From Podarcis melisellensis (Eukaryota), in the NCBI GenBank assembly GCA_964234715.1, contig OZ174284.1: a DNA stretch of 64,000 bases; one strand, written 5' to 3'. Within the stretch, counting starts at the first letter, position 1. Every line of letters starts with the position of its first letter. Shown here in pieces: positions 1 through 64,000 of this stretch. Under the pieces are notes generated by a model that worked only from the letters and a program-made list of their open reading frames with translations, had not been told where the DNA came from and did no database searches. Both the position numbers and the translations under genes were made by a program.

Positions 1-1584
1 GGGTCAATTCATGCGCTCAGCCCTCGCTGCCTTGCTGTTTGGAACCCTGCTTGCTTCAGCACATTGCTCAAGCCCACTCCCCCCCCTTGGGTTCCAAAGA
101 ATTCGCAAAGGGATGCTTGGCTCCACCCAGCTGTCCCTGTACCATTCAGGAGAGGCAGTGGAGCGGATTTCTCACCAGGACTGAGTCAGCAAAAGCAGTC
201 AGAGGCCGTGAGCCAAAGCGTTGGGGCTAGTCCAAGTTTAGTAAGGTGCGGCCAACTGCGTCCGTATTTGCCACTCGCAGGAACTGCCACCCACGCAGGC
301 ACTGAGGGCATGTTGCTCTTGCACATTGCCACAATGTGGGAGTCCAGCCCACTCGTGTGATCCTGACCCTGCAGCACGTGCTGCTTATCAGAATATTCCT
401 GATCCCAGTCCAAAAACACCCACTCTCCCCAGTGTTCCAGGCAGGTGTTGCTAAAGCAACCTCCAGCCTTCCTGTAAACTGCATCGAATCCAGCTTCAGC
501 ATATTTTGCTAGTGCCACCTCCTGGCTCTTTCTCCTTCTGGCCTCACCTTTCTGCGGGATTCACAAAGTTAGTTTGGTTTTTGTTACAGTTAAATTTAGC
601 TTTTTTTTTTGCGACACTTCTACATCATCCAGTAACAAAAGTTCTCTGGGCAGTTACAGTAAAGGAGGTGCAGGAAACCTGCATCTCTCCAGATGTTGCT
701 GGACTACAATTCCCATCATCCCTAACCCTTGGTCATGCTGGCTGTGGCTCTTGGGGTCAATTGATGGCATCTGAAGGGGTGCAGGCTAGGCACCTCTGCA
801 GTAAAGGTAAGAACCGTAAAACACAAAGAATAATGAAAATCTAAGATTCTTTTAAAAAAACCAAACACCTTGTAAAACAAACCAGAATAGACCAGAGCAA
901 AGAAAATTAACAGCAGTTTAGAAACTCTAAGAAAAAATTAAAACTGTTTTATTTATAATGAAATTTATATCCTGCTCTTTCGTCCAGAGGAGCCCGGGGC
1001 ACTTGGTGCCATGAAGTCTACAACAGTAGCCCTCTGTTGCCGTTTTTCCTGTTAGCATGCATGCATGGTGGGTCTGCTAAGCTGCTTTCCCAGAAGGAAT
1101 TCTTACGTGATGACTGTCTGAGAGCAACAAAGCATTTCCAAAACTGTTTATGATGATGGGGAAAAACATGCCACTTCTTCAAAGGAAGTCAGGAGAATCT
1201 TCTGGACACCCAGATAGGAGGCAGAGAGGTTAGATCTGGCTCCAAATCTTTCTAATGTTGCCTGTTTCACCCGACTGTGATCTTGGATACAAAAGGAAGC
1301 ATTTAACAGTGGCTGTGGCATCTTGGATACCAAAACAGAAGACAACACCCCCACCTTCCATGTTTGTTTCTAATGACTACAAATGACATTTGGATCACCT
1401 GTAGATGATGCATTAGAGGAGCTGTCTGTGTTTTTTTGTGTGTGCATGTGTGTGTCTGTCTCCCCACCCTGTTCCATCTAGGCCTTGGGCCCCAAAGGCA
1501 ACTAAAAACTTAGGTAGCTGAGGTTAATACCATTTCTTAAACTCACATCACATAACTGGCCAGAGCATTTGCTATAAGTTACCA

Positions 1585-1590
1585 TTTATT
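1585..1590 (-). other. Candidate TAB1 polyadenylation signal AATAAA
   Basis: tttatt on + strand about 410 nt downstream of the TAB1 stop; a second candidate lies at 948-953. Confidence 0.4.
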
Positions 1591-1999
1591 CTGCAGAACA
1601 GAGGTATCTTTCATCGACTTAACACATCAGTATCATGAGGCACACCTAAATCTCCAGCAGCAGCTTATATGCACACAAAGTACCTCTCCTGCCAGACATC
1701 TGAGTTGTCATCTTCTCCGCAACAGAGCAACTGTCTGTAATACTGGAGGTGCAGGAGAGGTTGGTCACAACCCTCTCTAATGCCCACAAGGTTTCACAGT
1801 GGAAGGGACCTTTAGAAAAGGGACGTGTTAACATGCCCTGACAAGTTGATGAGAAAGAAATGCTATGAGCGACCAGTCCCAGCATTGACCTCATCCCTTA
1901 ATGGCAGAAGGTGGGCTGTCGGGCGGTGAACTCTTCCTGCCTTGCCAGGCTCCATTCCCCCCCACCTGACAGGGGTTCGGAGGGATTGGTCTCGGCGCA

Positions 2000-3509
2000 T
2001 TATTGCACGGTGAGTGCTCCCTGCTCACTGTGGTCCATGTTCCAGAGGCGGTAGAATTCTGCAAAGTCCACGTAGGGCTCCACACGCCCATCTTCATCCG
2101 GCTGGAGGGAGTGGGAAGGGCGAGAACGGAAGAGGCCCCCATCTGAGCTGGAGCTACTACTCTGGGTGTGAGTGTTGGTAGACTGGAGGGTCACTGTTGG
2201 GCTTTGACTGGAGACGCGGCCAGGGAGGGAAAGAGAAAGAGAGGCAACCTTCAGTCGGCACAAATGACACAGCAAATGCAACCTGAGGCCTCTCCCCTCA
2301 ACTCTGGGGAATCTGCAGCCCTCCAGATGTTCTTGGACTACAACTCCCATCAACCCTGATCTTTAGTCATGCTGGCTGGAGCTGATGGGAGTTGCAGTCC
2401 GACATCATGGGGAGGGCCCAGGTTGACGAAGGCTGTCACAGAGCATCACAGACAATCCCTGTTGCCTGATGTGAGCACTTGTATCAGTACACAGACCTGC
2501 CAAATGCAGGCTTGAGGCACCCACTGGGAACATCTTTTAAGTGTGAAGAGGGCATTAACAATGTAAATGCATATACAGTCTACTAATAAAAGCCTCTCAT
2601 CTTGCACCTGTGTGTAACACACAGAAGTTTCTCCTTTCTTATCCAAGCCACTTCTGCTTTTTTTATAATGACGAAGAGGAACTTTCAGCAAATACTGCTA
2701 ATAGATTTAATTTTTCATTCTACAACTATACAGGGTGGGCACTTTTTTTTGCATGCTCATATTTTTGTACCTATCCCTGAACAGCCAAGAGCGGTACGAT
2801 TGCTCTTTTTCTGGGCAACAACCAGGCAGCCCACTCTTTCTCTGGGGTGCAGCTAAAAGGCACCAGCTTGTTCTTAGCTGAGCTTTGTCCGATATGAATG
2901 ACCTGGTTATGTTTTCAAGGGGGAGGGACAGAACACTCTTGCTCATCATCTAAAGAGGGTTTCTGAGATTAGGCCACTGGACCACAGATTGCCTGCCCCT
3001 ATCATACGGGTTTAAAAGTGAAACGACTAGTAGGCCTCCACTGCTAGGCCTAAGAAGCAGCTAACAGGGGAAGTGGAATGTTGCCTCCAGCAAAAAGGAG
3101 GGCAAAAGGACAGCTGGGCAAGGGGTACTTACTTTGTGAGGGTGGGCGTGGCTTCATCCAATGTGGAGCTACTGTGGGCGCCATTAACCATCTGACCCTG
3201 GGATGGCATGACAAGGGATAGTGTAACGCTGGTCTTGCTTGTGTTCTGGGCACTGGAGTACGGCACCGACACAGGATAAACTCGACCTCCTGAACATGCA
3301 GAATAAAACATTGTAAGCACTAAGAAGGCCAAGATTCTCAGAAAACCCCATACCTCTGTCACTCTACAAGTGGGAAGAATTTCCTGGGACACCATGGACA
3401 AAGATCACTCTCTAAGACAAGGATGATGAATCTTTTCTGACTCATTAAGTCTCAGTCATCCCCAAGGGCCACATGCAAATAAAGAGGACGGCCAATGTAC
3501 CCAAGCATC

Positions 3510-3559
<50 letters not shown>

Positions 3560-6500
3560 GAGAGAGACTACAAATACAGCACCCACAAGCTCACCATAAA
3601 TGCAGGCACACCTGTCTGCCTATCTATCTGTCACACACACAGTTGGGCAGAACAGTTTTGACCTGCCTTGCACCCTCTCCCATACAAGCACACTGAGCTC
3701 CCCCATACCTTGTGTCGGAGTCAGTGTGGACTGGCTCATCTCACCCAGCGGGTACCCAAAATTCCTCACCAGCAGCGACATGTCCTCATGCCGAGCACAG
3801 AACTTGGACCGTTCCCCACCGCTGGCGTATGTGTCACAGTGAATGCGCTTCACTCGATCCACGACTGCTTGAGCCACGGAATCCAGTGAGCTTTGTTTGG
3901 CAAACTCTGTGGCAATCATGGCTGCAATCTCCTAGAAAGAGAGAGTTCTCAGTGGTGGGGAAACTGGAGCTGCTGCTTCAGATATTCTCCCAGCCATGTA
4001 CAGAAGCAGGCCCTGCGCAACTGGGCTAATGTTTAAAGAACCCACCCGCCTGGTTGACTGGGGCAGATGTCAGCCATGGAAGTGGCATCCTACCAGGTGG
4101 AGCAAGTCTGTGCTGACTGATTCCATGGGAAAGAACCACGCAACGTGGACCTGCCCATGCGCATGGGCCCTTCAAACATTCTCACAGAAGCTGCTTGGAA
4201 GCTTCTGATGGATAAGCATCTCCCAAACAGCTGGGAGAACATCTGAAGGGCAACCAGGTAATCAGCCTTAGGGGAAAGGCTGCAACACATCACCCTCTAG
4301 GGTGCCTTTGTTCGGCTACTTGAAAGATGCATTGTGTTTAAATGGTGAAGGCATTCATCACATTCCTACAGAATACTTTCACGTCCACCCTTGTGGGTTG
4401 CAACTTTTACATTTGCTTATTTGGGGGAGGTTAAAGCAGCATTAAATAAATACTACCTTCTCTTGTCTCCTCCGTTCCCTGTCCTGCAACTGGAAGTGGA
4501 GGAAAGGAGAAGCCTGCAGTTTTTTATGGTGGACTTAAATGTAAGAATAAGAATGGAAGATCAGGTGTTGGATCAGGCCAAAAGCCCAGGATTCTCAAGG
4601 TGGCCAATCAGATGCCTACGGGAAGTCCAAAACGTTCTCCCCACCTGTGATTTCCAGCAACTGGCATCCAGAGGCATCCAGCCTCCAACTGTGGGGGCAG
4701 AACGTAGCCTCTGTGGCTAGTAGTTATTGACAGCCTTATCTTCCTCCATAAATTTGCCTAAACCTCTTTGAAGCCTTCCAAGTTGGTGTCTGTCACTGAC
4801 TCCTATAGGAGGGAATCCCATAGTTCAGCTATTGAATCAATGTTCAATAGATGCAGCAGGCAGACCAGAACCTAGTGGCAGAGCCATTGACTGGGGCAGC
4901 GGGGATGGAAGGTAGAGGGAACATTTTCTGCAGGAACATGATTTCACTTCCCTGAAAAGAGTTGTCCCTAGGAATCCTCTTCACCTCTCTGGCCTTCTCC
5001 TGCACAACGGATTTTATGTACTTATAACTATTAGCCTTGCTCATCTCTGTAGCCTAGGGCTACCCAGAGGGGACTATGAGCACAGAGAGCTCAAACACTC
5101 TGGGGCAAATTTCAAATCTAATGATGGGTGCATCTCAGTACGCTGTTTAGACAGAGTCAACCTGAAGACCTGCACAGGATTCCAAGGCCAATTTAAAGCT
5201 GCCCTGGCACTCTTACCTGATTGGCTTGCCCAGGCCCATGAGCTGCTTCCAGAGCTTTGTAGAGCCCTTCTGACATCAGAACCAGAAAGCCCGTGACTCC
5301 ATCGAGTGGATGCCCTCCGTGGATTTCAGGCTCTGCTATGATTGGCTTAGATTTCGCAGCACTGCAAAGGGAGAAGAACTAAGTTAGTACCGGACAGGGC
5401 GTCAGAGACAGCTATGTCTTCAAAAGCAAAGACAGGAAAGGAAAGTAAGACCAAGTATTGGGTCTTGCCTCACCTCAGCAGTTCAATATCACTATAGCCA
5501 TATTTGACTTTATAATCCCCGATGCGCCGAGTACTCTCCTGCCCGCATATGGTTCCTACTTGTTTTATTTTTGCTGCATCCAAACCTGCAGATAAAGAAT
5601 CAGCTCACTGACTTCAGGGCAGATGCTAAATGTGTCCTATAGTTACATTCTAAGGCAAGAAGAGGAAGCCCACTTCACCCCCAGCTAAACAGGCATTTTG
5701 ACTGAACAAAAAGCAGATGAACAAGGGAAGACAGAATAAACTCAACTAAGGAATGGAGGACAGCAAGGAGCTTTTCATCTGTAATATATTCACACAAGAA
5801 AGGAAGTCTGCACATGCATTCAGAAGTGGTCAGGGTGCTTTGATGCAGCCTGAAATCTTTTACACTTGGCAAAAACAGAATTAGACAGCCAGCCAGATGA
5901 ACCCCCACTGCACTCAACTCTACTGTGTCACAGCACTTCCTTGGAAGAAAGAATCTCAATTTCTTTAATAGGCACTGGACTCATAACTGAACTCGCTATG
6001 AGAATGATTCAGTATCAACCGCCATCTTGGCATCAGCTTTCTTTGGGAATAGAGTGCAGGATGAGCTACCCTCAGTCCACAGGTAGATTTCATGTAAAAA
6101 TAATAATAATTTTATTTTCCTACACCCATGTCAACAGAGGATTACATGTCCTGCATCTGACAAAGTGGAATCTAGTTCATGAAAGCCTATGCTATTAAAA
6201 ACTCATTAGTTTTTAAGGTGCCAGAAGAGTCTGCTGCAGTGCTGGCTCTAGGTTTGGGAGGGAACATGGGCAAGACACTCTTTACAGCCCCCCGTTACAG
6301 TGATTTTTGCAAATCACCACCAGTATCGCCAGCTGCTAGTGCAGAAAGCCAATAAGCAAACAAGCAAGCAGTAGCATTCACAGTTCCACTAGAGTGTGAT
6401 GCAGGTGTGCAAGTTGGCTGCAATGGTGAAGAGAAGAAAGTCTGGTGGGCTCTCCTTGGCAAGCCCCCTACTGCATTATGGGCCTCAACAGGATTTCAGT

Positions 6501-9500
6501 TCGGACAAGGATTCCAACAGAACTGGTTTCATAACCGTTTGGTGAAAAAACTGCTGCAGGTGGCCAAGTATTTTGAAGAGTAAAAAACTTGATTAGGGCA
6601 GTGAGTAAGTCACTGTCCTATTTTGAAGCATGCACCAATTATTAGCAGCTCGCCCTCTAGGGGGCAGTTAATGCGCAACAACCCATGACTGTTGGTACAG
6701 TGGATAAGGCATGGGAGGGGTTGTTTTTTTTGCAATCAATGCCTGTGGGCAACAATACATACCACTCAGCTCAGTATGAAAGCCAGGGTGGTTTGGAGAG
6801 CCTGCGCTAAAGAGGTTAAGTTACTCAAAAGCCACAGTTTGGGGCCCTCTTTGTGTCAGAGGCAGAGATGGAGTCAGTGGCTGCTGCAAGTAAAAAATGG
6901 GGTGGAACTGTTGGTAAAAGCATTGGCTGTTTAATTTGTACAGATTTTTGTTTGTTTTTACCTATAAAGTTAGTTAAATTGGAAATATTAAAGTTTGTTG
7001 CTGTAGTTTTGCTTGTTTACCTTACAAGAGAATTGTTTAGTTGCTGATTACATCTATTTATATAATTTTGAATTTTTTGTATATTGTTTGTCAGTTTTTA
7101 TTTTTGTTATTTGTTCTCCGACTCAATTCCCCACCTAGATTCAGTATGAGGAAAAAGTAAGAAAGCTACCTCATCCCTCAGTTATTGATCATTTCTGATA
7201 TCCAGCATGTATTCCCTGTTATGGGGAAGAGGAGACATTAACACTGTAACTTGTCATTTCAACACTCCTGTGTTTGGTAAACACAAAAGCCACCAATGAT
7301 AGTGATGTGCTACAGAAGTGGGAAAATCACCACAAAAGTCTCCTCTCTGGCAGCCTTTTCTCTATTGCACAGTTGAGGAACCCATGGCCCTCTATACATT
7401 AAGGAACTGCACCACCCATCTTCCTTGACCCTTGACCACACTGGCTGGGAATGATGCAAGCACTGGCCCAATAACACCTGGAGGGCCACAGCTAAAGCCA
7501 CCCCTGCTCTGCTGGCTCACCAAGGCCCATCCTCTCCCAGACTTACTTCTCTGCTGCTCCAGGAACGCAACACTCACCCAGCTGTGAAAAGCGGAAGAGC
7601 TCATCGTCATTCTCTGTGGTGTGGTCCATGTTGAGTTGTGTCACTTGCAACCCGTCTACTGTAGATTTGCACAAGAGTGCTCTGTTCGTTCCTGTGGAGA
7701 AGGAGTGCATTTTGCAAAGGTGGAAAGGGGGACAAGTGAGGCACCTGAGGAAATACATACGCTTATTAAGTGCAACCCAGTACTACCCCTCTCCAGAAAA
7801 ACCTGGAAGTGGTGCTTGTTAATGCCAACGTCTCATCTCTCCCGCTTTCCCTGTTGTATTTACCCAGGCAACTAGGTTTAGTGGCTCTGTAAGGATGTCA
7901 GTGAAGCATTACTCTTGTACAAAGAGGCTAAAGTAACCCAGCTGCAACTGCTCTAACTCTTCATCCTCCAGTGCTGTGACCAGGAAGTGCCCAAATCAAA
8001 AACGACATTGAAGAGGAACACACCTACATTGGCGATGTAGAGCTTGTTGTTGAGGATGACTGCCACAATAGCCATGGCCCCTCCAGAGATCTCCTTTTCT
8101 ACAGCCTTCAACCGTTCCAGGATTTTCTGGTACTGGGAAGGCAGCTGGTGATGGGGCACCCCCTAGAATACAGGGTTGTGGAAGCCTGTGTAAAAATTTA
8201 TCAGTGCAGCATTTCTGAAGCCTTCTCTAGACATACCAAAAACATTTGATCCCACTTTTTGCACACCTCCACCCAGGTGTATAGATACCTGCCAGCTTCA
8301 GGCATCTGGTGAACTGAGCACTAGTCTATGAAAGCTGGTCTCATAACAAATGCAGTAGCCTTTAAGGTACTGCAGGAGTCTGTCATTTCCACATTAAAAC
8401 AGCTGTACAGCGTCATGACTGGCTCTAGGCAGATGATTCTTAAACAGGCACAGGCAAACTGCGGCCCTCCAGATGTTTGGGACTACAATTCCCATCATCC
8501 CTGAACACTGGTCCTGTTAGCTAGGGATGATGGGAATTGTAGTCCCGAACATCTGGAGAGCCGGAGTTTGCCTATACCTGCTGCTCTTAAATAATACAGA
8601 ACATATTTTATTCAACATAGATCAGCCACTCCTTATAATACTTTCATCAGGGTTGTGAAAGGATTTTTTTCTCGCCATACAGGTATGCTTTATAGGTGAA
8701 GTGGGGACTGAAATTCACTTTAGTGATTTTGAAACCAGGAAACCAAAGGATTGGTATCCCTTCTGTATTATTAAGCGAGCAGTACATGGATGCAGTTTAA
8801 TGTCTATAGTGCAAAATGAACAGATGAGGTGCACTGCACTTACTGTTTCTCACCCCAGACTGCAGGAGCCACATCAATTCTGGCAAGTCCCAATTTTAAC
8901 CTCTCTGCCATTAAGTTTTTCCAAGACCACCACCAATTCTTCAAAAAGCACCAATGAAGGTGGGATTTTGAAACATGAAATGCTGCAAACGGGACTAAGC
9001 CTGTTTTGCTGCCACCTGCCTCCCAACACACACTTTCAAATTCATTCAGCAGGCTCCAAGGTCCTTCCAGGAAGAAAATGCACTGTTACCGCTTCCTGAA
9101 TTCAATGATGTTTCCTTAAGGCTAGGAAGAGAAGTTACCTCTGGCAGCTGGGACTGGAGGCTGGCCTTCTCTGCTAGTGCATCATCAATGGACTCCAGGA
9201 AACTCCTTTCCACCACATCAAAAGCCTGAGGAGGCCCAGAAGGTAGGCAACACAAAATTATGTATTAGAACAGAAGCTTTGAACTGCTAACTACACAGAA
9301 TCTCCCAAACTTATTTCTCCCTGCATAAAACATCAAAACTTTGCATGTTTTACAAACCACTCAGGAGCTTTTAATTACAACAACAAGTACCAATTTATGA
9401 CTGATTTTTTCCAAAGAAAAAACTCCATTACCTGCAGCAGTATTCTGCGCACATCAGCATCATCATGGTCTGCATTCAGCTGGCCCAACAGGAGCTCCGC

Positions 9501-12500
9501 AGAGAGTCTTTCTCCCACAAAATTGGTGATCCGGTTGCCATCATAACCATTGAAGACCCCATAGAGGTAGCAGTCATTTTCACTCCTGCCAAAAAAGGTC
9601 AGGATGGAAAGGGACAATTAAAGGCATGGCATTCAGCCTGTGGTCTGGGAATAAAAACCTGGCCCACAGGTCATTCAATAAATTAGGAGTTTCTAATGTG
9701 ATGCCCTGCAGGTGCTGCAGAAATACAGCTCTCATCATCCTTGATAAATTGGTCATACTAACTGGGGCTGATGGGAGTTTGGCCTCCCCTACAAAAAATA
9801 TTGCTGGGTTAAAGTGGGCTTGTTGAATGAATGCCATTATTTCTGTTGCCCTGCTCCACCCAAATCTACATGCTGCTTACCTGAATTTTAGCCAGTTATC
9901 CTCTAAGGGGTGAATTTCTGTCCCCTTTCCATCTGTGGTATAGGAACGGTTAGGAGCTGAACCCACACCGGAGAGCTGGCAGAGAGGCAAGTCATCTGTC
10001 CAACTTGGTTGCTGCTCCTGAATAACAGAGTAAGAAAGAAGCCCCAATTAACTTCTTCCAGCCAAAGCCACAAGGATAATGACTATATATCAGCTGAAGA
10101 GTTAGCCTCCCAATTAGGGTGCTACTTTAAGATAGCTGACAATCTCTTATTGAGTCCCCTTTCCACTTGCAGCTGATCCCTTTGTTGCCTTTCTTTTTTA
10201 TTCAGTTATATACTTCATTTTACCTGCCCACACTTCTCCTCCTGCTACTTCTTTGCTAACCCAGCTTCCTTGTCTTCCTTCACTCATACCTCTCCCCACA
10301 AATTAAGCACATACAAAATTCATCTAGCATTAGGTTCCAAAAGACATGTGAAACATATTTCAGATACATAGCTGGTTCTGCAGAGCAAAGCCAGATATGT
10401 TTGATGCATTTTAATGACTGTAACTAGAGAAGTAAAGCCTTCCTGCCACATAAATGCTTCTCTATGCATAATTCAGATTATTATGGTACATATTTCTGAA
10501 CACTTTCCTTGTGCCTTCTAAACAGCTGTCTTTCAGGACAGCCACAACTCTTGTTTACAGAGCAGCGGGGGATGTAAACCAGCTCTCTCTGCAAGGGGAA
10601 AGGGTAACATTCCTTTCCCAGTACAGCAGGGGTGGGGAACCTTTGGCCCTCCAGATATTGCTGAACACATCTCCCTTCAACCCTGACCAGCACAGCCAAT
10701 AGTCAAGGCTTATGGGAGCTGTAGTTCAGCAACATCTGGAGGGCCAAAGGTCCCCCAGCCCCGCAGTAGGGAACTTGTACCATCCCTCTGTACTTGTACC
10801 ACACCTTGTACTGTGGCTCATGAGGGATTTGAGAAACACTGTTTTCCAAGGCCCACTAAATCCAAAAGATCTAGCCATGAGATTCACAAAGTGCTTGTAC
10901 ATGTCCCCCTTCTATCTAGCAAGCCAATGGATGTTTTCCCTGCTTTCCTCCTTACATCTATTGGGAAGGGGGAGTTGATTGGCTCTCCAAAGTCCAACTA
11001 AACCCTGTAGGGATGGCAGTGAACATAAATTTGGGATCCCTGATCTAGGTTCTGACAGACTGCCATACATAGCTGATGAATGCATTCAGTTTGGTGGGCC
11101 ACAATGGGTTGGGTTGGAAACACCTGCACAATTCTCTCTGTACATTCAAGAGACACACAGTTGCACATACATTTGCTTTAGGATCAATATTTTAGCATTA
11201 ATCCACAAATTTGCAAGAGGGGCTCTGAAAAGCTGGTACAAAGTTGGATAGGCACCAGTGCACAGATATGGTGGGGTACCCCCATGTAGTCCTCAGGAAC
11301 CCTACTGTGATCCTTTTCTGGAGTGTAGACAGATGAGAGGTCACAGGCAAGGGGGCTTGAGCAAAGCATATGGGAATGGTGAGGACCAGGAGTACTAAAT
11401 AAGCACATCTTGTGGGCATCACACTTTGATTTCAATTCTTCTATTATGCCCTCCTTTCCCTATCACAAAAAAATGAGGAAAGGAGGAGCTTATTCCCCTC
11501 AAGGAGACCACCTTCTGCTGATCAAAACATCAGGAATTGTGGAAACCACCTCTTTTCTGCTCTTCCCAGAAACATATTGACAAATAATACAACCACAAAC
11601 TTCCTATCTGGGGACCATTAACTTCTGGCTTATATCAGTGTCATTCCCCCCCCCTCCCCGACACACATCTTGAGTTGCCAGTCTCAAACCCCAGGCTGAG
11701 AAAATTTTCCCAGGGACAGCTTTTCCCCATCACGGTATGGCAACTGGAGAAGCAGGAGCCTCTGAAGAAATTACTTTTTCTATGCAACTCAACAAGCACT
11801 TTAGGAGTTTGGCACTGGCATCCTTACACCCATCCTACACTCTCTGCTGCTAGTGGTGCTAATGATGATGGTAGCGGGAACTGGAGAGGGACGGAGAACC
11901 TGTCCCCCTGCCTCGCCCATTTTGTGGGGACCACAGCTCCCATCATGGGCCATCCTGGCACTGGGGATGGAGGGGGTGATGGGAGTCCGACGACTTCTGG
12001 AGGGTCCTAGGTCTCCCATCCCTGGAGCTGGTTAAGCAGAAGCAGAGAGCAGAACTTATATCACCGTGTTGCAGAGAATTTCCAACACGTGCAGCTTTTT
12101 TCCAATGCTCCCGTTGTGAGCTGCACTTGTCCCAAATACCTTCCCTTGATGTCGTTGTTAAAGGCACAAGGCGCCCTGTTTTCTTTTGGCTCTGGCAGGA
12201 GAGCAACACGCCTCTTTCTTTGCACCTGGCCCTCCACAGGCAGGTGGACCACAGCTCCCACCATACCTCTCCATGGGGCATTTTGGCTGGGTCAGATGGG
12301 AGCTGGAGTCCCAAAACACCTGGAGGGCCACAAGCTCCCCATGCCTGCTTTGCACAGATACACGAACCCACCTCTCGCACCCTCCCTCTCTCGCTCCCAG
12401 GCTACCACCCTCGCCTTGTGCTCCCAAGACGGGAACCGCCTCCTCGAGAGGGGAGCCCAGGGGCCCCGAACCCTCCCCTTGGCCCCGGAGAGCTCCCGCC

Positions 12501-12568
12501 CCTAGCGCCCCCCTAGAACAGGCTCGGCTGCTCACGCTCTGCAGGAGACTCCTCCTCGCCGCCGCCAT
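2000..12568 (-). CDS. TAB1: TGF-beta-activated kinase 1 (MAP3K7)-binding protein 1, PP2C-like pseudophosphatase; 11 coding exons: 12536-12568, 9881-10017, 9432-9585, 9139-9225, 8024-8162, 7578-7691, 5474-5585, 5217-5361, 3709-3931, 3133-3289, 2000-2207 (1509 nt, 502 aa)
   Basis: Exon translations match vertebrate TAB1 throughout (MAAARRSLLQS/EQQPSWTDDLPLC, YGVFNGYDGNR, AFDVVERSFLESIDDALAEKASLQSQLPE, GTNRALLCKSTVDGLQVTQLN, C-terminal TAK1-binding region GRVEPYVDFAEFYRLW). All introns are GT-AG with consistent phases and the joined length is divisible by 3. Confidence 0.98.
4541..4830 (-). mobile_element. Degraded CR1-type LINE 3' fragment in TAB1 intron 8
   Basis: taagaataagaa...ggatcaggccaa...tggctagtagttattgacagcctt...aaatttgcctaaacctcttt resembles reptile CR1 3' ends read in antisense. 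Confidence 0.55.
8445..8580. mobile_element. Palindromic hAT MITE (same family as 30877-31012)
   Basis: caggcacaggcaaact...agtttgcctatacctg; approximate TSD ttcttaaa/ctcttaaa. Confidence 0.88.
10627..10763. mobile_element. Palindromic hAT MITE (related family)
   Basis: caggggtggggaacctttggccctccagat...atctggagggccaaaggtcccccagccccg; partial TSD cagtacag/cagtaggg. Confidence 0.8.
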
Positions 12569-12900
12569 CTTTACGCAGAAGCAACATCAACCTCCGCCCT
12601 TCCCCTGGCAAGGGAGAGGGGGAGCAGGCGAGAGGAAGCGGCGAGAGCGTCCGTCGGGCGGACAGGAAGCGTAGCGTCGCGCCAAAAAACAAAACACAAA
12701 AAACTCGGTCACAGCGCCACCAGGAGGACAGAGGGAGGCATCGCAGGCGACTGGCTCTCCCATCTTTTTCCCCCTCCTGGAAGTTGTTCTGTGTCAGGTC
12801 AAAAAATGAATTTGCAGGCATTCCAGGGGACGCGGCGGGTGGGTTGTACGCGTATTCCGGGGCGAACATAAGAGGAGCCCTGCTGGATCGGACCAAAAGG
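12480..12900 (-). promoter_or_regulatory. TAB1 CpG-rich promoter / 5' UTR
   Basis: CpG-dense stretch around exon 1, with ETS/GABP-like GGAAG motifs (gaggaagcgg, caggaagcg) and a YY1-like AAGATGGCG overlapping the start codon. Confidence 0.7.
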
Positions 12901-13555
12901 CCCCCTACCTGAGCATCCTATTTCCCACCCTGGCCAAACAGGAGCCAGGACGTGAGCTCCATATCTGCATCCTGCTGCGCGTCCCCAGTAGCTACTATTC
13001 CAAAGGGAGGCATCTGTGATCCTGGAGGTGGCAGAAGGACCGCCGTTGAATAGCAACAACCACTTCTCCAAGCCGTTCTTGGAAGGGGGTGGGCTATGGG
13101 GCAGAGAGCCTCTCGATGGTGATAGAAGGGTGCAGTGGGCAGTAATGTGTCAGCTTCCTTTGGCATCTTAATTACACACACACACACACACACACACGAA
13201 AACAAAGAAAGTTGCCTTATAACGAATCAGACCACTGGCTCAGTGTGCAGTAACTGGTTGTGATCCTGAACGTAGCAAAGGCATAATCTTGAATCCTTTG
13301 CATGCACTGAGCTGTTGTGGCTGTACAAATCTGTCCCATATTTGTGGTGGACGTCATCAGTGGTGAAGTGACTGGCTGCGCTGTAGCTCCGCCTATGCAC
13401 CATCAATATGTGTGGCACTACTTCAGAGTGTCCCTGCCCTGAGGAGCTTACAATCTTAACATTTGATACAGGAGGAAGATGGAAGCAGAGGAAGAATATA
13501 AGCTTATTTCAATGATGGATAATTAGACTTGACAACAGGATCCATAGGGCATGGG

Positions 13556-13601
<46 letters not shown>

Positions 13602-14604
13602 TTGTGTGTGCGTGTATGTCCCCTGGTCTTCATGGAAAAAGGTTTAAGGAGCAGACAGTGGTGGCACAGGCAGGTGATCTAAGAGGCAGTTCCAGCCATA
13701 CATAATGAACTCAGAAGCATCCAGTACAATGAAGCCTGGAATTGAGAATTTGTTCTTGTGCAAACCCCTGGTTCATATAAAGTTTATTGCACTCAGCTAC
13801 TTCACTTGGGTTATATAAGTGTCACCTACTGGGAGATCAAAAAGTTTTGAGCTGGCGAAGCCTACACTACTCTGAAGCTACCATGGTTACCTGTGTCCTA
13901 TGCAGCATGACCCTGGTGTACTCAGAACCAAGCCCTACTGATTTAAATAGGGCTTACTGCTAAGCAACTGTAGAGAGGGAGATTATATAAAATAAATACC
14001 TAAATAAATAAACTTATTGCCTGCCCTTCAATATTAAAAACAGTTAGAACAAATTAGTCACAGGAATAAGGCGGATTCAGAAAACACACATCAAAGGCCA
14101 GGGTAAAGACATGTTACCTCAGCATTCCCTGAAAGTTGTGCAGTGAAGGCACCAGAAGCACCTCTGTGGGGAGCAAACAGGGATTGCCACAGAGAATGAT
14201 GCCCTTTCCTGGGCCACCACTTTCTCAGGGTAGTGGATCTACCCTTCTGCTGATTTTAACACCTGAAGGCAATGCAGGGAAGGAGGCCGTCTCTCAGATA
14301 TTTGGGGCCTGAATGATTTAGCATGAGCACCATGAATTATGCCTGGAAACAGCTAGCCAACAGCCAGAAACAAGCGTGGCCTGATCTTTTGCATGCTTAT
14401 TCAAACTCCCACCGAGTTCAATGTAGCTAATTCCCAAAATAGGTATGTACAGGACATCTTAATGTCACTGCTAGCGGCATTAATCAGCAGCAACCATAGG
14501 CTATATGGGAAGACTACTTATTACATAGCCTTAACTCATGGCTAATTTTTAGAAAGGGGTAGGTGGCACTCAAATCTGTTTATACCAGCCGAGTATGAGT
14601 TGTT

Positions 14605-14804
14605 GGGCAGATCAACACTCTATATTTAAAGCATATTCAACACACATTTAAAGCTTGTGACTTCCTCCAAAGAATTATGGGAACTGAAGTTCCCCCTCAC
14701 AGGGCTACCATTTCCAGCACCCTTAACAAACTAGAGTGTCCAGGATTCTTGGGAGGAAATAATGTGCTTTAAATATGCTTTAAATGTATAGTGTGGATCT
14801 GCTC
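14605..14804. mobile_element. Palindromic MITE (possibly PIF/Harbinger-type)
   Basis: Long inverted ends gcagatcaacactctatatttaaagcatatt / aatatgctttaaatgtatagtgtggatctgc; related copies at 23505-23713 and about 25420-25610. Confidence 0.65.
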
Positions 14805-16586
14805 CAGAGTTAAGAGAAATCCACTTTGCACGTACTCAAAGGGTCACTTTTCAGTACTTCCTCCTGTTCCAGACCTTACCAAGTCTTTTCTTCAGCAGCT
14901 GTTCACATGGGTACATACGTATTTGATACTGCTCAGCTTCGTATGCACTTGTCTTCCACTGAGTCAGATCATCAGTCAAGGGAGCCCACATGGTGCTGTC
15001 CAGATGTTATTGGACTTCAACTCCCATCAGCCCCATTCTGCATGACCAATGGTTAGGGATGATGGGGGTTGGAGTCCAATGTCATCTGGAAGAAACCATA
15101 TTGACTAACCCAATACTGTCTACTTATGTTAAGAATGGCTCTCTGAGAGCAAGGTCTTCACTGGACAAGCTCTTTCAATGGGAAATCCAGTGGCGAGAAT
15201 GAAGAAGCTCTCAGCCCCCTTAACAAACTATAGTTTCCAAGTATGTGGGGGGTGGGCAGTGGAAACACAACCGTTACAAGTGGTGAACCAGTGCTTTAAT
15301 TATATGGGGCAGATGTGTGGAAAACACACTGTACAAGGTTTTCAAATGCAGATATAAATGATCAATGTAATGTTTAAACCCAGGGTGAAGAAATCATAAC
15401 ACCACCATTACAATTGTTTTTGAATGTAATAACTTTATTGATAAGACACACCAGTAGTTACCACCTTCACTTTTTTTAACCACAAATATACAGGACGTCG
15501 TAAACACAGGTGCCAGGGTGGCAGGGTTTATGTTAGTTGAGGGAGACATACTGGAGGAGAAAATGGGCCAGTTGGGGTAGGGCTTGTAGTTCACCGAACG
15601 TTTTGTAGATCCTGTATGGAGCAGGCCACCCTTTCATTGTCACATATGTATGCATATACATATGCATAGTTTTATATTATACATATATAATATATATACT
15701 ATACAGAGGCAGTAATGCTGTAGATGAGGACTGTAGAGACCCCACGATGTTATCAACGCCCCAGGAGCAACGAGAATGTCAGAACAAGTCTTTGTGTGCG
15801 TCGCATGAGGCAAAATGAACTGAGGTCTATGATTTCGTATTTTCAAATATGTTCCAGTTTAGATTCCTAAGACCAGACGGCCTGTCTAGGCATACGAGGT
15901 TCTGCCCACGTGTATGTGAAGCTATGGGGGACTGGCAGCATCAAATAGCGAGTCTCTCTTCCATTATTCCCAAGATGTGCGAGAAGTGAATGAAGTAAGT
16001 TCATGTGCCTATCTGGAGCTAAAAGGAGACCTTATTTTTGCTGCATTGGCTAAGGAACTGGAATGCCACCGAGCTGGTTTGCACTCTTGGATATTGGTGC
16101 ATCAGAAGGGCCTCTATCTAGAGATGGTTGGAGAGGGCACTTAAAAGATTACAGTAGACACACAGAACTTCCAACTCATCAACCAGTAAACACAGATCTC
16201 AAGCCAGTAAGTTCAATAAACACTCTTGGTTTTGATGCCCGCTTGGGACCCAAAAGACCTGAAGGGCGCACTACCAGGCTGGTGGTGGGCCACATTTGGA
16301 TTGGTGGGTCAGAAGTTGGACGGCCCTGGTTGACAGTACTGTTTTGACAGGGAAGTGTCTCGTGCTTAACAATATTTCTCTCTGTGTGCATGGCTTACAT
16401 TCCATGAGTCTGAGTAACTCAAAGCTGTAGGTTGCAGTCACACTACAGAAGCATCATGCAGTATCCAAGCGCAATGAGAATGGGTTTTTAATAACATCAA
16501 TTTAGAACTGCTTCACATTTGAATCAAATTATTTTGTCAAGAGTTTCCCATGGGAAACACAAAGTGTGAAAGGCAGGTATGTGTTG

Positions 16587-16630
<44 letters not shown>

Positions 16631-19600
16631 TGTATCAGGAAGCAACACTTGATCCCAGCTCCCTGCATGTCCGCTATGTGCAAGTGATGCTCATTGGTCC
16701 TTCACACTTGACGTGTTGACTGAGGGAAAGACTGGTATAATTCAGTTGCTCTATAAACTATGAAATAGTAATCATATATGGCAAATATTTATGTGCAACA
16801 CAGTGCTAGACTGTAGCTTCACAGAATACAAAGATATTCCAGCAGCATAATCAAACACCAATCGCTGGAGTGCAATTTCTGGGTTTCCAGAATTATCTCC
16901 TCAGATGCATGGAATGCCTGGCCCACTGAAGGATGCCCAGACGGGCTTGCACAGCATGATAACCAGTATCGTCACACACATTTTCTGGCTATATGGACAC
17001 TCTTTGTGCAATTAAAACTGAACGCACCCAAAACAATTGATCTTGCACCAATCAGTTAAAACAGAAAATACTAACTGGGAATCATCAAAGAGCAAGGAGA
17101 AAAGGCCAAGATGGGCCACTGGCCAGGACAGGAGTAGAACCTAGTTTTCTTTCCAGGTGAAAGTTTTATCACACATGGTAACAACAATTCTACAGGTGTG
17201 CTAGCATTAACTGCAAAACATGGCCTTACAGTACATGCTTTTTTCTTGGACTGGGACCCCCTGAACTTGACATGTTCCACCAGAGTTATGTGCAGGGTAT
17301 TCTCGTAGTTTTGTGAGCGTGTTGTGCATAACTGGGAAAAGCATTTCTGTTTGGTCTTAGGAATCTATCCATATGTGGCAGGGAAGGAGATGTAAAAACA
17401 ATCCCCATTGCACAAGTTAGGATTCGGTTTTTACGTATGTAGTTTAACACAGTCTTGGCCTATTCCCCAAGGCAAAACCCATTTATAAATCTGCTAACGG
17501 AACAGATGTTGAAAAATGGACCATCTCCCCTTCCACCCCTACGTGAAAAGCATGCAATGGACTCCCATAAAACTTTGCTGCAACACTGGGTTCCTCCCCC
17601 CTCCCTACCCTCCAATCCCATGTTTCTCTCTTTCCCTCCAGGGGGAGAGATGAAGAAAAGACCTCTCCTTGACCACAGTTATAAAGAAACCCACTCCGTA
17701 AAATACCCACCCACCCGCAAGCCTAAATATTAGGCCATCCCAATAGAAGAGGAACTCTGGGATGGAGAACATTTTCCCCTCCCTCAAGCCCTGTACAATA
17801 TTGCTTTCTCTTGGGACCATAAAGCGAGAGACTTTGTTCCTCTTTGTGCTTTATGAGTAACAGGCTCTTATACCCCTTGTCTCACTCCCTGCCGGCTTCT
17901 AGCCACACACAGTATTTAGTGGATCTCTAGAAAGGAGGTACCAACAGAGGGGATCTAGAGGCAATTCCACACACTCACACCAACATGCAAACCACACACC
18001 AGAGGAAGACCCATTGCCACTACATTGGCTCCTTCCCATTGCATCCCTTGAGAGAGGTCCCATGTCTTCTCAATTTAAATAACAACATGCTATTTAAAGG
18101 AAGGCTTCTCTCTTGATGCCACAGCTGTGTCTTATTCAGTTATCTTTTTCCTAGCTGGGTCCTGGCAAAGTGAAACAGTGGCCAAATGACATCTGCTCCA
18201 AACACTGTTCTTTGCTTACATTTAAAAAAAAATGTAGGGCAGCCTTTTCCAACTTGGTATCCTCCAGGTATTTTGGATTACAACTCCCATCAGCCGCAGC
18301 CAGCACTGCATCAAAAACACCTGGAGGGCATCAGCTTAGAGACTTGGCTACAAATTGGTCAAACCAACCTATTCCTGTCACGTTGGCAAGGCCAACTATA
18401 CATGCGTTGTGGGAGCTTCATAAAATACAGGTGACTGCATCTGATGCTTTCAGCAATATGAAGACCCAAAGCAGGCTTCTCTTTACATAGGAGAAGGAAT
18501 ATGTAGTATTGGAACTAGTGTGGCATATTCAGGTGAGCACTGATTCTTCATTCTGGGCTCAGAGCTATGCGCTCCCTGCATTCTTGACATTCTGTTCCTG
18601 ATCTCTACATTGTAATGCTACAATCAAAATGTTCTTCAGGCCTGTTGTGTGCCTTCTTCTAGGATATATTTCTTACCAGTCAACTGCAAGACGTCCTAAA
18701 AAACGTTTTCTTTAGACTGGCTCTGGGAAAATGCTTGTCACTGGGGCATGATGATGCAACTGGAAGCAGGCAAGCATTTCTACAAATGGATGATTAATAA
18801 GTGAGGAACTAGTTGGTGTTTGCTAATTATGTTCCACAGATGATTTTATGCAGCCACTGTGGCTCTGAGCACATATAAAACATTCTTTTAACAAATTTGC
18901 CTACTTCTTGTTGCATTAATATACTCCCCTGGCAAGCAATCACCCAGAACAGACTAAAACATTTACAGGGCCCATGTAGTGCCTTGGTTTGTGATGTTCT
19001 GGTGTAGAAATCCATAGATCTCATCCTAACTATATAGTCCTTAGCTCACTAAGTCTTCCAGCTGACCAGCAAGGAAATTATCTCCTGGGATGTTGAAAGC
19101 ATGAAACTCTTAAGGTAACATGCCTGAGTTACAGAGCCACATGAACCGAGTGCCAGCTATCAGGAACCAAGAGATTAAGATTCAGAAGGCAGCAGAGAGT
19201 CTAGGGCAAACAAATGCCACCACCCTACTCACTTTGGGTCACTTTTCACATTATATTTCTCTATTTGTGTGAAAACACAAATGGCCAACACAGCTTTTTT
19301 TCATTTTCTTTTTTGGTAATGCTGAAATGATCAGATACATATAAAGAGCTATGGGAGGTTTTTCTACCAAATGTTTTAATGCATAGCTATCTACAGATTG
19401 AATGATTATTCATCTGGTCAGGAATAACAACTACAAGAAGCGAACAGGAGAGCTTGTAACTATTTCAAATAGATTAATTTGAAAAAAGATAGTGCTGTGA
19501 TGTCAATGTGTTTCCACAGATGCTTTTAGAAGCAAGGGGTGTGTTCTCTTTGTAGCTCTCTCTACCATTTATTGAATGCTTAGCTCATGCAGGGTTAACA

Positions 19601-20196
19601 GAAGATGATCATAACACAGTGCAGGCGCTTTCACTTATCCCACCCAATCGAGAATAGTCAGGCTCTAGTTTACTAACACAACCAACTGTCTTTTCTCCCA
19701 GCGTGGCAATGTGTTCACCAAATGGAAACTCTGGTTTCATTCTTCTTGAGCACAAAGATAGCAGGGGTGACAGATGGTCTGCTCAGCCCTGGAGCTAAAT
19801 TGGCTTCCCTCTTAATTCCAGGAAAGCTAGGGAATTTGTCCAGTGGAAGAGACGGTCTCTTTATCCCACTTGGCAAAGGCTGCCATGGTTGTAAGCTTGA
19901 ATAGCCCAGTGTCCATGCGAGCCAGTCCCATTAATTCTTTCTCTTCCATGATGTTGTTCATCTCAAGGATTGATGTCACAGAGGGTACTTCTACGTGACA
20001 AGTTAACATGTAGTAAAGTAGCCTTCCCCAGACTAGAGTCCTCTGCATGTTTTGGAATATTCATCATTGCTGATCTTTGGCTATGTCGGCTGGAGATGTT
20101 GGGAGGTGCAGCTTGTAACATCTGGAAGGCTCCAGGTTGGGGAAGACCCTACAGTAAATAACTTCTGCTTTACTACACTGCACACCAAGTAAATTA

Positions 20197-20242
20197 TAGA
20201 ATCATAGAGTTGGAAGGGACCCTGAGGATCATCTAGTCCAAT
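20197..20242 (-). mobile_element. CR1 extreme 3' end fragment
   Basis: atagaatcatagagttggaagggaccctgaggatcatctagtccaa is the reverse complement of a CR1 tail like the one near 21000-21054. Confidence 0.7.
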
Positions 20243-20569
20243 GCAGCTGACCATGACATCTTAACATGGTCCTGTGTTAACTGATGCTTTGCATGTGGCC
20301 TGCAGGGAGGTTCTGATACACCTCTTTTTAGAAGTTCATTATATGTGTATGTGCAAAAACACCTTTAGGATGTAATCCAATAGACACATTTTTTCAAAAG
20401 TAAGCCTCCCTGAATTGACTGAGGCTTATTTCCAAGTAAACGTGTATTGGATCAAGTTGTAGCTGTGGCTTATTCTCCCCGATACTTTGTGCAAAAGGAC
20501 AAATTCCATATAAACCGAGATCAAAAATAAGCTTTGGAAGCAGGGAGCTTTCTAATGAGCAACAACAAA

Positions 20570-21054
20570 GCACCACAGTTCAAGAAGGACACTGACAAAC
20601 TGGAACGTGTCCAGAGGAGGGCAACCAAAATGGTCAAAGGCCTGGAAACGATGCCTTATGAGGAACGGCTAAAGGAGCTGGGCATGTTTAGCCTGGAGAA
20701 GAGGTTAAGGGGTGATATGATAGCCATGTTCAAATATATAAAAGGATGTCACATAGAGGAGGGAGAAAGGTTGTTTTCTGCTGCTCCAGAGAAGCGGACA
20801 CGGAGCAATGGATCCAAACTACAAGAAAGAAGATTCCACCTAAGCATTAGGAAGAACTTCCTGACAGTAAGAGCTGTTCGACAGTGGAATTTGCTGCCAA
20901 GGAGTGTGGTGGAGTCTCCTTCTTTGGAGGTCTTTAAGCAGAGGCTTGACTACCATATGTCAGGAGTGCTCTGATGGTGTTTCCTGCTTGGCAGGGGGTT
21001 GGACTCGATGGCCCTTGTGGTCTCTTCCAACTCTATGATTCTATGATTCTATGA
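20570..21054 (+). mobile_element. CR1 LINE 3' fragment
   Basis: ORF2 C-terminus ([56 protein letters not shown]) and the CR1 (ATTCTATG)n tail. Confidence 0.95.
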
Positions 21055-22486
21055 AAGCTACAGTAATTTTGCTCAACGGAAGCGTGATTTACAACACAGT
21101 GAATATGGGTTAATATTTTCCGGGAATTTTGGCACATTGAACCATTTCTGCCAGTGCTCTGATGTGTCCAGATTACAAATAATCTAAGCCTTTTTGCCAA
21201 GATCTTCCAAACCATTGTAGGTAGCTATTTTCCCTATTGAACTTTACTCCGCGCTATGTAAGCCTATGGCAATCTCTCCCATGTAATCGCCTCTGCCCTG
21301 GATTTGGGATCCCACTTTACTCTAGTCCAACCCTGTGTTGAGTCGTAAATGAGACACAGCTGAAGTAACATTTAAAACTACATCCTTTAAAACTACATGT
21401 TCCTGTGGATTTTGGTTGTGCTGGAAAAATTTCCTTGCAGACCTCCTTGCGGGTTCTCAACACTTTTCCTCCATTAAAAAAAACCAACCAAAAGCAAATT
21501 ATCTCAGTTCATCAGACCATGTATTAGCTTGACATGGAATGGGTAGGGAATTATATTCCTCTCCCGGGAAGAAAGAGCTGCCTCATACCCAAAACAAACG
21601 CTCACAACCACTTGGTACTTTTTCAACTGGGATTAACTTTGACCTGCACTTTGCTCTGAGCGATGCAGTCGCATGATACCTCTGCCACAGGCTCAGACTG
21701 CAGTTGGGGGCTCCCAATGGCTTCTCCAAAAATGCAAGCTGAGCGAGCACCCAAGCACAATACGTGCTTGTTATAAAAGCCTTACATAGCCAGTTAGAAA
21801 AAACAAGCACTCTTATCGGGGTCAAAATGTTTGTGAAATTTAGCGAAGCGAGTATCCTTTTGTAGCTCAATACTGTCAACTCTGGCAAGGAATGGATGTG
21901 AATCTTTGTAATTTCAGGTAAAGGGCAAATCACAGTCCTATTTGATATCACTGATACCACACAAAGCTTACACATCACTCACCCTTGCATGCCTGCATGC
22001 TCACTCACTCTCCCAGGTCTGCCTACCTGTCTAAGTCCTGTTCTCTCTTCTCACTACTCACACACAGACATGTCAACCTCGGATACCACCTCAGCCAGTC
22101 ACTCCCCCCCCTGCCCTGCAGCCATGCTTCCCCCACCCCCTCCCCCCCTACAGAAAAGGGTGAATTCCTGCCCTCGGCAGCTTCTCCTACAAAGAGAGGG
22201 CGACACTGCGCTGCAGAATGGACCGTAAAACACTTTGCAATCAACAATTTGGTTTGGGTGGCGAATTCAGAAGTGGGGAAGAGGTGTCAGGGCTGTTGCT
22301 TCTCCCCACCCACCCTGTTTGTTTTTTAAAAAAACAAGAAATAAAAACAGAGACCCTAGAAGGCTGGAGAGCGGCCAAGAGCCCCCTCTGACTCTGATGC
22401 ACCTGTGTCTTGTTTTGCACCTTGGCTTGTTGGTGGCAGAGGGGAGCGGGCAGAGGGGGAGGGAGGGGGGAGGACTCCACCGGCTC

Positions 22487-25400
22487 TCAGTAGTCCTGGG
22501 CTTGGTACCCCTGTGCCTCAGCATCAAATGCATCTGCCGAAGGGGCCTGTTGGTACGTCCCCATGCTATCTATAGTGTCATCCTCGTTTGTGTAGGGAGC
22601 GTAAGGCATGCCAGCCTCCTGGCTCGGGTCCGTGTAGTCCTGGGAGAAGAGGGCTGAGTCGGCGCCAAGCTGGTATCGCTGGAATGCCAGGAACGACTGG
22701 CCCACCTTTAAGGGAGGATGCGGCAGTGCGGGAGAGAGGTTTCCGGAAGGGAAAGAGCATTTGGTGGGGGCGGGGGGGGGAGAGAAAGGGAAGCATACCG
22801 AGGAGAAACAAACAGAAGCCGGATTAGTAGTGGTTAGTGCACAAGACATTAACTTAGCGCATGAGACATACTGTAATTAACAAGTTAAAACACAAATACA
22901 TCCTACAGCAAGAAGAAGATTTGGCACACTCTAGAGAGAGTACAAGTTCAGGAAAGAAGCCACAGAGAGAGAGCAACGGGGGAGAGGAACTCATTTCAGT
23001 GGGAGATGATTTGGCAGAAGGCTTGCTTCCACAACCTGTTGTATGTATCTCGCTGTCGTCATGAAAAAGTCTGGCAGAAGCAAGGCAGCACTAATGTGGG
23101 TGCTCCAATTCACCACACTGGGATTGGATGTGCTTGTTTAGCGCACACAAGGCCTCTACGAAGCCTAGGTTTGTTGAGGGCCTCAGCCCAGGCCAATTTC
23201 CTGCTCATTCAAGGGGGTAGCAGAATCAGTGCAGGGCTGGGTAGCCAGTTTGGCAGCATCAGCATGGGAACGGCAGCAGTGGCTTGGGGAGAAAGATATC
23301 TGACTTTTCCAAGGACTTGCCCTGGATTAGGGATCGGAGGAAGACTGACATTTTACACACACACACACAACCGCACGGCCATTCAAGGCAGCTGTGAAGA
23401 GGCCCGGCTCCATCACTAAACCTTCGTTTGTGCAATGCTGTTTGGCAAAACAAAGAGTGTGGGAGGTGCAGGGATTGTGGCTCTTCAGCTGCCCTCTGAC
23501 ACAGGTCACATCTGCACCACAGGTTTAAAGCACGCTTGCTCCACTTTAACAGCCATGGAGAATCCTGGGAACTGTAGTCTGCTAAGGATGCTAGAAATTG
23601 TAGGTCTGTGAGGTCAGAGCCCTTGGTAAACTACAACTCCCAGGATCCTTTGGGGGAAGCCATAACAGCTAAGGTGGTATAGGAGTGCTTTACATGCCTG
23701 GTGTGGATGTGACATAGTCAGCTTGGAGATTGTGCCCAGAGAAGAGAGAGCCAAGAGGACATGAGGAGAAACAGAAGTTTGATTTCAGCGGTGACCCATC
23801 GTGGTTAAACATATTAAGACAGGAGTGAGGCAGAGAGAAAGGCACATGGTTGTTATATGGCATTAGTTATTTGGGGAGAAGGCACAGCAGAGAAGGCACA
23901 AAAGAGAGAACCCTGAACAGTACGCAGGTGTACTTTGAATTATTTAAGAGGTAGGGGATAGGTGAAGCCCTCCACAATTCCAAGGGGTGCTGGTGGTCTC
24001 TCCCTCTTTCTCTCTCTCTCTCCCCTCGCCCCATCAGCTGCACAAATTGCGTATATTTTATTCCTCTTTCTCTCTTATCTTCCTTCCTGCCCCTGAGATC
24101 GAAAGTCAGAAATACTTTCACTCCAAAATTTCCTCCCCGATATGCCCATTTTTAATGGGGACTGGGATTAGGGGAGCACTGGCGGGGAGCTAGGGAACAG
24201 TGTGTTGTATTCTTCCTGAAAAGTAATTTCTCCGAGTCTCCGAAAGGCCAGAAAGGTCAGGATGCCCTGTAGGGAGAGAACAGGAAGGAAGAGGTGGGTG
24301 GGTGTGAGAGAAGAGAGCTGGTGAAGGAACATAAGCAAGGCCCTGGAACTGAAATAAGGACTCCCGTGGAACAAAAGGGGAAGGGTGTTTAAGGTCTCTT
24401 TGGCAGAGGGGAAGGGCTGGGATGCCGCTGGAGGGCCTCCTTTTGCTCTTGGCATAATTGTCAAGGGCAACCGACCCCCTCCCTTCATCCAGAGGCAGCT
24501 CACCTGGTAGGGAGCAGTCACTACGCTAGTTTCCTGTCAAATGGGCTGCTGCCTGGAGGTCTGTGTGGCACAAATCCAGCAGGCTCATCTCATGTTCTGA
24601 TGACCTCCCTGCCATAGTTACTTGAGGCACCTGGTGTGCAGTTTCTGGCTACATCTTTTCTTTGGGTTTCCTATGTGGCTGTGGACTGTTAGGTTTCAAA
24701 GAGATGTGGGCAACTAAATGTATGGCCGGTGAAACTGTCCAACGTTTGTTTGTTTTTCCGGCCAATGATTATTTTGGCTCGTAAGGTGACTTCCTAGTTG
24801 GTGGAGCTGGAGCCTGAAATGAGGGAACTGCATTGCATCTAGTAAGACTGGAGGTGGTCTGCGAATGACATCCATAGCTTGCTAGCCAGGTCTGGGCCTG
24901 TATTACTCACCCAGGTGAAGAAAGAAAAGAGGGAGAACGTGATGGCTGCTCGGGCGGCATCTGCTCCTTCGTTGAATGGGTTGTTTTCTTTCTTTGAAAC
25001 ACGCCATTGGTCGGCCAGGAAACAAAAACTGACAAACCAGAGGAAGGCCCACAAGCCTGTGAAAAACCACCATCAAAAGAAGAAGGACGACAAGGGAGGA
25101 CAAGGTTTAAGTGAGTTTGAAGGTGTTGCATTCCCCCAGCCAACAAATACCCTACAGCAGGCTTTGCCAACCAGGTGCCCTCCAGAAGGCTTGGACGACC
25201 ACTCCCATGAGCTCAATGGGAGCTGTAGTCAACTGATGGGAGTTGTAGTCCAAAGAATCTGGGGGGCATCTTGTTGAGGAAGGCTGCTCTACAAATCTAT
25301 TTTGCATACTGGGACCAAGTCCAATTGAGTAGCCTTATGCAAGAGCATCTGATATGGAACTGCAGGTTAAAAGGCAAAATTATCACCTTCTCAGTCTCAT

Positions 25401-28400
25401 GGTTCCCTCATAACATTTAGGCCCCAACTTCCCTATACATCTAAAGCAGCATCGTATCACTTTAAGCAGATGTGGCTCCCCTTGCCCCAAAGAATCCTGG
25501 GAAGTGTAGTTTGTTAAGGGAACTGAGAGTTGTGAGGAAACCCCCAGTCCCCTCATAGAGGTACAATTCCCAGAGTTCCCTGGGAAGAGGGAGTGACTGT
25601 TAAACCACCAGAGTAGAGGCGGGGTATAAATGTAATAATAAATGAAAGAAGTAAGGAAGTGACATCCTTTGGAGCAGAGGTCAGCAATTTTTTTCAGCCC
25701 TGGGCCAGTCCACTGTCCATCAGACCTTGTGGGGGGCCAGACTATATTTTTTGGGGGGGGGATGAACGAATTCCTATGCCCCACAAATAACCTAGAGAGG
25801 CGTTTTAAATAAAAGCACACATTCTACTCATGTGAAAACACCAGGCAGGCCCCACAAATAACCCAGAGATGCATTTTAAATACTGTAAAAGGGCACATTC
25901 TACTCATGCAAAAACACACTGATCCCCAGACTGTCCGCGGGCCAGATTTAGAAGGCAACTGGGCCGGATCCGGCCACCGGGCCTTACTTTGCCTACCCAT
26001 GCTCTGGAGTGATGAGGGAAGGCAGTTTCGGCAGCAGTGAACTCCCTGCACAGTGGATATATCCAAAGGAATTGCCTGGCATTTTGTCCACTTCTCTCGG
26101 CTCCCTTTGCTTCCAGAGAAGAGAGCCTTATGCCAAAGGAGACATCTGTCCATTTACTCCTGAGGATCCCTTGCCTGTAGTTGAGCACTTCTCCAGGAGA
26201 GCCAGGGTTTCATCTGGCATTTGAGGCGTCACCTTTTCCTCAGGTTTGGGACCTGTTCAGCCTCAAAGTAGGAGGCTGATCTCACCCTTGTGTATGGATG
26301 GCCCTTCCTTGGCCTATTTGCAGGATCCTGGCTCTTCATCACCAGATGACCCAGGGCTTGGTGGAAGGCTGGGTCCTCCTGGTCCTCCTCTAGCTGTGAG
26401 ATATGTCACCCATTCCTTCTCTTTAAAAAAAAATCCCCTTTGCTTACGGGACTGCTGGGCAAACTGCAAAGAACAGTGCAGGTGACACCCCAGCCACCTG
26501 CCATCTTTATTTGCTTAAAAATTAACATGTGCATTATTTATTTATTGCAAATCTGGGTCAAGGGTCCGATGCACCATCCCCAATCTTTAAGTACCTAGTA
26601 AGACCAATGGGTCTATCCACTTAATTCATCGGGAATCCAAAAAAGAAGCGTCAATTGCTCATTTATTCTTGAAATGCAGCATCTCTGCAGAACTGAGCCA
26701 TACAATTAAACATTGTATTTGGAAGCTGAAGGATGAACAGCTCCAAAATCAACTGCAGCAGAACTCCAGGCTGCATACACAGCTACTGGACTCTTGCCAA
26801 AAGCCCAGGACTTGCTTGTTTGTTTTAAAGGAGAAAATGTGTCATTGAATCTTTTCATACTTTTGAATGGTCCCTGGTATGACCTGGTTGCTGGGCTTCA
26901 TACCCAGAAGAGTTGTACATGCACTAGAAATGCATAGAAAAGCAACACCAGGAAGCAGTAAGAAAGAAAGAAAAACCAATCTAGAAATATAGAACAGAGC
27001 CTTGTGTATGATGAGACAGACAATGGGCTGGACTTGTTAGCCTGCTTGATTTCAGTGGATCTACTCTATGTATGAATAAGTCTAGCTCCAAACCAATGCG
27101 TTTTTCAAAGCACTGAAGGCAGTTTAGAAGAGCGGTGACTGCCTCACTCCCACGTCCTCCACTGGTAAACAGGTTTTGCAGGTTTTGGTATTTCAAAAGA
27201 AACATATAGGTACACCTTAATACAAAAGAAACATATAGGTACACTGTAATACGTGGAATCTCTGAAACCACTTTCAGCTTCCTTCCAAGCTATCTCTGTC
27301 TCCAGCCTTAAAGTAGAGACTGCATCATAATAATAAAGCTCAGCATTCATGTTGTTCTTGAGAACATATGAAGTACTGCAAGGGGTATCCAGCCAGCTCA
27401 CTCAGATTAGGACCAGTGAAATCAATATGGACTTGTTTAAAGTTCATAGCAGAGGCCTGATTTTAACTGGGAACTTTGTAATTCAGCCTCTTATTAGCTC
27501 ACAAGCAAGTGTACTTACTTACTTACTTCCAAGTAATGATGGCTAGGAGGATTGAGCTATTAAGTTTAAAATTTGCTTCTGTTTATTACCCTTCACTGTG
27601 TCTGAGTGCTCCGTACTAATATAGTCTCTTCCTGGCTGTATGCTGCCTAGCTGCACTAAGGAACTTGCTAAAGGGAAAGAAAACTGTCCCTGGATAAGCT
27701 TGCAAACTTAATTACAAGCAGAAAAATGAGCCAGCACTGAGCCAATGTCCCTTTCACGCTGACGTCATTAACTGCAGGAGAGCTAGAATCCAGTTTATTG
27801 AATGAAGAGGATGTTTTAAGAAGGAGCGGACAATTTACTTAAAGGACAATAAGAGAAACAGTTTGTAACATTAATGAAATAATGTGTGTTGCCTGCCGGC
27901 ACTTTTGATTTATGTCTCAAAAGGCACCATCCTATGTTGCAACCCAAGTGCTTTTTATAAATCAGTCCTGTGTATTATTATCATACCTAAGAAATACATG
28001 GGCATGGCCAAGCTCCTTCTGGAAAACCCATAAGGTCCCCGGGCAGATTACAAGAATATATTAATACAGCATTAAAAACAGTTAAAACAATTTACATCAG
28101 GAGAATAGGGTGGGCCAATGTATATCTGTCAAAGGCCAGGATAAACTGAAAGTGGTGTGTGTGTGTGTGTGTTCATGTATAGTCCTTTTCTATATATATA
28201 TTTACTCCCTTCTTTTTATATAGACATTTATTTATTTAAAACCATGTTTTCTTTGGGATTCACCTCTTGCAATGAGAGTGTTTATCTCATTTTGTTTAAT
28301 TTATATTCATAGCTGGAAGTTGGGTGATGGAAGGCCTCAGAGGCAGAGAAGCGCTTTTTGCAGTTTCCAAATGGCATTCCAGGGAACCTTGAGGATTCCT

Positions 28401-31400
28401 GGATCTTTGACAGCTCTTCGCTGAGAAGATCAGTAATGGCAGGCTGGTTTCTCTGAAAGGTAACTTGCTCACCACTACCAATTTCCCCCTACGATGCACA
28501 GCCGGAAAGGAGCTCTAGGGTCCAACCCAACCCAATGGGCATTTTTACCATGTTGTCAGAATCACCTGCCTATTTGTATGACTGATGCTCACAGAGACAA
28601 AGGATGGATGAATCATAGCAAGAACTCACACATGAATTAGAACTAGGCTTAAGAGAGAGAGAGTGAGAGCAGAGCAAGGAGAGCCATACAACAGGCTAGA
28701 AATAATAATGAAATCACAGATGAAGAGAGAACTGGAGGAAAGCATCAAAACAAGAAGCTCTGCATTAATTATGGAGGGGATGGGAGAGAAAAGAGCGAGA
28801 GCCAGAGAAGCCAGGCATACAAAAGATGATGTGGTTATGAGCGCAAGGATTTTCCTCCTGGCTCTACAACCCTCTGGCTGAAAATATTAGGTGCGCATAA
28901 ACTGCTCCAGCTCTAAAACCTTGCAGCGGTTTTCTGTTCCACTTCAAGGATCCTGGTGGCTGCATTGGCAGACTATTCCTGTGCTGAGAGAGAACTGCCA
29001 TCGCAGCCCCAGGCTGACTCTTGCCTCTCTGCTCCCCCATTGCACTTGCATTTCAGTTTGGTTCTTATGGTTCACAGGAAGCAGAAAATAACTTGGGCCT
29101 TGCTATGAGAGTCAGGAGTTCGACAGAGTCCTTCAGAGCCCCCAGAAAGCGCATGGCGCACTGGTTTCAATGGTGCTTTAATTTGTTGTATTTGAAAGTG
29201 ACTCTGGATTTATATCTGTTTTGATTGGAAAAAGCTCATCAGCAATTAGGAGGTAATTCTGCGACCCAACATACCACCACCCTGCACTTAAAATATCTGG
29301 AAAGCTGCCATTCTCATTTCTGGTTTTGTCCAAGAGCTCTCACACAAAATATGAAATTTCTAACTGGGGCGGGGGCAGGGGATGAAATAGGGGGAGGGAG
29401 TGATTGCAAAACCTCTCAAACTACTTTTATTCATTACAGAAACAAGCCCAAAACTAACATGTAACTCCCCTGTAGGTCATTTTGCCTTTCTCTGCAGGAA
29501 TTATTTGTGTACTCTTGCTTACATGAACATGACCAATCAATGATCGTTTTGTGGGTTAATCTTGGCTCACTGGTGACCTTACTAGTGACAGGTGCAAACT
29601 ACTGAGCCTAAGACAGTCTTGCTAACTAGTGTAGTGCAGCGTGAACTAACATTTTACAGTTATTCTGCAGGGACAGATCCTGATCTACGTGGGCGTCATT
29701 TAAATCAATTTGTTCTGTACAGATATCGATCCTTGTCCTTGAGCACGGAAGAAGTTACACTGCAGGTCAAGTGGCTTATCTGAAGGCAGGTCAGCCAGGA
29801 CATGAACCAATTTGCCGTCCGTTGGACATATACAGAACTGGTCAGATAAATGATAAAATAGGAAACAATGAAATAAATAGGGATGTATGGAGCAGTTTTA
29901 CACTTGAGACCCTTGGACTGATAACAGCCATCTCAGATGCTTGGGACTGAACCTAGGACCTTCTGCATGCCAAAGCTGTGTCCTATCATGGATAATTTTG
30001 CAGTCAGGAAAGGGCTTTGGGGCAGAGATCTAGGGCCTCATTCAACAGAATGAGCAGCTGATCGCTTCCCAAATACAGCAGGGCTGGCTTACCCTATTTT
30101 GAACCATTAGCATCTAAATGGAAGGAAAGGACAGGACCATAAAACCAGTTAAATCTATAAATTACCTATCTGCCCCATTCACCACTGAACTAGGGGTCCA
30201 CCCCAACCCGATTGGGTGAAACAGGAAGAAAAACCAATAATAAAAACTGGAAGGGGGGAAATCAAGATGATGGAAAAGAGGTAGAGGCATTTCCCACTGT
30301 GGTGGCTTATCAGTAAGTTTATGAAATAAGAGGTCTCTGTGCAGCCCAGTCCTAGGCGCCATCACTAAGCCCCTCTGTGGACAATGAAACATAGCAAGCA
30401 TAGCAAGGGTACACAGGACTGCAGCCTCTTCACAAAGAACCATGGTATAAACACACCATCCACATGGAAACCCCTGCGGTTCTGATCCGCTGGAGAGCTC
30501 ACCAGAAACACCAATATCAGAGAGCACAGCTTTCTTGCGGTCCTTGACGCTGCTGATCTGTGGGAAGTAGACATCGAGCGCCAGGTAAAGAAGGCAGCTG
30601 AGGAAGGCAAGGACTCCCACGGTGATGCCATAGTTGCAGGCGTTCTGGTTGCGATTGAAGATGCAGTACTCTTCCTTTTCATCCGGCCGGTTGACGTAGC
30701 CTTCGTTCACAATGCCGCCAAACACAACGATGGAGAAGAGCTGGGTGCGGGGAGGCGAGAGAGGGGTTTAGAAGATTTCACTCTACATGCTGGGGATACA
30801 AACCCAACTCATTTAAATGGAAGATTTATTCAAAATCATTTCTAAAGCCTTTAATATTTTCCCCCAGTCTCTACACCAGGCATAGGCAAACTCAGCCCTC
30901 CAGATGATTTGGGACTACAATTCCCATCATCCCTGACCACTGGACCTGTTAGCTAGGGATGATGGGAGTTGTAGTCCCAAAACATCTGGAGGGCAGAGTT
31001 TCCCTGTGCCTGCTCTACACAGTACACAGTATTAAAAGACAGCCAAGACAAAAATGCAACCTAAAATGAATAAAATAGCTTATAGAACAGGAATTGGGAA
31101 GGTTCAAACACATAAGACAGGGTCTGATCTTATGGTGGAGGGAAAGCTTGGGCAAAGTTAAGCCAAACTAAGACCTAACTATGCTGCAGTGTGTGGCTAG
31201 ATTGTACCCCGGGTGTTTTAATGCACTATTTTAGAAGCTCCCTAGATCTGAACAGCCCCTCCTTGCTTTCAGCCATTGCTGGTAGCTAATCCAGCTGGAA
31301 GATGCCTGAGAACGGAAGCAGTGTTATTTCTAAGTCACCCAGAACTAGTAATTCGCCACTACGATTCAAGCACCCACTCAGTCTTCCACCTGCCATCTCT

Positions 31401-34400
31401 GCCATCTATTTTCCCATCTGTTAGCTCAGTATTCCTGCCACCGCCTACTTTCCTTTGCTTAGCTGAATATTACGACTACTACTGCTACAGTTCTCCAATC
31501 CCCATTCATTTATTTAATGCTAAAACACACAGCAACTATTGCTATGTGGTTTTTTGTTTTTTTAAGTCTGCCTAGCACTGGAAAGGCATCAGCCTCAGCA
31601 CCAGAAGAGTCTCTGTGGGGACAGTTACTAAGTTAGGGTGGTGCCATTGAAAAAGCTTCCACATAGGCCTCCAATGGCCTGATATTTGATGGGGTGGGGG
31701 AAGAGGGTCCATTTGAGGAATGTCTTAATAACAGGACGGGCTTGTTTGGGAGCCAGTGGTAACTTAAGGTAATCTGCTCCCAAGCTATTTAAAGATTTTT
31801 ATAAAGATTAAGACCCAGAGTAGTAATTGTAAAACTGGGGAGGTCTTCTACCTCCCCATCTGCAGTCACTCAGCAATCCCAGTATACAGACAACCTGACT
31901 GTACCTCTGGAAAACGTTCAGATATAGTTTTGCAAGCATCGTAATCATGGAGTAGTCAACAAGATCATCTATGTGTAAACATTTTCCTCTGAAACATTGG
32001 CTCCCCAAAATCACACACCAATGCAATGCGTTTGCACTTTCCCAACTCCCCCAACCCCATGGACCACTTGGAAATTGCTGATTGTTTTGGTAGACTGCTT
32101 AATGTGTTTGTTTTTTTTCTGCCTTCCAATATGCTGTGCTAGATGCTGTAACTGTATTGTTATTGCTTGTTTTGTTTCTTATATTGTATACAATTAGAAC
32201 TCCATAGAATTCCATATCAATCTGCTGTCCAGGGGAGGGGAAACATTTGGTGTTCCACTGATGATCTAGAGCAAGGGGTTCTGTAATTGCAACTTCTCAG
32301 TGGCATCTCTGAAACTCTGAAATAAGTTCCCCACGGAGGTGAACCTTGCTGCATCGCTGCTTTCATTTAGGAAACAGGTAAACACACACTTCCTCCGCCA
32401 GGAATTACTGTAATTCGTTCCGGAGGTCCGTTCTTAACCTTAAACTGTTCTTAACTAGAGGTGTGCTTTCGATAATGGGGCCTCTTGCTGCTGCTGCTGC
32501 GCCACCAGCACACGATTTCCGTTCTCATCCTGGGGCAAAGTTCTCAACCCGAGGTAACTCTTCCAGGTTAGCGGAGTTTGTAACCTGAAGCATTTGTAAC
32601 CTGAGGCGTTTGTAACTCGAGGTACCACTGTATTCTCCTTGCATTGCCACCTCCAGAAATCAAGGCCTGCAAACGTGCGATTTCCCCCCTTCTGGCCCCA
32701 GTACTGCACAGTAAACTGAGCAGTTAGCGTAGATGAACCTTCTGAGTGCCATGTGACGCCTGCAGCATGATACCCGTTTGGAGCAGGCTATTAAGCCCTC
32801 CTGAGTATCATGTGATGCCTCTGCAACTCAGCCCATTCATGTTCCTTGAGCACCATGGGAAGAACTCTTGTCATTCTCCCTCGCCATCCTACGATGCCCA
32901 TCTTGTTTTTCAGTTAGGCTCTGCATGCCTCTTTGCTCCCAGCCCTTAACTCACCATGATTCCCCGTCAGTCACGAGGCTGCCACAATATCTCCCTTGCT
33001 GAAATTTTATAAATTGAGTTATGAAAAGGAAATTGTTCTGTTACATAATATTCCTCGCTGGATTTATAATCAAATCTACCCCGGATGGAACAAAGCAAAA
33101 GCTTTTCTTGCATTTGCAGGACCACTTGCCAAATATAGAGAGAGTTCCAAGTTCACAGCAAGAAAAATGAGGAAGCTGCTGGCTACAGATTATCCAACTC
33201 CCATTTCATTTCTATTCAGCCATTCACAGCTGCAAGCTTTGGGTACCTCCAGAGAGCCAGGAACGAGATTATTTCTTCCTTTGCGTATTCTTATTTCTTA
33301 CTTCATTTAGAAAAGTAACATTATTTCTAGCCTAATCCCTCAGGCTGGGATAACAGCCATTTTATAAATATAAAGTAATATACTCAATCAAACATATCGA
33401 TTTAACATTTAATGGTTAACACATCCTTATAGCGTTTCCCCACCACTGAAAACAAAATGTTAAAAAAGCTATAAATCACTTCTGGGTGATACCCATGCTC
33501 AGAATTTAGCAGATCTCTTGGAAAACAAGTTTCAGACTCAAAGAGCGGCTATTAAGCAAGTAATGTTTTAAGGGTGATGAAAGTGTTTGGTAGCAGTTCT
33601 GCTGTTCTATAAGCAGACACACTTTTATTAGAAGCAAGGGTATTGTTGGGTACTTAGAAGCACTTTGGGCAAAGGCCTTGAATTTCCATAACATTTCCAT
33701 AAGCCAATTTAGATGTATAGATGCCTCTGGGAAATTGAGATGGTGGGCAGTTTAGGGTCTCATTAGCATGGTGTCCAGCCACCCTAAAAGCAAAGTAAAA
33801 ATTATTTTTATAAAAGAGAGAGGAGAAGAAGGAATAGGAAATATGGGGGCCACCACAGAAGATCTGGGATCTGGGCCACTCCCTAACAGCATATACAGTC
33901 GTACCTTGGTTTTCGAACAGCTTAGTTCCCGAACGTTTTGGCTGCTGAACGTTGCAAACATGGAAGTGACTGTTCCGGTTTGCAAACTATTTTGGGAAGC
34001 CAAACATCTAACGGGGCTTCCAATTGGCTGCAGGAGTTTCCTGCAGTCAATCAGAATCCATGCTTTGGTTTTTGAACGTTTTGGAAGTCAAATGGACTTC
34101 TGGAACGGATTCTGTTTGACTTCCAAGGTACGACTGTAGTACCAAAAAGACCTCAAAGGCATATACACAAAAAATATGCTAAAAAAAGAAGAAGCTTTCA
34201 TTGTTATCATAAAAATGCTGCTGGATTAACTGTTTTAAGAAATGATGTTATCCATTATGCACACAGAATCAGTCGGAGTGCCCCAGCAAAGCTTCACACA
34301 CGCTTCCCTGATAATACGTCTGAGCCATCACCTGGAATAACCTGTGAGAGAGAGGAAGCGAGGTCAGATTCCAGCCCCAATCCTGCTTTTCAGATTTCTT

Positions 34401-37400
34401 AAGTTACTCCATGCTGTTAAGTACACATTTCTTAGAACAGAAAGAGAGCAGAACCAACCCAAGCTATGCTTTTCAGAAACGTCTATGCTGCATCCATCCA
34501 AAATTGTGCCATATGGACTTTGAAGATAAGAGGATTCCGTATTACACCCCCAGAGACATGCTTGGTGGCAGAACTGAGCACGAGCGCCAAGAAACTCAAA
34601 CAGCAGGAGCATGCTAGCCAGTTCACCACACGTTACAGCCACTACTGGAAATGCTGAGGTTACCCAAAGCAAGCAGGTAACTTGGGAGTGGCATACACTG
34701 GAGTACATGCATCGGGGCAGCTTTGAGCCAGACACACGTACAACAGCCTTCCGAGTTATGCGACTGCTGCAACAAATGCCAGTGTGGAGCCAATGGTGCC
34801 ATAAGGGCAGGACTTCAGGGCAAAAGTCTGGGGTTCCACTCAGCAGAATGTGCAGAAGGAGCCCCAAAGACAGCTGGGCTACCTTGCAACATTTGGAAGG
34901 AAATGAAGCAACACACATTGGCACTGACTGAAAACTGTCCCCTCCGCTGGTGAAACCATGAAGTCCAGAGTCAAAAATTACTTGGCTTGCCCCACTATGT
35001 GGAACCACCATAGTTCACACATGGAGCTGCCAGGAAAAGGCAGGGTTAACGCAAATTCCATTTCTCAATCTGAACCGTTGCTCTTCAAAGCAATTAGTTG
35101 TTTCGGATATATTTAAATACCTCCTTAGTACGCCCCTCAAACAGGCAAACAGTAAAAACATTTCATGGCCCACAGAGAGCAAGCGACTGAACTGCAGCAA
35201 ACTGATAAGGATGTGAACTGCGGCCTACTCTCCTTCCACTGTTTGTTCCTTGCCTTTGAATGGTATTTACAAGCTGCTGCATCTGGCCCCTATCCGCTGC
35301 CCACTCCCCCAGCTTAACTGCTGATCCCATAGCATTAGCTGGTTTACCACCCGCTGGAAGAGATCAGCACCAATGAAGGAAGCACACAGAGCCATTTCTG
35401 TTCCCTTGGAGACTCATCTGGAACCATGACTGGATCCTACTGCGGCCTAGTCTAAGGCTACATTTACAAAAGCATCTGCTTTACTGTGACCCACCCCTTG
35501 CCAACCTGAGACCTTCCAGATATTTTAGGCAATTCCCAACAGCTCTAGCTGGGACAGGTGTGCCGGCAGGGGCTGGTGGGTTTTGCAGCTCAAAACATCT
35601 GCAGAGCACCAGGCTGGGAAAGGCTGCGTTTAAGCAATCTTTATCACACCTAGCCAGAGAGAAGAAGAAAAAACAAGGAGGGAGCATGTAAGGTGGTCCG
35701 ATCCCAAGTCTGCTCTTGTACCTTTAAGAGCTGCTCAGAAGAATAATTTATACCAGGCAGGTCTTCTCCTATCATTGCAGCTCTACGATGGAAAAAGGCA
35801 CAGCGGGGGAACTGTTCTTTCCATGCAAATCTGGAAGAGACAAGAGCCCTGTGGACCTGTCAGCCTTGGGGAACAATAATAATATCCCTCTCTGCAGAAG
35901 AGATCTCGATTGTGAGTTGCAGGGAGGGAGCAGAGCTCAGTGGCAGAACACATGATTTGCACACAGAAGGTCCCAGGATCACCTCCTAGCTTCTCTGGTT
36001 TGAACGACCAGGAATCAGGCAACTGAGAAGACCCCTGCCTGAGCCTCCGGAGAGCTACTGCCTGGCTTCCTTCCTTCAGCACAGCTAACATCCTGACAGA
36101 CTGAACTGTACAGCCCAACCCAGTGGGCTAGATGACGTGTGAGGAACCTTTGGTCCTCCACCTGTTGCTGAACTACAACTCCCATTATCCCAGGTCACTG
36201 GCCATGCTTGCTGGGGCTGATGGGAGTTGTGGTTCAAGATTTGGAAGGTCAAATGTTCCCCAGATATACAACAGACTGGCCCAGTGCAAGGGAGATGTTA
36301 ATGTCCCACAATTCTCAGCATCCCTGACCATTGGCCACACTGGTTGGCATTGATGGGAGCTTTAGACCAACACATCTGGAGGGGTCTGATCTGATGGCTC
36401 TACTGCTGCTGTTCATAAAACTCAGGGAAGAGTCACACAAGTTGCCTCTATACCCCAGGATAGCTCCAGCCGGTGGGATGCAGGAAAGGCATATAATATT
36501 TCTCAAAAGCACTGCAATGTTTTCGTTAATTGGCTGACTTTTGTGAATGGACAACAGCACAAGACATACAGCTGGCAGAACGCTTTGCAGGAAAAATAAG
36601 ACTGCAGGTACCTTCCACTGTTGCTATGGATGCTAATGACCCATACACCTGCCTTGGGCAGTCCTCAAGGATAGTCATTACCTGGAGACTTGTCTGCCTG
36701 ATTTGACTAAAGCAAGAGTCTCTCTCAATCCCCCTTCTTTTGTGTTGATAATTCCAAAGTCAACGTTACTCATGGATCAGAGTTTGCTTTGCTGCTCTCT
36801 CCTTTTTAAATCAGAGAACCATCAGCTCTTATTGCATCTGATGGCAGCCTGGAAGCTAATCTGTATTTCTGGTACAATGCTAAATGGTGTACAAGGTTCA
36901 GACACTAAGAGAGCTCTTGCACCTTAAAATTTTCATTTGGGGTCGGTGGCGTAGTGTGGGGGGTGCAGGGGGGCCGGCCGCACCGGGCGCAACATCTGGG
37001 GGTTAGGGTTAGGGGGCGCAAATCCATGGGTTAGGGGGTTGCAAATTACTTGCCTTCCCCCGGGTGCTGACAACCCACGCTACACCACTGTTTGGCGTAG
37101 GTCTAGGATCTCAGCAGATGTGGCTTCTCCTGTCTCTGCAGCATTGCAAAAAGCAGAGCCTAAAGAGCTCCAACAGTGTACCTGCAACTCAGGATAACAC
37201 TTCCTGCATCTGATGGAAATATACTTCAAGTCCATGAATCCTTACACCTTGACAAATTTGTTGGCCTTTAAGGTATCACAAGATGACTTGTCATTTCTGC
37301 CTTGTATGTAACCAAAGCCCTGGAGGAATCCTGAGCTCTGGACCCAATAACTGTATGCTGGAGAGATTTTGATGCCATTACGAGGGAACAATGACTTCTT

Positions 37401-40400
37401 TGCTATTTATTTTTTCAAACAAAGTAAGAACTATCCTAGTGGGAATATGAAGCGGTATTTGTCAAATACAATGATCCTGAGTTTTGAATGTTCAAGCTTT
37501 CACTGGGGAATATTTTAGAACTCTCAATTTGTTGTTTTTATTCCACCTTTCCTGCAAGAAATTCAGGATGGCAAAAACAGTTTGATTCCCTTCCCATTTT
37601 ATCCTGACGCTATCCCCATGAGGTTGGTTGAGATAAAACCTGGTCCAAAGCTTTAGTGGCAGAGCGGAGACTCTGAATCTGGGTCTTCCACTCCTCCTCT
37701 TGGACTCTAACCATTGCACCACAGTGGCTCCCTTGCTCCAAAAGGGTGCTCCACTGCCACCCACGCCCCAATGCTCTGAAAACATTTCAGTGCAGCAGCC
37801 TTCCCCAATGTGGTGCCTTCAAGATGTTGCCAGACTACAAGTCCCATCATCCTTGACCACTGGCAATGCTGACTGGGGGTGAGAGAAGATGTAGTCCAAC
37901 AACATATGAAGGACAGCAGGTTGGAGAAGATGCCCTGGATTGTTGCTTAAAACTCACTGGGATCATTGCTTTGCTTAACAATGCGTGCTGAACCCATCAG
38001 AGTCACTGGGTTGTACACAAAGCTCTACAACCCTCCAGAGCAGATTTGGGTGGGTGGGAGCTACAGAGAGGAAAGTCCTGTTCCACCAACAGAAGTATCT
38101 TGCACTAGCAGAAGAGACTATTGCACACCACTTATTCTCTTTACTTTTGGACTCATGGTGCCTCCCTCTTCCATGTGACGTCATTCGAAGACATACTTTG
38201 AATCTTTGAATTTTCCTTCACATAAAGGGGAAGTTCATGAGGGCGATATGAAGGCTTATGTTGCTTGGAATGTCCGACGATGTTTCTGTTACTAACAGGG
38301 CAATCGTTTCCATGTCTACTCAGAAGTAAATCCATCATGATGCATTACTGTATTTTAATATTTTGTTGGAAGCTGCCCAGAGTGGCTGGAGAGGCCCAGC
38401 CAGATGGGCGGAGTATAAATAATAAATTATTATTAATTATTATTATTATTTATTGTTGTTGTTGTTGTCAAGTGCAATTGGACTTAGAAAAAGGTTTGTT
38501 GCATGCCACCCCAACCTCTGAGTGGCGCAAGATGCCGGGGGTTCCAGGCGCCTACTCAGGGAGACTGCGGTATCATTAGGTTATATGGTTCATTTGCACA
38601 ACCTACGATGGAAGCCTTCGTAGCATTAACACCACAAGAGGGTAAAGCTTCTCACATAGCCACAGCCTTGGAAATCAGCCATGTCTTCTCTCTCTCTGCT
38701 GTTCCAGCTTCTAGCTCCCACAACTCAACTCTCCATTCTGGCCTTTTGTCTTTCTAACTAACTGAGAGGCCCACCCATTTGTCCTCTAGCACAGAGCCAC
38801 TCCCTTTGTTCCCTTAATGACCATTACTATGCTGGCTTGGCTACTCCAGCAATTGTGCTGGATCCAAGAATTAGAAGAGGGACTCAGGCATACCCCCCCC
38901 CAAAAAAAACCCTCATAACAGGTGCATAGGATTGCAACCAAGAGGTTTGGTTTGAATGCAACAGTCTCACAACGTTAATAAATATTCTGTGTCTCTGCAT
39001 ATGTTGCTTGAAATAACGAGGAGTACCTTTTCTGCCACAACTTGCTGCAAGCTCACATTTAATTCACAGTACAGCTGCCACCTCCAATCTTTCTCAGCAT
39101 TTAAGCTTCATGCATGAGCCCTTCTCATTTCGGAGCACTTTCTCTGCCATTTCCCGAAAACAAATACAGCATATCCCCATTTGCCCGATGATTCGTCCCT
39201 CCGTGCTATTTCCCTCTGCGCTGCAATGAAAGTTCAGCTCTGCTCTATTTTATAGACAGCTTGCAAAGGTCTTTTTACATTTAAGTACTTGCAGGTGAAA
39301 AAGGTGGGCTTTAAATATGGCTTGGATTCTATTTTTTGAAAAGCCCTATTCTGCAAGCAGATTAAAAAAAAAAAAAACCTTTAACAGGCAGCAGCTTGTT
39401 AACAATCATTACCATACAATTATTATGATTTTCCAGACAGCCATTTTCCTACTCACATGATGCAGTTCCTGTCAAAGAACTTTTAAATGAATGCCCAGAA
39501 AAAGATCTCCTGAAACAGCACATAATGCTATAATAAAATGTGAATGTGTAACCTATAAAGCTACAGCTTGCTCAGTGCCAGATATATTGATGTACCCAGA
39601 GACAAATTGCAAAATGGAGGGGACAGGAATGATTGCTGTAGATCATGTGACAAATAAGGCTGCCAAATCTTTTCTCTACCAGAGCTCCCATGCCTTTTTT
39701 AACATGTGCAAGGCAGGTGGAGGAACATTTTCCTGATAGTAATGGGGAAAGTGCTATAGGGGAAAGCTTATCAACTCTGCCCTTTGCATCACAGTTCCAG
39801 GCTTCATAATTAAGTTGCACTGAGTGAGGCTTATTCTTAGGTAAGGCTCCATTAACACAAAAAGGCAACAACCCTCTTCTGAAGATTAGGGGCCATGCTG
39901 TGTTTTAATAGAGGTTGGCAACATGACAACCAGAGCTACAAAGGGGCCCAACGAGGCCTTTCCCAGACGGTTGCCACCCCTGTTGAAATTAAGCATGAAG
40001 GATGTATCCTGTTGTAGCCAGTGGAATAAGTGGCAGTATCTGTGGTGCCCATGAGAGTTTCTCTGGTTTGCAAATATGCCCCAAAAGGTTGCCAACTCCC
40101 GCATGATTTGAAGCATAGCTTCCCCTGTTACACGGAGTTGTCTTATGTGCTAGCTTCCTTGAACATATGCCACTTCAAAAGGCACTGCATTCAGAAAACA
40201 AAGACACACCACAAAGCTGTTTGATTATTATTAAAAGGAAGAGTGCAGCTGTTGGTGAACAAAGAGCTCCCCAGGCAAACTGGAAAACCTGAACCACACG
40301 CAACAGGCACACCTCACTACAAGGATCTTGCCAGCCACATTTTTACTTCCACACTCAACACTGCAGAAAAGAGGTTTGGAAGGCAGGCCTGTTTCTTCCT

Positions 40401-40515
40401 ATGACTTCAGCCAATATTATTCTGCTTGTGTATAGCCTTGCATGCAAAAAATGATTTGGAAAGGTAAACAATGAAAACTTGCCCTCCCAGATAGCTTCAA
40501 AGCAAGAGTTGTTTG

Positions 40516-40568
<53 letters not shown>

Positions 40569-43500
40569 CCTTAACAGGAAGGCTACTGGGAGCAGTGGTA
40601 TACCACTGGCCATGAGCATTCCCATTTATAAAAGTTAGTGCCATAAATAGAGGCTGATCTATTTGAGGCTTAGAAACAGCCGTTTTCCTGCTTGATCACC
40701 TTCAGCAAGGTAGGAATTACCTCCAGGTGATCAAGCAGAGAAGCATTTGCAAACGTGAAAATGTGTTGGTTATTTTAACCTTGTTTGCTGAGGTCATGAA
40801 TGTTCTACAAGTGACTTATGAAGTAAGTGGGAATGAGCAGGGTAGCAGCTTTTGCAGGCTTATCTGGAAGGCAGTTCCAATTGGTTGTACATAAGGTGCT
40901 AATTCACTAAAAAGAACCACCCTCAGTTAATTAGGCAGCACTTCGTTATTTTTAAAAAAGTTATTTTAAATATACTGTATATTTACTCCTACGCAGTAAG
41001 GCATATCTCTACTTAGATAATTCCTGCTATGGCATAAATGTACATCATCAAAAAATGGAGGGTTTTTGTTTTCTTTTCAGAACTATTTTTGGTCATAAGT
41101 GGACTTGTGCAGATCTAATTCACTATTAAACCAGTGCTTCCCAACCAGGAGCCATGTGGCCCCCTGTGGGGCCCCAGGATATTCCAAGGGGGGCACAGGT
41201 GAAAATCGCATAAATGGGGGGCCACAGCACAAGGCTAGGTGGCCACAGAGGGAAGTGAGAAGTGAAGGGGGGAAACCACATTTTTAAAATAAAAAAATCC
41301 TGATTGGCTGTCTATTTGCTTGGCCAATCACAAGCGGGTAAGGGGATAGCCAACCAGGGCCTAATGCTCCTTTTTGCCATGTGCATTTCTTGGATCGGTG
41401 CCTTTAGATGTTCCCAATGGGCGCTGGGCCCGTTGGCAATGTCAGCCCAGCTCTGCAAGGCGCAGGATGAAATCCACCACAGTGCCTAGCCGAGCGGGGT
41501 CGTCTGGTGCAGCTGACTTGCATCTAGTAAATAACTAGGTGCCTACTCAGAAAAAAGCTGCACTGAGTTCAGCGGGCCTTGTTGTTGTTGTTGTTTAGTC
41601 GTTTAGTCATGTCCGACTCTTCGTGACCCCATGGACCAGAGCACGCCAGGCACTCCTGTCTTCCACTGCCTCCCGCAGTTTGGTCAGACTCATGTTTGTA
41701 TCTTCAAGAACACTGTCCAACCATCTCGTCCTCTGTCGTCCCCTTCTCCTTGTGGCCTCAATCTTTCCCAACATCAGGGTCTTTTCCAGGGAGTCTTCTC
41801 TTCTCATGAGGTGGCCAAAGTATTGGAGCCTCAGCTTCACGATCTGTCCTTCCAGTGAGCACTCAGGGCTAATTTCCTTAAGAATGGATGCGTTTGATCT
41901 TCTTGCAGTCCATGGGACTCTCAAGAGTCTCCTCCAGCACCTTAATTCAAAAGCATCAATTATTCGGCGATCAGCCTTCTTTATGGTCCAGCTCTCACTT
42001 CCACACATCACTACTGGGAAAACCATGGCTTTAACTATACGGACCTTTGTTGGCAAGGTGATGTCTCTGCTTTTTAAGATGCTGTCTAGGTTTGCCATTG
42101 CCTTTCTCCCAAGGAGCAGGCGTCTTTTAATTTCGTGACTGCTGTCACCATCTGCAGTGATCATGGAGCCCAAGAAAGTAAAATCTCTCACTGCCTCCAT
42201 TTCTTCCCCTTCTATTTGCCAGGAGGTGATGGGCCCATATCCAGTTCTAACTGTAGCTTCTTGTCCCACATAGAGATTTCTCAGGAGACAGATGAGGTGA
42301 TCAGGCACTCCCATTTCTTTAAGAACTTGCCAGCGGGCCTTACTCCCAGGTAAAGGTGTGTGGGACTATAGTGTTTTATCTAGGCAGCCAGGGCTCCTCC
42401 AGATGACAATATCTTTTTGCACCAGGTCAGTGAGAATCATCTGCTTTTCAAAATTCTCCCATATATACAGAACTCCTCATGTGCCTTTTGGACTGTATCT
42501 GTAGGTTTCACCCTCTGTGTCAAATAACTGAGGCCAAATAAGTGTTGTTTACTTTTTATAATACATGGAAGATGGATCTCCCTCGGGAGGCTGTGGACTC
42601 TCCTTCCTTGGAGGTTTCTAAGCAGAGGCTGGATGACCGTCTATCATGGATGCTTTAGCTGAGTTTCCTACCTTAGAGTCCCTGCCAGCTCTACGAGCTA
42701 TGTTTTTCTGCTTCAACAATATTTCATTATGTTCCTTTTTTATGTACTGTACCGGTAATTGTATTTTGTATAAATTATAAAAATTATAAATAAAACAAGT
42801 TCTATTTACAAATAAAACATTTAAATAGCTACCTTATTTACCTGATAGGCATAGTCAATATTTGGGGGGGGGGGGCAGAACCATTGATTTGTATTGATTT
42901 TTACTTATTGGGGGAGCAGCTGCCCCCTATATTCCCCCTGGCTACACTTGGGGGGGAGCACAGGAAGGAAACAAGGTCAGAAGGGGTACATAGTCAGGAA
43001 AAGGTTGAGAAACACTGGATTAAACTAAAAGCTATACAGTTAATTAAAGGTATCTTTCACGCCCAAATATAATCTCACCTAGCATCCAGGATGCGCAGGT
43101 GTAACAGAAGACAGGTTTCCATTCTTCTAAAAACCACTTAGGATATTGAGCCCTACTTTCTGTGGCATCTTATCACTCCAACAGTGTTAGTACCATCAGC
43201 ATGGTAATATGTCAGGGCCTGATCATTTAAAGATGCAGCCTGAAACATATTTATACTGGGAAGTTAAGTCCCATTGAATTAAATAGGAATTCCAAACACA
43301 GTTCGAATTGGACTGCTGCCACCAATGACACCTCACAGAAGAGTGGGGTTATTTTTGTATTCCTGATCATGGGCTTCTAAAAGCTGCACTGCATCTGACA
43401 GGTGTAGCATTAGGGTTGCCAAATGACCATGAAAATCAATTTGGTCTGCTCCTGTGCAGCTTGAGGTGCAGAATAAATCCCAGCATTTGCATGTTTTCAC

Positions 43501-46500
43501 ACGATGGAGAGAAAACGCTATCACTTTTTAAATATCTGCACACCAAGCTACTGCTAAAGGCACAGCTGCAGTGGCTGGTTGAGAAACTGGCAACTCTGCA
43601 GAGCAGCTGTGAAGTCACTATTAGCTCAAAATGCCTTTAATTCAGTGTGCAGTCTTTTCTTGCAGACCTTTGCTCAATTACTTAGTCCTAAGTCTCACTG
43701 AGCCCGGTGGTGCTTAATTCCAAGTAAGCATACGTAGGGCTGGTCTGTTACTGTTATTTTCTGTCCCGCAATCTTTGCCCCCCAGATTCTTGTGGAGATT
43801 TGAGCTCTACAATGGCATTCTAGAAAAGTGCCAGGAATTTCAGAAACTCTTTCCTGTCTTCTTTTAGTCACTACCGTTCCCAAGTGGAGATTTCTTAACT
43901 GTGGATAGAATGGGCCTACAAATCTCCCAACTTCTGCATCCATATGAGTTTCCGTATAAACAAACAAGGTTTGAAACATCAGAAATCTGCAAATCGGATG
44001 CGCCTGCACATCCAACCATTGAGGTATCTCATTATTTTCCTTGAGGACTAGGGTTAGGGCCACACTGGGAATCTGTATGGGTTGGCTTGTGTTGTTTGTC
44101 ATGAAGCTCATCTCGAAGGTGGAATGCTGCAGGTACAACCACAACTGATCAATATATTGTACCTACACGGCAATGTACTGTTCCAGAAGCCCCAATAGTG
44201 AACACTCCCATGCAGTTCATGAAGTACATCTGGAGGTTCTGGGACTTGGAAAAACTGAACTTAGTTCTTACCTTCCTATTTCTGAGCCATTAACACAGCC
44301 CTCCAGAAGTTTTGGACTACAACTCCCATCAGCCCTAGCCAGCAAGACGGTGTTTACCTGACAGGCACCAAGTTGGAGACGGCTCCATTGGCAGGCATTG
44401 CCACTGCATTTTCAGCCTTGCCATTAATGCCATGAGGATTAGAATATGGCTTTTAAAAAACAAGCACCTTAAAGTTCTAAAATGTTGCCGCAGTAATTCG
44501 GGGGGGAGGGGGGCAAAAATAATTAAGTTAAGAGTCTGAAAGTTTTGGAGACAGCATGGAGGGTACCAATTCTATTCTGGCCACCACTGCAATATACTTG
44601 AGACAAAAAAGGGAAAAATAGGTTAATTCTGTGCCTCATCTGTTAAACACTTCAGATTTGATGGAGAAAAGGGGGGATTTTTTTACCATGCAAAGTTAAT
44701 GTACCAAGAACATCTCTAATGATATGACGGGGTTCAAACATGTACAGCTATACATTGCCTAGAAGCAAGTCCCACTGAACTTGGTGGAACTTACTCCCAA
44801 GTAAGTGTGCTTAAGCTTGCATTGCAAGTGAATTTGTAACCTACAGTACATGAGTGAAAAACAAGTGAGAGGCACAAAGACTGAACTTTTACCATATGGG
44901 AGAGAAGAACATTCAAATGCGGAAGGAATGAGGCTCTAAGTTTCTCCATCTCTTGACTTGCTCAGCTAAGCCAGTACTCCAATTCCTGAGATTTTAAGTC
45001 CTATGCACATTGAAGTAAGCCCCTTTAATTCAATGGGACCTACTCCTAGGCAAACATGCACAGGAATGGTCTTTAAGAGTTTCCACTATTCTGCAACTCA
45101 CGTGTTTTTACAAAGCAAAGTAACACATTATCACAAGAAATAGAAGGGGATCAAAGTCACTTCCAAGGTCAAGGTGCAGTAGGCAGTTGGCGGCTTTGGG
45201 GAAACAGGAGAACATCCAAGAAAAATTTGGATGCTGGGTTTCTTTCTGCAGCTGGGAAGTCATCTGATTTCGTGAAGAGAGCCAAAGAGGTGATATTCTG
45301 AAGCAGAAAGAAGCAGACTGCAGAAACCCTCTCTCTTCTCCTGTACTTGGAAAGCCCTGCAGTAACAGAATGAAGTCACAGCTTTAAAGGGGAGAACATT
45401 CTGTCCCAGATTATCAAGGACAGAAGTGTCCCATCTAACGTCATGTCAATCATAATTGGGCCAGCGCTGTCACCTGTGCTCTTTGCTGCTTTGCCTCATT
45501 CAAGTGTTTGCGCAACAGCAAAAAAGGTTCTTCCACCACATCATGTTGAATTTCACCAGCAGATGTGAAAGCCAGGAGATTATTGCTAGAATGTCTTCCG
45601 CCCTCTGGTTCGAACACTAGCATACAGCACTGCAAAATGAGCCCAGGCAGACACACCAGCCAACCATATTAATCCCTTCTTCAGGGCACTGCTAGCAATT
45701 CTGCAGAGCTCCTTCCTCCTCCTCTCATCTCCAAACATTTTCCCCAAGTCACATGCAGTCAGGCAGCACAGGAAGGGAAGGGGCACCAGCAGTCGACAGA
45801 AAAACAGGTGGCAAGCACACTGGTTGTGCTTGGGGAGGCTGCTAACTCTCTTTTTGCCCAAAAGCAACAACTATTTGGAATATGGGGAGGGGGAGAACCT
45901 TGAGAAAAGTGGGATATAAATGTCAAAGATAAATGCTGTGCTTGCAAAAGGTAGACAAATAGTGGGTGAGATGAACAAAACACTTCAAGGCAACTTCCTG
46001 GGCTAACTTTATTGCAGGGGTCAGCAACCTAAGGCCCATGGGCCGGAAGTGGCCTGCGGAGGTTGTTTAACTGGCCCATGAACTGCCCCCAAACTGAGTA
46101 GCCCACTCGCACGCTGCACTAAACCGGCACAGTGCAGTGTGGGGATCCACTTCCACGGCGCCTAAAATCACGTCTGTGCAAGCGCAAATGCTGAAAATCA
46201 CAGGTGCAGAATCCAGCCCACAGAGGGGTCTCCGCGGGACCAATCCGGCCCAGGCAAGATAAACCTTGCTGACCCCTCTCTTAATGGCTGCAATAGGAGA
46301 GGCTAAACTCTTCCTAGAAGACTCTTGAGAGTCCCATGGACTGCAAGAAGATCAAACGCATCCATTCTTAAGGAAATTAGCCCTGGGTGCTCACTGGAAG
46401 GACAGATCCTGAAGCTGAGGCTCCAATACTTTGGCCACCTCATGAGAAGAGAAGACTCCCTGGAAAAGACTCTGATGTTGGGAAAGATGGAGGGCACAAG

Positions 46501-48276
46501 GAGAAGGGGACGACAGAGGACGAGATGGTTGGATAGTGTTCTTGAAGCGACAAACATGAGTCTGACCAAGCTGCAGGAGGCAGTGGAAGATAGGAGTGCC
46601 TGGCGTGCTCTGGTCCATGGGGTCACGAAGAGTAGGACACGACTAAACGACTGAACAACAACAAACTCTTCCTACACCATCATCCCTCACAACAAGAGAT
46701 GCCCTGTCCCTATCCAACATTTACTCTCCCCCTCTCTCTTTTTCTTGGCCTACTGGGGGAGGGTGAGAAGAAGGCATCTCACCTCCAAGATCTGCTTTAC
46801 CTGGCTGTGTCCTCCTTCCCTCTCTCCCTACAGACTCCCACAAGAGACAAATCTCTCTCCCTCCAGCTTATTGTTTGCAGCCTGCTCCCTTAATCCCAGT
46901 GACCTTCTTGCAAATGCTCCAGGCACACACGGGCGGCCATGGCGAAAGTGTCACAAGATAAGTGACCTCCCCCCACCCCGAGGGAGCCGCGCAGTCGAGA
47001 GAGCAGCTTTCCTTCCCTCCTCTTGCTGACGGATCCCATCAACTCGCTTCCTCCATCACACATGAACGGCGTTACATAAAATTTGCTACACGGTAAAATT
47101 GAAAGTGAAGGAGGATTTGCAAGAGGACACCACGCATTTGCCCCCTTCTCTCCTTCCGCGGCCCCCATCCTCTGTAAATGAAATAAGCAGGAACCAACTG
47201 AAATAAATTAAGGGAAGGGTTAGGAAAAGGGCAGCTGAAATTCAGAATCACTTTTGCAGTTCTCTCGTCCAACTGCCTCACCATTAACAGCTCATCGCGC
47301 AGGTTATGGGAAACTCTCCCATTTTCTGCATGTTTTCATGAACATTTAATAATAGCAGCGTCAGGCTTACGAGGCTGGAGGACCGGCTTAACCATTTCCA
47401 TCTTTCAAAGGAAGCCGGCAGTAGTTTTGGAAAGGGGAAGAAACAAGAGAGAGAGGGAGTCTCCAATACAGAAGGCGGCTGGGAGGGCATGTTTCCGAGT
47501 TTTCCAAACGCTTTACCCGGAGAGATCTGGGCAATGAAGAGAGGCGGGGGAAGGGCGCTCACAATGCCATTTTGCACCTTGCTTGCCGGGCTAGCTGTGT
47601 GCTCCACAGTCTGCACAACACAAACACACACAGAGCACCAGTTTGCAAACACTGCCGCTCCGCCGCCGCACAAGAGACGGAAAACGGAGATGGAAGAAGC
47701 AAGCCGAGCTGGGGGCTCCATGACAGCCAAGACACGGCCTCGCTCCCATCTTAGAGGTCACTTTGGGCAGGCGGCGTTGCAGGATCCCCCCCCCAGTTGC
47801 CCGCTTGGCCGGCACCCCCACCCCGCGATCTCCTTCGCCCCACGGGGGCAGGGGAAGCCGAGAAGTGGGTCCCCCAAATCCAACCACCCGGCGCTGGGCT
47901 TTCCTAATCTTCCTTTCCACGATCTCGCGTGCGCGCGCGCGCTGGGAAGGACATTCCTCCTCCTCCTTAAAGCCCCGCTGAGTGTCATCTAAAGCTTGCC
48001 CTGGGTGCTCAGTCAGCAGGATAGGGATCAACCCCACAGCCAAGCCAAGCGCGCCCAGGGCTCTCTGCAGATCTCTCTTTCAGACGTGCCGATTGCTTTG
48101 CACGTGTTTTTGTTATTTCCCACGCCAGTGGCCTTCCCTCCCCCGCGCGGCCAGGGAGGCGTCCTCCGAGTCCTTACCCAAGAAACCATCCGGAGGATCG
48201 TGTGAGGTTGCCGGATGAAGGTCTGAGGGTCAAAGGCGCCCCCGGCTTTGCCAGCTCCGTACGCGCCCTGTTCCAT
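22487..48276 (-). CDS. SYNGR1: Synaptogyrin-1 (MARVEL-domain synaptic vesicle protein), isoform 1a-like; exons 48178-48276, 30503-30740, 24911-25056, 22487-22705 (702 nt, 233 aa)
   Basis: MEQGAYGAGKAGGAFDPQTFIRQPHTILRMVSW / LFSIVVFGGIVNEGY...YFPQISSVKDRKKAVLSDIGVS / LWAFLWFVSFCFLADQW...AARAAITFSLFSFFTW / ...AFQRYQLGADSALFSQDY...GYQAQDY. GT-AG introns, consistent phases, position between TAB1 and RPL3 as in mammals. Confidence 0.97.
23505..23713. mobile_element. Palindromic MITE (same group as 14605-14804)
   Basis: gtcacatctgcaccacaggtttaaagcac / gtgctttacatgcctggtgtggatgtgac inverted ends; internal gggaactgtagt / actacaactccc. Confidence 0.65.
24168..24266 (-). CDS. SYNGR1: SYNGR1 alternative terminal exon (isoform 1b-like), GILTFLAFRRLGEITFQEEYNTLFPSSPPVLP*; gives a 193-aa isoform
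   Basis: Polypyrimidine tract plus CAG acceptor (ctctccctacag|GGC), phase 0 matching exon 3. FQEEYNTLFP resembles the mammalian synaptogyrin-1b C-terminus as I recall it (FQEEYSTLFP). AATAAA at 24057-24062 on the minus strand. Confidence 0.88.
   Translation of the reverse strand, partial: GILTFLAFRRLGEITFQEEYNTLFPSSPPVLP
25675..26001. mobile_element. Non-autonomous hAT element with internal tandem duplication
   Basis: Termini cagaggtcagcaa / ttgcctacccatg, TSD ctttggag/ctctggag, duplicated ccccacaaataacc..agag..ttttaaata..cacattctactcatg unit. Confidence 0.75.
30877..31012. mobile_element. Palindromic hAT (Charlie-like) MITE, 136 bp
   Basis: TIR caggcataggcaaact / agtttccctgtgcctg, near-perfect internal palindrome, perfect 8-bp TSD ctctacac. 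Confidence 0.92.
32411..32630. mobile_element. Truncated Tigger-like MITE (one TIR)
   Basis: Ends cgaggtaccactg|ta with repeated tttgtaacctga subterminal units; the other TIR is not found. Confidence 0.7.
33896..34136. mobile_element. Tc1/mariner (Tigger-like) MITE
   Basis: TIR cagtcgtaccttgg / ccaaggtacgactg flanked by TA on both sides. Confidence 0.9.
35925..36065 (+). mobile_element. tRNA-derived squamate SINE (degraded)
   Basis: A-box-like agctcagtggcagaaca and B-box-like gtcccaggatcacctcc, followed by aagacccctgcctgagcctccggagagctactgcc. Confidence 0.6.
36944..37090. mobile_element. Small hAT-type MITE containing TTAGGG repeats
   Basis: TIR cggtggcgtag / ctacaccactg; 8-bp TSD tttggggt/tttggcgt. 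Confidence 0.75.
37590..37730 (-). mobile_element. tRNA-derived SINE (Squam3/MIR-like, degraded)
   Basis: Reverse complement begins gagccactgtggtgcaatggttagagt with a B-box-like segment; related fragments near 49040-49160 and 52440-52600. Confidence 0.5.
38366..38455 (+). mobile_element. LINE (L2-like) 3' end with (TAT)n tail
   Basis: aagctgcccagagtggctgg..cccagccagatgggcggagtataaataataaa(tta)n resembles a common lizard LINE terminus. Confidence 0.5.
40520..40566. repeat. (GT)n microsatellite
   Basis: Perfect dinucleotide run; others at about 3525-3556, 13174-13196, 13558-13610 and 16590-16627. Confidence 0.95.
41581..42330 (-). mobile_element. BovB (RTE clade) LINE, 5'-truncated and internally deleted
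   Basis: ORF 41607..42314 is BovB-like (GVPDHLICLLRNLY, DAFELRCWRRLLRVPWTARRSN, WRALVHGVTKSRT). (CAA)n tail; 11-bp TSD cagcgggcctt at 41570-41580 and 42331-42341. Confidence 0.95.
42575..42700 (+). mobile_element. Degraded CR1 3' fragment
   Basis: gtggactctccttccttggaggtttctaagcagaggctggat parallels the CR1 copy at about 20910-20950. Confidence 0.65.
46015..46278. mobile_element. Non-autonomous hAT element
   Basis: TIR caggggtcagcaa / ttgctgacccct, with ggcccatgggccgg and ccggccc subterminal motifs. Confidence 0.75.
46317..46662 (+). mobile_element. BovB LINE 3' fragment
   Basis: RVPWTARRSNASILKEISPGCSLEGQILKLRLQYFGHLMRR...VTKSRTRLND; (CAA)n tail; 12-bp TSD aaactcttccta at 46305-46316 and 46663-46674. 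Confidence 0.95.
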
Positions 48277-48800
48277 CCTGGGAGCGACCCCGGGGCAAGA
48301 CCCGCCGCTCTGCTGGTCGCTCTGTCGGCAGCGAAAAGTTTATTGCACTGGCGGGCCGGGGGTGCTTCGGAGAAGGGGAAGCCAGCCAGCCCGCGCTGCC
48401 CGGCAAGGAGGGCGCGCCGTGCAGGGGCAGCCTTAGCGGAGGCAGTGCCGCAAGGGTGGTGTGCGAGGCAAGGGAAAGGCTAGCTGGGCATGGCAGCCCG
48501 CGCTCCGGCTCGCCTCTCGCTCACCGCCCCGCCTGCTTGCCTGCCTGGCTGGCTGGCGATGGAGGAGAGAGCAACACGCTCGAAGCCAGGGCACCAGTGG
48601 CAGGCTTGGGCTCAGCGGCAAGCCAGGCGCGCTCCCGTTTTCGCGGCAGTCATGGGGCTGGCGCGAGCTTCGGAGGAAGAGAGCGCGCGCGCGCGCGCCT
48701 CCCTGCCCGCGCAGCCCCGGCAACATGGGGGGCGGGGCGAAGGGAGTGGGGAGGGGGTGGGCCTCTGCAGGCCTCTGGGGGCTTCTGCACCTCAGAGACT
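47600..48800 (-). promoter_or_regulatory. SYNGR1 CpG island / promoter
   Basis: Very high GC and CpG density spanning exon 1, GC boxes (ggggcgggg) and a (GC)8 run at 48683-48698. Confidence 0.8.
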
Positions 48801-51279
48801 CCGTGGAGGGGGGTATATATGCTTATACAGTACATGCTTCGCCAGAGTCGTGCCAAAAGGTGCATTGATTGAGCTTTAAAGCTTTTGCAGACTTACATAG
48901 ACGTAAATCCCCCTGAACCCAGTGGGAGACACCATTTGATTTTCTTTCATGCAGCTGCTTTTTGTAGTGCAGTGTGTGCTGATAATATTTATTAATACGT
49001 TTTTAACCCAGTGTTAAAAGATGGTATATTACTTCCTCTTCTCCATTTTATACTCACAACAACCCTGTGAGGTAGTTTAGGCTGAGAGATACTGACAGGC
49101 CCAAGGTCACCCAAAGGGCTTCATGACTAAATACTTTGGCATTCTGAACACTACCCCACACTAGCTAAATTCATAAACTAACCCCATATTGAAGAAAAAC
49201 ACCAGTTCATATGTTGAAATTGTGTGAATAATATTCCTAATGGCTTGAAAGCTAAACAAGGAACAGCTATCTAGGGTTACTTCATTTGGGACAGGAAGAA
49301 ATTCCCTTATCTGCCTGGGGTCTCTCCACCTAACAACCTGATCCCTTCCATTTTTACTCCAAAAGTAAGTTCACCATAATTCAGTGAGACTTGCTCTCAA
49401 GTAAATGAACAGGATATTATTAGTGCTATTATAGTGCTGTCTGTAAACTAGAGCTTCTTTGGAAAAAGAGGGTTACAGAACAATCCTGTTTAGTAAGTTA
49501 AATATTCACTTTTCATCAAAGATAAAAAACCCACTTGTTAAAAGCTATTCTAAAAAAAAAGGTACAGTGCTTGACATTGCATGCTTGTGTGTTGCTTTTT
49601 TCCTGTGTTGATGTCACAAACTCTGTCCTGTACATCTTTGCCTATGACAGCAGCATGATGTCTGTATTTAGTAGGGCAGATTAGCTTTGGCTCAGCAATG
49701 ATGCTTAAACTTTTGATGACTTTGTTTCATGTTTCAGCAGGTACTTGCTGAGACACTCAGAAAAAAAAAACAGTTTGCCAATTCTGGTCATGCAGCATTA
49801 AAAATAAATACATCTGTCTTTTACATCTAAAGGACAAGAGCACTTTTACATCCTCCAGCTTAGCACTGGCTCTTTGAAAGGCCGCTGAAATAAAAGACCC
49901 AACAAGTGCTGCAAGTCTTCAGTACATGAAAATTCAGTGGCTCTGGAGCTGCCAATAAAAATACTTTTCTGAATGCCTTCACGTTATGAAATGGGTCACC
50001 CACTGGTACACTCAGGAGACAATTGCTAGCTGATGTTAGAGACAGTATTAATAGGAAAGAAAGTGATATTTTGCTTGACTTGTAAGTCACACACGTAATG
50101 GAAACTCTGTAAAGCGAAAAGGATATTGCAGGAAAGATTCAGTCTTTCAATCCTATTACATTCAGAAAAGAATAATGAATTTCAGAAAGGCAGCTTTAGC
50201 AAGTTATACAGTACATACAATGTGCAACATGATTGGGGTTACATGGGCACAGCTGTGGGGGGGAGCTGCCCCTACTAAACAATACAAAACAATACAAATC
50301 TGAGGTTTTGCCCCCCCCCAAAGCCTTCCTCCCAACAAAAATCATGGCTACACCCATGTGTGGTTAAAAATTGTATTAAGTAAAGACCTTAATTTGTTGT
50401 CTTGCAAACTGATGTGGCCCCTGTAGAGATTTGCCAGTTTTTACTGGCTCAGATCCTCTGCTTTTAATAGCATAATGACACACATAAATCCACCCCCACC
50501 CACCCCATTTATCACTAACGGGGGAAACTTTGCCTGTTAAATGTCTGCATGTCAGGCTGCTGTTGATACACAGCAGCAGGGCCTATACTAGAAGCCGGCA
50601 GTCCTATCCTTGCCATGTGATACGATTTAAGGTTGATCAGTAGTTTGAAAAATTCTTCTGCTCAGCTACTTGAGGCTCTGACTAAAGTCCAGCTAATGAT
50701 AACTTAATTCAGATATTTTTCAGAGCCAACCAATTTGCACAGTCTTTGAATTTAGTTAGCGACTATGATTCATATTGTGCAAGCATGCTGAAGTGCGTGC
50801 TTATTTGCTCAGCTCTTGGGCAATTTGCTTTAGACTTAGAGGACAACAGCATTCTTTTAGGGAGCAGTCTCACAGCAGAAACCGAACAGAAGACAGGAAA
50901 AGACTGAAGATCACTTTTTAAAATTAATTAGAAGTTAGCTTCCCAAAAAAGATGAAAAATAATCTCCTTTTCTGAAATGGGATAAATTAGTTTTAAAACC
51001 AGGTGTTTACCAGCCAAAGCAAAAGAGTTGGCAGGTCTGGTTTTGTGGTTAGTAAAATATATGCTTTATTGTTCTGGTTAAAGGCTGAGCTATGCTACTT
51101 AGAATACTCCCTTTCTAGGACCAACAGTCAGGGATGATGGGAATCGTAGTCCCAAAACATCTGGCGGGCCAAGTTTGGGGATGCCTGGTTTAAAGAAAAA
51201 CCTTAATCTTTGCCATCCATGACAACTGATAACAAAATGGTTCAAAATATAAGATATAAATCTGTATGTGCTAAGAGTA

Positions 51280-51630
51280 AAGGTAAAGGAACCCTGGACC
51301 ATTAGGTCCAGTCGTGACCAACTCTGTGGTTGCAGCGCTTATCTCGCTTTATTGGTCGAGGGAGCCGGCATACGGCTTCCGGGTCATGTGGCCAGCATGA
51401 CTAAGCCGCTTCTGGCGAACCAGAGCAGTGCACAGAAACGCCATTTACCTTCTCGCCGGAACGGTACCTATTTATCTACTTGCACTTTGACGTGCTTTCG
51501 AACTGCTAGGTTGGCAGGAGCAGGGACCGAGCAACGGGAGCTCACCCCATCGCTGAGATTCAAACCGCCAACCTTCTGATCAGCAAATCCTAGGTTCTGT
51601 GGTCTAACCCACAGTGCCACCCGAATACCA
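51280..51630 (-). mobile_element. Sauria SINE (Squam1), full length
   Basis: tRNA-like 5' end (gggtggcactgtgggttagacc), typical body (ggtcatgtggccagcatgactaagccgc, ggtacctatttatctacttgca), (ACCTTT)n tail, 11-bp TSD tgctaagagta at 51269-51279 and 51631-51641. Confidence 0.93.
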
Positions 51631-53698
51631 TGCTAAGAGTAGAATGATTGAATTAAAAGTTTGGCTAGAAAAGTGGTTTCAAAGTGGTCAATCTGCACAG
51701 GCTTAAGAGAGCACACCTTGCATTCAACATTACCTTGCATTCGTGAAGAGTTTAATAATTCATTACTCATCCTCTTGTTCTCAATTTAATGCCTGTTCAG
51801 GTTGCAGTTCTCATCTCCTTAGCCAGCATTATACATAGCACCTTATCCCCCCAAAAAATCTGGTTTAAATTAGTCAACACAATTACCTCTAACAACAGAC
51901 AGCGATATTGCTGATTTTTATCACATCTGTTTTTGTTCACTACCAAACAGGATGAGGAAGATAATGTTACACTGTTGTGTATATTTTATGTGTAAAGATG
52001 ATAACCCTGTTGTCTTGACTCCTGCAGCCCTGTTCCTCTCCATGCTTTTTTTCATTTCCTCTTTTGCTCTCTCCACCTCCAGCTGATAATATTTACAGAA
52101 GCACATGGCAGTAACGTGTCTAGGATGGAGTCAGATTTGGCATCACATTGTGCAAAGCCTCTTACAGAATGTTAGATCGTACTCAGGAGAGAAAAATGAA
52201 ATATTTATAATAATGAAGTCATACTGTCAGTGCCTGAAAAACTTGGATAGGGATTCGGGTTTTGCCATCCCCACCTGAACCCACTCCAACTCCCCCAGAG
52301 AACTGGACCAAATTATACCAGAACTTATTTTCCCTCTCCCTCTCAAACACCTAGCTAAGCTACCCCAACTCTTCTCTCTTCAGGTAAGCCATGACTATTT
52401 GTGGAGGAAGCACCCACTGTGGTCATCTAACATTCAATAGAGGCAGTGCGGTGTAAATATGAAGATTGTTGGGCCCAATTTAAAACCCCACTCATCTATG
52501 AGTGGGTGACCTTGAGCCAGTCACTCTAACCTCCATCATTAGGATTCTTGTGAAGATAAAGAGGGATGGGGGACACCATGTATGTCAGTCACCCTGAGCT
52601 CCTTGAAGGAAGCGCAGCATAGAAATATAGTAATATTCTCCCTAGCTGCATACAAATGAATAGGAAATATTACTGCTTGGTCACAGCATTTGTGAAAACT
52701 TTATTCAGCAGCCTCATTTAGCATGGGAAAGGGGCTTCTGGAGGGTCAATATTGTCAAACCATTGGGAGTCAGAAACCCTTGACGATCTACTAGTGATTA
52801 ACCTTCTGCCCTCCTCTTAAGCCCAGCAAAGAGTGTTTTGGAGTGGTTTCAAACATTACAGACCCTGAGACATCTGGGTGATTCAGACTATTTCTTTATT
52901 TAACTCCACTTATGAGTCACTTCCCATAAAATATATTGAAGTGATTTCAGTCCTAGGCTGAATTCCTGGCATTTCTGGGTGTTTGTTTAAGAAAGCAAAA
53001 AATTGGGTAGCAGGGTGATGTGAAAAACCTTTGTCCCAGACCCTGGAGAATCACTTCTGGGCAGAGTAAACAATACCAGACCAGATCATGGACAAAAAGT
53101 CTGATATAATGAAAGGTAGTCTTGCATATTTTTGTGTATTTTGACAGTGCAATCCTCTGACTCAGATTTACTCCCAAGCTTAAGACTGTCATCTGAGTTC
53201 TCCCTGCTTTCAATAACGTTTGTGCTGTCAAAATAATTGTTGCTTCAGAATATGCAACTTCTCGAAAGAGTACTACCTTCTTATGCCTATCTAATTTCCC
53301 AGACTGCATTTCACATTTCCAAGACCAGAAAATGTGTGCAAATTGCCATAACGATTCACCATTAAGCATTTAGCCACAGTTTTATTACCACCATTATCAT
53401 AATTTGTCATCAGAGTCAGGATATGAACTACAACTCTCAAGAGGCTTGACTTTCAGAAGCACATTTTCTTCTTGGGATTCCTAGGCACTTACTAGTTCAC
53501 ATTTCCTTATTTGGTACAGAGCTGCATGAGCAACATAAATATGGAATTGAAGTTTATATGCCCCTGTATCCCAAAATTAGCTTTGGATTATTGCATATCA
53601 TCACAGTGACCAGGATAAAATCCGAGTGCAGTTGCTACAGAAAGGACATTTCACCATTTAAAACAACTGTACATAAAAGAGGTTGTCTAATTATCCAT

Positions 53699-54712
53699 TT
53701 ATATGACGGCCTTAACAACACTGTAGAACACGGAAAGATAGATTGCAATGAAGAGCACACAGGCTACCTTCACCTGCTTCAAAGTTGCACTTGTTTCTTG
53801 CATAGCAAAAGCTTTCCTCATTCTGATGTTGGTCTGGAATCTCACGTGCAGAGGAATATTGGTACCATCTAAACCATACTTGCCTGGCCCACTGGTTATG
53901 TGTTCAGTGGCCACAACAAACTTTAGTGCCGCAAAAGTCTGTGGTATGTCCTTTAAGATGGAAAATGAAGGGCCCCCGAAACGTGAGCACAAAGACATGC
54001 AGGGATGTGGGAGTGTACTGGTGATGTGGTCTAAGATCTTCGCTTTGCAGGCTGAACTCAATGTGGGTCTGACCAAGTTAAAAAGCAGGGTCAGTGCACA
54101 TTTTGTTACTTTTGCTGTCAGCTGTGAAGCTTCCTGAACTCCATCAAGCAATCCCAGGAAGAGCGAGAAAATAATTTGCTTCATGACTGGTCGCAACACT
54201 GTCTGGTAGGTTTCATAGTTTTCTTGGAGGAAGGGGCTTATGGAGTGGTGCAGCCTTGTAGATGAAATAGCTGGTAGACCTCTTTGTTTCAGGAACCCTA
54301 GCAACTCCAGAGCCCATTTGGCAGCACACCATTGCAAGACACCAGCCAAATAAAAACACAAGTACCTTGCAGCTGCCCGAGAATGCCATAGGATTTTAAG
54401 TGCTGGGACTAGCACTTCCTTCCAGAGCTTCCTGATGAGAATTAAATGCATGGCACGTAACATCTTTAGGCTGCAGTGCCACAAGATGAAGATCCCAGTC
54501 GCTTGCACAGTGACCCAACAGAAGACTAGCTTGACTATGGTGGCCAAGGGGCGCAATAGCGGCATGTAGACTTTCACCAATAGGTAATGCATAAAGAAGT
54601 AGAGTAGCATGAGCTGGGTTTGGGGCAGCAGCCTCAAAGTCAGCTGTGTCATGTACATCACAGTTTGTTTCCCAATTGGCTGGTAAATGGCAAGCCTCTT
54701 CTCACCTGCCAT
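53699..54712 (-). CDS. Uncharacterised hydrophobic (probable multi-pass membrane) protein, 337-aa ORF; possibly the last exon of a 3-exon 441-aa gene (55076-55266, 54706-54925, 53699-54613)
   Basis: Longest ORF in the window and not recognisably repeat-derived. Strong Kozak context (acaaaATGG), several hydrophobic segments including a C-terminal one, AATAAA about 310 nt after the stop (53381-53386), head-to-head with the RPL3 promoter. No homologue recognised. Confidence 0.6.
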   Translation of the reverse strand: MAGEKRLAIYQPIGKQTVMYMTQLTLRLLPQTQLMLLYFFMHYLLVKVYMPLLRPLATIVKLVFCWVTVQATGIFILWHCSLKMLRAMHLILIRKLWKEVLVPALKILWHSRAAARYLCFYLAGVLQWCAAKWALELLGFLKQRGLPAISSTRLHHSISPFLQENYETYQTVLRPVMKQIIFSLFLGLLDGVQEASQLTAKVTKCALTLLFNLVRPTLSSACKAKILDHITSTLPHPCMSLCSRFGGPSFSILKDIPQTFAALKFVVATEHITSGPGKYGLDGTNIPLHVRFQTNIRMRKAFAMQETSATLKQVKVACVLFIAIYLSVFYSVVKAVI

Positions 54713-55619
54713 TTTGTTAATGTAGACCCCTTAGAAACAAGGCCATGCTCATCCCAGCACAAATGTCTTGCCTTGCTTTGCTTTGCCTTCTGACTTGAGC
54801 CATCTGTTTTTGGACTCCCCTTATGTAACTGGGTGATGATGACACCACAGTAGATTGCATCAGAAAGAGGGCTAAGTGTGGTTATGCTGGGGTGGGGTTG
54901 TACCTTCAGCTCCAGCCTTTCCAAACTATGAGCTTTTAAAAAAAAACCCTAATGGGTAGGATTCAGACTCCTCACTCCCAGACTACAACCCCATAGTGGG
55001 GAAAAGTTCACAGATAAGAAGCTGGAGTGTACTTGGGTGTTGGGGAAAGAGATGGGCCATACTCAGTACGATTACTGTGGGTCAGTAACAGCACAGAGCT
55101 GCCTGAGCATCAGTGACAGCAGTGCAGGGAAGCAAAGAGATTTTCTGTAAGGAATACTGTAATTTTCTTCCTCAGTCTCCTCCTTCCTCTTCTTTATTAT
55201 ACTTAAACCTCTTCTGACTTGGAAGAGGGGCTGCTGAAGAGATCTATGGAACCCAAAAGCTTGCATTTTCAGCCATTACCAAACTTTAACAGACGCCTCC
55301 AAACTAATACCATCTTCTCTGCTTTGTACACCCTAGTGCTGTTGGAGGGGGGGATTATAGGTTTATGCTGGACTCCCGCGTCGTTGATAATCCTGTCCTT
55401 TGATAGACAAATTTAAGCCCCAATTTCCCGGCCTCCAGTATTATGACTAGATAGAGACATCCCTCCCCCACTGAAAGGATGGAATTTGCTTCCTCGTACG
55501 CATGCACGAGTTTAATGAGGGACCTCCCGATAAAGCAGTCCTTCATGCGAAATGGCATCATCTGAGGAATTCATAACCCTCCCGGCACCCGTAGCCTTTA
55601 CTTTTTTTTAAAAAGTTAT

Positions 55620-55797
55620 CGTTTCCTTCTGTCTCCTCGCGATATTTCGCATAGAGGATTACAGTGCACGTGGGACCGATTTGGAAACGCATGCGCACGC
55701 GTATCGGCTGGACGCGACTGCGCATGCCTAGGAAGCGAAGGGATAAATAGCGCACGCGCACCTTTCCACTTCCCTTCTACATCGGCTCGGAGACAAA

Positions 55798-55800
<3 letters not shown>
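55620..55800. promoter_or_regulatory. RPL3 promoter (probably bidirectional) with 5' TOP pyrimidine tract
   Basis: CpG-rich. NRF1-like CGCATGCGCA (55688-55697) and TGCGCATGCC (55719-55728), CTCGCGATA (55636-55644), E-box CACGTG (55667-55672), TATA-like GATAAATAG (55742-55750), and pyrimidine tract cctttccacttcccttct (55761-55778) just upstream of the ATG that ends exon 1. Confidence 0.8.
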
Positions 55801-63141
<7,341 letters not shown>

Positions 63142-63168
63142 TTTCTGGATTCTGGCTCGTAGTCTTAT

Positions 63169-63174
63169 AATAAA
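63169..63174 (+). other. RPL3 polyadenylation signal AATAAA
   Basis: Canonical hexamer 27 nt after the stop codon, typical of short ribosomal-protein 3' UTRs. Confidence 0.85.
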
Positions 63175-64000
63175 GCTACAAATATCAAATACACTGTCTG
63201 CTTCATGTTTTATGAATGATAGAAATGAAATTGGTCTTTAGGTGGGCTGTGATAATTGCTTGGGTTTTAAAATGTTATATAGCATTGCTCTTCTGCAAGA
63301 CAGGATGCTATGTGGCAGATTCACCCTCATTTCAGTAGACTTGCTGATGTATGGGCAGCAAACTTTACACAGAATCAAGTGTAAAAGCATCTGCTCCTAG
63401 AAACTGTTGGTTTCAAATCATAATTTAAATGAAAATTTAGTTTGGAATAAGGTAGGAACATAAGAAGCTACCTTTAGACCAAGTCAGACCTTTGTGTTAA
63501 GGCAGTATTGCCTGCATGGACAAGCAAGGTTTCACAAGGCTTTCTCCATTCTACCTGGAAATACCCTTGGTTGAACCTGGCACCTTTTATATGCAAACCC
63601 CACCCCCACTTTTATCATAATACAATGTTCCGCTTTACAGCAACCACAAATCTTTCCTGTCAGGACTGGCACATTCCTTTAGCAATGCCACACACACTAG
63701 GACTGCTCCAAAATGAGGCAAGGTAGGTTGTCCGGTACATTCTGTTCCAAGGTTGCTTGGAAGGAAATTTTGGTTGAACAGGTATACAACATACAGGAAT
63801 CTGGTTTAAACCAAAATGCTTTGTCTGCATGGTGGTGCACTAATTTTGGGAACATCACTGCTGTGAAGTATTAGGTGACATTTTCCTTATGCAATGTTGG
63901 TGGCCCCACCTACATCATCTAACATGCAGTAGGGAGGGGTCTCCTTCACCAGCAAAGCAGCACCCAGCAGGATTGAATCTTCCCATTTCCAGATTATGAA

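Follow-up and report, generated by a model that had tools for sequence, protein, structure and literature searches.

An open reading frame of the lizard Podarcis melisellensis, situated between RPL3 and SYNGR1, represents an unnamed coding gene which, as shown by comparison of sequences, was carried by the ancestor that reptiles and mammals share and has been vertically inherited in the RPL3-SYNGR1 interval. The loci compared indicate that the same genomic spot has been held for more than 300 million years in lizards, snakes, a turtle and several mammals. There is little doubt that this is a real protein-coding gene, and its product is very probably a membrane protein anchored at the C-terminus, as judged from the amino acid sequences. 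The best explanation as a whole, with a probability of about 0.55, is a membrane scaffold of the ER type whose expression is biased to germ cells.

Catalogues of vertebrate genes are generally regarded as close to complete. Despite this, a conserved amniote family was found here for which there is no name and for which no profile, structure or paper was found. The family was previously predicted in databases only as hypothetical or LOC proteins, and is unnamed and unstudied. In kind it belongs to the uncharacterised C-terminally anchored membrane proteins, and it is not a new kind of system. Features of the gene and its surroundings are collected in Table 1.

Table 1. Positions of the gene, its parts and its neighbours in the analysed DNA, with database homologs
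Feature	Position	Strand	Remarks
Single coding exon of the unnamed amniote gene	53699..54712	-	337 aa, one terminal stop
C-terminal transmembrane anchor (predicted), residues 316-333	53714..53767	-	4-residue tail with Lys first; kept in full-length orthologs
Second hydrophobic segment, residues 59-77	54482..54538	-	Possible membrane-embedded helix
First hydrophobic segment, residues 35-53	54554..54610	-	Turtle and mammal similarity begins here
Best-conserved segment, residues about 231-294	53831..54022	-	Thr, Leu, Pro, Arg, Phe and Gly common to reptiles and mammals; poor AlphaFold model
Conserved block upstream, non-coding (promoter or 5' UTR)	54713..54930	-	CpG-poor; cross-species reading frame absent
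15-nt element	54854..54868	-	12/15 columns invariant, 8 reptile sequences; TGATGxAA motif at 54862-54854
Candidate polyadenylation signal AATAAA	53381..53386	-	Position not conserved in most orthologs
RPL3, divergent neighbour	55798..63140	+	Context gene
SYNGR1 first coding exon region, downstream neighbour	about 48171..48288	-	Context gene
Database homologs, mammals			Equus LOC106836910 (XP_014705624), LOC103565678; Pteropus LOC120602800 (XP_039718953); Phyllostomus HJG60_010047; Diceros HPG69_017650
Database homologs, reptiles			Phrynocephalus JRQ81_016246; Naja E2320_004045; Lerista lerEdw1_019633; Caretta CAM2097972

The reading frame and its conservation

The window, that is, the whole stretch of 64,000 nucleotides that was analysed, holds no longer open reading frame than this one (337 aa, against 235 aa for the runner-up), as the first-pass annotation had stated. 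The same annotation described the frame as unlike the local repeats, and a search of the window for further copies of it found none. It also held that a frame of this length exceeds chance. Neutral simulation agrees, since at 0.35 substitutions per site 0/1000 simulated copies stayed free of stops; the dS between the frame and those of other squamates is 0.65-0.8, above the simulated distance. Two claims about the ends of the gene were confirmed with caveats. The start lies in the reported Kozak context (AAA ATG G, with A at -3 and G at +4), of which the G at +4 is peculiar to this species, and the ATG with A at -3 is retained in all aligned squamates. The reported AATAAA was found 313 nt past the stop, but its place shifts among most orthologs.

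When the six frames were compared across 11 DNA sequences, only this frame was open in 11/11, and a search of the same sequences for a conserved antisense or alternative frame found none. In these sequences the frame was free of scattered stops and frameshifts, apart from one late 1-nt shift in Phrynocephalus. That shift, in a run of C near the 3' end (L001:10820-11000), cuts the annotated protein to 283 aa; it is likely an assembly error, because the other frame runs on through an intact anchor. Pairwise dN/dS, for which values near 1 would argue against a gene, ranges from 0.22 to 0.57 with every bootstrap interval below 1. Podarcis melisellensis gives 0.37-0.52 when compared with other reptiles; pairs of snakes and pairs of skinks give 0.22-0.31, and pairs of mammals 0.50-0.57. 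A maximum-likelihood codon model of seven squamates (IQ-TREE, fixed tree) gave an omega of 0.56 and rejected omega = 1 (p = 4e-14). These codon comparisons show the gene to be fast-evolving under purifying selection.

Some other open reading frames of the window can be mentioned. A 138-aa frame at 52953-53369 (-), directly downstream on the same strand, has no Pfam match; in the part compared, its alignment to other species is poor, and the frame is probably a product of chance. Two further frames, of 235 aa at 41607-42314 (-) and 146 aa at 20534-20974 (+), are putative remnants of BovB/RTE and CR1 retroelements.

Orthologs, synteny and age of the gene

Full-length homologs with 49-57% identity were found by protein searches in Crotalus, Ophiophagus, Naja, Lerista and Phrynocephalus; geckos have homologs too, partly as shorter models, and the loggerhead turtle protein is 43% identical. 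With a profile search, placental homologs of about 25% identity were found as well, in rhino, horses, Phyllostomus, Pteropus, Rousettus and camel, and intact orthologs are present in rhino and Phyllostomus. In the protein tree, Podarcis melisellensis stands with the agamid and the snakes, followed by skinks and geckos, the turtle and the mammals, while one further sequence, UPI00028BE9F5, forms a long branch outside the placentals. Such a species-like tree is what vertical inheritance predicts, and the gene is therefore older than the split between reptiles and mammals. These homologs are the hypothetical and LOC proteins of the databases, which were predicted automatically and carry neither a name nor a function nor a Pfam assignment; all full-length members end in the anchor, and the six loci that were fetched have one coding exon beside RPL3 and/or SYNGR1. 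Gekko kuhli KAL8221893 carries the GenBank label UNVERIFIED_CONTAM, yet it groups with the other geckos on the tree. Three short matches come partly from ENA metagenome assemblies and may be host DNA, possibly human; they were set aside.

The start of the gene in Podarcis melisellensis is 1.1 kb from the RPL3 start codon (55798, +), and SYNGR1 exon 1 follows about 5.4 kb downstream. In the agamid, skink, cobra and Phyllostomus loci, the gene is one coding exon between RPL3 and SYNGR1. The rhino locus has one coding exon beside RPL3, with SYNGR1 unseen within 10 kb, and the loggerhead turtle locus has one beside SYNGR1, with RPL3 unseen within 10 kb. The start-to-start spacing to RPL3 is 1.8-2.3 kb in the other squamates and 3.4 kb in rhino. 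In the squamates and rhino checked, the gene lies 1-3.5 kb from the RPL3 start. It is a defined and testable target. In Lerista (L013:8963-9804, -), the stretch from RPL3 to the gene contains a further call, a spliced gene of 62 aa on the RPL3 strand; this call is absent from the other loci fetched.

The first-pass annotation had favoured a gene restricted to reptiles or squamates, which is refuted by the orthologs of turtle, rhino and Phyllostomus and the homologs of horse, fruit bat and camel. Its suggestion of loss in mammals is likewise not supported for mammals as a whole, given the intact orthologs of rhino and Phyllostomus. The least credible of the alternatives weighed here is a gene that arose de novo in squamates, or else a viral or transposon reading frame that was domesticated recently. 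The lack of any family match in Pfam, PDB and Atlas would suit it. The turtle and mammal orthologs of the RPL3-SYNGR1 interval, together with the species-like tree, rule out that the gene arose de novo in squamates. For domestication there was no evidence in Pfam, viral contigs, fold searches or the search for copies; the gene is single in the window, and neither viral sequence nor viral structure matched. An ancient, unrecognisable origin from a mobile element before the amniotes is possible.

No primate, rodent, bird or crocodilian proteins were named among the matches of searches that were limited by word and length, so loss in these groups is a possibility. We know of no coding gene in the human annotation at the position between RPL3 and SYNGR1. 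If the absence from primates, rodents and birds is real loss, the gene will provide a clean case for repeated gene loss. Tentatively, and against somewhat unfavourable odds, the family may be an ancestral amniote membrane-shaping one, needed in reptiles and laurasiatherian mammals and lost in several major lineages. If so, the lack of the gene in the usual model species would explain why it has gone unnoticed, and losing it would be the sign of a changed biology of sperm or organelles.

The predicted membrane protein

The product of 337 aa was claimed to be poor in Asp and Glu, which holds (D+E = 12; K+R = 37; pI 9.9; GRAVY 0.51). All orthologs examined are basic (pI 9.1-11.4), with a product of 310-340 aa. 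The several hydrophobic segments described earlier are present, but a number of them score as amphipathic or moderate; the C-terminal segment is the consistent transmembrane candidate, and residues 59-77 are a less clear one. The predicted anchor and its short tail are placed at the extreme C-terminus in 16/16 full-length C-termini examined. The last about 18 residues have a GRAVY of 1.8-2.9 (mostly 2.1-2.9), and no other segment is strong in all of the full-length members. Residues 59-77 reach a Kyte-Doolittle value of about 2.0 in many orthologs and are weaker than the anchor. Net charge before the anchor is +3 to +7. The tail after it has 0-4 residues and a charge of 0 to +2, mostly +1 or +2 among orthologs, and the turtle tail is uncharged.

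The reptile and mammal consensus sequences have 48 positions in common, mostly Leu, Pro, Gly, Arg and Lys, which are densest in residues 233-295 and in the anchor. Invariant columns of the alignment are Pro, Phe and Leu only, which argues against an enzyme. Two AlphaFold models of low confidence (pLDDT 46 and 54) agree in showing long helices over about 190-210 N-terminal residues, an unresolved part rich in Pro and Gly, and a C-terminal helix. Repeats internal to the N-terminal helices were looked for, and none was found.

Relatives outside the family were sought widely. Among 35 members scanned, no Pfam match was above the curated cut-off (best E 0.03), and neither single proteins nor alignments of 14, 19 and 35 members gave a usable match to Pfam. 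PHROGs, PDB sequences and ESM Atlas features gave none either. Weak matches to Stu2, DisA, RapH_N and DUF5609 were judged to be chance. A search of viral contigs found no relatives, and no likeness to Env, Gag or transposase was seen by sequence or by fold, the fold query being a low-confidence model. The Foldseek comparison proposed by the first-pass annotation was run against PDB and viral structures; with such a model as query it returned generic helical hairpins only, and so did searches of Atlas and VIA. In the literature, no paper on the gene or its class was found, nor any on five database identifiers.

SYNGR1, of the synaptogyrin/MARVEL type, resembles the gene in being adjacent, on the same strand and a membrane protein, and one horse model fuses both. 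The 337-aa protein, however, lacks a MARVEL domain and profile similarity to SYNGR1, and is not a duplicate of it; the paralog candidate was rejected at a profile probability of 0.1% (E 0.52). Tail-anchored proteins (PMC5450235) are nearer in design, with an extreme C-terminal helix, a short tail of low charge and, in squamates, no hydrophobic N-terminus. The difference is that further hydrophobic segments near residues 35-77 could be membrane-embedded as well, in which case the protein would not be single-pass, and a sequence relation to known tail-anchored members was not found.

In the proposed mechanism, the anchor would place the protein in a membrane inside the cell. The ER is the most likely site, or else a membrane derived from it, for which the nuclear envelope, the acrosome and the lipid droplet are candidates. 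An ER-type membrane is preferred because the anchor is strongly hydrophobic and the charge of the tail is low. Mean tail charges are 0.21 for ER, 1.12 for mitochondria and 6.0 for peroxisome, and high hydrophobicity overrides towards the ER (PMC5450235). By these rules, a peroxisomal location would be unlikely. It is a less probable reading, though one to be taken seriously, that the product of the same gene would be anchored in the mitochondrial outer membrane, for example in the mitochondrial sheath of sperm, where its basic amphipathic helices would tether or shape mitochondria. A tail charge of mostly +1 or +2 is near the mitochondrial mean (PMC5450235), and the positive charge before the anchor, with a pI of about 10, is consistent with this location. 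The turtle tail and the anchor GRAVY, mostly of a hydrophobicity that favours the ER (PMC5450235), speak against it. Weighing these features of sequence, an ER-type location would be somewhat preferred to a mitochondrial one.

For the ER-type scaffold, the N-terminal about 190 residues would consist of long helices, amphipathic or hydrophobic, which rest on the bilayer or hairpin into it. Helices so associated with the bilayer suggest a scaffold that shapes or tethers membranes, and not an enzyme or a channel. The segment of Pro, Gly and Arg ahead of the anchor would bind a partner.

The upstream region and expression

The 220 nt before the ATG contain 20% invariant columns among reptiles, equal to the start of the reading frame, and the value is 1% further up. 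Indels and stops in all frames mark this upstream block as non-coding. Its CpG o/e is 0.0-0.33, compared with 1.21 at the RPL3 promoter, and the SYNGR1 promoter is also unlike it. Every species has 3-9 ATGs within the 190 nt that precede the start, at positions that are not conserved, and they count against the best explanation. Obligatory use of the RPL3 promoter found no support, as the spacing runs from 1.1 kb to >10 kb; sharing of that promoter is possible in Podarcis melisellensis. This varying spacing makes a gene-proximal promoter more likely than dependence on that of RPL3.

The 15-nt element within the block is conserved, relative to its surroundings, to a degree reached in 0/20000 permutations. 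Its TGATG(C/T)AA, similar to a C/EBP-ATF response element, is present in 7/7 reptile species at -128 to -150. The CARE consensus is TGATGxAAx (PMC5175342), and the conserved TGATG(C/T)AA core fits it as a 9-nt match. An ATF4-C/EBP role is the main regulatory alternative: the gene would encode a somatic, stress-inducible membrane protein, switched by ATF4-C/EBP via this element, with upstream ATGs that would favour translation under stress. The fit to CARE in all reptiles examined, within a block so far above its surroundings, argues for it. However, in mammals, where the upstream block is alignable, the motif is missing at the aligned place in 3/3 species; moreover, a 9-nt match is no proof of binding, and the upstream ATGs have no conserved position. 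As read from these sequences, such a role would be improbable.

It is considerably less probable still that the frame is part of a larger spliced unit, either as the last exon of a 441-aa gene of three exons or as an exon joined to SYNGR1 as an alternative 5' exon. A phase-compatible 441-aa model can be built here (exons 55266-55076, 54925-54706 and 54613-53699), in which the second exon overlaps the block conserved upstream of the frame. In Equus, the 565-aa model UPI000717BF36 joins almost the whole frame, minus its C-terminal anchor, to SYNGR1 via an extra exon; either the horse has read-through splicing, it would seem, or the model is an artefact. Checked exon by exon for coordinates and frames, the three-exon model was rejected as a conserved product: stops or shifts break the frame of the middle exon in the agamid, snakes, skinks and turtle, neither its donor nor its acceptor is conserved, and the region of the would-be first exon has 1% invariant columns. 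The start ATG with its A at -3, kept in all squamates aligned, points instead to a single coding exon, as do the stop and anchor, which the horse fusion drops and which reptiles and mammals conserve.

Logan contigs that were checked are colinear with genomic DNA. RefSeq LOC models usually have transcript support, and those of Equus and Pteropus, together with the Equus-SYNGR1 fusion model, are indirect signs of transcription. For the ER-type scaffold, the gene's own CpG-poor proximal promoter would drive transcription that is restricted to a narrow cell type, for which male germ cells are the likeliest candidate. Male germ-cell genes typically have a single coding exon, a dN/dS near 0.5, a promoter poor in CpG and patchy annotation, and the guess of male germ cells comes from these general traits. 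The class of testis-biased, fast-evolving, intron-poor membrane genes of amniotes shares with this gene one coding exon and a dN/dS of about 0.5, as well as a basic product rich in Cys and Leu, a CpG-poor promoter and patchy annotation; the likeness shown is one of traits, not of homology. By this analogy, the chances of a germ-cell bias would be slightly better than even.

The neighbouring genes contain conserved elements of their own. Within RPL3 introns, Rfam identified C/D snoRNAs in the window (U83B and a U82P-like match, + strand); the conserved intronic sites are 59887-59979 (+), 58492-58544 (+) and 57856-57956 (+), and they include a conserved block of 100 nt not called by Rfam. The rhino locus has two U83B-like copies. 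Intron 1 of SYNGR1 contains two conserved blocks, 45030-45723 and 46775-46978, with a match of up to 78% over 695 nt to skink and also matches to agamid and cobra; the shorter block is present in turtle as well. These blocks are likely enhancers or unannotated exons.
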